The notes: generated by a model not told the origin, from the letters alone. A stretch of 64,000 nt of DNA from an uncultured Muribaculaceae bacterium (GCA_964370545.1 CAYJJQ010000001.1:133560-197559); one strand, 5' to 3'. Positions 1-64,000 are shown, numbered from the stretch's first letter. A program made the numbers and translations.

Positions 1-32
1 ATGGAATTACATATTATTTTATAGGAGAATTT

Positions 33-1088
33 ATGAAAAAAATAATAGTAGTTTTAATTATGATATTATTAGTAATTCCAATTAATATAAATGCATCTAG
101 TTATATTGTGATGGATCAAAATAGTGGTAGAGTATTAAATGGAAGTAATTATAATGAAAGTTCATTAATTGCTTCCATTACTAAGATAATGACAACTATT
201 ATTGTTTTAGAAAATTCTGATTTAACAGATGAAGTAAAAGTTACTGAGGAAGTTTTAAAAGCATATGGTAGTGCAATATATATTGAAGTAGGTGAAGTAT
301 TAACTGTAGAAGATTTATTATATGGACTCATGCTTAGAAGTGGTAATGATGCAGCTATAATGCTTGCTGAACATGTAAGTGGATCTATGGAGTCTTTTGC
401 TAAATTAATGAATGATAAAGTAGATGAATTAGGTTTAAAAAATACTAATTTTGTTAACAATCATGGATTAGAAGAAACTGATGGAGCTAATAAATCAACA
501 GCATATGATATGGCTATAATTACTAAATATGCAATGGATAATTCTGTATATAGAAAAATATCTGGTACAGAAAGTATAACTGTTAAAAGTAGCTATAAAA
601 CTTATAGCTGGCAAAATAAAAACAGGCTTTTATTTAGCGAGGAGTATATAAATGGTGGTAAGACTGGTTATACAGAAAAGGCTGGAAGAACTTTAGTGAC
701 AACAAGTAGTCAGGATAATAAAGAAATAATTGTAGTAACAATAAGAGATGGTAATGATTTTGAAAATCATAAAACCTATCATGAAAATATACTTAATAAT
801 TATGAGGCATTTAAAGTTCTTGATAAAGATGTTACTAGTGTAAAAACTGAAGAAGAAGTATTATATGTAAAAAATGATTATTATGCATTAGTAAAAGAAA
901 GTGAAATAGATAACTTAGAAATTAAGTATGAAATATATGATGAAATAATAAGTAATGTTGCAGGTGTTGCAAAAGTATATTTAAATGATTTTTTATTACA
1001 TGAAGAGTATATGTATGTAGAAGAAGATAAAGGAAATGTATTTACTAATTTCTTTGATAAAATATTAGGGTGGTTTAAATCATGGTAA
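33..1088 (+). CDS. dacB: D-alanyl-D-alanine carboxypeptidase (peptidase S11, sporulation DacB-like)
   Basis: 351-aa ORF with a signal peptide. Low-MW PBP motifs SxxK (SITK), SxN (SGN) and KTG (KTGYT) are present. aggag RBS. Followed by spmA-spmB as in the B. subtilis dacB operon. Confidence 0.9.
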   Translation: MKKIIVVLIMILLVIPININASSYIVMDQNSGRVLNGSNYNESSLIASITKIMTTIIVLENSDLTDEVKVTEEVLKAYGSAIYIEVGEVLTVEDLLYGLMLRSGNDAAIMLAEHVSGSMESFAKLMNDKVDELGLKNTNFVNNHGLEETDGANKSTAYDMAIITKYAMDNSVYRKISGTESITVKSSYKTYSWQNKNRLLFSEEYINGGKTGYTEKAGRTLVTTSSQDNKEIIVVTIRDGNDFENHKTYHENILNNYEAFKVLDKDVTSVKTEEEVLYVKNDYYALVKESEIDNLEIKYEIYDEIISNVAGVAKVYLNDFLLHEEYMYVEEDKGNVFTNFFDKILGWFKSW

Positions 1089-1663
1089 GTGTTATATGGG
1101 GTTGTTTAATAATTATCGGAATAACATACGGTTTATTAAGTGGTAATATTGATGCAATAAATAATAGTATTTTATCTAATGGTAATGAAGCAATAAAGTT
1201 ATTTATTAGTATACTGCCTATTATAGTAATATGGACTGGTGTAATGAAAATAGCAGAAGATAGTGGTTTGCTTAAAAAAGTGGCTAGATTATTTGAACCA
1301 ATTCTAAAAAGATTATTTCCTAAAGTTCCGAAAGATAATCCAGCACTAGGTTATATAGCTTCTAATGTAGCTGCTAATATGATGGGATTAGGTAGTGCTG
1401 CAACACCATTTGGATTAAAGGCTATGAATGAACTTCAAAAAATAAATCCTAAAAAAGATACAGCATCATCATCTATGATAACTTTTTTAGTTCTTAACAC
1501 TGGTGGAGTTACTATAATACCAACAACGGTAATAGCACTTAGAATTGCAGCAGGTAGCACTAGTCCAACAAGTATTGTTGTTCCAGCCATTATAGCAACA
1601 TTATTATCAAACTTTTGTGGATTATGTTTAGACTACTTTATAAGGAGAAAAAACAGTGAGTGA
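1082..1663 (+). CDS. spmA: spore maturation protein A (nucleoside-recognition/Gate domain membrane protein)
   Basis: 193-aa polytopic membrane ORF overlapping the dacB stop (ATGGTAA). Position and length match spmA of the dacB-spmA-spmB operon. Confidence 0.85.
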   Translation: MVSVIWGCLIIIGITYGLLSGNIDAINNSILSNGNEAIKLFISILPIIVIWTGVMKIAEDSGLLKKVARLFEPILKRLFPKVPKDNPALGYIASNVAANMMGLGSAATPFGLKAMNELQKINPKKDTASSSMITFLVLNTGGVTIIPTTVIALRIAAGSTSPTSIVVPAIIATLLSNFCGLCLDYFIRRKNSE

Positions 1664-2174
1664 TATTTCTAAAATAATTATTCCATTTTTTATGCTGTTT
1701 ATAATATTATATGGATTTAAGAAAAAAACAAATTTATATGATTCATTTTTAGAAGGTGCTAAGGAAGGATTATCATTATCTATAAATATATTACCAGCAA
1801 TATTAGGTATGATATTTGCTATTAATATATTTTTAGATAGTAATTTTTTAGTCTTTTCATTATCCAAAATATCATTTGTATTTGATTTAATAAATATACC
1901 GTTTGAAATATTACCAATGGCAATATTAAGACCAATTTCAGGAACTGCCACCTTAACAATAATGAATGATATATTTTTAAAATATGGTCCAGATTCATTT
2001 GTAGGTAATCTATCTTCAATAATGCAAGGATGCACTGACACAACATTATATGTACTAGCTTTATACTTTGGATCAATAAAAATAACTAAAAGTAGATATG
2101 CGCTTAAAGTAGGGTTATTTGCAGATTTTATAGGAATAATCTTGGCTGTTGTATTAACTAATTTGTTCTTTTAG
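1656..2174 (+). CDS. spmB: spore maturation protein B
   Basis: 172-aa membrane ORF with GTG start after aaggag, overlapping the spmA end. Third gene of the dacB-spmAB arrangement. Confidence 0.85.
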   Translation: MSDISKIIIPFFMLFIILYGFKKKTNLYDSFLEGAKEGLSLSINILPAILGMIFAINIFLDSNFLVFSLSKISFVFDLINIPFEILPMAILRPISGTATLTIMNDIFLKYGPDSFVGNLSSIMQGCTDTTLYVLALYFGSIKITKSRYALKVGLFADFIGIILAVVLTNLFF

Positions 2175-2209
2175 TAAAAAAGTGGTATAATGTTATCGGT
2201 GTTTTATTT

Positions 2210-2932
2210 ATGGAAAGACTACAAAAAGTTATAGCTAGTTATGGATACTGCTCGAGAAGAAAAGCAGAAGATCTAATATTAGCAAAAAAAGTAAAGGTTA
2301 ATGATGAACTTGTCACTGAATTAGGTGCAAAAGTTTCTAGAAGCGATTTAATAAAAATAAATGGCGTTTTAATTAATAAAGAAATTGTTAAACAATATTT
2401 TATTCTTAATAAACCTAGAAGTGTTGTTTCTTCAGTTACAGATGATAAAGGAAGAATAACTGTTACAGATTTGATTAATACTAAAGAGAAAATATATCCA
2501 GTTGGCAGACTTGATTATGATACAACTGGCTTAATTATACTTACTAATGATGGTGATTTTGCTAACTATTTAATGCATCCGAGAAATAAAGTTCGAAAAA
2601 CATATTTAGCTAAACTGGAAGGTATTATTGATGCTAATGCAGTTGCTAAATTAAAATCAGGATTTAAAATCGGTGATAGAGAAGTTGAAATTGTCAATTT
2701 CAAAGTTAGAAAAAAAGATCATATAAAAAATACTACAATGATAGAATTAACTATTATTGAAGGTAGAAATCATATAGTAAAAAGATTATTTGAAAAGTTA
2801 GGTTTTACAGTAATGAAACTTACTAGAACAAAATATGGTCACTTAGATTTAGGAAAATTACAATCTGGCGAATATAAAGAATTAACTACTAAAGAATTAA
2901 AGAAATTTTATGCAAACAAAAACATTAATTAG
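2210..2932 (+). CDS. rluB: 23S rRNA pseudouridine synthase, RsuA/RluB family
   Basis: N-terminal S4 domain (RLQKVIASYGYCSRRKAEDLI) and catalytic motif GRLDYDTTGLIILTNDG. Confidence 0.9.
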   Translation: MERLQKVIASYGYCSRRKAEDLILAKKVKVNDELVTELGAKVSRSDLIKINGVLINKEIVKQYFILNKPRSVVSSVTDDKGRITVTDLINTKEKIYPVGRLDYDTTGLIILTNDGDFANYLMHPRNKVRKTYLAKLEGIIDANAVAKLKSGFKIGDREVEIVNFKVRKKDHIKNTTMIELTIIEGRNHIVKRLFEKLGFTVMKLTRTKYGHLDLGKLQSGEYKELTTKELKKFYANKNIN

Positions 2933-2944
2933 ATTAATGTTTTT

Positions 2945-3202
2945 TTATTGGCATCCGCCTTCACAGTTATCACAGCTGCAAGGTTCACAAGAACAACTAG
3001 ATTCAGTTAATTCAGAATCTTCCATTATAATTGCGTTTGTAGGGCAACTTTCTAGAGCATTAATAGTTGAATTGTTTTCTAAGCTTTCACTAGAAATTAC
3101 TTCCGCAAGACCGTCGTCATTAAAATCAAAATGAGTAGGATCTACAGCAATACAAGCTCCACAACCAATACAAGCTCCTTCTCTTATTACAAGTTTTTTC
3201 AT
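2945..3202 (-). CDS. monocluster 4Fe-4S ferredoxin with a Cys-rich C-terminal tail
   Basis: CIGCGACxxx...CP cluster motif in the first 55 aa. A C-terminal CSCEPCSCDNCEGGC extension follows. Confidence 0.85.
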   Translation of the reverse strand: MKKLVIREGACIGCGACIAVDPTHFDFNDDGLAEVISSESLENNSTINALESCPTNAIIMEDSELTESSCSCEPCSCDNCEGGCQ

Positions 3203-3303
3203 ACTTTCCTCCTTGTATAATTATAGTAAAGAATAGTTTAAAATGCAAGAAATTGTTTAAAACTATTGTAAAGTATGATATTATTTATGTGGAAGGTGCG
3301 CTT

Positions 3304-4125
3304 ATGGATAGTAGAATGTCAAAATATGGTGAAGAAACAGTACAATTAAAATCTAGAGTTTCTGCCAATGAAGAATTATATAAAAATTTAAATAAAAGTG
3401 AACTTGATAACTTTAATTTAAATAATAATACTACTGTAATTGGTGATAGTAAAAAAGAAATTGATATTGATAAAATTAAAAAAATCCTTGATACTAAATA
3501 TAATGAAAATGCACCACAAAGAAAAAGTATACGCTTAGAACAAGATGATAGTGAAATAACTTATGAAACTGAGCTTGAAAGTACTAAAGAATACGATATA
3601 AATGTAATTTTAGAAAAAGCTAAAGATGAAAAAGTTTCTAATTATGAGGAAGATCGTTTAAAAAAGCTAAGAGATACTCAGTTTGATATATTAAATAACT
3701 TAGATTTTAATAAAAAAGAAGATAAAACTACTTCTGATAAAGAAAATCTATTAGAACTGATCAATACTATTACAATTAATGAAGATAAAATTAAAGAAGC
3801 TGCAGAAGAAAAAGAGTCAACAAGTTTATTTTCACACCTTAAAGAAGATGATGTAGAGGATACAAAAGAAAATGAAACTGTTGAAACTACTTTAGTAAAT
3901 AAAGTAGCAGACAAAAAAGATGATCAAGTAGTTACTAGTACTATTACTTCAATAAAAAATAATTCACTTGATACAACTAATGTTAAATTTAATAAAAAAG
4001 ATTTTGAAAATTTAAATTTAGATGATGGAAAAAGAAATATAATAACAGAAATACTTGTAGTAATTATATTAATAGCTTTTGTTGTTGGAATGTATTTATT
4101 CTTTAGTAGTATCTTAAATTTTTAA
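3304..4125 (+). CDS. hypothetical acidic protein with C-terminal transmembrane anchor
   Basis: Long ORF. ATG at 3304 is preceded by ggaaggtg; the ORF-track start at 3253 has no RBS. K/E/D/N-rich body and a C-terminal hydrophobic helix (ILVVIILIAFVVGMYLFF). Confidence 0.6.
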   Translation: MDSRMSKYGEETVQLKSRVSANEELYKNLNKSELDNFNLNNNTTVIGDSKKEIDIDKIKKILDTKYNENAPQRKSIRLEQDDSEITYETELESTKEYDINVILEKAKDEKVSNYEEDRLKKLRDTQFDILNNLDFNKKEDKTTSDKENLLELINTITINEDKIKEAAEEKESTSLFSHLKEDDVEDTKENETVETTLVNKVADKKDDQVVTSTITSIKNNSLDTTNVKFNKKDFENLNLDDGKRNIITEILVVIILIAFVVGMYLFFSSILNF

Positions 4126-4144
4126 AAATTTCATATATTATTAT

Positions 4145-4855
4145 ATGAAGTTTTTTTTTGATAAGAAAATATTATATGTATTATTGGCTTTTATTATTTG
4201 CGTAGGTGTTACTACACAAAGTATTTTTATTTGGTACTTAGAAAAAGTTACTCCTAAAATAAATCAAATAGTAGTTGCTAAGTTAGAAAAAATAACTTAT
4301 GAAATAATAACTGATAAAATAAATACTGATTTAATTAATGAAAATAATTTAAAAGATATTATTCATATAACTAAAAATAATGAAGGAGAAATATTAACTG
4401 TTGATTACAATTTAGAAAAAGCATATAGTGTTAATAATACTATAAATAATTCTATTAGAAATTCTCTTAATCACTTAGAAACAGGTGCTTTACAAAATAG
4501 TGAGTTTTTAGTAGGAGATAATAGTATATATATTCACGAACCATTATTTGTAGCATCAGATTATGCACTACTATCTAATTTCGGTCCTAAAATACCCATT
4601 AAAATTAGTTTTATAGGTACTATTGTAACTAATTTAGAAACTAGGATAACTAGTTATGGTCTTAATAATGTATTAAATGAAATATATGTAAAGGTAGAAA
4701 TTAGTGAATTAATTACAACTCCAACAACCTCACATACTATAAAACTTGAATATGATATTCTTATTGATGCTACAATGATTAATGGGAGAGTGCCTTCATT
4801 TTATGGAGGAGAAATTACTACAGAAAGTAACATTTTAGATATTCCATTAGAATAA
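4145..4855 (+). CDS. yunB: sporulation protein YunB
   Basis: N-terminal TM helix. Blocks ALLSNFGPKIPIKISFIGTIVTNLETRITSYGLNNV and INGRVPSFYGGE match my recollection of B. subtilis YunB (ALLGNLGPKIPVRF..., IQGDVPQFYNGG). Confidence 0.8.
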   Translation: MKFFFDKKILYVLLAFIICVGVTTQSIFIWYLEKVTPKINQIVVAKLEKITYEIITDKINTDLINENNLKDIIHITKNNEGEILTVDYNLEKAYSVNNTINNSIRNSLNHLETGALQNSEFLVGDNSIYIHEPLFVASDYALLSNFGPKIPIKISFIGTIVTNLETRITSYGLNNVLNEIYVKVEISELITTPTTSHTIKLEYDILIDATMINGRVPSFYGGEITTESNILDIPLE

Positions 4856-4878
4856 CATTTGTGCTATACTTATAATAG

Positions 4879-5664
4879 GTGAGAATAGTGAATTCGTATT
4901 TTATAAATGAAGCAATAGATATATCAATAAAAAGTTATTTAGATCACAAATTAACTCCAGATAGTTTGGAGTTTAATTCATTTAATGTGATAATAATACG
5001 TATGCTTTCTTTAATTTACGGAGAATTAGACATCACTAGTCCTTATATTGGACATAACGAAGATTTATTTGCTTCAAATTTAAAAAAATATGAATTAAAT
5101 GAAAACAATTATAATAATTTTATAAATAATATGCAAGCATATTATGTTGAAGATAAAAGTGGTAAAATACCAAATTCAATGTATATACCAGTTATTAATT
5201 TAGTAATTGATATGTTTACTTTAAAGAAAAATAATTTTAAAGTAACAATGGAAGAAACAGAACATTTTAAATTTTTAATTAAAAGTTTGAATTCGCCTTT
5301 TGAAACTCAAATATTAAATTACTTTGATACAGGCATTCATAAAAATATTATTTCTGCTAACATAGTAAAACCTAAAAAAATGTTAGCGCCAGAAGCATAT
5401 ACTGTTATTAACAAGAATTATACTGATATTGCACTTCTTAGTGCAGAGGATATAGAAAAAATAAACTCTGAAGTATATAAAGTTTTAGAAGTAAATGAAA
5501 AAGAACCTAATTTTGAATATTTATTTGAAAAAGCATTAATTGATTTTTGGAATAAAAGAGCTCCACTTACTAGTGGAAATGGTTACGTTGATATTTTATT
5601 GATACTTGGAATAATATGTACTATAATATTATTAGTAATTATTGGAACAATAATATTTTTATAG
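4879..5664 (+). CDS. hypothetical protein with C-terminal transmembrane anchor
   Basis: 261-aa ORF with GTG start. C-terminal helix ILLILGIICTIILLVIIGTIIFL. No family recognised. Confidence 0.55.
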   Translation: MRIVNSYFINEAIDISIKSYLDHKLTPDSLEFNSFNVIIIRMLSLIYGELDITSPYIGHNEDLFASNLKKYELNENNYNNFINNMQAYYVEDKSGKIPNSMYIPVINLVIDMFTLKKNNFKVTMEETEHFKFLIKSLNSPFETQILNYFDTGIHKNIISANIVKPKKMLAPEAYTVINKNYTDIALLSAEDIEKINSEVYKVLEVNEKEPNFEYLFEKALIDFWNKRAPLTSGNGYVDILLILGIICTIILLVIIGTIIFL

Positions 5665-5673
5665 GGAGAGTTT

Positions 5674-5946
5674 ATGGAATTTAATGATATAAAATATGAA
5701 GTAATTAAAGAAGAAAAAGATGCAATTGATATAGAATTGCTTAAAGACAAAATAACAGATTACTTTAAAGCATATGATTATATAGTAGGGGATTGGGCAT
5801 ATGGAAAAGTTAGATTAAAAGGTTTTTGTGATAAAGATAATAAACTATATAAACCTTTAAATGATTATGATAAAGTAAACGATTATATCGAAGAAAAATG
5901 TGCTCATGGATGTAAATATTTTATTATAAAAAAAATTGATAAATAA
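5674..5946 (+). CDS. yutD: YutD-family protein (DUF1027)
   Basis: YDYIVGDWAYGKVRLKGF and C-terminal HGCKYFIIKKI match B. subtilis YutD (YDYIVGDWGYGQLRLKGF ... FGCAYFVLKRI). gggag RBS. Confidence 0.85.
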   Translation: MEFNDIKYEVIKEEKDAIDIELLKDKITDYFKAYDYIVGDWAYGKVRLKGFCDKDNKLYKPLNDYDKVNDYIEEKCAHGCKYFIIKKIDK

Positions 5947-5991
5947 TATATACTATGCTATAATTAATTAGAATAAGAAGGGAAGATAAAA

Positions 5992-6819
5992 ATGGGGAAA
6001 ATTAAATTAAAATTAGTTTCTGGAAGTGAAGTAGAAAAGAATTTAATAAATGCTTTTAAATCAGAAAATGAAACATATATAGTATTTGATAATGAGTCAG
6101 TAGGAGCTATGGGGTTACCTATTATTTTAGTTTCCAAAGTATTTGATAATAAAGTTACTAAAATTATAGAACAAACAGAGTGGCAAAAAGCTAAAGAACA
6201 ATTAAAATTAATTATTGCTGGTAATGCAGTAGAATTTGTTAATGTTGCTCCGGAAATGGTAGCAGATGATATTTACTTTACTCAATTAACATTACCTATA
6301 GCGTCATTTGAAGCCCTTAAAAACAATTATAAACCTACAGGAGAAGCTCCAAGCGCTCCTGCAGCAGTTACGACTGCTCCAGAGGTACCTGTGGCTCCAG
6401 TAGCTCCAGTAGCACCTATAATGCCTGAAGTGGTTCCAGTTGTACCTGAAGTAGCTCCAATGCCAGAGGTTACACCGGTGGTACCAGAAATAACACCAGT
6501 GATGCCAGCAATGCCTGAAGCAACTCCAGTTATTCCAGAACCAGTTCCGATGCCTGAAGTAGCACCGATAGTGCCTGAAATAACTCCAGTAATGCCAGTG
6601 ATGCCTGAAGCGGCGCCAGTTATTCCAGAGCCTGCTCCAATGCCTGAAGTAGCACCTGTAGTGCCGGAAATAACTCCGATAGTGCCAGTGATGCCTGAAG
6701 CGGCGCCAATTGTTAATACTGAAGTAAAGGCAATTGATATGGATGAACTTAAGAAAAATTTTATGCAATCTTGTGAAAAAATGTTTGATGAATTAGTTGA
6801 ACAATTAAAAAATAACTAA
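5992..6819 (+). CDS. hypothetical protein with a central Pro/Val/Glu/Ala-rich repeat region
   Basis: 275-aa ORF with a good RBS. A globular N-terminal domain of about 115 aa is followed by about 125 aa of PEVAP/PEITP/MPEA repeats and a short helical C-terminus. Confidence 0.75.
6460..6713 (+). repeat. 90-bp tandem repeat, about 2.8 copies, in-frame inside the CDS
   Basis: Units start at 6460, 6550 and 6640, each beginning atgcc(a/t)ga(g/a)gt. Each encodes MPEV(A/T)P(V/I)VPEITP(V/I)(M/V)P(A/V)MPEA(A/T)PVIPEP(A/V)P. Copies differ by scattered substitutions. Confidence 0.9.
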
Positions 6820-6867
6820 TAAAAGGACTTAATGTTCTTTTTTTTTCATATAAATTATTGTGAGATT

Positions 6868-7788
6868 ATGAAAGAAAGCATTGAATATAATTATAATATT
6901 ACTATAGATAACTTTAATGAAGAAAATAATGTTTGTTCATTTATTTATTATAATGATACATATTTGTTTGTTCAATATTTACGAGAAAAAAATGAAATAG
7001 ATGATATTATTAGTTGTAGTAAAGAATTAAAAACAAAAAACATAATATCATATGATATTATGTTTAATAAAGAAAATAAAGTAATTACTAAAATAGATGA
7101 TGTTAATTATGTGATGCTAAAGCTATCAGGTGATATTAATGAAGATATAGACATAATTAAAATGATAGATTTAAATAGAAAAACTAAAATTAATGAAGAA
7201 CAAATGAATAAATATAAAAATAATTGGGATATATTATGGTCTGAAAAAATAGATTATTTTGAATATCAAATAAGCCAATTAGGAAAATCTAAATATATTA
7301 TATTGGATTCATTTAGTTACTATGTGGGATTAGCTGAAAATGCTATAGCATTAGCTCAATTTGCAAATAAAAATGGAAACTATGGTAAGGCAAGCAAAGT
7401 ATGTTTATCTCATAGAAGAATATATCATCCAAATTTAGCTCTTAATTATTATAATCCGATCAGCTATATTTTTGATTTAGAAGTAAGAGATATCGCAGAA
7501 TATATTAAGAGTATATTTTTTAGTGGGGAAGATGCTTTTTTAGAAATAACAACATACTTAAAGAGTAATAAGTTAGATCAATATAGTTATTATATGTTAT
7601 ATGCTAGGTTATTATTTCCATCTTATTATTTTGATTTATACGAACAAATTATAGAAAATAAAATTAATGAAGATAACATACTTTCAATAATTAAAGATGT
7701 TGATAAATATGAAGAATTCTTAAAAAAAACATATTTAGAAATTTCTAAATATGTTAATATTGATAAAATAGAGTGGTTGTTAAAATGA
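6868..7788 (+). CDS. CotS/YutH-like spore-coat kinase-fold protein
   Basis: Kinase-like segment LSHRRIYHPNL (HxDxxxxN pattern with D replaced by R) and IFDLEVRDIAEY. It sits between yutD and nfu where B. subtilis has yutH. ATG 6868 is preferred over the upstream 6832. Confidence 0.55.
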   Translation: MKESIEYNYNITIDNFNEENNVCSFIYYNDTYLFVQYLREKNEIDDIISCSKELKTKNIISYDIMFNKENKVITKIDDVNYVMLKLSGDINEDIDIIKMIDLNRKTKINEEQMNKYKNNWDILWSEKIDYFEYQISQLGKSKYIILDSFSYYVGLAENAIALAQFANKNGNYGKASKVCLSHRRIYHPNLALNYYNPISYIFDLEVRDIAEYIKSIFFSGEDAFLEITTYLKSNKLDQYSYYMLYARLLFPSYYFDLYEQIIENKINEDNILSIIKDVDKYEEFLKKTYLEISKYVNIDKIEWLLK

Positions 7789-8004
7789 TATGTTAATAAC
7801 TCCTTCAATTTCAGGTATTTCTGATTTTAAAAATTCAAGAACACTTTCATTTATAGTAACATCTTGTAATTCACATTCAGCACAATTACCTAGTAATTTT
7901 ACAAAAACGTAGTTATCTTCAAATTTAACAAATTCTATATCTCCGCCATCCATATTAATATATGGTCGTATTTTTTCAATAACATTTATAATTTTTTCTT
8001 CCAT
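7780..8004 (-). CDS. NifU-like (Nfu/YutI) Fe-S cluster carrier domain protein
   Basis: 74-aa ORF with IRPYINMDGGDIEFVKFEDNYVFVKLLGNCAEC (Nfu C-terminal domain CxxC). Confidence 0.8.
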   Translation of the reverse strand: MEEKIINVIEKIRPYINMDGGDIEFVKFEDNYVFVKLLGNCAECELQDVTINESVLEFLKSEIPEIEGVINISF

Positions 8005-8076
8005 ATAAAACCTCCTACATATTATATCACATTTGCCTATAGATTTATATTGTGTTATAATTTTATCGAGGTATAT

Positions 8077-8427
8077 ATGAAAAATTATAAAGTAGGGGAC
8101 ATAATTAAATGTATGGTTACAGCTATTGAAAGTTATGGTTTTTTTGTTAGTACAGACTTATGGTATTCAGGTTTAGTACATATTTCTGAAATGACAGATG
8201 GATATGTGAAAGATATAAATAGTTATGTTAAAATTGGGGATGTTATTTACTGTCAAATTTTAGAAGTAGACGATACTAACCAACAAATTAAATTATCAAT
8301 AAAAAATATTAATTATAAAGCAGCGAAAAATAAGGGTGATAAATTTGAAGAAATGTCTAGTTTTGAACCATTAAGAGAAGCTCTTCCAAATTGGATTGAT
8401 ACTAAAATCAAAGAATTAAACAAATAA
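8077..8427 (+). CDS. S1 RNA-binding domain protein (YugI/GSP13-like)
   Basis: VGDIIKCMVTAIESYGFFVS...GLVHISEM...GDVIYCQILEVD...IKLSIK is a typical S1 fold signature. Confidence 0.8.
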   Translation: MKNYKVGDIIKCMVTAIESYGFFVSTDLWYSGLVHISEMTDGYVKDINSYVKIGDVIYCQILEVDDTNQQIKLSIKNINYKAAKNKGDKFEEMSSFEPLREALPNWIDTKIKELNK

Positions 8428-8432
8428 AAAAA

Positions 8433-8460
8433 CAGTTAGAAATAACTGATTTTATTTTTT
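8433..8460. terminator. bidirectional intrinsic terminator between the S1 gene and the tRNA cluster
   Basis: Hairpin cagtta-gaaa-taactg flanked by an A-run on the left and a T-run on the right. Confidence 0.5.
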
Positions 8461-8462
8461 TC

Positions 8463-8538
<76 letters not shown>

Positions 8539-8542
8539 ATCA

Positions 8543-8618
8543 TGGCGGTCCCGACCGGGTTCGAACCGGCGATCTCTTGCGTGACAGGCAAGCGTGATAA
8601 CCGCTACACTACGGGACC
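8543..8618 (-). tRNA. tRNA-Asp (GUC)
   Basis: 76 nt, GGTCCCGTAGTGTAGCGG... Anticodon loop CUGUCAC. Encoded CCA. Confidence 0.9.
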
Positions 8619-8624
8619 TTAAAA

Positions 8625-8702
<78 letters not shown>

Positions 8703-8715
8703 ATAACAAAAAAAT

Positions 8716-8808
8716 TGGCGGAGGAAAAGGGATTCGAACCCCTGCGCCGGTTACCCGACCTTCTGGTTTTCAAGACCAGCCCCTTCAACCGGACTTGGGT
8801 ATTCCTCC
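8716..8808 (-). tRNA. tRNA-Ser (UGA)
   Basis: 93 nt with a long variable arm. Anticodon loop CUUGAAA. Encoded CCA. Confidence 0.9.
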
Positions 8809-8943
8809 GTTTTTGGTACAAACAAATTATATCATATAAAAAAAGCCAATGTCAACAAAAAATGGTGTTTTACCTAGGAAAAATCAGTTTTATGTAGTTG
8901 ACTAATATAATATATTAGAATATAATTTCCTTAGGAGAGCATT

Positions 8944-9507
8944 ATGATTAACTTAGAAAATTATTATTTATATAGCTTATATGAAATAAATTCTATAAAA
9001 GATCCAGTTCTAAAAGAAGAAATACTTACAAAATATGATGAAATAATGACTACAATGTTAATTGGTAATGAAGATTTTTTATATTATGGAATGTCTATAT
9101 CTTCTGCTTATAATCATTTAGAAAATTACAAAGAAGCTAATACGAGTATATATTTATTTCCAGGAGATACTCTTTTATATTATCCTAAAATTAGTGAAGT
9201 AAAAGCATCTAAAAATTATACTTGCCTAATGTCTGGAGCTACTATTAAAGAAGGTAGTAATCACATTGTTTTTAAAGTAGCAATATTTAATAAATCTAAT
9301 AATATTTTTTATATTACAAAAGAACTGCGTTTTGAAAATCATTTAAATTTTGATGTTCCAAAAACATTGATAGAATTTGAAAATTTAATTTTGGATATTG
9401 AATCTAGTGTTGAAAATCGTGATGCATTTTATGATTTTTATGTTAATAATGGTGGAAATATAGAACTATATCAATTAAAAAGAAGAAAAAATCAAAAAAA
9501 ATCTTGA
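8944..9507 (+). CDS. hypothetical protein
   Basis: 187-aa ORF with aggag RBS and a TGA stop. No family recognised. Lies between two tRNA loci. Confidence 0.55.
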   Translation: MINLENYYLYSLYEINSIKDPVLKEEILTKYDEIMTTMLIGNEDFLYYGMSISSAYNHLENYKEANTSIYLFPGDTLLYYPKISEVKASKNYTCLMSGATIKEGSNHIVFKVAIFNKSNNIFYITKELRFENHLNFDVPKTLIEFENLILDIESSVENRDAFYDFYVNNGGNIELYQLKRRKNQKKS

Positions 9508-9562
9508 ATATTTAGTAAAAACATATTATAATGTAATAGTCTTATTTGTTAAGACAGTGCCT

Positions 9563-9651
9563 GCCCATGTGGCGGAATAGGTAGACGCACAGGACTTAAA
9601 ATCCTGCGAAGGTTATACTTCGTGCCGGTTCAATTCCGGCCGTGGGCACCA
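9563..9651 (+). tRNA. tRNA-Leu (UAA)
   Basis: 89 nt with a long variable arm. Anticodon loop CUUAAAA. Acceptor GCCCATG/CGTGGGC. Encoded CCA. Confidence 0.9.
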
Positions 9652-9689
9652 GTTTATAAATAAATATTCTTTTATTGAATATTTTTTTA

Positions 9690-9698
9690 TGCTATAAT
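9690..9698 (+). promoter_or_regulatory. extended -10 promoter element (TGCTATAAT) for tRNA-Thr
   Basis: TGnTATAAT lies 8 nt upstream of the mature tRNA 5' end. No good -35 at 17 nt spacing. Confidence 0.45.
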
Positions 9699-9706
9699 TT
9701 TATTAA

Positions 9707-9780
9707 GCCGATTTAGTTTAGTGGTAAAACAGATGCATGGTAAGCATCAGCGGTAAGTTCAATTCTTACATTCGGCACCA
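9707..9780 (+). tRNA. tRNA-Thr (GGU)
   Basis: 74 nt. Anticodon stem GATGC/GCATC with loop AUGGUAA. T-arm GTAAG-TTCAATT-CTTAC. One T:T mismatch at 6:67 in the acceptor stem. Encoded CCA. Confidence 0.8.
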
Positions 9781-9793
9781 GAAATAAATCTAG

Positions 9794-9819
9794 TGAACTC
9801 TTTTTGAGTTCATTTTTTT
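9794..9819. terminator. intrinsic terminator after tRNA-Thr
   Basis: tgaactc-ttttt-gagttca followed by T7. Confidence 0.7.
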
Positions 9820-9833
9820 ATTAAAAAACACTA

Positions 9834-10550
9834 TTATAAAATAAATAGTGTTAATATTGCAATTGTTATACCTAGTGAAACAGTAATAGAAATGATTAGT
9901 GTAGAACTAGCAAATCCATCAGCAGCATCATTTGGATTTAATATATTTTTGCCGTTAGATAAATTTCTTTGATAACTAGGAAGAATTCCTCCACCGTTTT
10001 TTAATTTTGATTCATTATAATTATGTAAATATTCTCTTATGTACATGCAAGCTGGTTTGTTGTATTTAGAATCATTTATTCCATCACCATAATATGCTAT
10101 TAATATTGGTTGATTAATAAATTTAAAGTAATTTTTTAATTCTTCAATATTTACTTTATTTAATATTTCTTTAAATTCGCAGTAAGATTTTAAATATTCA
10201 TCTAAAATAACTTTATCATTATCATTTATTGAAGGAGCATTTTGTAAAAATAAAATATTATTTACATATGCATTAATATCATTAATTTTAGTGTTATATA
10301 CTTCAATAGCATTTAAAATAAATTCTATATCAGTAATATTAAGTAAAAATATAGAAGGATCTATTGTTTCTAAATTTATAGAACTTATATTTATATGATG
10401 GTCTTCATAAGATAATATGTTATTTGCAATAGTAAATTTATCAATATTATGATATTTCAAAGTAGTCTGATTGCTATAATCATGGCCGTCAATCGTCATA
10501 GATTTAAGCGAATTTAAATATGCATTATTTTTTTCGGATTGATCAATCAT
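9834..10550 (-). CDS. hypothetical protein with C-terminal transmembrane anchor
   Basis: 238-aa ORF. C-terminal helix STLIISITVSLGITIAILTLFIL. No family recognised. Confidence 0.55.
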   Translation of the reverse strand: MIDQSEKNNAYLNSLKSMTIDGHDYSNQTTLKYHNIDKFTIANNILSYEDHHINISSINLETIDPSIFLLNITDIEFILNAIEVYNTKINDINAYVNNILFLQNAPSINDNDKVILDEYLKSYCEFKEILNKVNIEELKNYFKFINQPILIAYYGDGINDSKYNKPACMYIREYLHNYNESKLKNGGGILPSYQRNLSNGKNILNPNDAADGFASSTLIISITVSLGITIAILTLFIL

Positions 10551-10645
10551 ATATAACTCCTATTATATATATAATAGCAAAAATGACTATAAAATTCAAT
10601 TGTTTTTTTATTTAATATATTGTATTATAAGAAAGGAGATGCGTA

Positions 10646-11935
10646 ATGAACAAATTAAATGAAGAATTTATTATTAATTTATCAAATAAAAAACAAGAAC
10701 CACAGTGGATGTGTGATTTTCGTTTGGAAGCATTAAATATTTATGAAAAATTAGATAATCCAAATTTTGGTCCTAAACTAGATATAGATTATAATAAAAT
10801 ATTATATTATAAAAGTAATACAGATAAGATAGTTGATAATTGGAATGAAGTTGATGAAGATATTAAATGTACATTTAATTCATTAGGTGTCATAAAAGCA
10901 GAAGAAGAATATTTATCTGGAGTTTCTAATCAATATGAAAGTGAAGTATTTTATCATTCAAATAAAAATGATAAAGTAATATTTACTTCTACGGATGAGG
11001 CATTAAAAAAACATCCTGAATTATTTAAAAAATATTTTAATAACTTAGTAAAAGTAAATGAAAATAAATTTACTGCTTTAAATAGTGCTGTATGGTCAGG
11101 AGGTTCATTTATTTATGTTCCTAAGAACACAAAATTAGATAGACCGTTACAAAGCTATTTTAGAATTGATACAGAAGGCTTAGGTCAGTTTGAAAGAACA
11201 ATAATTATAGTAGATGATAATAGTGAATTGGAATATATAGAAGGATGTACTGCTAAGTCATATTCAGCAACTAGTTTACATGCAGGTGTAGTAGAAATAT
11301 ATGTTGGAAAAAATGCGAAATGTAAATATTCAACTATACAAAATTGGAGCAATGATGTTTATAACTTAGTTACAAAAAGAGCAATAGTAGAAGAAAATGG
11401 ATTAATGGAATGGATTGATGGAAATGTTGGTAGTGGCATTACAATGAAATACCCTTCATGTATACTAAAAGGCGATAATTCAGTAGGTAATTCAATAAGC
11501 ATTGCTTATGCTAAAGAAAATCAATATTTAGATGCAGGTTCTAAAATGATTCATTTAGGGAAAAATACTAAAAGTAATATCATATCAAAATCTATAAGTG
11601 AAAAAGGTGGTGTTAGTAATTATAGAGGCACTGTAAGAATTGCAAAAGAAGCAGCTAATAGTAGAGCGTCTATAAAATGTGATACTATTTTACTCGATGA
11701 ATTATCTAAAAGTAGTGCTTATCCAAAAAATATTGTAGAAAATGATAATTCGTATATAGAACATGAGGCAACTATATCTAAGTTATCACATGAGAAACTG
11801 TTTAGTTTGATGAGTAAAGGGTTAACTGAAAATCAAGCGCAGGAACTGCTTATAATGGGGTTTATAGATGATTTTAAAAAAAGTTTACCTATGGAATATG
11901 CTGTAGAATTAAATAGATTGATTAAGGAAATATAA
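10646..11935 (+). CDS. sufB: Fe-S cluster assembly protein SufB
   Basis: Near-colinear with B. subtilis SufB as I recall it: EPQWMCDFRLEAL, YLSGVSNQYESEVFYH, NKFTALNSAVWSGGSFIYVPK, MEWIDGNVGS, PMEYAVELNRLI. Confidence 0.9.
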   Translation: MNKLNEEFIINLSNKKQEPQWMCDFRLEALNIYEKLDNPNFGPKLDIDYNKILYYKSNTDKIVDNWNEVDEDIKCTFNSLGVIKAEEEYLSGVSNQYESEVFYHSNKNDKVIFTSTDEALKKHPELFKKYFNNLVKVNENKFTALNSAVWSGGSFIYVPKNTKLDRPLQSYFRIDTEGLGQFERTIIIVDDNSELEYIEGCTAKSYSATSLHAGVVEIYVGKNAKCKYSTIQNWSNDVYNLVTKRAIVEENGLMEWIDGNVGSGITMKYPSCILKGDNSVGNSISIAYAKENQYLDAGSKMIHLGKNTKSNIISKSISEKGGVSNYRGTVRIAKEAANSRASIKCDTILLDELSKSSAYPKNIVENDNSYIEHEATISKLSHEKLFSLMSKGLTENQAQELLIMGFIDDFKKSLPMEYAVELNRLIKEI

Positions 11936-12020
11936 TTCATAAAATATTACCAAAAATAAGATTTGGCATTTTGACATTTAATTGTTAACATGTTAAATTT
12001 TTTTTTGAAAGGAGGAATTT

Positions 12021-12365
12021 ATGAACAATGTTGTCTTAGTCGGCAGACTTACAAAAAATCCTGAAATAGTTGATTGTAAAGATGGTGAAAAGAAAAGAAC
12101 AATGATTACTTTAGCTGTTACAAGAAATTATAAAAATACTGATGGTATTTATGAAACAGATTTTATTAGATGCGTACTATGGAATGCAATAGCAGTAAGC
12201 ACTTGTGAATACTGTCATAGTGGTGATGTGGTTGGAATTAAAGGAAGATTAGAATCATCATCATATGAAGATGAAAACAAGGAAGTAAAATTCAAAACAG
12301 AAGTAGTAGTTGAAAAAATAACTTTTCTTAGCAGTGATAAAAAGGAAAAGAAAACCGCTAGTTAA
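12021..12365 (+). CDS. ssb: single-stranded DNA-binding protein, short form without acidic C-terminal tip (SsbB-like)
   Basis: OB-fold start MNNVVLVGRLTKNPE. 114 aa ending KKEKKTAS rather than the D-D-D-L-P-F type tail. Confidence 0.8.
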   Translation: MNNVVLVGRLTKNPEIVDCKDGEKKRTMITLAVTRNYKNTDGIYETDFIRCVLWNAIAVSTCEYCHSGDVVGIKGRLESSSYEDENKEVKFKTEVVVEKITFLSSDKKEKKTAS

Positions 12366-12389
12366 TATTTTACAAAAGGTCAACTTTTC

Positions 12390-12403
12390 GCAAATAGATT
12401 TGC
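12390..12403. promoter_or_regulatory. perfect palindrome GCAAATagATTTGC upstream of the XRE regulator (candidate operator)
   Basis: A 6+2+6 inverted repeat lies just upstream of a TATACT -10-like hexamer (12412-12417) and the GTG start at 12438. Confidence 0.35.
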
Positions 12404-12437
12404 AAAGTGGTTATACTAATTATAGAGGTGTATATAA

Positions 12438-12794
12438 GTGATAATTGGTAGTAGACTTAAAGAGAAAAGAAAAGAGTTAAAATTAACTCAAGAAGAACTT
12501 GGTAATTTAATTGGAGTAGGTAAAAGTGCAATTTGTTGTTATGAAAAAGAAACTCGTAATCCAACACTTGAAAATGTATTAGAAATAATGCAAGTACTTG
12601 GAGTATCTGCTGACTATATATTAGGTACTGATAATTTAATAAAAACAGTTGAAAATAAACACCCGAAATATAGAACCATGACTAACGAAGAGATATTGTT
12701 TATAAATGAACTTAAAAAAGATAAAATCGTATACGAGATTTTATTTACTGATCCAAAAAGGGGATCTGATTTAGTGAAAAAGAAAATCGGATAA
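12438..12794 (+). CDS. XRE-family helix-turn-helix transcriptional regulator
   Basis: IGSRLKEKRKELKLTQEELGNLIGVGKSAICCYEKETRNPTLENVLEIMQVLGVSADYIL is a canonical HTH_3 domain. Confidence 0.85.
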   Translation: MIIGSRLKEKRKELKLTQEELGNLIGVGKSAICCYEKETRNPTLENVLEIMQVLGVSADYILGTDNLIKTVENKHPKYRTMTNEEILFINELKKDKIVYEILFTDPKRGSDLVKKKIG

Positions 12795-12797
12795 TAT

Positions 12798-12822
12798 AAA
12801 AACCAACAATGTGTTGGTTTTT
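12798..12822. terminator. bidirectional intrinsic terminator between convergent genes
   Basis: aaaaaccaaca-atg-tgttggttttt: an 8-bp GC-containing core with A and T flanks. Confidence 0.7.
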
Positions 12823-13900
12823 ATATTTCTTCCATTACTTTTGTAAATGGTATTATAGATTGTTTTTTTAATTTTTTTATTAAATTTTTAGATAATTTGT
12901 TTTCATTATTTAAATTAATATTAATTGATTTAATATAAGCGTCTATTATTATTTCGGTTAATGGACTACTTAAATTAAATTTACTTGAAAAATTTCTTGA
13001 TTGTAATGCTTCTTGCAAATACCCTAAAGCCATTAAATCATCATATGTTACTAAGTTAACTGATTTTAGTTTTAATAAATATAAATATGCATCTAAATAA
13101 ACTTTTTCAATAATTAATGGAGTATACGCTACTAAATCTGTTTCCTCAAAATATATGTTAGGAACAAATATTTCTAAATCATTACTTTTAAAAAAATCAA
13201 TGATATTTTCTTTTATTTGAATAGTAGAGTGATCTAAATTTTTAAAAAAGTTAAATACTTCTTTAATATAATTATCAAAATTTCTTAAAACATTGCTTAT
13301 AGGAATTTTATCATCATTAATTTCATCAAATATTTTAAATTCACTAGTACTTTTTATTTTATTTAAACTATCGAATAATAATTCATTATCTTCTATGAAA
13401 TAATATTTTCTAATTAATTCTTCTGATAAATTAAAATCAGATACTAATATTTCAATTCCTTCTTCGAAGGTTGAACTCAGCATATTATCAATATAGTTTA
13501 ATAAATGTTGTTCATTCTCATCACAATTTTCTCTACATACCATTAATATATGTAGTAATATTGATTGATTTTGGAAGTGAAAAACATTTGAGTTAAATAA
13601 AATTTCAGTTATTGTTGATATGATATCACAACTTAAAGATAGCTCTGGATCATAAACTGGAATGTAAGTCATTAATTGATTAACATTTTCGGCAATAACT
13701 TCATCATTTTCAAAATCTAAAAAAGCTTCATTTTCTTCACAATAACCATAATTATATGTATCTTGTATGTAATCCATTTCAGCTTCAGTATACTGATTAT
13801 AGTATGCATCAGAATATATTAACTGTGATGTTATATTTTCTTTTAAATCTTGTAAATATTTTACTATGTTTTCATTTTTTATGAATTTAATATTGTTCAT
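12821..13900 (-). CDS. hypothetical acidic protein
   Basis: 359-aa uninterrupted ORF, D/E/N-rich. No motif recognised. Confidence 0.55.
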   Translation of the reverse strand: MNNIKFIKNENIVKYLQDLKENITSQLIYSDAYYNQYTEAEMDYIQDTYNYGYCEENEAFLDFENDEVIAENVNQLMTYIPVYDPELSLSCDIISTITEILFNSNVFHFQNQSILLHILMVCRENCDENEQHLLNYIDNMLSSTFEEGIEILVSDFNLSEELIRKYYFIEDNELLFDSLNKIKSTSEFKIFDEINDDKIPISNVLRNFDNYIKEVFNFFKNLDHSTIQIKENIIDFFKSNDLEIFVPNIYFEETDLVAYTPLIIEKVYLDAYLYLLKLKSVNLVTYDDLMALGYLQEALQSRNFSSKFNLSSPLTEIIIDAYIKSININLNNENKLSKNLIKKLKKQSIIPFTKVMEEI

Positions 13901-13990
13901 TATTACCCCCTAAGGCTTTGATTAATTTTATTATAAGTATAAAATAGTAAAAATGCAATCAATTTCACATAATATTTATTGGTGGTAATA

Positions 13991-14746
13991 ATGAAAAATA
14001 CACTTACAGTGGGAGGAACTATTATATTATTAATTTTTTCTTTTTTGTATATAGATAAAATAAATAATATATTAATAGAAAATAATAGCTTGTACCAAGA
14101 AATATTAAGTAGAAAAGATATTTATGAAATTGATCCTTCGGATGCAGCTATCGCTGAAGGTGGAATAATGCCGGGAGTTAGTGGTAAAAGAGTTAATGTT
14201 TTAGAAAGTTATTATAATATGAGAAGTTTAGGTGTATTTAATTCTAGTTATTTAGTTTATAAAATTGAAAAGCCATTAGTTAGTATTTCTGATAATAAAA
14301 ATTTATATATTACATCTGGGAATAAAAATAAAAGGAATATTTCTTTTATAATTGATAAAAATTATGACATAGAAAGTTATATTAAACTCAACAATATAAG
14401 AGCAAATAAGTTAATAACATATAATGACTTTGAAAGTGATAATAATTTTGAATATTTAAATAATGATGTAAATAACTTTAATAGGCTTAACAGTAAAATT
14501 TTAACAAAAATATGTTTGGTAAATAATGATATAGAAGAATACTGTAAAAGTCATGGTTATTATTTAATAAATGCTAATATAAAAATAAATAATGATAATT
14601 ATATTTTAGTAAAAGAAGAATTATCTAGCGGGAATATAATACTAATTGATAATGATTTAAACTTAGATTATTTTATAATGATATATATAGAAGCATTGTA
14701 TAGAGATTATAATATAGTATATTTAAGCGAACTATTATATGAATAG
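13991..14746 (+). CDS. hypothetical membrane-anchored protein
   Basis: ATG at 13991 follows ggtgg. N-terminal TM helix (TLTVGGTIILLIFSFLYI). No catalytic motif recognised. Confidence 0.55.
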   Translation: MKNTLTVGGTIILLIFSFLYIDKINNILIENNSLYQEILSRKDIYEIDPSDAAIAEGGIMPGVSGKRVNVLESYYNMRSLGVFNSSYLVYKIEKPLVSISDNKNLYITSGNKNKRNISFIIDKNYDIESYIKLNNIRANKLITYNDFESDNNFEYLNNDVNNFNRLNSKILTKICLVNNDIEEYCKSHGYYLINANIKINNDNYILVKEELSSGNIILIDNDLNLDYFIMIYIEALYRDYNIVYLSELLYE

Positions 14747-14817
14747 AATTTATTCATAGTTGTAATAATAAATTTAGTATTGTACAATATATATAACTTG
14801 AAATAAGAGAGGTATTT

Positions 14818-15207
14818 ATGTATAGTGATATAGAACTAAAGTTTATGGTTGATATAATGGTGTATGAAAATCAAGATATAAATAGAATGTTTAATAAATT
14901 ATCTGCTGATAAAAAAGAAATTTATTTAAAATTGGTAAAACAGGGTAGTATTATAGAATTTAGTAATGATGATTTTAAGTATTTTAATTTAGGTAAAGAG
15001 GCATTATGTGAAAGTTTTATATATGCAAATAAAAATGAGTATATAGAATTTGCAAAGGGATTACAAGATAAACCATATAAAGAAGATTACCCTTGGTTCT
15101 TTTTACTAAAATTTAATGAATTAAATGAACAAAACCCTCTTCTGGATTTAGAATATTTATGCCAAAGAGCAGAAACAGAAGATCTAGCAGATTATTTAGA
15201 AAGATAA
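14818..15207 (+). CDS. hypothetical protein
   Basis: 129-aa ORF with gagagg RBS. A hairpin plus T-run follows (about 15226-15267). Confidence 0.5.
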   Translation: MYSDIELKFMVDIMVYENQDINRMFNKLSADKKEIYLKLVKQGSIIEFSNDDFKYFNLGKEALCESFIYANKNEYIEFAKGLQDKPYKEDYPWFFLLKFNELNEQNPLLDLEYLCQRAETEDLADYLER

Positions 15208-15329
15208 TCAATAGGCATAATATATAATGTAAATCAAATGATTTTTTCTAAGTTATTTGATTTTTTATTGAATTTTTGCTATAATGATAACACCAAATTA
15301 ACTTTAAAAACTTTATAGAGGTGATATTA

Positions 15330-16964
15330 ATGAGTAAAATTAAAATTTTTGGTTTGGGCGGTCTTGATGAAGACGGCAAAAACACTTATGTCATAGATAT
15401 TGATGACTCAATATTTATATTTGATGCAGGGTTAAAATATGCAAGTGGTAATTTATTAGGTATTGATTATATAATACCGGATTTTTCATATTTAGTAAAA
15501 AATAAAGATAGAATTAAAGGGTTATTCCTGACGCATGGTCATAAAGAAAATATGGGTGCAGTAAAAGATTTAGTAAAAGAAATACCAAATATTAAAATAT
15601 TTGCTACTAAATTTACTAAATTTGTACTTTTAGAAGATTGAATAAGCGAAAAAAATATAGTTGAAATAACAGCGCATAAGAAAGTTAATTTCAAAGAAGT
15701 ATCGATTTTTCCTATAGCCGTTTCACATTCTATTCCAGATTCTGTTATGTATGTAATAAATACTCCTGATGGAGCAATATGTTATACGGGAGATTTTATT
15801 ATTGATCCAAGTATGCATGGTGCATATGATATGGATTTAGGAAAAATAGCTTATGTTGGAAAACAAGGAGTACTTTGTTTACTATCTGAATCTAAGTTTT
15901 CAGAAAAAACAGGTCATACATCTCCTAAACATCACTTAGTAGAATTTTTTAAAGATGCTATTAATCATAATGAAAAGAGAATTATATTTTCAATACTTCC
16001 ATATCATTTGTATAATATTAATGAAATATTTACAGCGGCAGCAAATACACATCGTAAAATAATAGTTATGGGAAAAAAACTTCAAAATGTAATTAATTTT
16101 GCAAAAAAAGAAGGGTATATTGATTTTCCAAATGATTTACTAGGAGATTTAAGCCATTTAAATGACCCTAATTCTATTATATTAATTGTTAATGATAAAT
16201 CTAACCCGTATGCTAATTTAAATAAAATTCTTGGTGGGTATGATAAGTTTATTAATCTTAAGAAAGATGATACAATAGTTTTTGCAGAACCTAGAGAAGA
16301 TGGAACTGAAAAGACATTAGTTAAACTTGAAAATGCATTAGCTAAATATGGATGTAATATTATTAATATTCCGAAAGAGAAAATTATTTCTCACCATTCT
16401 TCTAGTGAAGATTTAATGTTAATGTTAAAACTTATGAATCCAAAATACTATATGCCAGTTAAAGGTGAATATAGATACATGGTAGGTAATGCTAATTTAG
16501 CAAGTAAATTAGGTATGCCTGCAGATAATATTATATTAAAACAAAATGGTGAAATTATTACTATTGATAATAAAAATTTATTAGAAAAAGTGGAAAAATT
16601 AAAAGTAAATGATATATTAATAGATGGTAATAGTAATGATGATATTGGTGATCTTGTAATAAAAGATAGAGAAATGTTATCTGAAAACGGTATTGTATTA
16701 ATATCAGCTACAATTTCTAAAAAAACAAAAGAAATTATAGTTGGTCCAGAAGTTACAACAAGAGGTTTTGTATACATTAAAGATTCTCATGATTTAATAA
16801 TTGAAATTAAAAAAATTAGTGAAACAATTATTACAAGAAATATATCTCCTACGTATGTAGAGTATAATAATATTAAATCAGAAATAAGAGAAGAGTTAAG
16901 TAAATTCTTATATGCTGAAACTGAATGTAAACCAATGATTATTGCAGTAGTGCAAGAAGTATAA
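15330..16964 (+). pseudogene. RNase J-family paralog (J2-like, degenerate metal-ligand motifs) interrupted by a single in-frame TGA at 15639-15641
   Basis: The two track ORFs (15321-15641 and 15747-16964) share one frame, with no other stop between them. The bridging codons encode ISEKNIVEIT...PIAVSHSIPDS, which includes the conserved SHSIPDS block. The whole reading frame is colinear with the intact RNase J at 60919-62583. Confidence 0.75.
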
Positions 16965-17004
16965 TTATAAAAATATTGCTCATTATATAAATGGGTGATT
17001 TTTT

Positions 17005-17433
17005 TTGAAAGAAGAAATAGAAGTATTAGAATTTATTAATTTAAATGTTAAGATGGGAATATTTAGTATTGACGGTATTTTAAAGTATGTAGAAAATGAT
17101 AAATTAATAAAAATATTAGAAAAACAAAAAAGAGAATATGAAGTAATAGAGAAAAAAGCAATAGCTTTATTAAAGAAAGCTAATTATAGTATAAAAGAAA
17201 TTAGTGATTTAACTAAAAAGAGTACTAAAGTGATGATGAATATGAAAATGTTAGTTGATTATTCAGCATCAAATATAGCTAAAATGACTATTAAAGGAAC
17301 AAATATGGGTATTATTGCTATAACGCAAAAGATTAATAATTATAAAATTAGTGATGATAAAATATTAAATTTAGCAATAAAACTTAAAACTACCTTAGAA
17401 AAAAACATAGAAGAATTAAAAAAATATCTCTAA
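17005..17433 (+). CDS. hypothetical helical protein
   Basis: 142-aa ORF with TTG start after gggtga. K/E/I-rich. No family recognised. Confidence 0.45.
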   Translation: MKEEIEVLEFINLNVKMGIFSIDGILKYVENDKLIKILEKQKREYEVIEKKAIALLKKANYSIKEISDLTKKSTKVMMNMKMLVDYSASNIAKMTIKGTNMGIIAITQKINNYKISDDKILNLAIKLKTTLEKNIEELKKYL

Positions 17434-17450
17434 AAAACAACAAAAAAGGT

Positions 17451-17479
17451 TTGACAACTGCAAATGAATATATTATAAT
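17451..17479 (+). promoter_or_regulatory. consensus sigma-A promoter for tRNA-Asn
   Basis: TTGACA (17451-17456), a 17-nt spacer, then TATAAT (17474-17479). The tRNA starts 12 nt downstream. Confidence 0.8.
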
Positions 17480-17490
17480 TATTTTGCAGT

Positions 17491-17566
17491 GCTCGTTTAG
17501 CTCAGTTGGTAGAGCGCACGGCTGTTAACCGTTAGGTCATAGGTTCAAGTCCTATAACGAGCGCCA
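17491..17566 (+). tRNA. tRNA-Asn (GUU)
   Basis: 76 nt, GCTCGTTTAGCTCAGTTGGTAGAGC. Anticodon loop CUGUUAA. Encoded CCA. Confidence 0.9.
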
Positions 17567-17576
17567 TTTTAAAATT

Positions 17577-17601
17577 AAAATCCTTTTAAAGGATTTTTTT
17601 T
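17577..17601 (+). terminator. intrinsic terminator after tRNA-Asn
   Basis: aaaatcctt-tta-aaggatttt followed by a T-run. Confidence 0.7.
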
Positions 17602-17646
17602 ATGCCATCTAATAAAATATATGTTATAATTAATTAGGTGATAAAA

Positions 17647-18564
17647 ATGCTAGAAGAAGTTAGTATGATAGATAAATATGGAACTTTATTAACATTAAAA
17701 GAATATATAACAGATCCAGCAATAGCAAGAGATAATGAGATTAAAGAATGTTTACTTACTTTACTTACTCCTGATAAAAGTGCTTTATTAGTAGGTAAAG
17801 CTGGTATTGGTAAAACAGCTATAGTTGAAGGGATTGCATATAGAATAAAAAATAATGATGTTCCTGATGCTTTAAAGGGTTATGAAATAATAAAAGTAAA
17901 TATAACCAATTTATTAGGAACTATTGAAACAGAAGGTGCTACAGATAGTAAACTTGATGTTTTTATTAAAGAACTTTCTGAAAAAACTAAAACTATTATT
18001 TTTATTGATGAAACTCATTTACTAGTAAATAGAAATGGTGGAGTAGATTTTGCTAATATGTTAAAGCCAGTATTAGATAGAGGTTTAATCAAAATGATTG
18101 GTGCTACTACTACTGAAGAATATGAACAGTATATTTTAAGAGATAGAGCGTTTTTAAGAAGATTTCAAAAAGTAGAAATAATAGAAACAGATAAGCCTAC
18201 GACAGTTGAAATACTAATGGGAACTTTACCTAGATTAGAAAAACAAACGGGAGTAAAGATTAGTTATCCGCTGGGAACTATAAAAAAATTATGTGAATTT
18301 ATTGTTGAAATGACAGATGAATATAAAAGAGTATATGAAATTGCCAGTAGATATCCTGATATTTGTTTAACAATTTTATCAAATGCACTAACCTATGCAT
18401 TATATGAAAATAGTAAAGAAGCAAGAATTAGACATTTTTATAAAGCAGTATATAATGCTAAGAATATATATCAGGATGCAAAAATTAAAGAAATAGCTAG
18501 ATTTAAAGAAGTATTTTCTGATATGTTAATAAGTGAAGGTGTTGATTTAAATGATGTTAAGTAA
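17647..18564 (+). CDS. stand-alone Clp/Hsp100 D1-type AAA+ ATPase (no N-domain, M-domain or D2)
   Basis: Colinear with the ClpB/ClpC D1 module. Walker A is [21 protein letters not shown]. Walker B is [50 protein letters not shown] carries sensor-1 and the Arg finger. An extended -10 TGTTATAAT lies at 17622-17630. Confidence 0.85.
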
Positions 18565-18745
18565 TTTAGTAGCAAATATTTTTGAAGATACATGGGATAC
18601 ATTAGTAAGTTGGTATTCAGCATATGAAAATTTTATTTATAGTTTTGCACCAGGTTCATTAGGTAGTTTATTAATATTTTTATTAAATATAATTATTATT
18701 ATATTTATACTTAAAGTTCTATCAAGCGGTTTTAAGAAAGATTAG
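18551..18745 (+). CDS. small membrane protein (64 aa)
   Basis: Overlaps the ATPase gene end by 14 nt. One hydrophobic helix ([21 protein letters not shown]). Confidence 0.5.
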
Positions 18746-18753
18746 GAGAAAAT

Positions 18754-19371
18754 ATGATTAAAGTAGATTTTGCATCAAACCAAATAGCATTTTGGTCAAC
18801 GGTGTATGAAAAAAAGATAGTTGATACTCAAGGTTATGCTTTAGAGTTAGAAAAGAATAAAATTAATTTAACTAATGTCAGATTAGAGATTGCTAAATCA
18901 AAAGAGGATAATCCGGATTTAGTAAGCAAATTAGAAGAAGCATATTTGAATTATTATGAAGCAAATATGTTATATATTAATAATAGTAATTCTAATGCAT
19001 GGCATTTAACTTTAATAGAAATTATTAACAGTGTACCTATTTCCAATAATACATTTATTAAATCTTTAGCAGATTTAGTAATACAAGGATTAAATGGAGA
19101 AATGCAAGTGTTAAGACAAAGTATTATTGTAAATAATAAAAAGAATTTCTTAGATGAAACACAATTTAAGGATATTAGAAGAAGAGCTGAAGACATTGAA
19201 GCAAATTTAACAGATATTTATAAAGTTATGAGAACTGGTAAAAATATTGATGATAAAATTGATAATCTTAATTTTACAGACCTAACTAAATTTTCACCAC
19301 TTGAAATATTAAATATGTTATACGGATTACATATGTATGTTAATTTAGCAAATGTATCCAAAAGTAAATAA
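18754..19371 (+). CDS. hypothetical protein, third gene of the AAA+ operon
   Basis: 205-aa ORF with aggag RBS, 8 nt after the previous stop. A hairpin (actcaa...ttgagt) plus T-run follows at about 19372-19401. Confidence 0.55.
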   Translation: MIKVDFASNQIAFWSTVYEKKIVDTQGYALELEKNKINLTNVRLEIAKSKEDNPDLVSKLEEAYLNYYEANMLYINNSNSNAWHLTLIEIINSVPISNNTFIKSLADLVIQGLNGEMQVLRQSIIVNNKKNFLDETQFKDIRRRAEDIEANLTDIYKVMRTGKNIDDKIDNLNFTDLTKFSPLEILNMLYGLHMYVNLANVSKSK

Positions 19372-19435
19372 ACTCAACAATCTCGATTTTTGAGTTTTTT
19401 TATGGTATAATAATGTTTACATTGGAGGATTAAAC

Positions 19436-20017
19436 ATGTTAAAAAAAATCATGCTGTGTTGCTTTTTATTAATATTATTAACTGGTTGTTCTGATAAAGA
19501 GGAATCTCAAATAAATAATACAGAAATAACTGGTGGAGGTTATGCGCAGTTAATGCAATCAGTAGATGTGCTAGAATTATTTGAACCTGGAACAGAAGCA
19601 ACAGTTTTTGATATAGAAACTGGAGAAACTTACACTGTAAGAAGAGCAGTAGGAGGCTATGAAACTTTAGCTGATGTAGAAACTGTTTCTAGCGAAGATA
19701 CAGCAGCTTTAATTTCTACTGCAGGTGGAGATTGGAATGTTAAAAGAAGAGCAGTAATAGTAACTATTGGGGATGTTCATATAGCTGCATCTATTGCGCC
19801 ATTACCTCATTCAGGAAGTGAAGATGTTCCATATGGAGAATATGTTGATCTTAGAAATGGAGCAACAGGACCAGGGATTAATCTTGATAGTATTAGAGAT
19901 AATGATTTAATAGGCGTAGTGGATATATATTTTTATAATAGTTTAATTCCAGTTGTAGCAAGAATTGATGAACTTCATCAATCAATGGTGTTGAAGGCTT
20001 ATCAATATGAAAAATAA
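19436..20017 (+). CDS. lipoprotein of unknown function
   Basis: Lipobox LLTGC at residues 15-19. ggagg RBS. The mature domain is visibly richer in G+C than its neighbours. Confidence 0.7.
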   Translation: MLKKIMLCCFLLILLTGCSDKEESQINNTEITGGGYAQLMQSVDVLELFEPGTEATVFDIETGETYTVRRAVGGYETLADVETVSSEDTAALISTAGGDWNVKRRAVIVTIGDVHIAASIAPLPHSGSEDVPYGEYVDLRNGATGPGINLDSIRDNDLIGVVDIYFYNSLIPVVARIDELHQSMVLKAYQYEK

Positions 20018-21110
20018 AATAATATATATATTAATTAGTATAATTATTGTATTACCTATAAGTGTTAATGCATATTCAAACAATCTTAGTGAAGAATTTC
20101 AAAGTGAGTTATTTACAGCAGAAATATTAGAAATTTTAGGTCGTGAAAGTTATGAAAGTTCAATAATTCAAAGTTTAAAAATAGAAATATTAAACGGAGA
20201 ATATAAGGGAGACACTTTTGTTATAACTAATACTATCACTAATACAGAAAATGATATAAAGCTAGAGCCAGGAGATAAAATAAATGTAGTTAATTATGGT
20301 GATAATGAATTTTATTTTCATAGTTATGAAAAATCAAATTACTTATTATTATTAACAATAATTTTTGCATTACTAGTTATATTTATTGGTAAATTTAAGG
20401 GTTTAAAAGCGTTATTATCCCTTATTCTTACAATATTATTAATATTATTTGTTTTAGTTCCATTACTCCTTAAAGGGTATAATCCAATACCTTTATCTAT
20501 TTTAATTTGTATACTTGCTACAGTAATTACTTTTGGTATTACTAATGGTATAACTAAAAAATCGCTAATAGCATTAATTGGAGTAAGTGGAGGATTAATT
20601 GCAGCAGGAATAATCATTTATATTTTTACACATTTAATGAATTTAAGCGGTATGGCATCAGAAAGCGAGCAAATGCTACTTTATTTACCAGGTGATATTA
20701 CTTTTGACTTTAAAGGCTTATTATTTGCAGGTATTATAATAGGAGCGCTTGGTGCTTGCATGGATGTTGCCATGGAACTTACTTCTTCATTGTTTGAAAT
20801 TAAAGCTCATAAACCTAATATAGAGGATAAAGATTTAATGAAATCTGGTTTTAATATAGGTAAAGATATTATGGGAACCATGGTAAATACATTAATTCTT
20901 GCTTATACAGGAACCTCACTTCCAACAATTTTATTATTTGTTGGATTTGAAAAAAATTTTATAGAAATTATAAATTTAGAATCAATATCAATTGAAATAT
21001 TAAGAGCTATGTCTGGAAGTATAGGATTATTATTAACTATTCCCATTACTATTCTTATATTTATAGCGATATCTAAAATGAAGGTGAAAAATGAAAAAAA
21101 TACTAACTAA
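20007..21110 (+). CDS. YibE/F-family integral membrane protein
   Basis: Signal or anchor helix, an extracellular domain of about 100 aa, then multiple TM helices. GACMDVAMELTSSLFEI resembles the YibE/F family as I recall it. Confidence 0.65.
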   Translation: MKNKIIYILISIIIVLPISVNAYSNNLSEEFQSELFTAEILEILGRESYESSIIQSLKIEILNGEYKGDTFVITNTITNTENDIKLEPGDKINVVNYGDNEFYFHSYEKSNYLLLLTIIFALLVIFIGKFKGLKALLSLILTILLILFVLVPLLLKGYNPIPLSILICILATVITFGITNGITKKSLIALIGVSGGLIAAGIIIYIFTHLMNLSGMASESEQMLLYLPGDITFDFKGLLFAGIIIGALGACMDVAMELTSSLFEIKAHKPNIEDKDLMKSGFNIGKDIMGTMVNTLILAYTGTSLPTILLFVGFEKNFIEIINLESISIEILRAMSGSIGLLLTIPITILIFIAISKMKVKNEKNTN

Positions 21111-22062
21111 CATATTATTGTTATTATTAATATTATTGCCGTCAACTGTATTTGCGTGTCCACATTATGATGAAGATGGTAATATACATTTGCAAACATA
21201 TAATGATGATTATTCAATGATCAATATGCTTTATCCTAAAGATAAACATTTACATGTAAAAACAGTTAATTCTATAGATAAAGATTATTATATAATACCT
21301 GATTATGATGCACTTCAGTATGAAACATTTAGTTTTGCAATTATCCAAAATAATGAAACATATTATACTTATTATTGGTATGTAAATAATGACTTATTAC
21401 CAGAAGATGTTGATACTATAGAAAATACTGTTAAAAACTTGGAATATATGAATGTTACATCAAATGACTTTAATTTAAAAGTGTTCTTTACAAATACCTA
21501 TGGTGAGGGTAGTAAATTTAATAATGAATATACAAAAGAAATATATTATGATGTAATTATTGCAAACAAAATAGAAGATACTCAGTATACCGATATAATA
21601 GCTAATAAGAATATGACATTATACTCTGAAAAAATAGTTCAAATAGATGCTAGATTTAATATAATGGAAGTAAATGGATATGATTATTCTAATGAATTTG
21701 AAGAAATAATTTCTTTATATGACGAAGTGATAATAGAAATGGACATTACTTCAACAGAAGAAAGGTTAGTAGCTGTTAACTTAGATAAACCAATTACTGA
21801 AAATTCTTTTATAAATGTTACTAAAATAAGTGATACAAAATATAGTTATTCAGTTAATGAAGTAGGAACCTATGCTATAGTTAGTATTGATGAAGATAAT
21901 TTTATACCAGATGAAATAACAAATGTAAGTGTGGATGGTACAAGCGAAACTGAATTTGATGAATCAGGCACAGAAATACACTATATTATTGGTATTATAG
22001 TAGCTTTTATTATAACTATAATTGTAGTTAGCATAGTATCAAAGAAAAGTAAAAATAATTAG
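21091..22062 (+). CDS. hypothetical secreted protein with C-terminal transmembrane anchor
   Basis: N-terminal signal (LLLLLILLPSTVFAC) and C-terminal helix IIGIIVAFIITIIVVSIV followed by KKSKNN. Confidence 0.55.
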   Translation: MKKILTNILLLLLILLPSTVFACPHYDEDGNIHLQTYNDDYSMINMLYPKDKHLHVKTVNSIDKDYYIIPDYDALQYETFSFAIIQNNETYYTYYWYVNNDLLPEDVDTIENTVKNLEYMNVTSNDFNLKVFFTNTYGEGSKFNNEYTKEIYYDVIIANKIEDTQYTDIIANKNMTLYSEKIVQIDARFNIMEVNGYDYSNEFEEIISLYDEVIIEMDITSTEERLVAVNLDKPITENSFINVTKISDTKYSYSVNEVGTYAIVSIDEDNFIPDEITNVSVDGTSETEFDESGTEIHYIIGIIVAFIITIIVVSIVSKKSKNN

Positions 22063-22078
22063 CAAATAAGGAGATTAT

Positions 22079-22777
22079 ATGGAACAAGAAAATGTATCAA
22101 AAATTATTAAGCAAATAAGAGAAAAGCATAAATTAACTCAATCTCAATTTGCAAATAAATTAGGTGTGACATTTCAAGCTGTAAGTAAATGGGAAAATGA
22201 GAAAAATATACCCGATATAACAATATTAAATAAAATATCTAAAGAATTTGATATAGATATTAATGAAATATTAAATGGAACAAAAGCTGTAAAAAATAAT
22301 AATAAGAATAAATTAATATTTTTATTTATAGGTTTAATACTTTTATTAATTGTAGTAGCTATTACTTTCTGGCCGAATGACAAATTAGTTTTAAAACCAA
22401 TATCTACTAATGCGAGTGAATTTAGTGTTAGTGGCAGTATTGTTTATAACAATGATGTTGCAACAATATATGTTTCAGATATCGAATATGCAGGCGAAAA
22501 CAAAGATAAAATCTATAAAAGTATTAATTTTACCTTATATGAAGAATATGGAGATAAACTTGTTAAAATAAGCGAGAGAATAATTGAAAATGGTAATCAA
22601 AACTCATTTGAAGAAATAATAAGTGATATTCATTTTAATGTAGAAAACTATGCTGCAACATGTAAACAGTATGCGTGTAACGCCTTTTATATTAAAGTAA
22701 CGGCAAAAGATAATAATGATCAAATAAGCACCTTTGAAATACCGTTTGTATTTTTAGATGATTGTACATGTGAATAA
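22079..22777 (+). CDS. membrane-bound XRE-family HTH regulator (HTH - TM - extracytoplasmic domain)
   Basis: HTH_3 domain IIKQIREKHKLTQSQFANKLGVTFQAVSKWENEKNIPDITILNKISKEF. TM helix LIFLFIGLILLLIVVAITFW. A Cys-containing C-terminal domain follows. Confidence 0.8.
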   Translation: MEQENVSKIIKQIREKHKLTQSQFANKLGVTFQAVSKWENEKNIPDITILNKISKEFDIDINEILNGTKAVKNNNKNKLIFLFIGLILLLIVVAITFWPNDKLVLKPISTNASEFSVSGSIVYNNDVATIYVSDIEYAGENKDKIYKSINFTLYEEYGDKLVKISERIIENGNQNSFEEIISDIHFNVENYAATCKQYACNAFYIKVTAKDNNDQISTFEIPFVFLDDCTCE

Positions 22778-22862
22778 CTCAACTTATAGTTGAGTTATTT
22801 TCAACTAATAAGTTATTTATTTTTTTGTCAAAATAGTTAATAATTATTTTGAGGTGATAAGT

Positions 22863-24794
22863 ATGTTGGAAAACAAAAAAAAGTTAGGGTTATTATTAAT
22901 ATTATTAGTTATTATAACTATAAGTATTATAATGGTAGTTTATAATTATAATATTAAAAGAGTACCTGAAATTGAAAGTTTAATAGCTAAACAAGAAAAA
23001 ATAGAAGAGGAATTTGAAATTGAAGGGTATACAATTGATTCTCCAAATATTATTTTAGATCCATATGATAATTCTCCATTAACTGCATTAGTTATTTTTA
23101 AAACAGAAGAATCAGTTAGTCCAGTAGTTACAATAAAAGGTAAAGATGAGCACACTACATATACTCAAACATTTGATGCAAATACAGAACATTATTTACC
23201 AATATTAGGATTATATGCAGATACTGATAATGAGATAATTATAGAAATCGAAGGTAATGAAAAAACTATAAATATAAAAACGGAACCACTTCCAGATAAT
23301 TTTCTATTACCAGAAAAAGTGTATAGTGATAAGAGTAAATTAGATAATGAATTATATTTTGTAACTCCTGCTACATTTGGGTACACTAGTGCTTATGATG
23401 TTAATGGTGATGTAAGATGGTATTTAAGCAATTCACTAACTTGGAAAATTGATAGATTAGAAAATGGAAATTTTTTGCTAGGTACTGAACGTATAATAGA
23501 GGCACCATATTATAATACTGGATTATATGAAGTAGATATGTTAGGGAAAATATATGTAGAGTATAAACTTTCTGGTGGATATCATCATGATTATTATGAA
23601 CTTGATAATGGAGATTTATTAGTTCTATCTGATAATTTTGAACATGGAACAGTTGAAGATATTATAGTTCAGCTTGATAGAGAAACTGGAGAAATTGTTA
23701 AAACTATTGATTTAAAAGATATTTTGAAAATGAATGATGGTAAAAGTGAAGATTGGGTAAGTTATGATTGGTTTCACAATAATTCTCTTTGGTTTGATGA
23801 AGAAACAAATTCAATAACTTTATCTGGTAGACATCAAGATGCAGTTATCAATATAGATTATACAACTGGAGAATTAAACTGGATTATTGGAGATAAAACA
23901 AATTGGAGTGAAGAATATCATCAATACTTTTTTACACCCGTAGGAAATGATTTTGAATGGCAATGGAGCCAACATGCAGCAATGATTACTCCAGAAGGTG
24001 ATGTTTTAGTTCTTGATAATGGAAAAAACAAATCAAAAAATGAAGATGAATATGTAAGTGCAGAAGATAGTTATACAAGAGGGGTACATTATAAAATTGA
24101 TACAAATGATATGACTATAGAGCAAGTATGGCAATATGGAAAAGAAAGAGGGAGTGAATTTTATTCATCATATGTATCAGATATTGACTATATTGCTGAA
24201 GATCATTATTTAGTTAGTTCAGGAGGAATAGTATACGTAGACGGTGTTATTCAAAACTCGCCAGCAGGATTATTAGATGCAGATAAAATGGTATCAGATA
24301 CTGTTGAAATATTAAACAATAAAGTTATTTATGAATTAGTATTACCGATTAATACTTATAGAGCTGAAAAAATGCATTTATATGAAAATTATGAATTTAA
24401 ATTAAATGGATTTGATACTAGGGGAACACTTGGTGAAACAAAAGTAGATGACTCTGGAATTAAATTCATGTTTACTAATGATATCGATAATGAATATGAA
24501 AGTAGAAACATTAATATAACAAAAGAAAATGATAGATTAGTAGTTAAAGGAGAGTTTGTTGAAAAAGATGAAATAAAAGTGATTTTAAGTAAAAATTTTA
24601 TAGTTAAAGAATATGAAATTATTGTAAGTTCAAAGCCATACACTGCTATGTGTGTAGATATATTTACAGATAGTAATGAAAAATTAAATGCATATAAATA
24701 TATTAATGATGAAGGATTAAAGGGAACTTATAATATCTATATGGAGTTAAATGGAAAAATTTATAATATAAATCAAAAAGTTGATTTCAATTAA
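22863..24794 (+). CDS. arylsulfotransferase (ASST) family beta-propeller protein, membrane-anchored
   Basis: N-terminal TM helix. Blocks GGYHHDYYELDNGDLLVL, WFHNNSLWFDEETNSITLSGRHQDAVINIDYTTGELNWIIGD and WQWSQHAAMITPEGDVLVLDNG match my recollection of the ASST family. Confidence 0.7.
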   Translation: MLENKKKLGLLLILLVIITISIIMVVYNYNIKRVPEIESLIAKQEKIEEEFEIEGYTIDSPNIILDPYDNSPLTALVIFKTEESVSPVVTIKGKDEHTTYTQTFDANTEHYLPILGLYADTDNEIIIEIEGNEKTINIKTEPLPDNFLLPEKVYSDKSKLDNELYFVTPATFGYTSAYDVNGDVRWYLSNSLTWKIDRLENGNFLLGTERIIEAPYYNTGLYEVDMLGKIYVEYKLSGGYHHDYYELDNGDLLVLSDNFEHGTVEDIIVQLDRETGEIVKTIDLKDILKMNDGKSEDWVSYDWFHNNSLWFDEETNSITLSGRHQDAVINIDYTTGELNWIIGDKTNWSEEYHQYFFTPVGNDFEWQWSQHAAMITPEGDVLVLDNGKNKSKNEDEYVSAEDSYTRGVHYKIDTNDMTIEQVWQYGKERGSEFYSSYVSDIDYIAEDHYLVSSGGIVYVDGVIQNSPAGLLDADKMVSDTVEILNNKVIYELVLPINTYRAEKMHLYENYEFKLNGFDTRGTLGETKVDDSGIKFMFTNDIDNEYESRNINITKENDRLVVKGEFVEKDEIKVILSKNFIVKEYEIIVSSKPYTAMCVDIFTDSNEKLNAYKYINDEGLKGTYNIYMELNGKIYNINQKVDFN

Positions 24795-24811
24795 AGAAGT
24801 AAAATTAAAAT

Positions 24812-24839
24812 AAAACAGATTGAAAAAAATCTGTTTTTT
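24812..24839 (+). terminator. intrinsic terminator after the ASST gene
   Basis: aaaacagat-(8 nt)-atctgtttt plus a T-run. Confidence 0.7.
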
Positions 24840-24881
24840 ATTTAAATCATGGTATAATTTATTTGTAAGATGGAGGTAAAA

Positions 24882-25502
24882 ATGGAATTATTAGATATTT
24901 ATGATAAGGAAGGAATTCACATAGGTAGTGAGGATAGAAAAGTTGTACATGAAAAAGGTTTGTGGCATAAAACTGTTCACTGCTGGTTATATGATTCAAA
25001 AGGAAATATATTTTTCCAAAGAAGAACTGATAGAGGAACTTTATATACAACAGCATCAGGTCATCTAGCTTTAGGGGAAACTGTTAAAGAGGCTTTTGCT
25101 AGAGAAATAAATGAAGAACTAGGAACTGTTATTGATTGTGAAAATAGTGAGTTTGGATATATAGTTAATTATGAAGGATCATTTGTTAAAAATGATGGAT
25201 CAGTATTTCTTGATAAAGCTTTTGCTAATATATATTTTTATAGATATGATGAAACTAATTATAATTTTCATTATGATGAAAGTGAAATACTTGAATTAGT
25301 AAAGGTTAATGCTAAAGAGACTTTAGAGTTATTTAGAAATGGTACTGGTAAAGTTCAAGGTGAAATTATAAAACTAGTTAATGGTGCTAATGAAGTAACT
25401 AATAGAGATATTGATATTGAAGAGTTTTTAGTAAATCCAGATGAAACGCTTTTAACAAAATATCAAGATGTTTTAGAAAAAGTTATATATTTTATTAGCT
25501 AA
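24882..25502 (+). CDS. NUDIX hydrolase
   Basis: Nudix box GHLALGETVKEAFAREINEELG. ATG at 24882 follows ggagg. Extended -10 TGGTATAAT at 24850-24858. Confidence 0.85.
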   Translation: MELLDIYDKEGIHIGSEDRKVVHEKGLWHKTVHCWLYDSKGNIFFQRRTDRGTLYTTASGHLALGETVKEAFAREINEELGTVIDCENSEFGYIVNYEGSFVKNDGSVFLDKAFANIYFYRYDETNYNFHYDESEILELVKVNAKETLELFRNGTGKVQGEIIKLVNGANEVTNRDIDIEEFLVNPDETLLTKYQDVLEKVIYFIS

Positions 25503-25546
25503 ATTAATTAAATATGATATAATAAATTTTATTAGGGAGGTTTAAC

Positions 25547-26296
25547 ATGAATAAATGTACATTTTATTTTGATAATAACAGAATAAGTGCTTATCCAGGA
25601 GAATACATAAAAAAGAAGTGGAATAAAATATATTCAAAAAGAGTTTCTCGAACGACATTTTTAGTTTTAGAAGAGGGGAAAAAAGAACTGATTTTAAAGC
25701 TTGAACAAATGATAGAATATATGATTAATAATATAAATTCTTCTAGGGTATTAATTATAAGTGGTCTTTCAAGAGCTAATATGGGAATGATTCTGTCTCT
25801 ATGTAATCAAAAAATGAGAATTTTAGAACAAAATAATAATGCACTAAAATCTGAAAATGATATAGCTTGGGAAAATCTTGCGGAAAATTTTAATTCCTTT
25901 AAAGACTTTGAAACTTTTATTTTTGAAAAACTAGCTACTTGCTATACATATGACAATGAAAATATGGGTGTGGAAAAATTAATTGACATTCTTAGTTACG
26001 ATGAATTAAAAAATCTTTTATATTTATCACAATTAAAACTAGAAAGACTTCATTTACTAGATAATTTACCTATTGATATTGAAAACTTAAACTCTGAAAA
26101 TGAGCTTGACTTTTATCTATGCAATTGTGATTATATAGATGATATAGATTTAAAAAAATATTTAGTAAAATTAGGAGTTGCAGATCCGGAAAAATCATAC
26201 TATGGACCGCAATTAATAGAAATGTTAAATATGTATTATATAGAAAATAATGCTAATCAAAGAAAATTACAAAAAGAAAAAGTTGATAGAGATTAA
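25547..26296 (+). CDS. hypothetical protein (module 1 of the tRNA-His-adjacent array)
   Basis: 249-aa ORF with gggagg RBS. TGATATAAT at 25515-25523. The stop codon sits in the loop of the repeated terminator hairpin. Confidence 0.6.
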   Translation: MNKCTFYFDNNRISAYPGEYIKKKWNKIYSKRVSRTTFLVLEEGKKELILKLEQMIEYMINNINSSRVLIISGLSRANMGMILSLCNQKMRILEQNNNALKSENDIAWENLAENFNSFKDFETFIFEKLATCYTYDNENMGVEKLIDILSYDELKNLLYLSQLKLERLHLLDNLPIDIENLNSENELDFYLCNCDYIDDIDLKKYLVKLGVADPEKSYYGPQLIEMLNMYYIENNANQRKLQKEKVDRD

Positions 26297-26368
26297 TCTA
26301 TCAACTTTATTTTTTATGGGGCAGTTTTAATTGAAGTTGCTAACTTCCTTTAAGTAGAGTATAACTCT
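26282..26368 (+). repeat. boundary repeat copy A (terminator hairpin + T-run + ATGGGGC + second hairpin)
   Basis: gttgataga-gattaa-tctatcaac, a T-run, then TGGGGC at 26317-26322. This is followed by AGTTTTAATTGAAGTTGCTAACTTCCTTTAAGTAGAGTATAACTCT, with hairpin GAAGTTgctAACTTC at 26333-26347. Confidence 0.85.
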
Positions 26369-26419
26369 AAAATTTGGAATTCACAATAGTTTTTGATATA
26401 ATTTAATAGAGGTGCAATT

Positions 26420-27265
26420 ATGGTGTATTTGAGAGAACTAGATTTATTAAGCGAACGTGAAGAGAGAGGGTGTATTGGTGCTGATACAAGAACAATTCAT
26501 AATAATAAATATCCACTCGACATATTTCCACCTAAACAAGTAAGTAATTTGAAATTTTCAGAAGTTACCATAATCTATGGAGGTAATGGTTCAGGAAAAT
26601 CAACATTACTTAATTTAATTGCAAGCGCTGTGAATTCAAATAAACATAACAATTTTGATAAAGGTGTATTTTTCAATAATTATGTTAGTAAAATTGACTA
26701 CAACTTAAATAAGAATAATTTGAATGAAATAAATATGATAACAAGTGATGATGTTTTCGAATATATGCTTAATATTAGAAGTCTTAATAGTGGAATTAGT
26801 ACAAGAAAAGAAGATTTAAAAAATGAATGGTTAAATAGTAAATATGGAGATTTCAAAAGTAATAATTTTGAATATGAAGAATTAAAAAAAATTGTTGATT
26901 CAAGAAAATTTACAATGTCAGAATATACAAGAAGAAGACTAGCAAATAATAATATACCAGAAAACTCAAATGGAGAATCAGCTTTAATGTACTGGCAAAA
27001 AGAGATAAAGGAAAATGGAATATATATTTTGGATGAACCTGAAAACAGTTTGTCGGCAGAAAATCAAATAAAATTAAAAGAGTACTTAGAAGAATCAGCA
27101 AGATTTTATAATTGTCAAATTATATTGGCAACACATTCACCATTTTTATTAAGTATTAAAGATGCACTTATTTATGATTTAGACAGTATACCAGTTACAA
27201 CTAAAGATTGGAAAGAATTGCATAACGTTAAATTGTATTTCGAATTTTTTGAAGCAAATAAATAA
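26420..27265 (+). CDS. ABC/SMC-type P-loop ATPase (small AAA_21-like predicted ATPase) (module 2)
   Basis: Walker A IIYGGNGSGKSTLLNLI. Signature-like SNGESALMY. Walker B IYILDEPENSL. H-loop ILATHSPFLL. TGATATAAT at 26394-26402. Confidence 0.8.
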   Translation: MVYLRELDLLSEREERGCIGADTRTIHNNKYPLDIFPPKQVSNLKFSEVTIIYGGNGSGKSTLLNLIASAVNSNKHNNFDKGVFFNNYVSKIDYNLNKNNLNEINMITSDDVFEYMLNIRSLNSGISTRKEDLKNEWLNSKYGDFKSNNFEYEELKKIVDSRKFTMSEYTRRRLANNNIPENSNGESALMYWQKEIKENGIYILDEPENSLSAENQIKLKEYLEESARFYNCQIILATHSPFLLSIKDALIYDLDSIPVTTKDWKELHNVKLYFEFFEANK

Positions 27266-27268
27266 AAA

Positions 27269-27357
27269 GTAGATAGAAATTAATCTATCAACTTTATTTT
27301 TATAATGGGGCAGTTATAGTTGAAGTTGCTAACTTCCTTTAAATAAAGTATAACTCT
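27269..27357 (+). repeat. boundary repeat copy B
   Basis: gtagataga-aattaa-tctatcaac, a T-run, then TGGGGC at 27306-27311. This is followed by AGTTATAGTTGAAGTTGCTAACTTCCTTTAAATAAAGTATAACTCT. Near-identical to copy A. Confidence 0.85.
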
Positions 27358-27411
27358 TATATTTTGTTAAATCAAGTATATATGATATAATAATCTTTAT
27401 TAAGGAGAATT

Positions 27412-28137
27412 ATGATGTCAAAATTGCAAAGTATAAATATATATAGTGATGAGTTTGCTTGGTATATAAAAGAAAATATAGATATGATGGGAATGATTCA
27501 TGCAACATTGTTAAAAAAAGATGAAACAGTAATAATTAGAACAAGTCCACATAATAATATATATTTAGACACATGTGTATTTCACAACCATTATAAGGAT
27601 GGTAAATCGAGGTTTTATATTGATTTAGAAAAGAAATATTATACATGTTATGGTTGTAATCAAGCGGGAAATATAATTACTTTAGTGTCAGAAATTTATG
27701 GTATTTCCAGAGATCAAACTATAGAAGTGTTGGCGGTGTTATTACAGATCTTTAATGAAAAAATATTAAATGAGCATCAGGTCAGAATATTAAATGAAAT
27801 CAAACTAGAATATGTAAAAAAAGATGAAGACTATTTAAAAATGTGTTCTGAAAAACTTAATTATTTTAAAATGAGAATATATAGTTTAATAAAATTTTAT
27901 ATTGATAACAATAAAAAAATTGATGAATCTAGGATTGCAAACAGGTTATCTATCAGTATATCAATAGTTAATTTAGCTATTAATGAGTTAATAAAAAATG
28001 ATGAATGCGAAATAGCTCCAAAGAAATATATAGAAGAGATGAATTTCAGGAATTTTTTAAATGGAGAAGGATATCAAAGAGTTAAAAAAAATAACATCGA
28101 TTATGAATATGAAAATTATGATGACTTACCATTTTAA
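27412..28137 (+). CDS. CHC2 (DnaG-type) zinc-finger protein without a TOPRIM/primase catalytic domain (module 3)
   Basis: CVFHNHYKDGKSRFYIDLEKKYYTCYGCNQAGNIITLV fits the C-x2-H-x(17-20)-C-x2-C primase zinc-finger pattern. The remaining roughly 150 aa are helical with no TOPRIM motifs. TGATATAAT at 27383-27391. Confidence 0.7.
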   Translation: MMSKLQSINIYSDEFAWYIKENIDMMGMIHATLLKKDETVIIRTSPHNNIYLDTCVFHNHYKDGKSRFYIDLEKKYYTCYGCNQAGNIITLVSEIYGISRDQTIEVLAVLLQIFNEKILNEHQVRILNEIKLEYVKKDEDYLKMCSEKLNYFKMRIYSLIKFYIDNNKKIDESRIANRLSISISIVNLAINELIKNDECEIAPKKYIEEMNFRNFLNGEGYQRVKKNNIDYEYENYDDLPF

Positions 28138-28150
28138 TATAATTAAAAAA

Positions 28151-28194
28151 GTTGATAGAAATTAATCTATCAACTTTTATTTTTCTAATGGGGC
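28151..28194 (+). repeat. boundary repeat copy C (left half only), merging into the tRNA-His 3' end
   Basis: gttgataga-aattaa-tctatcaac, a T-run, then TAATGGGGC. TGGGGC (28189-28194) is the complement of the tRNA-His 3' terminal GCCCCA. Confidence 0.85.
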
Positions 28195-28265
28195 GATCTA
28201 CGGGAATCGAACCCGCGAATACCAGAGCCACAATCTGGCGTGTTAACCACTTCACCAAGACCGCC
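28189..28265 (-). tRNA. tRNA-His (GUG) with encoded G-1 and CCA
   Basis: 77 nt, GGCGGTCTTGGTGAAGTGGTTAACACGCCAGATTGTGGCTCTGG... Anticodon loop UUGUGGC. G-1 lies opposite C73. Confidence 0.9.
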
Positions 28266-28277
28266 ATAACACTTTAA

Positions 28278-28306
28278 ATTTTAACAAAAAAACCAGTAAA
28301 AAGCAA
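28278..28306 (-). promoter_or_regulatory. candidate promoter for tRNA-His
   Basis: Minus strand reads TTGCTT, 17 nt, TAAAAT. The -10 ends 12 nt before the tRNA 5' end. Confidence 0.45.
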
Positions 28307-28430
28307 GTGTTATTTGATTTTTGGATTTTAAATGATTTAATGTGTAAAATAGTATATTATTTTTTAAAATATTTTTTTTAATTTTCAAATGTTTTATGTT
28401 ATAATAATTATGATGATAGGAGAATAAATC

Positions 28431-30746
28431 GTGGCGATAAAAAAAAGTGATATTAATTTAATTAATGAGTATTGGAATGCACTAAATTATTTAGCTGTAG
28501 GACAATTATATTTAAAGGATAACCCTTTACTAAAAGAACCACTTAAACTAAGTGATGTAAAAACAAACGTAATAGGACATTGGGGAACTGTTCCAGGTCA
28601 AAATTTGATTTATGCTCACTTAAACAGAGCAATAAATAAATTTAATTTAGATATGATATATCTATCAGGTCCAGGACATGGAGGAAATGCTCCAGTAGCT
28701 TGTACTTATCTTGAAGGAAGTTATACTGAAGTATATCCAGACATAACACAAGACGAAGAAGGAATGAAGAAACTATTTAAAAGTTTCAGTTTTCCTGGTG
28801 GTATATCATCACATGCTGCTCCTGAAACTCCAGGAAGTATTCATGAAGGTGGAGAGTTAGGTTATTCACTTGCTCATGCATATGGTGCAGTACTTGATAA
28901 TCCAAATTTAATAGCTGCAACAGTAGTTGGTGATGGTGAAGCAGAAACAGGACCTTTAGCAACTTCATGGCATTTAAATAAATTTTTAAATTATGGAAAA
29001 GATGGTGTAGTTTTACCTATCCTCCATTTGAATGGATTTAAAATTAATAATCCAACAATACTTTCGAGAATGAATAAGGAAGATTTATATAGTTATTTTA
29101 CTGGACTTGGATATAAGCCTTATTATGTAAAAGGTGTTAGACCAAATAATTTACATAAAGATCTTGCTAATGCTTTAGAAAGCGCTATTAAAGATATTAA
29201 ACATATAAGAAAAAATCATAAATCAATTAAAAATATATATTTGCCAATGATTATATTAGATACCCCTAAAGGTATTACCGGACCTAAAGAAATAGTAGGA
29301 ACTTATTTAGCTCATCAAATACCATTTAATGTAAAGAATCAAAATGACTTAAATAAACTTGAAAAATGGTTAAAAAGTTATAAACCTGAAACTTTATTTG
29401 ATGATAAAGGAAGATTAAGAAAAGATTTAAAATTACTTAATCCGCATGGTAAAAGAAGAATGGGATCAAATCCACATACTAATGGTGGATTGTTACTTAA
29501 AAATTTAGTTTTACCTGATTTTAAAAAATATGCTCTTGAATTTAGAAAAAGAGGATCAGTAGAAGCATCTGATATGATGCATATGGGTAAATATTTAAAA
29601 GATGTTTATAAAGTTAATAAAGTAAATAAAAATTTTAGAATATTTGGACCAGATGAAGCAATGAGTAATAGATTCAATCATGTTTTTGATATAGAGAAAA
29701 AAACATGGAATATGTCAACTTTACCTGAAGAAAAATTATTAAATGAAAATGGTAGAGTATTAGATGGCATATTATCAGAACATTTTTGTGAAGGTGCTTT
29801 AGAAGGGTATTTACTTACCGGAAGACACGGTTTAATACACTCATATGAATCATTTATAAGAGTTATAGATTCAATGGTATCACAACATGCTAAATGGCTT
29901 AAAGTATCAAAAGAATTACCATGGCGTGAAGATATTGCATCATTAAACATAATTTTATCATCACATGTTTGGCAACAAGATCACAATGGTTATACACATC
30001 AAGATCCAGGCTTCTTAGATCATATTGCAACTAAAAAAGCAGAGATAGCCAGAATATACTTACCGTATGATGCAAATTCACTTCTTAGCTGTGTAAATCA
30101 TGTATTAAAAAGTAAAAATTATGTTAATGTTATAGTTGCTAGTAAGCATCCAAGACCACAGTGGCTTTCAATGAATGAAACTGTTAAACATATGAAAAAA
30201 GGTATTGGTGTTTGGAATTGGGCAAGTACACATGAAAAAGACGATGTAGATGTTGTTCTTGCTTGTGCTGGGGACACGCCAACACTTGAAGTTTTAGCAG
30301 CATCAACTATATTAAAAGAGTTTATGCCTGATATTAAAATTAAAGTAGTAAATGTAGTAGATTTATTTAAATTAGTATCAAATGATAAACATCCTCATGG
30401 TTTAACTCATGAAGATTATAATGATATATTTACTAAAGATAAACCAATAATATTTGCGTTCCATGGATATCCTAGTTTAGTACACCAATTTGTATATAAT
30501 AGAGATAATCAAAATATACATGTTAGAGGATATAATGAAGAAGGTACTATTACAACTCCATTTGATATGAGAGTGCAAAATAAAATGGATAGATATCATT
30601 TAGTATTAGATGTATTAAAATACTCTAAACTGAGAAATAAAAAATTAGAAAATTATTGTAATGAAATGTTAGAAAAACATAATAGTTATATAGTTCAACA
30701 TGGTAAAGATATAGATGAAGTATTAAAATGGAAATTTAAAGAGTAA
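28431..30746 (+). CDS. xfp: xylulose-5-phosphate/fructose-6-phosphate phosphoketolase
   Basis: 771-aa ORF with GTG start after aggag. Signatures GHWGTVPGQN, SGPGHGG, EGGELGYSL and GDGEAETGPLA. Confidence 0.95.
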   Translation: MAIKKSDINLINEYWNALNYLAVGQLYLKDNPLLKEPLKLSDVKTNVIGHWGTVPGQNLIYAHLNRAINKFNLDMIYLSGPGHGGNAPVACTYLEGSYTEVYPDITQDEEGMKKLFKSFSFPGGISSHAAPETPGSIHEGGELGYSLAHAYGAVLDNPNLIAATVVGDGEAETGPLATSWHLNKFLNYGKDGVVLPILHLNGFKINNPTILSRMNKEDLYSYFTGLGYKPYYVKGVRPNNLHKDLANALESAIKDIKHIRKNHKSIKNIYLPMIILDTPKGITGPKEIVGTYLAHQIPFNVKNQNDLNKLEKWLKSYKPETLFDDKGRLRKDLKLLNPHGKRRMGSNPHTNGGLLLKNLVLPDFKKYALEFRKRGSVEASDMMHMGKYLKDVYKVNKVNKNFRIFGPDEAMSNRFNHVFDIEKKTWNMSTLPEEKLLNENGRVLDGILSEHFCEGALEGYLLTGRHGLIHSYESFIRVIDSMVSQHAKWLKVSKELPWREDIASLNIILSSHVWQQDHNGYTHQDPGFLDHIATKKAEIARIYLPYDANSLLSCVNHVLKSKNYVNVIVASKHPRPQWLSMNETVKHMKKGIGVWNWASTHEKDDVDVVLACAGDTPTLEVLAASTILKEFMPDIKIKVVNVVDLFKLVSNDKHPHGLTHEDYNDIFTKDKPIIFAFHGYPSLVHQFVYNRDNQNIHVRGYNEEGTITTPFDMRVQNKMDRYHLVLDVLKYSKLRNKKLENYCNEMLEKHNSYIVQHGKDIDEVLKWKFKE

Positions 30747-30810
30747 GTTATTAAACTTACTTTTTTATTATTTTAATATATGTTATAATTACTTTAGATA
30801 GGTGGTAAAT

Positions 30811-31395
30811 ATGGATAATATTATAATAGTTCTTTTAGTGTTATTAGTAATTATTGCAATTATTACTTTAATAATATATAAAAAGAAAATAGATTTAGTT
30901 AAGAAAAACTCTGCTAAATATGAAAGTTTAAAAAAATTAAATAGTAAATATACATTTAATGAAAATGTAAAAAAACACATATTAATAAGTAATTATGTTA
31001 GAAATAAGACAGCATTATCTAAAATAAATAGAGTAGAGTTACTTAAAAATATGTTTGAAGATAATGTTAATAATCTTGCACTGAATTTAGAATATGTTAT
31101 GGAAAATGAAACTAATTTTATAGAATATGAACAAAAATATGAAAAAATCAATGATGTAACAGAACCTGAAGTTATAGCAGTTACTAATATTAAAATGAAA
31201 ACATTTTTATTTTTAGAAAAAAGATTATTTAAATCTGATAAACTAAAACCTTTAGTAACAACAGACTTAAAAATAATATCTAGTTTTAATGGCCCAGAAG
31301 ATAAAAATAAATATGAAAAAAAAGAAATATATACTTATGAAGAATTAAAAAATATTTTTAAAGAAACTAAAGTAACTAATAAAGAGGGAGAATAA
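30811..31395 (+). CDS. hypothetical protein with N-terminal transmembrane anchor
   Basis: ATG at 30811 follows aggtgg. N-terminal helix IIIVLLVLLVIIAIITLIIY. Ends 1 nt before the dfx start. Confidence 0.55.
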   Translation: MDNIIIVLLVLLVIIAIITLIIYKKKIDLVKKNSAKYESLKKLNSKYTFNENVKKHILISNYVRNKTALSKINRVELLKNMFEDNVNNLALNLEYVMENETNFIEYEQKYEKINDVTEPEVIAVTNIKMKTFLFLEKRLFKSDKLKPLVTTDLKIISSFNGPEDKNKYEKKEIYTYEELKNIFKETKVTNKEGE

Positions 31396-31396
31396 T

Positions 31397-31771
31397 ATGG
31401 AATTTTATATTTGTAATCATTGTAAAAATGTAGCAACAAAAGTAGTTGATGCAGGAGCTAATTTAGTATGTTGTGGAGATAATATGGAACTTCTTAATGC
31501 TAATACTGTTGATGCTGCTTTAGAAAAACATATACCTGTTTTAAATGTAGATAACAATACTCTTAATATTAAAGTTGGTTCTGTATTACATCCGATGGAT
31601 TCAGATCACTATATCATGTTTATAGCGGTTGTAAAAAAAAGTGGAGCAGAATTAATCAAGTTAGCTCCTGGAGGATCTCTTGAACTTAATGTAACTAAAA
31701 ATGAAAATGATATATTCATTGAAGTTTATGCTTATTGCAATTTACATGGACTTTGGAAAACTACTGTATAG
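31397..31771 (+). CDS. dfx: desulfoferrodoxin (2Fe superoxide reductase)
   Basis: N-terminal desulforedoxin-like CNHC...CC. C-terminal SOR ligands EKHIP, HPM, H and CNLHGLW. Confidence 0.9.
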   Translation: MEFYICNHCKNVATKVVDAGANLVCCGDNMELLNANTVDAALEKHIPVLNVDNNTLNIKVGSVLHPMDSDHYIMFIAVVKKSGAELIKLAPGGSLELNVTKNENDIFIEVYAYCNLHGLWKTTV

Positions 31772-31781
31772 TAGTTTTTTT
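31757..31781 (+). terminator. intrinsic terminator after dfx
   Basis: aaaactact-gtat-agtagtttt plus a T-run. The stop codon lies inside the hairpin. Confidence 0.75.
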
Positions 31782-31831
31782 ATGAATAAAAAGACATAAA
31801 AAAAACTAGATTACTCTAGTTATTTTTTTAT

Positions 31832-31908
31832 TGGTAGCGACGGAGGGATTTGAACCCCCGACCTACCGGGTATGAACCGGTTGCTCTAGCCAGCTGAGCT
31901 ACATCGCC
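31832..31908 (-). tRNA. elongator tRNA-Met (CAU)
   Basis: 77 nt, GGCGATGTAGCTCAGCTGGCTAGAGCAACCGGTTCATACCCGG... Close to the Bacillus elongator tRNA-Met as recalled and lacks the initiator features. Encoded CCA. A ctaga-ttac-tctag hairpin with an A/T-run lies downstream. Confidence 0.85.
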
Positions 31909-32037
31909 ATGTCTTTTTTGAAAGACAAATAAATTATAACAAAAAGATACAAAAAATGCAAGTTTAATTGTTTATTAAAATGAATAATATATTGACAGTG
32001 TTTTTTTAATTTGTTATTTTTATATTAGAGGTGTATT

Positions 32038-32658
32038 ATGAAAATAAAACAAGAATATGAGGAAACAAAAAAAAGATTAGAAGAATTAAAACAGCTAGTT
32101 AGAGCAGAAGAAATAAAAAAGAAAAATCTAGAAAAAAAATTAGATATAACAAAGATCTTTAATGTTTCTCAAATCGGTAAAATACTTGCGAAACTATTAA
32201 CTACAGTAAGTGAAGAAAACTATATATTTAAGACTAAAATAGGAGATGAAGAAATTTTAAAATTCGGTTATATGGATAAGTGGATCGATCATGAAAAATA
32301 TGTTAGATTTTATATAGAAAAAGAAGGTTTGAATATAGATTTAACAAAACCTATTAATATGGAATTAAAGGAATCAGGAGAATTTATACTCCTTAGAAAT
32401 GTTAGTTCATACCTTAATATAAATGATATGCTTAAAATTGATTTATCGCTATTTCATACTATAACTTTTCCTATAGAAATAAATTTTATAGGAGAGTTTG
32501 TATCTAAACTAATTGATTTTAGAATAGAAAATGATTTAATTGATATAACAATAGAAGATATGGAACAGTATTTAAATGAATATTTAAGTGTTAATAGAAA
32601 ATCTTTAGTTGAACATTATAAAATGCATAAACCTAGAGTAGTATATATAAAAAAGTAA
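32038..32658 (+). CDS. hypothetical protein
   Basis: 206-aa ORF with agaggtg RBS. N-terminal coiled-coil-like K/E stretch. No family recognised. Confidence 0.55.
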   Translation: MKIKQEYEETKKRLEELKQLVRAEEIKKKNLEKKLDITKIFNVSQIGKILAKLLTTVSEENYIFKTKIGDEEILKFGYMDKWIDHEKYVRFYIEKEGLNIDLTKPINMELKESGEFILLRNVSSYLNINDMLKIDLSLFHTITFPIEINFIGEFVSKLIDFRIENDLIDITIEDMEQYLNEYLSVNRKSLVEHYKMHKPRVVYIKK

Positions 32659-32671
32659 TGTATTTTTCACA

Positions 32672-33109
32672 TTACTTTTTTATATTAGTTTCATAATCAT
32701 CATAATTAAGATTATCACTTACAACTTTAATACTAGTTACATTTTTAAATCCTAAGGCCATGATATAAGCAAGTTCCATGTCAAATACTACAGGAGTATT
32801 GATTTTTGTTTCAAGAACAAAATCATTTGATGTAAGACATAAAATATCTCCTCCGGGTAAATCATAAATGGGTTCATCATATTCAACGTTAGGATGATAA
32901 AGTTTAACTCTATCTATTTTTACAACTTCACCTATAGGTATATTATTGCTTCCTACATAGCCCAAATTTAATATAGGAGTATCCTTATCCAAATCTTTTA
33001 GTTTTTCTATAACATTTAATCCACCAACTCCAGTAAGTATCACTTCGTCATTACTTGTATTAAATTTTTCTGCGAGCGTTAATTCTTCATTTGTAGCAAT
33101 CACTATCAT
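32672..33109 (-). CDS. short PNP/UDP/MTAN-superfamily nucleosidase-like protein
   Basis: 145 aa from ATG 33109 (after aaggaag). Blocks align to MTA/SAH nucleosidase as recalled: IVIATNEE, LTGVGGLN, LNLGYVGS, IGEVV, LTSNDFV, FDMELAYIMAL, KVVSD. It is about 85 aa shorter than canonical MtnN. Confidence 0.6.
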   Translation of the reverse strand: MIVIATNEELTLAEKFNTSNDEVILTGVGGLNVIEKLKDLDKDTPILNLGYVGSNNIPIGEVVKIDRVKLYHPNVEYDEPIYDLPGGDILCLTSNDFVLETKINTPVVFDMELAYIMALGFKNVTSIKVVSDNLNYDDYETNIKK

Positions 33110-33233
33110 ATTATTCACTTCCTTCAAAATAATTATATCATAATATAAAATAACTGTATAAATGTTTTAAATTTAACAGTTTTTATTTAACTAATAAACA
33201 TAATGTGCTATAATTTTTATATGGAGTGATAAA

Positions 33234-33962
33234 ATGGAAAAGAGAAACAAAATATTTTTAGGAATTACTATTACAGTAACTATATTAATTGTTATTTTAT
33301 GTATATTTGCAATTATTCAATACAAAAATGATGAAGCAAATAAGGTTGTAAATGAGATTTCTAAATTTGCAGAAGAATACGAAGGATATAATGGTATGGG
33401 CAAAGGTGATAATATCCATGTTGACTTAGATATTAATGATAATGCTACTGTTGTATATAAAGAAATCGATGAGGTAGTTGAGTTAGCAGAATCAGAAGAC
33501 GTTTTACTTTATTTTGGATTTGCAAACTGTCAGTGGTGTAGAAGTATGATTCCTTCACTATTAAATTCATCTGAAAAAACTGGTGGAACTATTTATTATA
33601 TTGATATAGAAGAAATAAGAGATCTATATGCTTATGAAGATGGTGAAGTAGTACTAAAAGAAGAAGGCGCAGAAGGATATAGTGAAACTGTTGAACTTCT
33701 TAAAGATGTACTTGATAACTATGTGGTAAGAGATGAAGATGGAGAAGAATATGATACTGGAACATATAGAATATATGCTCCAACAGTAGTTGCTATTAAA
33801 GATGGTAAACCAGTAGCTTCTCATATAGGAACTTTTGAAGGTATAGAAGATCCATATATCGTATTAACTGAAGATCAATCTGAAGAACTACAAAATATAT
33901 ATGATGATATGTTTGGAAAAATCATGAATGTGAACTGCGAATCTAGCGATGAACTTTGCTAG
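33234..33962 (+). CDS. membrane-anchored thioredoxin-fold protein (CxxC)
   Basis: N-terminal TM helix. LLYFGFANCQWCRSMIP places the CxxC at the position typical of a thioredoxin fold. Acidic C-terminal part. Confidence 0.6.
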   Translation: MEKRNKIFLGITITVTILIVILCIFAIIQYKNDEANKVVNEISKFAEEYEGYNGMGKGDNIHVDLDINDNATVVYKEIDEVVELAESEDVLLYFGFANCQWCRSMIPSLLNSSEKTGGTIYYIDIEEIRDLYAYEDGEVVLKEEGAEGYSETVELLKDVLDNYVVRDEDGEEYDTGTYRIYAPTVVAIKDGKPVASHIGTFEGIEDPYIVLTEDQSEELQNIYDDMFGKIMNVNCESSDELC

Positions 33963-34024
33963 GTTTTTTCTTGTTATATTTATAAAACTAGTGTATAATT
34001 TTAAATAGAATAAAGGATGTAATT

Positions 34025-34936
34025 ATGGGAAAAAGAAAAAAAGAAAAAGTAGTTATAAATAATCAAGAATTGACACCTACAGTTTTAGGAGAACTTTCTG
34101 TAAATAAAAAAACAAGTATTATTCCATTAATAATTATTTTTGTTTTATTAATTACTTTTACTATTTTCTTGCCTGATATAGTAGCGTATATTGAAAATGA
34201 AAAAGAATCAACAACTGTTACACCTGGGTCGAATAATACTATAGTAACACCTCCAATAGAAGAAACAAATAAATATATTATAGAATCCGGAATGGAAATA
34301 GAGTTAGATGATATAAAACTAAGTGATTTTTTACATGTAGATAATATATTATCATTTAAGTTAACAAATATAAGTACTGAATCTTTAGTTATGAATAATA
34401 CTAATTATTTTTTAGAAATATATAGTGATAAAGATGTTATATTAGATAAAATAATTATAGAAAATCTAGATTTGGAAAGTGGAGAATCATTAGATTATTC
34501 TAAAAATGTTGATGCTGATATTAGTTATCTGAAATTTAGTTATATTAAAAGTAGTGATTATCCTGAATTTACTTTAGATTATTCAAGCGGTATAGCAACA
34601 CTAACATGTCAAAAAGATTTACTGAACTTAGTTTATAGTTTTGAAGAAACTGGATTAGTTAGTTTGAATGAGAGTATTTCTTTAGAATCAACCAATACTG
34701 ATTTTAATGATTATTATAACTATTATACAGAAAAAAGAAATAGTTATTTAAATGCAACTGGAGTAACAGTTACATTTAATTCTCTTATTTCTAGATTTGA
34801 ATATATTGCAACTTATGACTTAAAGTTATATAATAACAATACAAATGCGTTAGAAGAGAATTACTTTTATGGAAAATTGACTCAAGAAAATGTTGTTAAA
34901 TATGAAAATGAGGCTCGAGGATTTATTTGTAGTTAG
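34025..34936 (+). CDS. hypothetical protein with N-terminal transmembrane anchor
   Basis: 303-aa ORF. TM helix IIPLIIIFVLLITFTIFL. No family recognised. Confidence 0.55.
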   Translation: MGKRKKEKVVINNQELTPTVLGELSVNKKTSIIPLIIIFVLLITFTIFLPDIVAYIENEKESTTVTPGSNNTIVTPPIEETNKYIIESGMEIELDDIKLSDFLHVDNILSFKLTNISTESLVMNNTNYFLEIYSDKDVILDKIIIENLDLESGESLDYSKNVDADISYLKFSYIKSSDYPEFTLDYSSGIATLTCQKDLLNLVYSFEETGLVSLNESISLESTNTDFNDYYNYYTEKRNSYLNATGVTVTFNSLISRFEYIATYDLKLYNNNTNALEENYFYGKLTQENVVKYENEARGFICS

Positions 34937-34944
34937 GAGTATTT

Positions 34945-35652
34945 ATGAATTTTACAATTAATGATTTTGAAGGACCATTAGATTTATTATTACATTTTGT
35001 AAAAACAGCTAAAATGGATATCTATCAAATTGATGTTAAAGTAATTATTGATGAATATTTAAAGTTTATAAATTTAACCGATAAAAGTGATTTAGATAAT
35101 GCTAGTGAGTATTTGGTTATGGCAGCTGAGTTAATACATCTAAAAAGTAGATTATTAATAAATGAGAAAATAACAGATGAAGAAACTGAGTATGAAATTA
35201 ATTCAGAAGAAGATTTAAAAAATAAATTAATTGAATATGAAAAATATAAAAATATATGTAATGAGTTTAGAATATACGAAGAAAATAGAAAAGACTTTTT
35301 TACTAAAGTACCTGAGAATTTAAAAGAATATGCAGTGGAAAATAACAACACTCTTGAAGTTTCTTTAGATGATTTAGTTAGTGCTTTCTTGGACTTGAAA
35401 AAAAGAGAAAGTGATCAGAAACCTATTAATACTAGAATTACAAAAAAAGAACTAAGTGTAGAAGATAAAGTTAAATATATTAAAACTGTAATAAAAAAAG
35501 GAACTAAAGTTAATTTTTTTGATTTATTTGAAAGAAATACAACTGAAGAATTGATTGTTACTTTTTTATCAATTTTAAATTTATGTAAAGATAATATTAT
35601 TGATATTACACAAGATAAAAATTTAGGTAATATTTATATAGAAGGAAAATAA
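34945..35652 (+). CDS. scpA: segregation and condensation protein A
   Basis: FEGPLDLLLHFVKTAKMDIYQIDV N-terminal signature, followed directly by scpB. Confidence 0.9.
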   Translation: MNFTINDFEGPLDLLLHFVKTAKMDIYQIDVKVIIDEYLKFINLTDKSDLDNASEYLVMAAELIHLKSRLLINEKITDEETEYEINSEEDLKNKLIEYEKYKNICNEFRIYEENRKDFFTKVPENLKEYAVENNNTLEVSLDDLVSAFLDLKKRESDQKPINTRITKKELSVEDKVKYIKTVIKKGTKVNFFDLFERNTTEELIVTFLSILNLCKDNIIDITQDKNLGNIYIEGK

Positions 35653-35653
35653 A

Positions 35654-36214
35654 ATGAATAAACTAGCAATTTTAGAGGGATTATTATTTGCAGTAGGTGA
35701 TGAAGGTTTAACGCTGGATGACATTAGCAAAATAATTGAAATAAATAATGATGAAGCAAAAGAACTTTTAAAACAGTTAAGAGAAGTATATGATGATGAA
35801 AAAAGAGGGATTAGAATATCTTTCTTAGGTGAAAGCTTTAAATTAACTACTAAAAAAGAACATAAAGAATATTATCAAATGTTAATTCAAAGTAATAAAG
35901 CTGATGTGCTGAGTACAGCAGCATTAGAAACATTAGCAATTATCGCTTATAATCAACCTATAACAAGAATAGAGATAAATGAATATAGAGGAATTGAAAG
36001 TTCACATATTATAAGAAAATTAGTAGCAAGAGATTTAGTAAAAGTATCAGGTAAATCTGATCTACCGGGTAGTCCTAACTTATATAAAACTACAAGTGAA
36101 TTTCTAGATTATTTTGGTCTAGCATCACTAAGTGATTTACCAGAAATTAATTTAGAATCTAAAGATTTTGATGATGAAAAAGAATTATTCACATCTACTT
36201 ATAAAGAGTTATAA
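35654..36214 (+). CDS. scpB: segregation and condensation protein B
   Basis: ILEGLLFAVGDEGLTLDDI, LSTAALETLAIIAYNQPITRIEINEYRG and PGSPNLYKTTSEFLDYFGL. Confidence 0.9.
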   Translation: MNKLAILEGLLFAVGDEGLTLDDISKIIEINNDEAKELLKQLREVYDDEKRGIRISFLGESFKLTTKKEHKEYYQMLIQSNKADVLSTAALETLAIIAYNQPITRIEINEYRGIESSHIIRKLVARDLVKVSGKSDLPGSPNLYKTTSEFLDYFGLASLSDLPEINLESKDFDDEKELFTSTYKEL

Positions 36215-36580
36215 AACTGGAGGGTTATCAGAGTCTAAATTACCTTGTATAAAATAGTAAAATACTAATATGAAACCAACAAGAATTAAACAACTACCAA
36301 ATAATCTAATAAGTTCATTAGAAGAATCTTCACCAGATTCTTTTTTTTCTATATAAAATTTATAATTTCTAGTAACGATAACTAAATATACTATGAATGA
36401 AAATACTAAGCCCCAGAAAAATATTTTTTCTGCAGTGTTTACTAAATTCTCATCTTCTGTAATAATTCCTTTTTTTAATATCTCATCGCCGACTATATTT
36501 CCTAAACCAATTACAATAAATATAATAGATAATAATCTTTCTGTATTTATGCTATTGATTTGTTCATTTAACTCATCCAT
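36209..36580 (-). CDS. hypothetical small membrane protein
   Basis: 123-aa ORF with three or four predicted hydrophobic helices. Convergent with scpB. Confidence 0.5.
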   Translation of the reverse strand: MDELNEQINSINTERLLSIIFIVIGLGNIVGDEILKKGIITEDENLVNTAEKIFFWGLVFSFIVYLVIVTRNYKFYIEKKESGEDSSNELIRLFGSCLILVGFILVFYYFIQGNLDSDNPPVL

Positions 36581-36718
36581 ATAAATTTATATGATTATTA
36601 ATGTAATTAAAGTCTTTTAATATAAATTAATATTTAATACTTTACATAATATTATAATAAATGTTATTATATAAGTGCAGATATATAGTGATATATATAT
36701 GAAAGGAAGAGGTTTGAG

Positions 36719-37432
36719 ATGGCAAAATTTTGTACGAGTTGCGGAAAAGAATTAATGGAAGGAAAAGCTTGTAGTTGTGGTGGAGCAAAAGAAACTCCAG
36801 TTACAAAAACAGCATCAACAGGGAATATTGGAAAAGATTTAGTTGAAATTGCAAAAGGAATGTTAATTGCACCAATAGCAACAGCTAAAAAATATTCAAG
36901 TGAAAAAAATGTTAATATTGGTTATATTTTACTTGCTATTGCTCTAGTGGCGCCAGCGTTATTTGTAATAGCTTTAACTAATGAATTACAAGGGGCATTT
37001 GCTTCAATTATGTTATTAATGGGTGGAGACATAGGCGATGTGTTTTCAGCTGTAGAAGTTGATTATTTTGAAGTATTTATTTATTCTGTATTAAGTGCTG
37101 CAGCAGTTTATGGATCTATATTACTAGGTAAACTTATCATAGTAAATAAAGTTATGAAAACTGAAGTATCAATTAAAAAACATATAACAAATATTGGTGT
37201 AGCATCAGTTGTTAATTCAATTGCATGGTTATTATCAACATTATTATTATTTATTTTTGCTGATATTATTGCTGCTGTTATTTTATTAGCAGGTATTATG
37301 TTTATTGTAACACTTTACAATATTTACTTAACAAATGAAAAAGTAGATGAAAATAAATTCCCGTTAATGACTACTGCTATTTACGCTATTGTATTTGTTG
37401 TATTATACATTTTAATTCAAATAGCTATGTAA
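36719..37432 (+). CDS. zinc-ribbon domain polytopic membrane protein
   Basis: N-terminal CTSCGKEL...CSCGG zinc ribbon, then about five hydrophobic helices. Confidence 0.6.
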   Translation: MAKFCTSCGKELMEGKACSCGGAKETPVTKTASTGNIGKDLVEIAKGMLIAPIATAKKYSSEKNVNIGYILLAIALVAPALFVIALTNELQGAFASIMLLMGGDIGDVFSAVEVDYFEVFIYSVLSAAAVYGSILLGKLIIVNKVMKTEVSIKKHITNIGVASVVNSIAWLLSTLLLFIFADIIAAVILLAGIMFIVTLYNIYLTNEKVDENKFPLMTTAIYAIVFVVLYILIQIAM

Positions 37433-37513
37433 AAAAGACTCTTGTCTTTTTTTTTGTCTAATAATATATATTTATAGTAAAGAAAAATATAATATGATAT
37501 AATTTATATAGAT

Positions 37514-37600
37514 GCGAAAGTGGCGGAAGTGGTAGACGCGAAGGTCTCAAACACCTTTGTTAGTAATAACGTGTGGGTTCAAGTCCCATCTTTCGCACCA
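37514..37600 (+). tRNA. tRNA-Leu (CAA)
   Basis: 87 nt with a long variable arm. Anticodon loop CUCAAAC. Acceptor GCGAAAG/CTTTCGC. Encoded CCA. Confidence 0.9.
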
Positions 37601-37617
37601 TTTAATTTGGAGGTAAT

Positions 37618-38094
37618 ATGGAAAATAAAATAATAGAGTTTCCTAAGTTTGAAAAAATAACTAACGATTATATACCGGTTACTAGAGAAGATATTAACGA
37701 GGTTATACTATCAAATATTGATGCTATGAATGAAGTATCAGTTATAAAATATAAATTAGATGAAGATCAATTAATGTTAGTATTTGATATAATATATAAT
37801 CTATTAGAAAATACAAGAAAAGAAGATTTATATTATGAAATATTAATAAATTTAAAAGATGCTTGTGAAAATGAAGCGGCGCTTAATTCAATAGGATATG
37901 TTGATACTAGAGTGCTTACAAATAATCTGCATTGTTTAGGTAAAACAGGTGTATCTGATGAAGTAATAAAACAAATAAGAAGCTTAATAATTACACAATT
38001 AAATGCTATGGCAGATAATGTTGTAGAATTTGAAGAAGAAAAACCAGTAGTGGATAACATTCTTAATTTTGAAGATAATAGGAGAAATAAATAA
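37618..38094 (+). CDS. hypothetical protein
   Basis: 158-aa ORF with ggagg RBS immediately after the tRNA. No family recognised. Confidence 0.5.
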   Translation: MENKIIEFPKFEKITNDYIPVTREDINEVILSNIDAMNEVSVIKYKLDEDQLMLVFDIIYNLLENTRKEDLYYEILINLKDACENEAALNSIGYVDTRVLTNNLHCLGKTGVSDEVIKQIRSLIITQLNAMADNVVEFEEEKPVVDNILNFEDNRRNK

Positions 38095-38096
38095 AT

Positions 38097-38951
38097 ATGA
38101 AAGATAAACTAAGTTTAATTATAAAAGGCTTTCTTATTGGAACAGCTAATATAATACCAGGTTTAAGTGGTGGTACTTTAATGGTATTCTTAGGGGTATT
38201 TGAAGATATAATAAATATTATAAGTGACTTTTATAAAAATATAAAAAAGAATATAATATTTATTGCTATGTTAGGTATTGGAGTATTATTATCTTTTATA
38301 TTCATGACCAGAGCAATAAACTTTAGTTTAGACAATTATAGATTACCAACAATTCTTTTATTCTTAGGTTTAATTATAGGAGGGCTTCCTAAATTAGTAG
38401 AACCAATAAAAGGAAAAAGTAATAAATTTGGTAATATTATTTGGTTTTTAATAACATTTGCATTTGTTATAATCTTATCTTTTATTAATACAGGATTAAC
38501 AGAAGTCAGTTTTATTGATATGAATATTTTAGAATATGGTTTATTATTCTTAGCTGGAGTAGTTGCTTCTGCTGCAATGGTTATACCAGGTTTAAGTGGT
38601 TCTTTAATCTTACTTTTACTAGGATATCATCAACCTATATTAACTGTAATAGAAGAAATAACGGTATTTGAAAATGTATCAACAAATTTATCTGTTTTAG
38701 TAACCTTTGGTTTAGGAATATTAATTGGATTATTTTTAATTGCTAGAGTTATTAAATTCTTATTAAAAAAATATAAAGTTAAAACATATTTTGGTATTAT
38801 AGGATTCGTTATAGCATCATTAATATCATTATTTATAACAGGATATAATGATGGATATATATTTAGTGCAGGACATATAATAACGGCTATAGCGCTATTT
38901 ATTATAGGTGTTGTTCTTACATATGTAATAAGTAAAAAAGCAAGCGAATAG
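38097..38951 (+). CDS. DUF368-family membrane protein (family linked to undecaprenyl-phosphate recycling)
   Basis: Duplicated signature IGTANIIPGLSGGTLMV and AAMVIPGLSGSLILLLLG. About eight TM helices. Confidence 0.8.
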   Translation: MKDKLSLIIKGFLIGTANIIPGLSGGTLMVFLGVFEDIINIISDFYKNIKKNIIFIAMLGIGVLLSFIFMTRAINFSLDNYRLPTILLFLGLIIGGLPKLVEPIKGKSNKFGNIIWFLITFAFVIILSFINTGLTEVSFIDMNILEYGLLFLAGVVASAAMVIPGLSGSLILLLLGYHQPILTVIEEITVFENVSTNLSVLVTFGLGILIGLFLIARVIKFLLKKYKVKTYFGIIGFVIASLISLFITGYNDGYIFSAGHIITAIALFIIGVVLTYVISKKASE

Positions 38952-38977
38952 TTTGCTTTTTAAAAGTGGAGGTAATT

Positions 38978-40051
38978 TTGGATAAAGAAATTAAGATGAT
39001 ACTTCAAACTATTATTAATGAAGGTTTTGAAGCTTATATAGTTGGTGGTTATGTAAGAGATTATTTAATGGGTAATCAATCATATGATGTAGATATATGT
39101 ACTAATGCATTACCTAAAGATATACATAATTTATTTAAGCAAGGAAATCAAAATAAATATGGGGGAATTGATTTAAAGATTAAAAAATATAGTATAGATA
39201 TTACTACTTATAGAGAAGAAATAAAATATACAGATAGAAAATTAGTAAAACATAAATATATAAATAGTTTAATAGAAGATTTAAAAAGAAGAGATTATAC
39301 TATTAATACTTTATGCATGAATGTTGATGGTAAAATAATAGATTTACTAGATGGAAAAAAAGAAATAGAAAATAAAGAAATAAGAATAGTGGGTAATGCA
39401 GATATTAAATTTAATGAAGATCCTCTAAGAATATTGAGGGGAATTAGATTTGCAACAATACTAGGGTTTAACATAGAAAGTACTTTAAATGAAGCAATAA
39501 TTAAAAATGCTGGATTAGTTAAGTATATTTCAATAACTAAAGTTAGAAGTGAATTAAATAAAATATTATTAAGTAAAAATTATGAAATAGGATTACAACT
39601 TTTAAAAAAGTATGAAATAAATAAACATCTTAATCTAGAGTATAAAGAAATTAAATATAGTTCTGATTTATTAGTTATGTGGAGTCAAATAAAATGTAAT
39701 GAGAAGTTATTTACAAAAAATGAATTAAAGAATATAATAGATTTACGTGCAATTCTAGAAAATAAAATTATTGATTATAAGGTTATTTATAAATATGGTT
39801 TATATATGAGTATGGCAGCAGGAGAAATACTAGGATATAGTAAAAAAGATATTGATGAAATGTATAAAAATATGCAAATAAATGATATTAAACCGCTTGC
39901 TTTATCATCATTAGAAATAATAACTATTTTAAAAGTACCTCCGGGAGCTATTATAAAAAAAATAAAAGAAGAAATAATTAATTTAGTACTAGAAAATAAA
40001 TTAAATAATAATAAAGAAGAAATAATAAAATATTTAAAAGAAAGAAAGTGA
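38978..40051 (+). CDS. cca: CCA-adding enzyme / tRNA nucleotidyltransferase family protein
   Basis: GGYVRDYLMGNQSYDVDICT (GG...DxD), RRDYTINTL and EDPLRILRGIRF. Start is uncertain: TTG at 38978 follows gtggagg, and GTG at 38966 is also open. Ends in a TGA that overlaps the dnaD GTG. Confidence 0.85.
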   Translation: MDKEIKMILQTIINEGFEAYIVGGYVRDYLMGNQSYDVDICTNALPKDIHNLFKQGNQNKYGGIDLKIKKYSIDITTYREEIKYTDRKLVKHKYINSLIEDLKRRDYTINTLCMNVDGKIIDLLDGKKEIENKEIRIVGNADIKFNEDPLRILRGIRFATILGFNIESTLNEAIIKNAGLVKYISITKVRSELNKILLSKNYEIGLQLLKKYEINKHLNLEYKEIKYSSDLLVMWSQIKCNEKLFTKNELKNIIDLRAILENKIIDYKVIYKYGLYMSMAAGEILGYSKKDIDEMYKNMQINDIKPLALSSLEIITILKVPPGAIIKKIKEEIINLVLENKLNNNKEEIIKYLKERK

Positions 40052-40677
40052 TAGAAGTGAATAAAAGTAATAAAAATTTTGTTATAAGTACAGCATTTGT
40101 AGATGAAGTTATAAAAAGAAATTTATCTATAAATGAATTTTTACTTCTAATGTTTTTTGATAATGATTATGAACCTTTTTTTGATGTAGAATTAATAAAT
40201 AAATTTACTAAAATGAAAGAAGAAGATATAATGATGGCTTTTGCATCATTGCTTGAAAAAAATATAATTAAAGTAGAGACTGGCAAAAATTCTCATAATA
40301 AAGTAGTAGAAAAAATTGATTTAGATAATTTTTATAATAATTATGAAAAAGAAGTTAAAAATGAAAGAGTGTCTAAAATTAAAGAAGATGTATATACTAG
40401 TTTTGAAAAAGCCTTTGGAAGAACATTATCTCCAATGGATTATAATTTAATAAATGATTGGGTAGGAAGTGGCATAGACGAAGAAGTCATTTTAAGGGCT
40501 CTTAAAGAGGCTTCAATAAGCGGAACATCTTCTATGAGGTATATTGATAAAATACTCTTTGATTGGGGTAAAAAAGGCATTAAAAAGAAAGAGGACATAA
40601 AAGATGCTCCAATTAATGTAGAAGATAAATTAGCAGAAACAACATTATTAAAATTTAATTGGCTAGATAATGAATAA
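40048..40677 (+). CDS. dnaD: DnaD-domain replication initiation protein
   Basis: C-terminal DnaD domain FEKAFGRTLSPMDYNLINDWV...MRYIDKILFDWGKKGI. dnaD-nth adjacency as in B. subtilis. Confidence 0.85.
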   Translation: MIEVNKSNKNFVISTAFVDEVIKRNLSINEFLLLMFFDNDYEPFFDVELINKFTKMKEEDIMMAFASLLEKNIIKVETGKNSHNKVVEKIDLDNFYNNYEKEVKNERVSKIKEDVYTSFEKAFGRTLSPMDYNLINDWVGSGIDEEVILRALKEASISGTSSMRYIDKILFDWGKKGIKKKEDIKDAPINVEDKLAETTLLKFNWLDNE

Positions 40678-41275
40678 TATTATTGAAAAATTAGATATTA
40701 TGATTCCTAATCCTGTGTGTGAACTTGATTATAACAAAGATTATGAATTATTAATAGCTACAATGTTAAGTGCTCAATCAACTGATAAAAGAGTTAATAT
40801 TGTTACTAAAAAGTTATTTAAATATACTTTAGAAGAACTAAGTAATTTAGATAATGTAGTGATAGAAAATATAATTAAGCCTGTAGGTTCTTTTAGAAAG
40901 AAAACTATTTATATTAAAGGTATAGCTACAAGTTTAATTAAAGATTATAATGGAATTGTGCCTCTAAATAGAGAATACTTAGAATCTTTACCAGGAGTAG
41001 GTAGAAAGACTACTAATGTTGTATTATCAAACCTTTATAATATACCTACTATTGCAGTAGATACACATGTAATAAGAGTTTCTAATAGGCTTAAATTAGT
41101 TAATACAGATGATGTAGTTAAAATAGAAAAAAAATTAACTAAAACTATTCCTAAAGATAAATGGAATAGGGTAAATGATCAATTAATATTATTTGGAAGA
41201 TATATATGTAAAGCAAAAAAACCTGAATGTACTAATTGTGAATTTAAAAATAATTGTAATAAAAAACTTGATTAA
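40670..41275 (+). CDS. nth: endonuclease III
   Basis: HhH-GPD motif LPGVGRKTTNVVL, catalytic region VDTHVIRVSNRL, and Fe-S motif CKAKKPECTNCEFKNNC. Confidence 0.9.
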   Translation: MNNIIEKLDIMIPNPVCELDYNKDYELLIATMLSAQSTDKRVNIVTKKLFKYTLEELSNLDNVVIENIIKPVGSFRKKTIYIKGIATSLIKDYNGIVPLNREYLESLPGVGRKTTNVVLSNLYNIPTIAVDTHVIRVSNRLKLVNTDDVVKIEKKLTKTIPKDKWNRVNDQLILFGRYICKAKKPECTNCEFKNNCNKKLD

Positions 41276-41290
41276 ATAATCAAGTTTTTA

Positions 41291-43834
41291 TTATGGTTCT
41301 ACTAAATCCTCAGTATTGCTATCAATAGAAGTAGAAACTGTTAGATTCACTCCTGTACTAGCATTAGTTTTAAATATTGAGTAAGAAGTTTTAATTACAA
41401 ATTTATATTCGGTTCCTATAGTAGGTGGTAAATAATTTACACTATTACCTGTAACAGATGCTACAAGTTCTAAGCTTCCATTATTATCTAAATATACATC
41501 ATACATTAAGTTTCCAATATAAGTTTGATTATATAATAATCTTTCTTCATAATATTTAACTGCTGAATCTTCATAATAAGTATTAAAGTGTTCAGTTAAA
41601 TATGTAGGATTAATTGCATCTGGTATTGCAGTAGGATCCCAAGTTAAAGTTATTTGAGTTCCATCAAAAGAAGCTGATGTATTAGTAACATTACTAAGTG
41701 CAGAGTATCTAGTAGATACTTCTGTTGGTTCAGTACCTCTTTTAAATATTTCCGTCATTTTCATATTTTCAGGTGTATAAGGACTTGCTAATTGTAATGG
41801 GAAAGTATATTTTTCCACGGTTGCATAAGTAACCCCGCTAGGAGCACTAAATCTTTGATTAGTACTATATATTCTAGTACCTATAGCTTTACTAATTGCA
41901 TTTCTAATTGAAGAGGCCTGACTTTGTGTAAAGTAACCCTCAGATTTTGTTTCGTGAAACTCATTGGATAATTTATCATAACCTATCCATATACCCGTTG
42001 AATATTCTGGATTAAAATGTACTACCCAAGAGTCCATAATTGAATTTGAATTTATTCCTAATTCATCTTTTACATCTTCATCTATACTTGATGTACCAGT
42101 TTTTGCTCCTACATCAGTACCACTTATACTAAATGCTTCTGCCTCAGAAGTTAAAAGAGCATCAGTTATTAAATAGGCTGTTTCTTCACTCATTACTTTT
42201 TCAAGAGTATAATTATATTCATATTCTTCACCAGATTCTATAAATACTATTTTAGTTACAGAATAAGGTTCAATATAATATCCTCCTCTAGCAAAGGCTG
42301 CATATGCAGCACTCATTTCAAGTGGGCTTGCATAAATACCAGCTCCTATAGCTGCAGATTCGTATAATGAAGCTCCATAATCTATTCCTAAGCTATTAGC
42401 AAAATTCCCAATTGCATTAGGATCGTAAGCCATTACTGCATGAAATGCTTTTAATGCAGTTACGTTTCTTGAATCTGCTACTGCATCTCTTATAGTCATT
42501 AATCCTTTATACTCACGATCATAATTACGAAGTGGTTGACCACTTGAATAAGTGTAAGGTTCATCTAAAAAGTATGTTCCTGGTGAACCATCTAAATATT
42601 CTATATAAGGCGCATAATCAAATATTAGTTTTGCTGTTGAACCTGGTTGACGTCTTGTTATAGCTCTATTTGTACCTTTAGCAGCATAATTAATACCCCC
42701 AGATAGGGCAGTGATACCACCATTTTCAGTATTAGTAATTGCTAAACCAAATTGTAAGTTACCTCTAGCTTCTGGTATAGAATATATTTCCCCAGTTTCT
42801 AAAGAATGTAAAGTTTGTTGAATCTCAGGATCTAAAGTTGTATATATTTCCATTGGAGTAGTATAAGGATTTAATCCAGTTTTTTCTTCTGTTTCATCTA
42901 AAACATAATCTATTGAAGCTTGAAGATAATTTGTAGAATCAAATTCATAAGGAGTTAATATATCTTCTAAAGGTATAGCAATGGCATTATCTCTTTCTTC
43001 ATCAGTTATATAACCATGTCTTACCATTAAATTAAGAACAGTTTCTTGTCTTGCTTTGGCATTTTCTGGAAAGTTATATGGATTTAAACTATATGGATTT
43101 TGAAACATTCCCGCTAATAGGGAAGCTTCAGATAAAGAAAGCATTGATACGCTTTTTCCAAAGAAATATTGGCTAGCTTGTTCAACTCCTGTTATACCCG
43201 TATAGTTTTTATTTCCATCATGACCAAGCCACTGACTATTAACATAAAACTCAATAATTTCTTCTTTTGTATATGCATTTTCAAGTTTGAAAATAGACAT
43301 ATATACATCTGTGAATTTTCTAGCTATACCACTAAAACCAGTTGTAGCTTGAGCATCAGTATAAGTATTTTTTATTACCTGCATTGATAAAGTAGAAGCT
43401 CCACCAGCATCATCATTTCCTAATAACGTACCTACTGCAGCAACTACAAAACGAGGAGCGTCAAGTCCTGTATGTTGAAAAAACCTTGAATCTTCTGTTG
43501 CTATAATTGCATCAATTAATACCTGAGGCAACTGTTCATATGTAACAAGTTCTACATTATTAGAACCAACTCTAACAAGTTCATTTCCATTTACGTCATA
43601 TATAATTGTTGCTTCACGTTCATATAATAATTCTTGTTCGAAGTTAGGAGCAGTTAATATAATATATAGAGCAAATACTAAAGCTAGTGTAGCTCCAATT
43701 ATACCAAGTCCTAGAATTGAATATAAAATAGTTCTACCAACAGATAAGTTTCTAAATGGCTTAAACTTAAATTTAGTTTTAGGTTTAGTCTTGCCTTTAG
43801 TTGGCATGCTTTTTTTAGTTTTTATTTTTTTCAT
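41291..43834 (-). CDS. ponA: bifunctional class A penicillin-binding protein 1A (glycosyltransferase 51 + transpeptidase)
   Basis: GT51 motifs EDSRFFQHTGLD and GGSTLSMQ. Transpeptidase motifs SxxK (GSTAK) and KTGT. C-terminal beta-rich extension. Overlaps the recU stop. Confidence 0.9.
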   Translation of the reverse strand: MKKIKTKKSMPTKGKTKPKTKFKFKPFRNLSVGRTILYSILGLGIIGATLALVFALYIILTAPNFEQELLYEREATIIYDVNGNELVRVGSNNVELVTYEQLPQVLIDAIIATEDSRFFQHTGLDAPRFVVAAVGTLLGNDDAGGASTLSMQVIKNTYTDAQATTGFSGIARKFTDVYMSIFKLENAYTKEEIIEFYVNSQWLGHDGNKNYTGITGVEQASQYFFGKSVSMLSLSEASLLAGMFQNPYSLNPYNFPENAKARQETVLNLMVRHGYITDEERDNAIAIPLEDILTPYEFDSTNYLQASIDYVLDETEEKTGLNPYTTPMEIYTTLDPEIQQTLHSLETGEIYSIPEARGNLQFGLAITNTENGGITALSGGINYAAKGTNRAITRRQPGSTAKLIFDYAPYIEYLDGSPGTYFLDEPYTYSSGQPLRNYDREYKGLMTIRDAVADSRNVTALKAFHAVMAYDPNAIGNFANSLGIDYGASLYESAAIGAGIYASPLEMSAAYAAFARGGYYIEPYSVTKIVFIESGEEYEYNYTLEKVMSEETAYLITDALLTSEAEAFSISGTDVGAKTGTSSIDEDVKDELGINSNSIMDSWVVHFNPEYSTGIWIGYDKLSNEFHETKSEGYFTQSQASSIRNAISKAIGTRIYSTNQRFSAPSGVTYATVEKYTFPLQLASPYTPENMKMTEIFKRGTEPTEVSTRYSALSNVTNTSASFDGTQITLTWDPTAIPDAINPTYLTEHFNTYYEDSAVKYYEERLLYNQTYIGNLMYDVYLDNNGSLELVASVTGNSVNYLPPTIGTEYKFVIKTSYSIFKTNASTGVNLTVSTSIDSNTEDLVEP

Positions 43835-44379
43835 AATTCCTCCATTATATTATCAATTACTTTTATATAATCTAATCCTCTTAGGTAATTATATTTTAGT
43901 AAGAATCCTTTTTCTTTAATAAAATCATATGGCATATTTTTAATATCATTAGAATCAATATAATCTATAATAGTTAATCCATTAAGTAAATAATATTCAT
44001 TATTAATTGCAATTATAAGAAATGAAATACCATGTTGTTTAATTACATTTCTAATATGATTAATTTGATGATCATGTATATTAGATAAGGGAAAATAATT
44101 TTTAAGTTTTGTTTCCTTTGCATCAAATTCTATATATTTACCTTTATATAAACCACTATAATCTAAAGTAGAAGGCTCTTTAAAAAATGCATCTACTATT
44201 TTTTTGTTTTGAACTTTAACTACTTGAATAGGAGTAGGTTTTTTATAAATTAACGCTATATCATTATCTAAATAATACTGATTAGCATCATTAATAATAT
44301 TTTCTAAGCTCATTCCTCTATTAGAATGGGTTATAACTTTTTTAAATTCTTTTTTTATATTATTCGGATATTTCACCAT
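43831..44379 (-). CDS. recU: Holliday junction resolvase RecU
   Basis: 182 aa with GMSLENIINDANQYY, IYKKPTPIQVV and YIEFDAKET. recU-ponA operon as in Bacillus. Confidence 0.85.
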   Translation of the reverse strand: MVKYPNNIKKEFKKVITHSNRGMSLENIINDANQYYLDNDIALIYKKPTPIQVVKVQNKKIVDAFFKEPSTLDYSGLYKGKYIEFDAKETKLKNYFPLSNIHDHQINHIRNVIKQHGISFLIIAINNEYYLLNGLTIIDYIDSNDIKNMPYDFIKEKGFLLKYNYLRGLDYIKVIDNIMEEL

Positions 44380-44508
44380 ATCACCTATATATAATTATAA
44401 CATATTTTTAATAAATAGTCACAAACATTTTAATTACATTTAATGTAAAATAATGTCGAAAAAATCAATTTTAATAATTTTTATAGTAATATATATTTGG
44501 AGGAAATA

Positions 44509-44592
44509 ATGAGAATAGATTATTATCTTAATTTAATAGAAGATAAAGTTAGAGAATCGGAAATAAAAATTTTTAATCTTGGTGAAGATTAA
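44509..44592 (+). CDS. possible small ORF (27 aa) upstream of the ABC/arc operon
   Basis: ATG preceded by ggagg at optimal spacing. Encodes MRIDYYLNLIEDKVRESEIKIFNLGED. No similarity recognised, so it could be fortuitous. Confidence 0.3.
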   Translation: MRIDYYLNLIEDKVRESEIKIFNLGED

Positions 44593-44667
44593 ATTTTTTT
44601 TTAAATTAAAATTATTTTCTTGTCAAAAAAAGAAGATATATGTTATATTTATAATAGGAGATATATT

Positions 44668-45399
44668 ATGATAACAAAATTAGTTAAAATATTAAGTGTA
44701 ATGAGCATCATAGTATTACTGACAGGATGTGGTAATGATGATCAAAATCAGTTGGTAATGGCCACTGAAGCAGGTTTTGCACCTTTTGAATTTTATGAAA
44801 ATGGTGAAATAGTAGGTGTAGATATTGAAATTGCAAAAGAAATTGCAAATGCATTAGATTTAACCCTTGTGGTAAAAGATGTTGCGTTCGATAATTTGAT
44901 AAATGAATTGAATAGTGGGAAAGCAGATTTTATAGCGGCAGGAATGAGCATTAATGAAGATAGGGCTAAAGAAGTAGATTTTACTATTGAATATATAACT
45001 TCCAATCAAGTAGTTATTGTAAATAAAAATTCCAACATAAAAAATCTTGATGACATTCAAAATAAAAAAATAGGAACCCAACTTGGAAGCACTGCTGATA
45101 TGTATGTAACAGACAATTATAAAAATGCAAATCATACAACATATAAAAAATACAGCGTTGCAGTTGAAGAAATAAAAACTGGTAAAATTGACTTAATTAT
45201 TATGGATTCTCTTCCAGCTAAAGAATTAGTAAAAAACAATCCGGAATTAGTAATTTTAGATGATGTTTTATTTACAGATAAATACGGAATGGCTGTAAAA
45301 AAAGGCAATGATGAATTACTAGTTGAAATAAATAAAGTGTTAGAAAGACTAATTGAAGAAAATAAAATAGAAGAATATATAATTAAGTATTCAGAGTAG
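44668..45399 (+). CDS. amino-acid ABC transporter substrate-binding lipoprotein
   Basis: Lipobox LLTGC. Family-3 SBP blocks ATEAGFAPFEF, KADFIAAGMSI and GTQLGST. ATG at 44668 follows aggag. Confidence 0.85.
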   Translation: MITKLVKILSVMSIIVLLTGCGNDDQNQLVMATEAGFAPFEFYENGEIVGVDIEIAKEIANALDLTLVVKDVAFDNLINELNSGKADFIAAGMSINEDRAKEVDFTIEYITSNQVVIVNKNSNIKNLDDIQNKKIGTQLGSTADMYVTDNYKNANHTTYKKYSVAVEEIKTGKIDLIIMDSLPAKELVKNNPELVILDDVLFTDKYGMAVKKGNDELLVEINKVLERLIEENKIEEYIIKYSE

Positions 45400-45408
45400 G
45401 TTGGATTT

Positions 45409-46104
45409 ATGAATGACATATTTAATAATTTTATAGACGATTTCACAAAATCATTTATAAGTGATAATAGATATACATATATACTAGAAGGTGTTAAAAA
45501 TACACTAGTTATTTATTTGTTTGCGCTTATAATTGGTTTTTTCATTGGTTTAATTATAGTTAATATAAAAATGTACCACAATGAAACAAAAAAATTAAAA
45601 ATATTAAATTTTATAAGCAATCTATATATATCAATAATAAGAGGAACTCCTATACTTCTTCAATTGATGATTATATATTACATTATATTTAGAAGTATTG
45701 ATATTAACATTATATTGGTAGGAATAATAGCTTTTGGAATAAATTCGGGAGCGTATATTGCAGAAATTTTAAGAGCAGGCTTTGAATCAGTGGAGCAAGG
45801 ACAAAAAGAAAGTGCTTATGCACTCGGATTAAATTATTTTCAGACTATGAAAAATATCATAATACCTCAAGGTCTTAGGAATGCGCTTCCAACACTTGGC
45901 AACGAAGCAATAACTTTGATTAAAGAAACAAGTGTAGCAGGATTTATAGGAATAATAGATTTAACTAAAGCTTCAGATATTATTGCATCAAGAACATATG
46001 ATTACTTTTTTCCACTAACTATGATAGCACTTATTTACTTATTACTTACATATATTATCTCGAAAATAGTTAAATTCATAGAAAAGAGAGTTACAATATG
46101 TTAA
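45409..46104 (+). CDS. amino-acid ABC transporter permease (HisM/GlnP family)
   Basis: EAA-loop region QKESAYALGLNYFQTMKNIIIPQGLRNALP. Five or six TM helices. Confidence 0.9.
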   Translation: MNDIFNNFIDDFTKSFISDNRYTYILEGVKNTLVIYLFALIIGFFIGLIIVNIKMYHNETKKLKILNFISNLYISIIRGTPILLQLMIIYYIIFRSIDINIILVGIIAFGINSGAYIAEILRAGFESVEQGQKESAYALGLNYFQTMKNIIIPQGLRNALPTLGNEAITLIKETSVAGFIGIIDLTKASDIIASRTYDYFFPLTMIALIYLLLTYIISKIVKFIEKRVTIC

Positions 46105-46808
46105 AAATAGAAAATTTAAATAAATCATTTGGCAATAAAGAAGTATTAAAAAATATAAATTTTAATCTAGAAAAAGGCGAAAGAGTAGTAATACTAGGAG
46201 AAAGTGGTAGTGGTAAATCTACTATACTTAGATGTATTAATAAACTAGAAGAAAAAACTAGCGGAGCTATATATTTTAATAATGAATTAATAACTGATAA
46301 AAATATTTTGAAAGTAAGATCAAAAATCAACATGGTGTTTCAGTCCTATAATCTTTTCAATAATTTAACAATTTTAGAAAATATTATTTTAGCCCCTGTG
46401 AAATTAAAAATGTTATCTGAAATAAAGGCAATTAAGGAAGCAGAAAAATTATTGGATAAATTTAATTTATCTGAGAAAATTAATGATTATCCAAAACAAT
46501 TATCTGGTGGGCAAAAACAGCGGGTTGCAATAATCAGAGCATTGATTATGAATCCAGAATATATATTATTTGATGAACCTACTAGTGCACTTGATCCTAA
46601 GATGATTGATGAAGTAGTTGAAATATTTAGAGAATTAAAAAAAGAAAATATTGGAATGATTGTAGTAACGCATGAACTTAAATTCGCTCGTGAAATAGCC
46701 GATAGAGTTTTATTTATTCACAAAGGAAAAATCATTGAAGATGGACCAAAAGAAGAGATATTTTACAAACCAAAAACTAGGGAGTTAAAGGAGTTTTTAA
46801 GTCCTTAA
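46098..46808 (+). CDS. amino-acid ABC transporter ATP-binding protein (GlnQ-like)
   Basis: Walker A GESGSGKST, signature LSGGQKQRVAI, Walker B ILFDEPTSALD, H-loop VTHE. Confidence 0.9.
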   Translation: MLKIENLNKSFGNKEVLKNINFNLEKGERVVILGESGSGKSTILRCINKLEEKTSGAIYFNNELITDKNILKVRSKINMVFQSYNLFNNLTILENIILAPVKLKMLSEIKAIKEAEKLLDKFNLSEKINDYPKQLSGGQKQRVAIIRALIMNPEYILFDEPTSALDPKMIDEVVEIFRELKKENIGMIVVTHELKFAREIADRVLFIHKGKIIEDGPKEEIFYKPKTRELKEFLSP

Positions 46809-46865
46809 AATCATACTTGAGTTATAGTTCTCATTAAAAAACTAAATCTTAAAGAAGGAGGAGAA

Positions 46866-48113
46866 ATGGAAAGTAAAATTAATGTTAAGAGTGAAATTAT
46901 GCCACTTAAAAGAGTATTGTTGCATAAACCTGGAAAAGAGTTGTTAAATTTAACTCCAGATACACTTGAAAGATTATTATTTGATGATATACCTTTTTTA
47001 AAAGTAGCAATTGAAGAACATAATGCTTTTGCTAAGATATTATCAGATAATGGTGTTGAAATAGTTTATCTTGAAGATTTAATGACTGAAACTTTAAATT
47101 ATGATAACAGTTTAAAAGAAAAGTTTATCAACCAGTATATTGATGAAGCTGGACTTAAAACTAAAAAATATAAAATTTTAGTTTCAGAGTTTTTACACAA
47201 TATCAAAGATACTAAAGAGTTAGTTTTAAAAACTATGGAAGGTATTCAAATTAATGAACTTAACCATAGCAAATTAGAACAAGAAAAATCTCTTGTTGAT
47301 TTAATTCGTGAAGATGGCGATTTTGTTGCTGATCCGATGCCGAATTTATATTTTACAAGAGACAATTTTGCTAGTATAGGCAATGGAATTAGTTTAAACA
47401 AAATGTATTCAGTAACTAGAAATAGAGAAACAATTTATGCTCAATATATTTTTGAATATCACCCAGAATATGGATTAAAAGTTCCTAAATATTATAATCG
47501 TAATTATGATTATAGTATTGAAGGTGGCGACATATTAGTTTTAAGCGAATCTATTATAGCAGTAGGCATATCACAAAGAACAAAAGCAGAAGCAATTGAT
47601 GAACTGGCAAGAAATCTTTTTGAAGATCCAACAAGTAAAATTACTACTGTTCTTGCATTTAACATACCAAACACAAGAGCATTTATGCATTTAGATACTG
47701 TATTTACCCAAATAGATTATGATAAGTTTACTTATCATCCTGGTATTATGGAAACACTGCAAGTATTTGAAATTACTGAAGGAAATGACCCTAACAGTAG
47801 AGATGACTTAAATGTTGTTGAAATTAAAGATTCTTTAGAAAATATTTTAGAAAAATATTTAAATAAAGATATTACTTTAATACCTTGTGCTGGTGGTGAT
47901 GTTGTTGGTAGTCAACGTGAACAATGGAATGATGGATCTAATACCTTATGTATTGCACCAGGAGTTGTAATTGTTTATGAAAGAAATGATGTTACAAATG
48001 AAGTTTTACGTGCAAATGGTATAAAGGTACTTGAAATGCCAAGTGCTGAATTATCACGAGGACGTGGCGGACCACGATGTATGAGTATGCCACTTTATAG
48101 AGAGGACAATTAA
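46866..48113 (+). CDS. arcA: arginine deiminase
   Basis: 415 aa with FTRDNFASIG, IEGGDILV, HLDTVFT and the catalytic Cys region GGPRCMSMPL. Confidence 0.95.
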   Translation: MESKINVKSEIMPLKRVLLHKPGKELLNLTPDTLERLLFDDIPFLKVAIEEHNAFAKILSDNGVEIVYLEDLMTETLNYDNSLKEKFINQYIDEAGLKTKKYKILVSEFLHNIKDTKELVLKTMEGIQINELNHSKLEQEKSLVDLIREDGDFVADPMPNLYFTRDNFASIGNGISLNKMYSVTRNRETIYAQYIFEYHPEYGLKVPKYYNRNYDYSIEGGDILVLSESIIAVGISQRTKAEAIDELARNLFEDPTSKITTVLAFNIPNTRAFMHLDTVFTQIDYDKFTYHPGIMETLQVFEITEGNDPNSRDDLNVVEIKDSLENILEKYLNKDITLIPCAGGDVVGSQREQWNDGSNTLCIAPGVVIVYERNDVTNEVLRANGIKVLEMPSAELSRGRGGPRCMSMPLYREDN

Positions 48114-49100
48114 ATGAATTTAAAAGGAAAAGATTTTTTAAAAGTATTAGATTTTTCCAAAGAAGAAATAATATATTTAATAAATTTATCTAAAAAATTA
48201 AAAAAAATGAAAAAAAATGGGAAGCCTCATGAATATTTAAAGGGCAAAAATGTTGCCCTTATATTTGAAAAAGATTCAACTAGAACGAGATGTGCATTTG
48301 AAGTAGCTGCATCTGATCTTGGAATGGGATCAACATATTTAGGACCAACAGGTTCTCAAATGGGTAAAAAAGAAAGTATTGCAGATACGGCAAAAGTCTT
48401 ATCTAGAATGTATGATGGTATTGAATATCGTGGGTTTGGTCAAGAAGTGGTTGAGGAATTAGCTCTTCATTCAAATGTTCCGGTATGGAATGGTTTAACA
48501 AATGAATACCATCCAACTCAAATGTTAGCAGATATGCTTACTGTTGAGGAAAATTTTAATAAATTAGAGGGATTAAATTTTTCGTTTTTTGGAGATGCAA
48601 GAAATAATATGGGTAATTCACTTATGATTATTTCGTCTAAATTAGGACTTAATTTTACGGCATGTGCACCTAAAAGTTTATGGCCTAACGAAGATTTGAT
48701 TAAAATATGTGAGGACATATGCAAAACATCTGGTGGAACTTTAAAATTTACGGAAGATATTTTAGAAGGATCGAAAGATGCTGATGTAATATGCACAGAC
48801 GTATGGGTATCAATGGGAGAACCAGAGGAAGTTTGGAGTGATAGAATAGAGTTATTAAAAAATTATCAAGTTAATAATAACATTATGAATAATGCTAAAA
48901 GTAATGCTATATTCTTACATTGTTTACCAGCTTTTCATGATACAAATACAAAAATTGGAAAAGAGATAGGAGAAAAATTCGCTCTTACTTCTATGGAAGT
49001 AACTGATGAAGTATTCCTGTCAAGCAAATCTAAAGTATTTGACGAAGCAGAAAATAGATTACATACTATTAAAGCTGTTATGTTGGCTACTTTAAAATAA
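48114..49100 (+). CDS. arcB: ornithine carbamoyltransferase (catabolic context)
   Basis: [24 protein letters not shown] and HCLPAFH motifs. Starts 1 nt after the arcA stop. Confidence 0.95.
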
Positions 49101-49115
49101 AAAAGGAGTGAGTTT

Positions 49116-50561
49116 ATGAAAGAAAAAAGAGTTAAAAAAAGAAATATGATTTCTTCATTTTCAATAATTTTCATTTTAATAATTTTACTTGGAGGTATTT
49201 CTTATTTATTACCACAAGCGGATTTTATTGATGGTGTAATTGTTAATGGAAGTGGAGTTGTAAAAGCAAGTTTATCTACGATATTAATGTCACCTATACT
49301 AGGTTTTGAAAATGCTGTAGACGTATGTTTATTTGTACTTGTTTTAGGAGGTTTCCTAGAAATAATTAATAAAACGGGTGCTTTTACTAAAGGAATAAAA
49401 GTTTTAATACAAAAATTAAAAGGGAAAGAACTTATTTTAATCCCAATACTTATGTTAATTTTCTCTATAGGAGGAACTACATATGGTATGCTTGAAGAAA
49501 CTGTTATATTTTATGCTATCCTTGCTGTAACTATGGTTGCTGCTGGTATGGATACGCTTGTAGCGTCTTCTGTAGTATTACTTGGAGCAGGATCTGGAGT
49601 TTTAGGTTCTACTGTAAATCCATTTGCTGTTGGAGCTGCTGTATCAGCACTTCCTGCTGGTATAGAGGTTAACCAAGGTATAATCATTGCAATAGGTGCA
49701 GTATTATGGTTAACGTCATTGGTTATTTCAATATTCTTTGTTATGAAATATGCATCTAAAGTTATTAAAGATAAAGGATCAACATTTTTATCGTTACAAG
49801 AACAAGAAGATATGAAAAAAACTTTTGGAGAAGAAACTGAAAGTAAAGAAACCAAATTATCTGGAAAACAAAAATTAACTCTAGTATTATTTGGTTTATC
49901 GTTCCTAGTGATGATAGTAGGTTTCATCCCTTGGGGAGAATTTGATATAACTATATTTGATAACACAACTAATTTCTTAACAGGAAGTGCACTTGGAGCT
50001 TGGTGGTTTTATGATGCGGCTTTATGGTTCTTATTATGTAGTATAATAATAGCTATTGTTAATAGAATGAATGAAAATACATTTGTAAAAACATTTTTAA
50101 ATGGTGCTGCTGGTATGATGAGTGTAATTTTAATTATTGCGATCGCAAGAGGAGCTAGCGTATTAATGGGAGCAACATATCTAGATAATTATATTATATA
50201 TAATGCTGCTGACGCTCTTAAAGATGTTTCCGTTACAATATTTGCGCCGCTTAACTATTTGCTACATGTAGTATTATCATTCTTAGTTCCATCATCATCT
50301 GGTCTTGCCTCTATTTCAACGCCAATAATGGGGCCTCTTGCTCTAGAACTTGGTTATAATGTTGAAACTACTATTATGACATTTGTGGCTGCTAATGGGC
50401 TTGTAAATCTATTTACGCCTACATGTGGAGCAATAATGGGAGGTTTAGCTCTTGCTAAAGTTCAATATAGTACATGGCTTAAATGGGTACTAAAAGTCAT
50501 TATTACATTAGCTATAGTTAATATGTTAATATTGACAGTTGCTAGTCTTATATTAAGTTAA
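49116..50561 (+). CDS. YfcC/DcuC-type anaerobic carrier, putative arginine/ornithine antiporter
   Basis: 481-aa polytopic membrane protein immediately downstream of arcA-arcB. Family call is from overall architecture and context. Confidence 0.7.
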   Translation: MKEKRVKKRNMISSFSIIFILIILLGGISYLLPQADFIDGVIVNGSGVVKASLSTILMSPILGFENAVDVCLFVLVLGGFLEIINKTGAFTKGIKVLIQKLKGKELILIPILMLIFSIGGTTYGMLEETVIFYAILAVTMVAAGMDTLVASSVVLLGAGSGVLGSTVNPFAVGAAVSALPAGIEVNQGIIIAIGAVLWLTSLVISIFFVMKYASKVIKDKGSTFLSLQEQEDMKKTFGEETESKETKLSGKQKLTLVLFGLSFLVMIVGFIPWGEFDITIFDNTTNFLTGSALGAWWFYDAALWFLLCSIIIAIVNRMNENTFVKTFLNGAAGMMSVILIIAIARGASVLMGATYLDNYIIYNAADALKDVSVTIFAPLNYLLHVVLSFLVPSSSGLASISTPIMGPLALELGYNVETTIMTFVAANGLVNLFTPTCGAIMGGLALAKVQYSTWLKWVLKVIITLAIVNMLILTVASLILS

Positions 50562-50565
50562 TAAA

Positions 50566-50590
50566 GAAGAAGATTTATCTTCTTTTTTTT
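50566..50590 (+). terminator. intrinsic terminator ending the ABC/arc operon
   Basis: gaagaagat-tt-atcttcttt followed by T8. Confidence 0.7.
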
Positions 50591-50675
50591 AAATTTTAAC
50601 TGAGATAATTTCAGTAGAGATATTGACAAAAGCATATAAAATAAAGTATAATTTTTATTGTTAGAAGGTGTAGAT

Positions 50676-51005
50676 ATGTATAGTGAAAGAATTTATATGA
50701 CTCCTCAAGAGCTTTTAGATTACAAATTTAAAGTTGATGCTAGAGGATATAGACCACAAGAAGTTGATAAAATTCTGGACATGGTTATTCGTGATGAAAC
50801 TGAATATATAAATACTATCAAAAGTTTAGAACAACAACTTAAAGATGCTAATGAAGACAATATTAAACTTAAACAAGAGCTTCGTAGATTAAAAGTTGAT
50901 TTGGAAGATGCCGAAAATAATTCAGCATCAAGTGGTCCTAGTAACTTAGACCTTTTAAAAAGAATTAGCCAATTAGAAAAAATAGTATATAGAAAATATG
51001 ATTAA
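50676..51005 (+). CDS. gpsB: cell-cycle protein GpsB (DivIVA-domain)
   Basis: LLDYKFKVDARGYRPQEVDKILDMVIRD and C-terminal NLDLLKRISQLEKIVY match B. subtilis GpsB as recalled. rnpB is adjacent as in Bacillus. Confidence 0.9.
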   Translation: MYSERIYMTPQELLDYKFKVDARGYRPQEVDKILDMVIRDETEYINTIKSLEQQLKDANEDNIKLKQELRRLKVDLEDAENNSASSGPSNLDLLKRISQLEKIVYRKYD

Positions 51006-51340
51006 TCTGGGCAAATGCTGCATATAACCTATGTAGAGGAAAGTCCATGCTCGCACAAGCTGTAATGCTTGTAGTGTTCGTGTCTTAGGAAAAAATAACT
51101 AAGAGTAGTATTACTAACGGCTTTGAAATAACCTTAACTGGTTAAAGTAAATTTAAAAGTGCCACAGAAACGAGTTTTTTAGGAAACTAAAAAAATGAAA
51201 CGAGGTAAACCCCACGAGCGAGAAACCCAAATTTTGGTAGGGGAACTTTTATGAAGGAAACAAACGGATTAAAGGACTGTAATAGTAGATAAATATTTGC
51301 CGCTTCCAAGTGAAGTACAGAACATGGCTTATAAGATTTT
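51004..51340 (+). ncRNA. rnpB: RNase P RNA, bacterial type B
   Basis: Universal blocks GAGGAAAGTCCATGCTCGCAC, AGTGCCACAGAAACG, GTAAACCCCACGAGCGAGAAACCCAAATTTTGGTAGGGGAAC and ACAGAACATGGCTTA are colinear with B. subtilis rnpB. Ends are approximate to within about 5 nt. Confidence 0.9.
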
Positions 51341-51379
51341 TTTATTTTGAATATATATTATTAAAGGGAGTGAATTATT

Positions 51380-51856
51380 TTGGACGATATTGGATCGTTG
51401 TTAAAAGAGACTAGAATATCAGCTGGAGTAAATATTAGTGAGGTAAGCAAGGACTTAAGTATAAGTGAACTTGCAATAGAAAATATCGAGGATGGAAAAA
51501 TCGGTTCTTTTAAAGATGTTTTTGAACTAAAAGAAATACTATATAATTACTCTAAATATTTAGGCTTAGAATCAGATAAAATAATAGATGATTTTAATTC
51601 TTATTTATTTGAATATACTTCAAAAATTCCAGTTAAAGAAATTGAAAAAACAATTGAACTTCAAATGAAAGAAGAAGTAGATAAAAATAAAGTAATTTCA
51701 CCATATACAAAAAAAGAAGTTAAAGAAAATTATAAATTATTTATAATTTCTATAGTAGTAATTATTATATTAGTTTTATTAGCTATGACCTGGGCAATTA
51801 AGCAGGTTGCAATTGGTACAAGTGAAACAACGACAGTAATTAGTTATAGAAAGTAG
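51380..51856 (+). CDS. rodZ: RodZ-like HTH membrane protein
   Basis: TTG start after agggag. N-terminal HTH (IGSLLKETRISAGVNISEVSKDLSIS), a linker, then one TM helix. Lies directly upstream of pgsA like B. subtilis ymfM/rodZ. Confidence 0.65.
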   Translation: MDDIGSLLKETRISAGVNISEVSKDLSISELAIENIEDGKIGSFKDVFELKEILYNYSKYLGLESDKIIDDFNSYLFEYTSKIPVKEIEKTIELQMKEEVDKNKVISPYTKKEVKENYKLFIISIVVIIILVLLAMTWAIKQVAIGTSETTTVISYRK

Positions 51857-51861
51857 GATGT

Positions 51862-52470
51862 ATGAAAAAATTAAATTTACCTAATAAAATAACAGTGTGC
51901 AGAATTATATTATCATTTTTATTACTTATTATGTTAATAATTCCATGGGAACAAATTGGTGTGGAATGGCCTGTTTATAGTTTTAAAAATGAATTAATTA
52001 ATTTAAAATATTTAATTGCTGGAGGAATTTTCTTAATTGCAGCATCAACAGATTTTATTGATGGATACATAGCTAGAAAATATAATTTAATTACAGATTT
52101 CGGTAAAACAGCAGATGCTATTGCAGACAAACTACTTGTTAATGGTTTGTTGGTAATATTAGCATATGATAGAATTATACCTCTTTTAATACCAGTTATT
52201 ATTATCTCAAGGGATATAATTACTGATTCATGTAAATCTATATGTGGTAGTAAAGGTAAAGTTGTTGCAGCATCAAAACTAGGTAAAGCAAAAACTATAT
52301 TTATGATGATAGGTATTACTCTTACTTTATTTTATGATTTTCCTTTTATATATTTAAATATATATATAGGAGAGATATTTATTATTATTGCAACAGTAAT
52401 ATCAATTATATCTGGTGTTGAATATGTAATGAATAGTTCGAAATATTTATTTGATGAAAAAAAGAGTTAA
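51862..52470 (+). CDS. pgsA: CDP-diacylglycerol--glycerol-3-phosphate 3-phosphatidyltransferase
   Basis: CDP-alcohol phosphatidyltransferase motif DFIDGYIARKYNLITDFGKTADAIADKL. Confidence 0.9.
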   Translation: MKKLNLPNKITVCRIILSFLLLIMLIIPWEQIGVEWPVYSFKNELINLKYLIAGGIFLIAASTDFIDGYIARKYNLITDFGKTADAIADKLLVNGLLVILAYDRIIPLLIPVIIISRDIITDSCKSICGSKGKVVAASKLGKAKTIFMMIGITLTLFYDFPFIYLNIYIGEIFIIIATVISIISGVEYVMNSSKYLFDEKKS

Positions 52471-52544
52471 TCTTTTTTTTTGGTATAAATGTCTAAACAA
52501 GTATAATTATTTAGAATAATATAATGTAGAAAGGATAGTGTATT

Positions 52545-52871
52545 ATGAATAATTATTACGATCAAAATGAAATGTATAACAATATGAAAGTGGAAGGTAA
52601 CTTTAATAAAACTGCAACTTTGGAAAATACTAGTATGGAAATGCCTGTTGAGGGAATGGAAAGTTGCCATGTTCCTGCTGGATGTGAACCTATTTATGAA
52701 GCTCCGCAAGAAAGAGTATGTCATAGATATATAAATTATGAAGTACCGCATATTATTCCTTGCAACACAAGAATAGTAAATCATCATGTATATAGACATA
52801 CATATTCTCCATGTTACTCATGTTGTGAAGAAAATGTAGTATGTAATGTTTACGATAAAAAATGTTGTTAA
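52545..52871 (+). CDS. CotD-family spore coat protein-like, Cys/His-rich
   Basis: RVCHRYINYEVPHIIPCNTRIVNHHVYRHTYSPCYSCC resembles the CotD repeat pattern (V-P-H-I-h-P ... VNHxH) as recalled. 108 aa. Confidence 0.6.
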   Translation: MNNYYDQNEMYNNMKVEGNFNKTATLENTSMEMPVEGMESCHVPAGCEPIYEAPQERVCHRYINYEVPHIIPCNTRIVNHHVYRHTYSPCYSCCEENVVCNVYDKKCC

Positions 52872-52952
52872 AAATCTCTATTAAGAGATTTTTTTGTTGC
52901 TAGATAGTATTCTTTATGATAGAATAAAAAAACACGAAAAAGAGGAGACAAA

Positions 52953-53657
52953 ATGAGAAAAAGTAATATTGATATTCTAGAAGAAGAATACATGACTAAA
53001 GAAGAAGTAATTAATAAAATTAGAAATTTAGAAAATAATACTATGACTATAGTTACGGATATTAAGGAAATATTAGTAAGACCCTTTATAACTAGACAAG
53101 GAACTATACTAAGAAATAATACTGTTAGAACAGCATTAAAATATTTAAAAGAAAGAGCTAAAATTGAAACTGATGAAACATTTAGTCCAATAATGTATAT
53201 TTGTGATTTTTTTGTTAGTAATAAAATGAATTTTAATTATAATAGTTTGATGACATTTTGCGCTAACTTAAGAGAAGTAGTTGATACATTTGAAAATAAT
53301 ACTTTAGCAAAAGAAATATTTGAAGAAGCAGTAAGTGTTAAACAAATGAACGAACCATCATTAAGACGTAGTAAAGTAGACACTAGAGATTTATTTAGAT
53401 CTTATATTACAGTTGAAATAAAAAAATTAGTACCTGGTACTAAAGATGAGTATAAATTAACAAATGCTGATAGATTGACAGCTGCTAAGCTAGCTTTAGA
53501 ATTTATGGTAGAAAAAGATTATCCATTAGATAATTTTGCATTATTTGTAACAGTTGCTGATTATCAAATATTAAAGCATAATTTAGATTGTCTACCTTAT
53601 AATTATCAAGCAACTAAAATAGTGAGTAATTCTAGTAAAGAAGTGAAAAAAAGATAG
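52953..53657 (+). CDS. hypothetical protein
   Basis: 234-aa ORF with gaggag RBS. No family recognised. Confidence 0.55.
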   Translation: MRKSNIDILEEEYMTKEEVINKIRNLENNTMTIVTDIKEILVRPFITRQGTILRNNTVRTALKYLKERAKIETDETFSPIMYICDFFVSNKMNFNYNSLMTFCANLREVVDTFENNTLAKEIFEEAVSVKQMNEPSLRRSKVDTRDLFRSYITVEIKKLVPGTKDEYKLTNADRLTAAKLALEFMVEKDYPLDNFALFVTVADYQILKHNLDCLPYNYQATKIVSNSSKEVKKR

Positions 53658-53709
53658 TTTATCTTTTTTTTTGTTATTAAATACTGTATAATATGTATAG
53701 GTGATATAA

Positions 53710-54078
53710 ATGAATAATAGAGGAATATCGACTATTGAAATATTAGTAGTAGTAGGAGTATTTAGTTTAATATATTTAGTAGGAGTTATTAATGTAACGT
53801 TTGCATTTGAAACACCTGCAACAGAAGAAGCTTATAATGATGCAATTACTAGTATATTGAATCAAAGTGAAATATATGCTGAAAAAAATAGTGAATTATT
53901 TTTAGAAACAGATACTATTGAATTATATATAAATGATTTAGTAGAAGAAGGTTATTTACCTGCTAATTCAAATGGAGATATAGTAAATCCCGTTGACGAA
54001 ACTGATACTCTTAATGATATAAAAATAAGCATTGTTAAATCAGGTGAAACATACACAGCTACAGTTGTAAAAAATTGA
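53710..54078 (+). CDS. type IV pilin/pseudopilin-like protein (prepilin N-terminal motif)
   Basis: MNNRG/ISTIEILVVVGVFSLIYLVGV has G at -1 and E at +5 relative to the putative cleavage site, followed by a hydrophobic helix. 122 aa. TGA stop. Confidence 0.55.
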   Translation: MNNRGISTIEILVVVGVFSLIYLVGVINVTFAFETPATEEAYNDAITSILNQSEIYAEKNSELFLETDTIELYINDLVEEGYLPANSNGDIVNPVDETDTLNDIKISIVKSGETYTATVVKN

Positions 54079-54161
54079 CTGTAAACATTTTGTCAAAAAA
54101 TAACAAAAATATGTATACCTTTCAATTTCTATAGTAAAATATTATTGTAAGGAGTGGTAAA

Positions 54162-54365
54162 ATGTTATACCCATCAATAGATAAATTACTAAACATAGTT
54201 GATTCTAAGTATAAGTTGGTTCATGTTTCATCTCAAAGAAGTAAGCAAATGCTTGAACATAATCATTTTCAAATGAAAGAATGTGATTATGAAAATAAGA
54301 AAGAATTAGGAAGAGCTTTAGAAGAACTTAATAATAATTTAATAAATGTACATGAAAACAATTAG
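54162..54365 (+). CDS. rpoZ: DNA-directed RNA polymerase subunit omega
   Basis: MLYPSIDKLLNIVDSKYKLVHVSSQRSKQM is the typical RpoZ N-terminus. 67 aa. Confidence 0.85.
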   Translation: MLYPSIDKLLNIVDSKYKLVHVSSQRSKQMLEHNHFQMKECDYENKKELGRALEELNNNLINVHENN

Positions 54366-54423
54366 AAATTAACTAAAAGTACTTGATTATTAATTATCAA
54401 TATGATAAAATAATCTTGCTTTT

Positions 54424-54500
54424 GGGGAATTGGCTCAGTTGGCTAGAGCACCTGCCTTGCACGCAGGGGGTCAAGGGTTCGAATCCCTTATTCTCCACCA
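54424..54500 (+). tRNA. tRNA-Ala (UGC)
   Basis: GGGGAAT acceptor with the G3:U70 identity pair. Anticodon loop CUUGCAC. Encoded CCA. Confidence 0.9.
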
Positions 54501-54510
54501 AAGTAAAATT

Positions 54511-54535
54511 AAACTAGCTATATGCTAGTTTTTTT
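54511..54535 (+). terminator. intrinsic terminator after tRNA-Ala
   Basis: aaactagc-tatat-gctagttt plus a T-run. Confidence 0.7.
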
Positions 54536-54612
54536 CTTTATATTTATTAAATATAAAATTATAGTTGTTTATAGTATTTAACTAGTATATAATATTAGTT
54601 GAAAGGATTCTT

Positions 54613-55884
54613 ATGAGTGAAATAGCATTATTACCAGCAGATATATATAAGGTAGTTAATAAAACTATTTTAACTGACTTTGACAGAAAAGTTTTAGTGG
54701 CTTTTTATGAGCCAATTATTGGTCCATTTGCTTCTAGTTTGTATTTAACTTTGTGGCATGATTTAGAACAATTAGAACTATATAGTAGAGATCTTAATCA
54801 TCATCATTTAATGAAAATTCTTAAGAGTAGTATGAATAATCTTAAGGTAGCTAGAGAAATATTAGAATCTATGGGTTTGTTAAAAACATATTTAAAAGAA
54901 GGAGACCTTAATTCATATATTTATGAATTATATTCGCCACTTTCTCCATATGAATTTTTTAATCATCCTATTCTTAATATAGTTTTATATAATAATATAG
55001 GTAGAGAAGAATATGAAAGATTAAAATTATTTTATCAAAAAATAAAAATAAATACTAAAGAATATAAAGATATTACTAAACAGTTAGATGATGTATATAA
55101 AAGCGACAGTTATCAAGCTTCTGATGACATTAGAGAAAGAACTATTACTAATATAACAGTTAGTAATAAAATTGATTATGACTTACTTATTGCTAATATT
55201 CCCAAAAGTTTAATTAATGATAAAACCTTTAATAAAAGAAGTAAAGATTTAATTAATTTATTAGCTTTTATATACGATATTGATACTATTAAAATGAGTG
55301 AAATAGTTAGAAGTGTATTAAATGAATTTGGTATGATTGATAAAAATGAACTTAGAATAGCTACTAGAAAGTTTTATCAGTTTAATAATAATTCATTACC
55401 AACTTTAGTATATAGATCCCAACCTGACTTTTTAAAAAGCCCTGATGGTGATAATTCAATGCGTGGTAAAATAATTAATTTATTTGAAAATACAACTCCA
55501 TATGATTTTTTAAAAAGTAAAAATAGAGGTGTTAAACCTACTGCTAAAGATTTGAAAATATTAGAAATGTTAATGGTAGACATGGAACTTTCACCAGCTG
55601 TAGTAAATGTATTAATAGATTATGTTTTAAGAAAAAATAATAATAAATTTATTAGTGCTTATGTAGAAGCAGTAGCTGCTCAGTGGAATAGAGCAGGTGT
55701 TAAAACTGCGAAAGAAGCAATGGAATTTGCCGAAAAAGAACATAAGAAAATGAGTAATAAAGTTATTAAAAAAACAGTTAAAACAGAAGTTAAACCACCA
55801 TGGTTTAATGAGAATATTGGTAAAGATGAAATAACTAAGGAGCAAGAAGAAGAATTAAAAGATTTGTTAAAGGAGTTTAGTTAA
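54613..55884 (+). CDS. dnaB: replication initiation and membrane attachment protein (Bacillus-type DnaB, helicase co-loader)
   Basis: 423 aa. DnaB_2/DnaD-like region LSPAVVNVLIDYVL...YVEAVAAQWNRAGVKTAKEAMEF. Translationally coupled to dnaI (ATGA overlap... TAATG at 55882-55886). Confidence 0.8.
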   Translation: MSEIALLPADIYKVVNKTILTDFDRKVLVAFYEPIIGPFASSLYLTLWHDLEQLELYSRDLNHHHLMKILKSSMNNLKVAREILESMGLLKTYLKEGDLNSYIYELYSPLSPYEFFNHPILNIVLYNNIGREEYERLKLFYQKIKINTKEYKDITKQLDDVYKSDSYQASDDIRERTITNITVSNKIDYDLLIANIPKSLINDKTFNKRSKDLINLLAFIYDIDTIKMSEIVRSVLNEFGMIDKNELRIATRKFYQFNNNSLPTLVYRSQPDFLKSPDGDNSMRGKIINLFENTTPYDFLKSKNRGVKPTAKDLKILEMLMVDMELSPAVVNVLIDYVLRKNNNKFISAYVEAVAAQWNRAGVKTAKEAMEFAEKEHKKMSNKVIKKTVKTEVKPPWFNENIGKDEITKEQEEELKDLLKEFS

Positions 55885-56774
55885 TGGAAAAATTTAATAT
55901 ACCTAATAGTCAAAAAGTAAAAGCAAAAGTTGATAATGAATTTAGATTAGCTATGTCAAAAACAGAGTTTAAAAATATAGTTAAAAATATAAATATTCCA
56001 GAACAGTTAGCTAAAAAAAATGTAACTAAAATAAATGCAAGCATAGATGATCTTAAAAATTGTAAAACATGTAAAGGTTTATATCAATGTAAAAACGCAT
56101 TTGAAGGACATGTATATTATCCTTCTATAGTAGATGATAGACTTATTTTTGGTTATGCTCCATGTAAGTATCAGAAAAAAATGATTCTTGCTAAAGAAAA
56201 TAAAGAAACTAGCGAAAATGTACTTAAAAAAGCTAGAATGAAAGATATAGATATAACAGATAAAAATAGAGTAGCTCTTATAAAATGGATAAAAGCATTT
56301 TATGATAATTATGATCCTAGTAAAACTCAAAAAGGATTATATTTACACGGTTCATTTGGAAGTGGTAAAACTTACTTAATATCAGCTTTATTTAATGAAT
56401 TAAAAGAAACTAAAAATATTCAAAGTGAAATAGTTTATTATCCAGATTTACTTAGAAGTTTAAGAGATAATTTTGATTTATTGGAAAGTAAAGTTGAATA
56501 TTTAAAAGGTGTTGAATTATTAATGTTAGATGATATTGGTGCAGAAAATGTAACTAGCTGGGGTAGAGATGAAATATTATCTACAATTCTTCAATATAGA
56601 ATGAATGAGGGATTAACTACATTTTTTACATCTAATTTAACAATAAAAGAATTAGAATCACACTTAGCGATTACTAAAAATAGTGAAGATTTTGTAAAAG
56701 CTAGAAGAATCATTGAAAGAGTAAAACAATTGACTGAAGATATAGAGTTAATCAGTCAAAATAAAAGAATATAA
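55884..56774 (+). CDS. dnaI: primosomal helicase loader DnaI
   Basis: N-terminal Cys cluster (CKTCKG...C), Walker A LHGSFGSGKTYL, Walker B LLMLDDIGAE. Confidence 0.9.
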   Translation: MEKFNIPNSQKVKAKVDNEFRLAMSKTEFKNIVKNINIPEQLAKKNVTKINASIDDLKNCKTCKGLYQCKNAFEGHVYYPSIVDDRLIFGYAPCKYQKKMILAKENKETSENVLKKARMKDIDITDKNRVALIKWIKAFYDNYDPSKTQKGLYLHGSFGSGKTYLISALFNELKETKNIQSEIVYYPDLLRSLRDNFDLLESKVEYLKGVELLMLDDIGAENVTSWGRDEILSTILQYRMNEGLTTFFTSNLTIKELESHLAITKNSEDFVKARRIIERVKQLTEDIELISQNKRI

Positions 56775-56785
56775 ACATTTGTTCG
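56772..56785. promoter_or_regulatory. candidate LexA (Cheo-type) box upstream of recA
   Basis: TAAACATTTGTTCG compared with the Bacillus consensus CGAACATATGTTCG: core AAAC-N4-GTTC, one core mismatch. It lies just upstream of the recA -35. Confidence 0.45.
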
Positions 56786-56793
56786 CTTTTGTG

Positions 56794-56822
56794 TTGACAA
56801 TTGTTTTTTTTTGTTATACAAT
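56794..56822 (+). promoter_or_regulatory. sigma-A type promoter of recA
   Basis: TTGACA (56794-56799), 17 nt, then TACAAT (56817-56822). Confidence 0.6.
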
Positions 56823-56854
56823 GTGAATGTATCAGAGTTATACTAGGAGGAAAA

Positions 56855-57886
56855 ATGAAATCTACAAAGGAAGTAAAAAATAAAGATAAAACACTAGAAC
56901 AGGTTTTAAGTGATATAGAAAAGCAATTTGGAGCTGGAGCTATTATGAAGTTAGGCACTGATGATCACATAGAAATTGATGTTGTATCAACTGGATCTCT
57001 TGCACTGGACGTTGCGTTGGGAGTTGGAGGTTTTCCAAGAGGAAGAATTATAGAAATATTCGGACCAGAATCAAGTGGTAAAACAACTATTGCTTTAGAA
57101 GCTATTGCCGCAACTCAAAAAGCTGGAGGAAGAGCTGCATTTATAGATGCAGAGCACGCTTTAGATCCAGTTTATGCTAAAGCTTTAGGTGTAAATATTA
57201 GTGATTTATTATTATCGCAACCCGATACTGGAGAGCAAGCACTAGAAATATGCGAAGCGTTAGTTAGAAGTGAAGCAATAGATTTAATAATAATAGATTC
57301 AGTTGCTGCTTTGGTTCCACAAGCAGAAATAGATGGAGAAATGGGAGATTCACATGTTGGTTTACAAGCAAGATTAATGTCGCAGGCTCTTCGTAAACTA
57401 TCAGGTATTATGAATAAAACTAATACAACTGCTATATTTATAAATCAATTACGTGAAAAAGTTGGAGTTATGTTTGGAAATCCAGAGACTACTCCTGGAG
57501 GAAGAGCTCTTAAATTTTATTCAACTATAAGACTTGATATTAGACGTGGAGAGCAACTTAAAATGGGAGATCAAGTAATTGGTAACAAAACAAATATTAA
57601 AGTAGTTAAAAATAAAGTGGCGCCACCATTTAAAACTGCAGGTGTAGATATAATGTACGGTGAAGGAATTTCTAAAGAAGGTGAGTTAATTGATTTAGCT
57701 GCTGATATTGGAATAATAGAAAAAAGTGGTGCATGGTATTCATATAATGAAGATAAAATTGGTCAAGGTAAAGAAAACGTAAAGCAATTTTTAAAAGAAA
57801 ATGATAAAATTTTTGATGAACTTGATAAAAAAGTAAGAGATTACTACAATTTTAAGTCTAAAAATACAGACAAAAAAAATAATTAG
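56855..57886 (+). CDS. recA: recombinase RecA
   Basis: ATG at 56855 follows aggagg. GPESSGKTT Walker [10 protein letters not shown] Walker B, and the L1/L2 regions are conserved. Confidence 0.95.
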
Positions 57887-57970
57887 TCAAAATACCTTGC
57901 TTATTTTAAGAATAACTTTTATAATAAATTTATAGAAGTTATTTTTATTTCTATAAATAAAGGAGAAAAA

Positions 57971-59524
57971 ATGGATAATATTTTATTAACTATTTTGACT
58001 CTAATTCTTGGATTGGCACTAGGTGTATTTGTTTCATGGTTGATAAATTACCTAAGAAATGCTAATACTGAAAAAACAGCGAATAAAATAATTGAAAATG
58101 CTAAAAGAGAAGCTGACAAAAATAAAAGAGATAGCCTTTTAGAAATTAAGGAAGAATCTTACAAATTAAAACAGCAAGTTGATGCTGAAGTAAAAGAGAA
58201 AAAAGCTGAAGTTTTAGCAGCTGAAGATAGACTTTTAACAAGAGAAACTAATTTAGACAAAAGAGAAGAAATGCTTCATAATAGGGATAAGTCTCTTGAA
58301 GAAAAAGAACAAGGTTTATTAGCTAGACAAGCAGTAATGCAAGAAAAAGAGGAAAAAATAGAAAAGTTACTTAAAGAAGAAGTAGCTGCGCTAGAAAAAG
58401 TATCTGGATTAAGTAAAGAAAAAGCAAAAGATAAAATCATGGAAATAGTGGAAAAAAACATTGCTTTAGAAATTGCAGATTACATTAAAACAGAAGAAAG
58501 TAAAGCTAAAGTTGAAGCTAACGAAAAAGCTAAACAATTAATTGTTAGTAGTATGGAAAGATATTCTGATGATGTTGTAGGAGTACAAACAGTTTCAACA
58601 ATAGATTTACCTAATGATGATATGAAAGGTAGATTGATTGGTAGAGAGGGTAGAAATATCCGTACTATTGAATCAATCACTGGTGTTGATTTAATTATAG
58701 ATGATACGCCTGAAGCTATTGTAATTTCGTCTTTTGATCCACTTAGAAGAGAAATTGCTAAAATTACAATTGAAACATTAATTAAAGATGGAAGAATACA
58801 TCCATCTAGAATTGAAGAAGTATATGAAAAAGTATCAAATGATATTAATTCAAAAATTACTGAAATTGGAAACAAAACAATTAATGATTTAGGTTTAACT
58901 AAAATTGATTCTGAAATTATTACATTAATAGGAAAACTTAATTTTAGAACTAGTTATGGTCAAAATGCATTAAAACACTCTATAGAAGTGGCTAACTTAA
59001 CTGGATTAATGGCAGCTGAACTTGGAGAAAATGTACTTCTTGCTAAAAGAGCAGGTTTATTACATGATATTGGTAAAGCAATAGATTTTGAAATTGAAGG
59101 ATCACATGTTACTATTGGAGCAGATGTAGCTAGAAAACATAAAGAAAATGATATAGTAGTAAATTCAATTCTTTCTCATCATGGAGATGAAGATGCTAAA
59201 AGTGTTATTGCAACATTAGTGGCGATAGCAGATACACTTTCTGCAGCAAGACCAGGAGCAAGAAATGATTCTTTAGATAATTATATAAAAAGATTAGAAC
59301 AACTTGAAGAAATAGGTAATTCCTACGAAGGTGTTGAAAAAACCTATGCAATGCAAGCTGGAAGAGAAGTTCGTGTAATGGTTAAACCAGGAGAAATAGA
59401 TGATGCTAATAGTTATAAAATAGCAAGGGAAATGAAAGAACGTATTGAAAATGAAATGCAATATCCTGGAACTATAAAAATAACTGTAATTAGAGAAACA
59501 AGAGCTTTAGAAGAAGCAAAATAA
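57971..59524 (+). CDS. rny: ribonuclease Y
   Basis: N-terminal TM helix, coiled coil, KH domain (GRLIGREGRNIRTIE) and HD domain (LLHDIGKA ... HHGD). recA-rny order as in Bacillus. Confidence 0.95.
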   Translation: MDNILLTILTLILGLALGVFVSWLINYLRNANTEKTANKIIENAKREADKNKRDSLLEIKEESYKLKQQVDAEVKEKKAEVLAAEDRLLTRETNLDKREEMLHNRDKSLEEKEQGLLARQAVMQEKEEKIEKLLKEEVAALEKVSGLSKEKAKDKIMEIVEKNIALEIADYIKTEESKAKVEANEKAKQLIVSSMERYSDDVVGVQTVSTIDLPNDDMKGRLIGREGRNIRTIESITGVDLIIDDTPEAIVISSFDPLRREIAKITIETLIKDGRIHPSRIEEVYEKVSNDINSKITEIGNKTINDLGLTKIDSEIITLIGKLNFRTSYGQNALKHSIEVANLTGLMAAELGENVLLAKRAGLLHDIGKAIDFEIEGSHVTIGADVARKHKENDIVVNSILSHHGDEDAKSVIATLVAIADTLSAARPGARNDSLDNYIKRLEQLEEIGNSYEGVEKTYAMQAGREVRVMVKPGEIDDANSYKIAREMKERIENEMQYPGTIKITVIRETRALEEAK

Positions 59525-59547
59525 TTGTTGGTAACAACAATTTTTTT
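59524..59547 (+). terminator. intrinsic terminator after rny
   Basis: attgttg-gtaa-caacaat followed by T7. Confidence 0.75.
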
Positions 59548-59602
59548 GTTGTCTAATTTATAATAAAAAGATATAATATTATTAAGTTTTACAGGAGGAT
59601 TT

Positions 59603-60898
59603 ATGGTTACAATAGTGATGGGGTTACAATATGGTGATGAAGGAAAAAGTAGAGTAATAAGTAAATTAGCAAAAAAGTATGATTTAGTAATAAGGTCAAC
59701 AGGGGAATTAAATTTACATGCTGATGCAAAACATGAATTAAAATTATTACCTAAATCAATATTGGATAGAGATATTAAATCAATTATTTCTCCAGGAGTT
59801 ATAATTAATTTAGAGATTTTAAATAAAGAAATAATTGCTTTAAGAGATGTAGGAGTTAAATTAAATGGTAGATTATTTATTTCTGAAAAAGCACATATAA
59901 TTCTTCCTCATTATGCAAAATTAGATGCAATAAGAGATGAACTTAAGAATAATCCTAGAACAATAAATAATTTAGGAATATCATCTGCATTTGCACATAA
60001 AGTTCAAGGTGTTGGATTTACAGTAGAAGATCTTTTAGGAAATAATAATGATATTCATTCTAAAATTATAGAAAATATTAATAGCTCTTTTGCTATGATA
60101 AAAAGATTTGATATAGATATTGATGTAAAAGATTTTATTGATCCGATTGATGTTTTTGAGTGGATAATTAAACAAAAAAAATTAATAATGCCTTATATAG
60201 CGAATACTCAACATATAATAAATAATTCTTTGATTTCAGGTGAAAATATTATTATTGAAGGAATGGGTCCAACTGGATTTGATATTGATCATGGTAATTA
60301 TCCTGAAGTTTCATCTTCAAGTCATAATGCTAGTGGAAGTGCAGCCGGTGCTGGAATAGGACCAACATATATTGACGAAGTAGTAGGTGTGATTAAAGCT
60401 TATACCTCTAGACCAGATAATGGACCTTTTATAACGGAATTAAATAATAGTGTTGGTAATACACTAAAAAAATCAAATGAAGTTTCTAATGCTACATCAA
60501 TTAGATGTGGTTGGTTAGATTTAGTTCAAATAAATCAATTTAAATATATTAATGGAGTTACAAGTTTATGTATAAATCATTTAGATGTAGTAGGTAAACT
60601 TGATGAAATTAAAATATGTGTGGCATATAAAAATAAAAAAACTGGCGAAATAATAACTGCTATTCCAAATAATTTTTCTAAAGAATTTAAAAATTATGAA
60701 CCAGTATATAAAACTTTTTCAGGAAATTTTGATGTTAAAGATTGTCAAAAGTTTGCAGAATTACCTGCATCAGCTCAAAAATATATAAACTTCATTAGTG
60801 AATATACAGGCCTTAAAATAAATTATATTGGTACAGGCGAGATGATGAAAGATACTATTGAAATAAAAGGTAAATCAAGAATTATCACAAAAAAATAA
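59603..60898 (+). CDS. adenylosuccinate synthetase homolog with divergent active-site signatures
   Basis: 431 aa, colinear with PurA: GLQYGDEGKSR, FISEKAHIILPHY, FDIDHGNYPEVSSS, VGVIKAYTSR, RCGWLD and KICVAYK. Several canonical motifs are altered (see findings). Confidence 0.8.
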   Translation: MVTIVMGLQYGDEGKSRVISKLAKKYDLVIRSTGELNLHADAKHELKLLPKSILDRDIKSIISPGVIINLEILNKEIIALRDVGVKLNGRLFISEKAHIILPHYAKLDAIRDELKNNPRTINNLGISSAFAHKVQGVGFTVEDLLGNNNDIHSKIIENINSSFAMIKRFDIDIDVKDFIDPIDVFEWIIKQKKLIMPYIANTQHIINNSLISGENIIIEGMGPTGFDIDHGNYPEVSSSSHNASGSAAGAGIGPTYIDEVVGVIKAYTSRPDNGPFITELNNSVGNTLKKSNEVSNATSIRCGWLDLVQINQFKYINGVTSLCINHLDVVGKLDEIKICVAYKNKKTGEIITAIPNNFSKEFKNYEPVYKTFSGNFDVKDCQKFAELPASAQKYINFISEYTGLKINYIGTGEMMKDTIEIKGKSRIITKK

Positions 60899-60918
60899 GA
60901 AACGTATAAACGTTTCTT

Positions 60919-62583
60919 TTATTTTACTTCCATAATTACTGGTAGTATTATAGGATGTCTTCCGGTTAATCCATTTATGAATGGTAATAACTCTAAAATA
61001 ATTTGATTCTTAAGATCTAAATAGTTATAATCATTTTTATCAAAAAAATCATTTACAATAGAACTGATTTTTTCTTCTATTTTTTTCATAAGTTCTAAGT
61101 TTTCATTAACTAATACAAATCCTCTAGCAGTTACATTAGGCTTCAGTAATAATTTTTTTCTATTAATATCAATATTAAGTATAGATATTAATATTCCATC
61201 TTGACTCATAAGTTTACGATCTTTAATAACTACACTACCAATGTCTCCAATTCTTGAACCGTCAACATAAATATCTCCTGCCTGAATTTTACCACCTCTA
61301 GAAACAACTCCATCTTTTAATTCAACAACATCACCATTAGAACAGATAAATATATTATTTTCATCTACTCCACAAAGTTTAGCAATTTCACCATGTGCTT
61401 TAAGCATACGATATTCACCATGCATTGGCATAAAATATTTTGGTTTTGTTATTCTAAACATCCATTTTAATTCTTCTTCTTTAGCATGTCCAGATGTATG
61501 TATATCTGAAAATTCGGAATTAGTAAATACACGTACACCTTTTAAATAAAGCTTATTTATAATTCGATTTATACTAGCTGAATTTCCAGGTATTGGACTA
61601 GAAGAAAATACTACTAGATCGTCTGGAATTAAAGAAATTTGTTTATGAACCCCATTAGCTATTCTTGATAATGCAGCCAGTGGTTCACCTTGAGATCCGG
61701 TACATAATATACAGATTTCATTTTTCTTAAGGTGTTTAGCTTCATTTGCATTAATAAACATTGATCTATCTTCTATTGTTCCATTTTGTAAAGATAGTTC
61801 AATATTGTTTTCCATACTTCTTCCGAATACAACAATTTTTCTACCATGTTTTTTACAAGTTTCTACTATGTGTTTAACTCTAAATAGATTTGATGCAAAG
61901 GTAGCAATAATTACTCTTCCTAAATGTTTACCAATTATATCATTTAAAGTTTCATCTACATTACTTTCACTCTTAGAAAATCCTTTAGATAATGCATTAG
62001 TAGAATCACTTATTAATAGATCAACGCCTTTGCTACCAGCTTCAGCCATCTTATGAATATCTGCCATTGGCCCTACAGGAGTTAAATCAAATTTAAAATC
62101 TCCAGTTTCGAATATAGTTCCATTAGGAGTTTTAATTACTAAAGCAAATGAATCTGGAATAGAGTGAGTAGTATTAATAAAATCAATTTTAAAATGCTTA
62201 GTTTCAATAATACTTTCTTCATTTATAAGTTCAAAATTGTCATATTTTATTAATCTTTCATCTATTTTCTTTTTCATTAAGTCTATAGCAATTCTTGGAG
62301 CCCATATAACGGGAACCTTAATTGTATTAAGTAAAAAAGGTACACCACCAATATGGTCTTCATGTCCATGAGTTATTACTAATCCTTTTATTTTACTTTC
62401 ATTTTTCTTTAAATATGTAATATCTTGTATTACATAATCAATTCCTAATAAATCATCTTCTGGAAACATAACTCCAGCATCAATTATTATTATTTCTTCT
62501 TCGTGAGTTAAAACATACATGTTTTTACCAACTTCACCAAGTCCTCCTAAAGCTACAATAGTAGTAGCACTATTATTTTTCAT
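60919..62583 (-). CDS. rnj: ribonuclease J (canonical, J1-like)
   Basis: 554 aa. Intact motifs ITHGHEDHIGG, THSIPDS, TGDFKFD, HTSGHAKEEEL and MPMHGEYRM. C-terminal domain present. Confidence 0.95.
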   Translation of the reverse strand: MKNNSATTIVALGGLGEVGKNMYVLTHEEEIIIIDAGVMFPEDDLLGIDYVIQDITYLKKNESKIKGLVITHGHEDHIGGVPFLLNTIKVPVIWAPRIAIDLMKKKIDERLIKYDNFELINEESIIETKHFKIDFINTTHSIPDSFALVIKTPNGTIFETGDFKFDLTPVGPMADIHKMAEAGSKGVDLLISDSTNALSKGFSKSESNVDETLNDIIGKHLGRVIIATFASNLFRVKHIVETCKKHGRKIVVFGRSMENNIELSLQNGTIEDRSMFINANEAKHLKKNEICILCTGSQGEPLAALSRIANGVHKQISLIPDDLVVFSSSPIPGNSASINRIINKLYLKGVRVFTNSEFSDIHTSGHAKEEELKWMFRITKPKYFMPMHGEYRMLKAHGEIAKLCGVDENNIFICSNGDVVELKDGVVSRGGKIQAGDIYVDGSRIGDIGSVVIKDRKLMSQDGILISILNIDINRKKLLLKPNVTARGFVLVNENLELMKKIEEKISSIVNDFFDKNDYNYLDLKNQIILELLPFINGLTGRHPIILPVIMEVK

Positions 62584-62693
62584 TTATATTCCTTCTTTCT
62601 TTTTATAAAGTTAATTGCTTTAAGCATTATACCATAAAACTGGTAATTTGTCTATTTCCTTTGATTATGATATACTGAAATTGGTGATTATAT

Positions 62694-63092
62694 ATGAAAG
62701 TATTAAGTCTTAAAGAACCATATGCTTCACTGATAAAAGAAGGTATAAAATTAGTTGAAACCAGAAGTTGGAAAACCAACTATCGTGGTGAAATTTATAT
62801 ACATGCAAGTTTAACTAAAGAAAAAACAAATCATAAACATGATGATTTCTTTAAACTAACTGAAAACTTAAATAAAAATCCAGGATATATATTATGTAAA
62901 GTTAATTTAGTTGATTGTATTTTAATGGATGAGAGTTTTATTGAAAATCTAAAAAACAATAATAATAAAGAATATTTATGTGGTAGTTATGAAATAGGTA
63001 GATATGCTTGGGTTTTAGAAAATATAGAAGTCATTAAACCAATAAAAGCAAAAGGACAACTTGGTATATGGAATTTCAATGAAAATATTTGA
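62694..63092 (+). CDS. ASCH (PUA-like) domain protein
   Basis: MKVLSLKEPYASLIKEGIKLVETRSW...GEIYIHAS is a typical ASCH N-terminal pattern. 132 aa. TGA stop. Confidence 0.7.
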   Translation: MKVLSLKEPYASLIKEGIKLVETRSWKTNYRGEIYIHASLTKEKTNHKHDDFFKLTENLNKNPGYILCKVNLVDCILMDESFIENLKNNNNKEYLCGSYEIGRYAWVLENIEVIKPIKAKGQLGIWNFNENI

Positions 63093-63133
63093 TATTAATA
63101 GGGATATAATTTATAATAGAAAAAGGTGATATA

Positions 63134-64000
63134 AATGGGAATATTTGATAAAATAAAAAATTTTATAAGTAAAAAAGAAACAAAAGAAGAAAAAGAAGAA
63201 TTAAAAGTATATGAAAAAGGATTAGAAAAAACCAGAGAAGAGTTTTCAAATAAATTAGTAAGTTTATCAAAAAGTCATAAAAAAGTAACTGAAGAATATT
63301 TTGAAGAACTTGAAAACATTTTGATAATGGCTGATATAGGGGTAAATACTGTCATGGATTTTTTAGATCAACTAAGGTCTAGAGTAAAAAAAGAAAAAAT
63401 TTCTAACTCAGAAGATTTAAAAGAAATAATAGTAGATGAATTATTTATAATATATGTTAATAATGAAAGTTTAACAGATAAAATGAATATACAAGAAAAT
63501 GAACCAACTGTAATTTTAGTAGTAGGAGTTAATGGAGTTGGAAAAACAACTACAATAGCTAAACTTGCACATAAATATCAAAAAGAAAACAAAAAAGTTT
63601 TACTCATTGCTGGAGACACATTCAGAGCAGGTGCAACAGAGCAACTTAAAGTATGGGCGCAAAGAACGAATAGTTTATTTTATGGAAAAGAAAATTCTGA
63701 TCCAGCTAGTGTAGTGTTTGATGGTTTAAAATATGGTAAAAAGGAAAATGCAGATATTATTTTAATAGATACAGCTGGAAGACTTCAAAATAAAGTTAAC
63801 TTAATGAAGGAATTAGAAAAGATAAATAAAATCATAGGTAGAGAAATAGCAAGTGCACCTCATGAAACTTTATTAATAGTAGATGCATCAACTGGTCAAA
63901 ATGGTATTATGCAAGCAGAAAGTTTTAAAGAAATTACTAACGTTAGTGGCCTAGTCTTAACTAAATTAGATGGTACTGCAAAAGGTGGAATAGTTTTAGC
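63134..64000 (+). CDS. ftsY: signal recognition particle receptor FtsY (3' end beyond window)
   Basis: My translation of the frame from ATG 63134 (after aaaggtg) is open to the window end. NG domain motifs GVNGVGKTTTIAKLA, DTFRAGA, DTAGRL and TKLDGTAKGG. Confidence 0.9.

Follow-up and report, generated by a model that had tools for sequence, protein, structure and literature searches.

A putative array of gene cassettes next to tRNA-His in a low-GC lineage of Bacilli

In a 64-kb stretch of DNA from an uncultured low-GC gut bacterium, referred to here as the window, three consecutive genes lie next to the gene for tRNA-His. The reading that we prefer, and to which we give an even chance, is that the locus is an array of gene cassettes specific to this lineage, with the 3' terminus of tRNA-His as its anchor and a short core as the place of site-specific recombination. 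Comparison of the sequences indicates a real cassette array rather than duplicated regulatory DNA, and the repeat, in the available sample, does not behave as a dispersed one. This is argued by the varying neighbors of individual cassettes, the difference between the close relatives L001 and L020, the unoccupied site in L033, the decay of distal units and the absence of dispersed copies of the junction.

Architecture of the locus

The original prediction described three unrelated plus-strand genes separated by a repeated block and ending at the 3' end of tRNA-His, and the coordinates were confirmed. The features are as follows.

25503-25546, plus strand: remnant left end of cassette 1, with the extended -10 TGATATAAT at 25515-25523, the conserved leader and the RBS
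25547-26296, plus strand: cargo gene 1, 249 amino acids, without known family
26274-26386, minus strand: transcription unit of junction A, with -35 TTGTGA at 26386-26381 and -10 TATACT at 26363-26358
About 26351 to 26274, minus strand: predicted RNA of junction A, ~78 nt, with 5' hairpin H2 GAAGUUagcAACUUC, single-stranded stretch CUGCCCCAU and terminator H1 at 26279-26308
26317-26322, plus strand: core TGGGGC of junction A, with the same letters as the complementary strand of the tRNA-His 3' terminus
26374-26402, plus strand: promoter of cassette 2, TTGGAA-17-TATAAT with TG extension
26420-27265, plus strand: cargo gene 2, 281 amino acids, Pfam AAA_21/AAA_15/SMC_N/ABC_tran
27261-27375, minus strand: transcription unit of junction B, with -35 TTGATT at 27375-27370 and -10 TATACT at 27352-27347
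About 27340 to 27261, minus strand: predicted RNA of junction B, ~80 nt, H1 with one stem mismatch
27306-27311, plus strand: core TGGGGC of junction B
27364-27391, plus strand: promoter of cassette 3, TTGTTA-16-TATAAT with TG extension, followed by conserved leader and RBS
27412-28137, plus strand: cargo gene 3, 241 amino acids, Pfam CHC2 Zn_ribbon_DnaG domain only
28147-28178, both strands: H1 copy C, scored as a terminator both ways, at the right end of cassette 3
28189-28264, minus strand: tRNA-His(gtg), whose last 6 nt, GCCCCA, are the array anchor common to every junction

The identical extended -10 predicted for the three genes was found as TGATATAAT at 25515, 26394 and 27383. A shared hairpin with a 9-bp stem had been described after each gene; its core GATAGAnnTTAATCTATCAACTTT was recovered in three copies (26285, 27272 and 28154), where shuffled sequences predict 0, but copy B of this hairpin, H1, carries one stem mismatch (GTAGATAGA). 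TTGAAGTTGCTAACTTCCTTTAA occurred in two copies (26331 and 27320; 0 expected). Repeat family D1 is 93 nt long with 78% identity and a spacing of 989, and family D2 has three copies spaced 987 and 882. The units measure 989 and 883 bp from TGGGGC end to TGGGGC end, as had been noted. The 46-bp segment shared by junctions A and B does end 26 nt before TGATATAAT in both copies, but the boundary repeat reaches about 25 nt further than this segment. At the tRNA itself, the predicted complementarity was verified, with TGGGGC at 28189-28194 opposite GCCCCA, the last six nucleotides of tRNA-His.

Every cassette brings both a TGATATAAT promoter and a terminator of its own. The left end is conserved over about 70-110 bp, with AGTTTTAGTTGAAGTTGCTAACTTCCTTTAAATAGAGTATAACTC directly after TGGGGC and then back-to-back promoters, behind which the conserved leader and RBS often come; in cassette 2, for example, the plus-strand promoter lies back to back with the minus-strand promoter of junction A. 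The right end is conserved over about 45 bp and consists of the bidirectional terminator GTTGATAGA-N6-TCTATCAAC, a T-run and (A)TGGGGC. Three short, perfect and separate palindromes are present in the junction (H1, 9 bp; H2, 6 bp; H3, 5 bp), of which H2 is set back from the left end by about 10 nt and H1 from the right end by about 12-20 nt. The distance from H1 to the core differs by several nucleotides among copies, which fits poorly with H1 as a rigid recombinase-binding arm. Homology between copies of one cassette stops at the core TGGGGC. The core of junction A is the proposed crossover region, the crossover being bracketed between H1 and the 46-bp segment and no finer.

On the minus strand, each junction is predicted to be a small transcription unit with a promoter, an RNA of ~78 nt and a terminator. 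Its parts are a TTGnnn-N17-TATACT promoter, an RNA that carries a 5' hairpin and GCCCCA, and a terminator shared with tRNA-His. The motif TTGnnn-17-TATACT is kept in about 10 copies though the spacers differ, even beside minus-strand cargo. H1 received a terminator score on both strands, and its copy C appears to be the bidirectional intrinsic terminator of gene 3 on the plus strand and tRNA-His on the minus strand. The covariance model matched junction A at 26274-26364(-) with 106.3 bits and junction B at 27261-27353(-) with 105.7 bits; the fold z-score of junction A is -5.3. No covariation was seen in the junction stems, and in DNA as AT-rich as this, single promoter matches are as frequent as chance predicts; the junction RNA is therefore a prediction only. 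The junction had no match in Rfam at the gathering threshold or at E values up to 10. This minus-strand promoter-RNA-terminator character of the junction is new in the present analysis. The RNA unit probably accounts for the junction being as tightly conserved as a tRNA gene, and we infer that the RNA is expressed.

The gene products agreed with those originally assigned: Pfam returned no family for gene 1, an ABC/SMC-type ATPase for gene 2, and CHC2 without TOPRIM for gene 3. Gene 1, a clade-restricted orphan, has homologues at 45-76% amino acid identity, recurs at the distal array end in L009 and L026, and has only three relatives among 1.84 billion representative proteins. Its structure model was unusable (pLDDT 41). 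The leader of gene 1 is homologous to that of gene 3, as predicted (repeat family D3), and to the leaders that precede the homologues of gene 1 found in L026 and L009; the cassette 3 leader is common to L004_a, L009_b and gene 1. At the left junction of cassette 1, the hairpin and the segment are gone, the NUDIX gene ends there instead, and the covariance model detected no junction at 25503-25546. Gene 1 is an old, decayed cassette that has lost its left junction.

Gene 2 encodes a stand-alone ABC/SMC-type P-loop ATPase, for which MADS3, PtuA and AriA-type ATPases were the best matches in the defense library. It has no partner gene, and a homologue on Paraclostridium plasmids is likewise solitary. 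The CHC2 primase-type zinc finger of gene 3 covers residues about 49-113, and the C-terminal part is helical. The homologue search with this protein, an orphan, returned only the self match, and its structure model was also unusable. As originally stated, no recombinase was found in the 64-kb window (68 ORFs of at least 120 amino acids read by eye, with Pfam searches on the 10 unrecognized ones). Neither these ORFs nor the ~40 array and flank proteins from 12 loci that were searched with Pfam included a transposase, an HUH enzyme or a recombinase of the tyrosine or serine type.

Shared junctions and variable cargo in related genomes

Comparison with relatives brought out, at the level of sequence, the conservation of this architecture across species, the variable cargo, the shuffling of cassettes, an unoccupied site and a gradient of decay. 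The same ~115-bp junction was found in about 15 related low-GC MAGs of a clade with 21-27% GC. Its orientation is constant and the arrays end at tRNA-His, although the tRNA-His sequences differ among genomes; an array ending at tRNA-His was seen in at least 10 related genomes. The 11 complete cassettes span 717-2560 bp and carry one or two genes each. The cargo often consists of anti-phage genes, among them CBASS Cap15 with a SMODS cyclase and the restriction enzyme Eco47II with a Dcm methylase. ASCH, Abi_2, HD, GNAT, a sigma factor and many orphans or products without assignment were also found. Most loci were located by a search with H1, and the unbiased samples are L030-L039 only, so the collection carries an ascertainment bias toward H1 itself.

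The variable presence of modules in relatives, anticipated in the original prediction, was observed in several ways. Cargo differs at the same junctions. The close species pair L001 and L020 has both flanks in common (56-94% amino acid identity) and differs in one cassette. A cassette with ORF420 is 91% identical in DNA between L020 and L002, with homology stopping at TGGGGC; to its right, L020 has tRNA-His, whereas L002 has another junction. Behind the family B cassette, L004, L028 and L015 each carry a different cassette. In the more distant relative L033 the site is unoccupied and reads ybjQ, a different hairpin, a T-run, ATGGGGC, tRNA-His and xfp; only about 12-15 nt are in common with the cassette right end. 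In L001 and in L020, H1 is missing from the leftmost junction, which retains the terminator belonging to the flank gene. The L033 site and these leftmost junctions indicate that H1 comes with the cassette and that the core is short. The GTTGATAGA hairpin is thus brought by the cassette and is not native to the tRNA locus.

Junctions proximal to the tRNA are closer to the consensus than distal ones in the window, L007, L020 and L015, with L009 as an exception. A 52-bp junction deletion has fused two cassettes in L026. At least nine MAG contigs end within a junction or at TGGGGC, as is expected of an intragenomic repeat. In other species a second type of hairpin (H1') occupies this TAATGGGGC-tRNA end, and contigs break there too. 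In a search of 268 kb with the covariance model, junction copies were confined to arrays or tRNA-His ends, which answers the concern, raised with the original prediction, that the repeat could be a dispersed element. Searches of viral contigs, of JGI metagenomes and of phage and plasmid records gave no copies.

In the mechanism proposed for the array, a circularized cassette would use its short (A)TGGGGC core to recombine with the 3' terminus of tRNA-His, where the sequence is identical. Insertion would regenerate tRNA-His and supply the cassette's terminator to the tRNA. Each new cassette would push older ones away from the tRNA, and the displaced junctions would decay. The recombining enzyme would act in trans, since none is encoded in the array. 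We infer the crossover at the core, by site-specific recombination with a trans-acting recombinase. Of the serial site-specific insertion at tRNA-His originally proposed, the cassette reading was upheld; the insertion mechanism is unproven, because no recombinase was found and homologous recombination between the ~115-bp junctions could shuffle cassettes.

Alternative explanations and known systems

RecA-dependent homologous recombination between the ~115-bp junctions could by itself gain, lose and swap cassettes, without a dedicated recombinase, either by natural transformation or by circle loop-out and re-insertion; the junction would be kept as a functional small RNA with promoter and terminator, and would provide portable homology. 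We consider this possible, if doubtful. No recombinase was found near 15 or more arrays, and the junctions, which are 80-91% identical across 95-116 nt (judged sufficient), have a function-like organization of their own. All arrays also occupy one locus, so that one founding event with later exchange would be enough; all array-bearing genomes could indeed derive from a single founding insertion. Precedents are the Neisseria minimal mobile elements, in which alternative cassettes occupy a fixed chromosomal site and are swapped by way of the conserved DNA on either side, without a dedicated recombinase (PMC3787668, PMC1797815), and the chromosomal integrons, where transformation drives cassette shuffling (PMC12614218). 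The present locus resembles the Neisseria elements in its alternative cassettes, fixed site and missing dedicated recombinase but differs in that each cassette has its own non-coding junction and is stacked in tandem, whereas in Neisseria the flanks are conserved genes. However, the 12-15 nt shared with the unoccupied site of L033 were judged too short for RecA-type recombination, so the founding insertion is not explained. The packaging of unrelated genes between standard ends is left without account, the decay gradient suggests entry at one end and not anywhere in the array, and H1' at the same tRNA end hints at repeated independent colonization of the core.

Non-autonomous single-stranded DNA elements of the IS200/IS605 type, mobilized by an HUH/Y1 transposase encoded elsewhere that recognizes H1 and H2 and inserts 3' of TGGGGC, would account for the perfect subterminal palindromes at both ends, the strictly fixed orientation, the insertion directly 3' of a fixed short sequence without duplication, and the right end closing with the target's hexamer. 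We regard this as improbable. The two end hairpins of this family resemble each other, whereas the sequences of H1 and H2 have nothing in common; neither the window nor the array proteins gave a Y1 transposase, no covariation backs a structural requirement, and the junction is at no other TGGGGC-containing site in the 268 kb. Even less credible is a generic REP, MITE or terminator-promoter block present in three chance copies among ordinary resident genes. The blocks do hold ordinary expression signals, and the window, at 64 kb, is only part of a contig that measures at least 207 kb. However, neither the rest of the window nor about 120 kb of non-array chromosome from relatives holds further copies, every copy in 15 or more genomes lies within an array ending at tRNA-His, and the cargo is variable. 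An ancient local duplication of regulatory DNA, giving a static three-gene locus, is a reading that the repeats in the window alone would allow. It was rejected and retains next to no credence, because the modules vary among relatives, which hold other genes between the same junctions and show presence/absence polymorphism, an unoccupied site and shuffled neighbors, and because the repeat does not occur as a generic, dispersed element in the examined DNA.

Sedentary chromosomal integrons store anti-phage cassettes (10.1101/2024.07.02.601686; 10.1101/2024.07.02.601719). The array proposed here shares with integrons a unidirectional layout, cassettes of 0.7-2.6 kb with one or two genes, a conserved repeat resembling a recombination site between cassettes, one privileged array end, many orphan and defense genes, and a position of apparently older cassettes farther from the entry point. 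In contrast to integrons, no IntI integrase lies beside the array (window and about 40 array and flank proteins), and entry would be at the 3' end of a tRNA gene and not at attI. In attC sites, imperfect inverted repeats form a single hairpin, and structure is conserved rather than sequence. The repeat here is nearly invariant in sequence, combines short perfect palindromes with a promoter, lacks the R''/L''/L'/R' architecture, and has the boundary TGGGGC|AGTT and not GTTRRRY. Integron cassettes are mostly promoterless and depend on a common Pc, whereas each cassette here has its own promoter and terminator, often with leader and RBS. The host is a low-GC member of Bacilli, and integrons are, to our knowledge, essentially absent from Bacilli/Firmicutes. 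The integron-like array offered as an alternative in the original prediction therefore stands as a description of the organization, but membership was rejected on intI, attC architecture and promoterless, Pc-driven cassettes.

Tandem tRNA-targeting integrative elements are known as tycheposons (10.1101/2020.12.28.424599), and CIME/IME accretion has been described in streptococci (PMC5704250). Common to these elements and the proposed array are insertion at a tRNA 3' end that regenerates the tRNA, successive arrivals that push earlier ones inward, decayed integrase-less elements with att sites that stay in tandem, and defense cargo. Tandem accretion at a tRNA 3' end with displaced, decayed older units was found here. 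Whereas those elements have their own or a recently lost integrase and mobility genes, none were seen in 15 or more arrays here; no element-borne integrase was seen in the arrays examined, and no autonomous parent element in viral, phage and plasmid collections. Their partial-tRNA repeats comprise tens of nucleotides, compared with 6-7 nt of tRNA here, the remainder being element specific, and the present units are 5-10 times smaller and highly standardized. A CIME-like state, with att kept and integrase lost, is compatible with these observations. The 46-bp segment is not a degenerate version of tRNA-His: it stays constant among genomes that differ in their tRNA-His, and it was called a tRNA by neither ARAGORN nor Rfam.

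In Xer-dependent modules, such as IMEX and the pdif modules of Acinetobacter plasmids, small modules are bounded by short conserved sites and the recombinase is encoded elsewhere in the host; the sites are dif-like and 28 bp long, with a 6-bp spacer between a XerC arm and a XerD arm. The cassettes here are similar in having one to a few genes, short conserved sites and a recombinase presumed to be elsewhere. Unlike pdif modules, which are bounded by inverted sites, the junctions here are direct repeats. The junction consensus has 13/28 mismatches to B. subtilis dif, which may differ from the host's own site, and 82% of random 130-nt chunks of the window match this dif equally well or better. 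Membership among Xer/dif sites was rejected, the junction being no closer to dif than random window DNA.

Significance of the array

A wider reading, which we hold unlikely, is that the locus represents a previously unrecognized gene-capture platform of Gram-positive bacteria, equivalent to integrons in function but built from unrelated parts, with the recombinase elsewhere. The tRNA-His 3' end would be the acceptor and the ~115-bp RNA-encoding junction the cassette recombination site. The predicted RNA covers the proposed crossover core and so might contribute to recombination or control it. The array would be a store of ready-to-express defense cassettes with promoter, RBS and terminator, many of unassigned function. 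Such arrays may be systematically under-reported, because the repeats break MAG assemblies at tRNA-His. The standardized promoter-RBS-gene-terminator format raises the question of how cassettes are made.

We know of single-gene capture and shuffling in cassette arrays essentially from integrons only. If the wider reading is true, the locus could give a new site-specific recombination system, with a portable site of ~115 bp and a tRNA acceptor. It would also offer compact anti-phage genes from a new source, since most of the cargo here belongs to no known family, and would represent an independent invention of the "cassette biobank" strategy in a low-GC Bacilli clade.

Gene content and repeats of the array

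The array was confirmed as three consecutive plus-strand genes with tRNA-His(gtg) beyond them on the minus strand. The features are as follows.

25547-26296, plus strand: gene 1, ORF of 249 aa
26420-27265, plus strand: gene 2, ORF of 281 aa
27412-28137, plus strand: gene 3, ORF of 241 aa, nearest the tRNA gene
28189-28264, minus strand: tRNA-His(gtg)

Gene 1, originally described as unknown, gave no family match in Pfam, NCBIfam, PHROG or PADLOC. The reading of gene 2 as a small ABC/SMC-type ATPase was borne out by matches to AAA_21 (1.8e-13) and AAA_15 (1e-11), and its top matches among defence libraries were the MADS3, PtuA and AriA ATPases. For gene 3, a CHC2 primase zinc finger was the sole domain match (3.7e-9), without TOPRIM, as predicted. 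Single-sequence AF2 models were of low confidence (pLDDT 41 for gene 1 and 35 for gene 3). Close relatives of gene 2 or gene 3 were not found on viral contigs in the viral scan; a blastn search of plasmid records yielded a distant homologue of gene 2, solitary on its plasmid.

The repeats on which the original prediction was built were recovered as well. The shared hairpin core is present in three copies and the second segment in two, with zero copies of each predicted from the shuffled window. A repeat search returned a 93-nt family at a spacing of 989 and a 42-nt family at spacings of 987 and 882. The common promoter element TGATATAAT lies at 25515, 26394 and 27383, and TGGGGC at 28189-28194 complements the GCCCCA end of tRNA-His. 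The array region has ~25% GC, and its composition is flat throughout.

Conservation and predicted layout of the junction

Between cassettes lies a junction of ~115 bp, consisting of a hairpin with a 9-bp stem (H1), a T-run, the (A)TGGGGC core, a 46-bp segment with a palindrome (H2), and back-to-back promoters. A hairpin-core scan of 185,579 species-representative genomes, a collection that does not include the window's own genome, gave 29 loci. Six of these belong to an insertion-sequence end of Vagococcus that is unrelated to the junction, and several more are chance matches. About 15 loci belong to one MAG series, ERP123703, with 21-27% GC and sporulation genes, and these match far past the search pattern: hairpin, T-run, (A)TGGGGC, and then either tRNA-His or AGTTTTAGTTGAAGTTGCTAACTTCCTTTAAATAGAGTATAACTC... 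Across 12 copies from 8 genomes the mean column identity of the junction is 91% over 95 columns, with the hairpin and a 45-nt segment near-invariant. The tRNA-His genes of these genomes differ (mean identity 0.87, minimum 0.74). The evidence throughout is computational and drawn from fragmented MAGs, and it carries an ascertainment bias in that most loci were obtained by the hairpin search. At least nine MAG contigs end within the junction, as expected of an intragenomic repeat that short reads do not resolve.

A covariance model was built from the 12 copies and applied to 268 kb, which took in the whole 64-kb window and, from relatives, ~120 kb of ordinary chromosomal DNA. Its copies were confined to arrays or tRNA-His ends, and the top stray match reached 30 bits (E about 0.01). 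Exact scans of 2.9 million viral contigs and the JGI metagenome collection revealed no junction copies, nor was the junction found in 50,697 phage and 72,556 plasmid records, where blastn matched the tRNA itself. A loose alignment had suggested that the 46-bp segment is a decayed 3' half of tRNA-His. This reading was rejected: the segment is constant where the tRNA-His sequences differ, and ARAGORN and Rfam call no tRNA there.

The minus strand of every intact junction can be divided into a promoter, a hairpin-led transcribed region, a stretch predicted to be unpaired and a terminator. The promoter has the form TTGnnn-17 nt-TATACT, with the -35 variants TTGTGA, TTGATT, TTGCAC, TTGCTA, TTGACT and TTGCAT and spacers that are constant in length and variable in sequence. 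It is retained beside minus-strand cargo too (loci L013 and L009_a). The predicted transcribed region opens with the perfect hairpin GAAGUU-agc-AACUUC, followed by ~30 nt predicted to be single-stranded, including CUGCCCCAUUA, and the unit closes with the GTTGATAGA hairpin and a U-tract. Scored on either strand, this hairpin qualifies as an intrinsic terminator (4 sites versus 0.3 expected). The plus-strand cargo promoter stands back to back with the minus-strand one, their -35 boxes adjoining, and in one junction subtype a conserved leader and RBS reach the start codon. Promoter-like matches are about as frequent in this AT-rich DNA as chance predicts (29 found versus 25.4 expected), so it is the conservation of their geometry between species, and not the match as such, that speaks for the promoters. 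Judged from these elements, the junction is a predicted composite of a bidirectional terminator, a tRNA-like GCCCCA core, a putative gene for a small divergent RNA, and a leader for expression. These RNAs, predicted at ~78 nt, would have their 3' end and terminator in common with tRNA-His.

The stems of H1 and H2 are invariant and so could show no covariation, and no Rfam match to the junction was obtained, even at E up to 10. Pairing of the C-rich stretch of the RNA with cargo ribosome-binding sites was also considered and was rejected for want of sequence support, the ranks being inconsistent (3rd of 54 for genes 1 and 2, 52nd of 54 for gene 3).

Behaviour and cargo of the cassettes among relatives

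Five observations on relatives show that the units behave as cassettes. The closely related loci L001 and L020 have common flanks (left-flank gene 93% identical in amino acids, right 56-94%), and the cassette content between them differs. A cassette of L020 encoding a 420-aa protein has 91% DNA identity to its copy in L002; the homology begins just inside the left end, takes in the hairpin and stops at TGGGGC, after which L020 continues with tRNA-His and L002 with a further junction. A second cassette family has three different downstream neighbours in L004, L028 and L015. At their leftmost junction, L001 and L020 carry the flank gene's own terminator, not the GTTGATAGA hairpin; therefore, the hairpin arrives with the cassette, and the naive site shares only the T-run and ATGGGGC. 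The junction nearest the tRNA scores higher against the consensus than the distal one in the window (96 versus 86), L007 (88 versus 67) and L020 (71 versus 44), and in L015 the scores fall from 99 through 87 to 76 with growing distance from the tRNA. The exception to this gradient is L009 (proximal 91, distal 97). Relative to L009, the junction of L026 lacks exactly 52 bp, by which two cassettes are fused.

Relatives were also sampled without bias by using the neighbouring phosphoketolase gene (xfp) as an anchor. In L033 the site is apparently unoccupied, with ybjQ, a different hairpin (AACTAGTT-tttc-AACTAGTT), a T-run, ATGGGGC, tRNA-His and xfp in succession. In L034, a cassette gene and the GTTGATAGA hairpin with one loop change precede tRNA-His and xfp. 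The contigs L030, L035-L037 and L039 start at or just before TGGGGC. In three related species (L035:1-45, L036:1-60, L037:1-35), the hairpin TTGCCAACC-aatta-GGTTAGCAA stands ahead of the same CTTCTAATGGGGC-tRNA-His, and every contig breaks inside or near it. Within this hairpin, which may represent a second junction family, lies GTTAGCAACTT, to which the H2 core of the first family is reverse-complementary. L038 (60-125; xfp 70% identical), a contig that begins 125 nt upstream, differs again, with AAGTTGC-ttga-TGCAACTT as the hairpin before ACTGGGGC-tRNA-His. The hairpin beside the tRNA-His 3' end is thus lineage-variable, and the T-run and TGGGGC are constant.

Gene 1 has its promoter and leader in common with homologues in L026 and L009 and with other cassette leaders. 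Its left junction is gone, and the end of the NUDIX gene, the left flank of the array, is in its place. Gene 1 is the oldest, decayed cassette and not a resident gene. An exhaustive HMMER search of 1.84 billion representative proteins found only three relatives. Residues 186-225 match nine separate stretches of the 2418-aa protein P0125 (E 7.7e-13), which makes the C-terminal part of gene 1 a repeat-type module found in tandem elsewhere.

The genes between junctions change from genome to genome. The cargo of L013 comprises a CBASS pair (Cap15 receptor-effector and SMODS-type nucleotidyltransferase), an ASCH protein, and an Eco47II endonuclease with a C5 methylase; that of L005 includes an Abi_2 protein. 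Other loci hold HD-domain proteins, GNAT acetyltransferases, a sigma factor with a DUF3221 protein, and a MatE-like membrane protein. Many cargo proteins have no family, and PADLOC gave no match for 10 of these. Eleven complete cassettes measure 717-2560 bp, with one or two genes apiece.

In L013 (362-4713, original coordinates), the two-gene CBASS, the ASCH gene and a complete Eco47II-type restriction-modification pair share a single large cassette, at least 4.8 kb long, and all of them run against the direction of the junction's cargo promoter. Two very short cassettes that have a left end and promoter but lack any sizeable gene occur in L001 (oriented 2320-2520; ~180 bp, empty) and L020 (oriented 560-910; ~330 bp, with a possible small hydrophobic peptide), and these could be remnants or minimal cassettes. 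L002 (oriented 4400-6800) has three degenerate junctions, one with an inverted hairpin loop (TTAATT for AATTAA). Past its TGGGGC, part of the segment is missing, and what follows within the available stretch is a gene of the Mur-ligase family, not tRNA-His. L002 may represent a second site, or else the interior of a long array that has decayed.

The MAGs of L001-L028 are titled 'uncultured Muribaculaceae'. They carry the sporulation genes cotJB/cotJC, spoIID and gerA, the phosphoketolase relatives are labelled Bacilli or Mollicutes, and an RNase P RNA of class B is encoded in the window at 51003-51336. The Muribaculaceae title is almost certainly mistaken; the host is more likely a low-GC spore-former of the Bacilli.

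Proposed mode of insertion and likeness to known systems

The original prediction noted no integrase or recombinase in the window, and this was upheld. All 68 ORFs of at least 120 aa were read as ordinary chromosomal genes, among them spmA/B, sufB, scpA/B, dnaD, nth, PBP1A, recU, arcABD, dnaB/dnaI, recA, rny and RNase J. Pfam searches found no recombinase or transposase among 10 unrecognised window ORFs, nor was one found among ~40 array proteins. No intact recombinase-bearing array was recovered through the phosphoketolase anchor, because the tRNA-His junction is where most MAG contigs break off. Just downstream of tRNA-Asn (17638-18564), a 308-aa protein resembling a truncated Clp-type AAA domain narrowly passed the TniB cutoff (23.0 bits against 22.4) and matched plain AAA far more strongly; it is probably not a transposition protein. 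Gene 1 was considered as the array recombinase since it recurs at the distal ends of arrays. This role was rejected: gene 1 is absent from L001 and L020, whose arrays are visible in full, and it has no recognisable domain; its AF2 model was also unusable.

A Xer/dif site in the junction was likewise rejected. One stretch matches what we take to be the XerC arm at 9 of 11 positions; the full-site comparison was at background level and the XerD-like arm is the -35 region of the promoters. The window's best match to B. subtilis dif (62875-62902, 7 of 28 positions mismatched, XerD-arm half nearly perfect) is probably due to chance, since it lies inside a 132-aa ASCH-like ORF.

We prefer, at roughly even probability, a mechanism in which an enzyme encoded outside the array would insert circular cassettes site-specifically at the (A)TGGGGC core. 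It is preferred because homology with the unoccupied site is short, orientation is fixed, homology between cassette copies ends at the core, and the junctions show the decay gradient. A less probable but still credible course is that cassettes of an established array are exchanged by homologous recombination between the ~115-bp junctions, which would be kept for an RNA and regulatory function of their own; precedents are the minimal mobile elements of Neisseria (PMC3787668) and transformation-driven shuffling in chromosomal integrons (PMC12614218). An IS200/IS605-like single-strand mechanism, weakly supported, is improbable. The comparative data speak against a generic dispersed repeat, which is very unlikely given the confinement of junction copies to arrays and tRNA-His ends in the 268 kb searched, and equally against static duplication, to which we attach next to no probability.

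Compared with known systems, location and polarity place the arrays near elements that target tRNA genes in tandem, namely tycheposons (10.1101/2020.12.28.424599) and CIME accretion (PMC5704250). However, tRNA-targeting elements are defined by an integrase, which the arrays lack; moreover, the repeats have only 6-7 nt in common with the tRNA, and the units are much smaller and standardised. The description 'integron-like' stood for the organisation but failed every defining test: intI and the attC architecture are absent, and the cassettes have their own promoters. No description of this architecture was found in the literature searched, and we class it as a gene-cassette array or tRNA-anchored island. 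In organisation, the arrays resemble above all sedentary chromosomal integrons, which bank anti-phage cassettes (10.1101/2024.07.02.601686). From the company kept in related arrays, the window genes may be defence genes.
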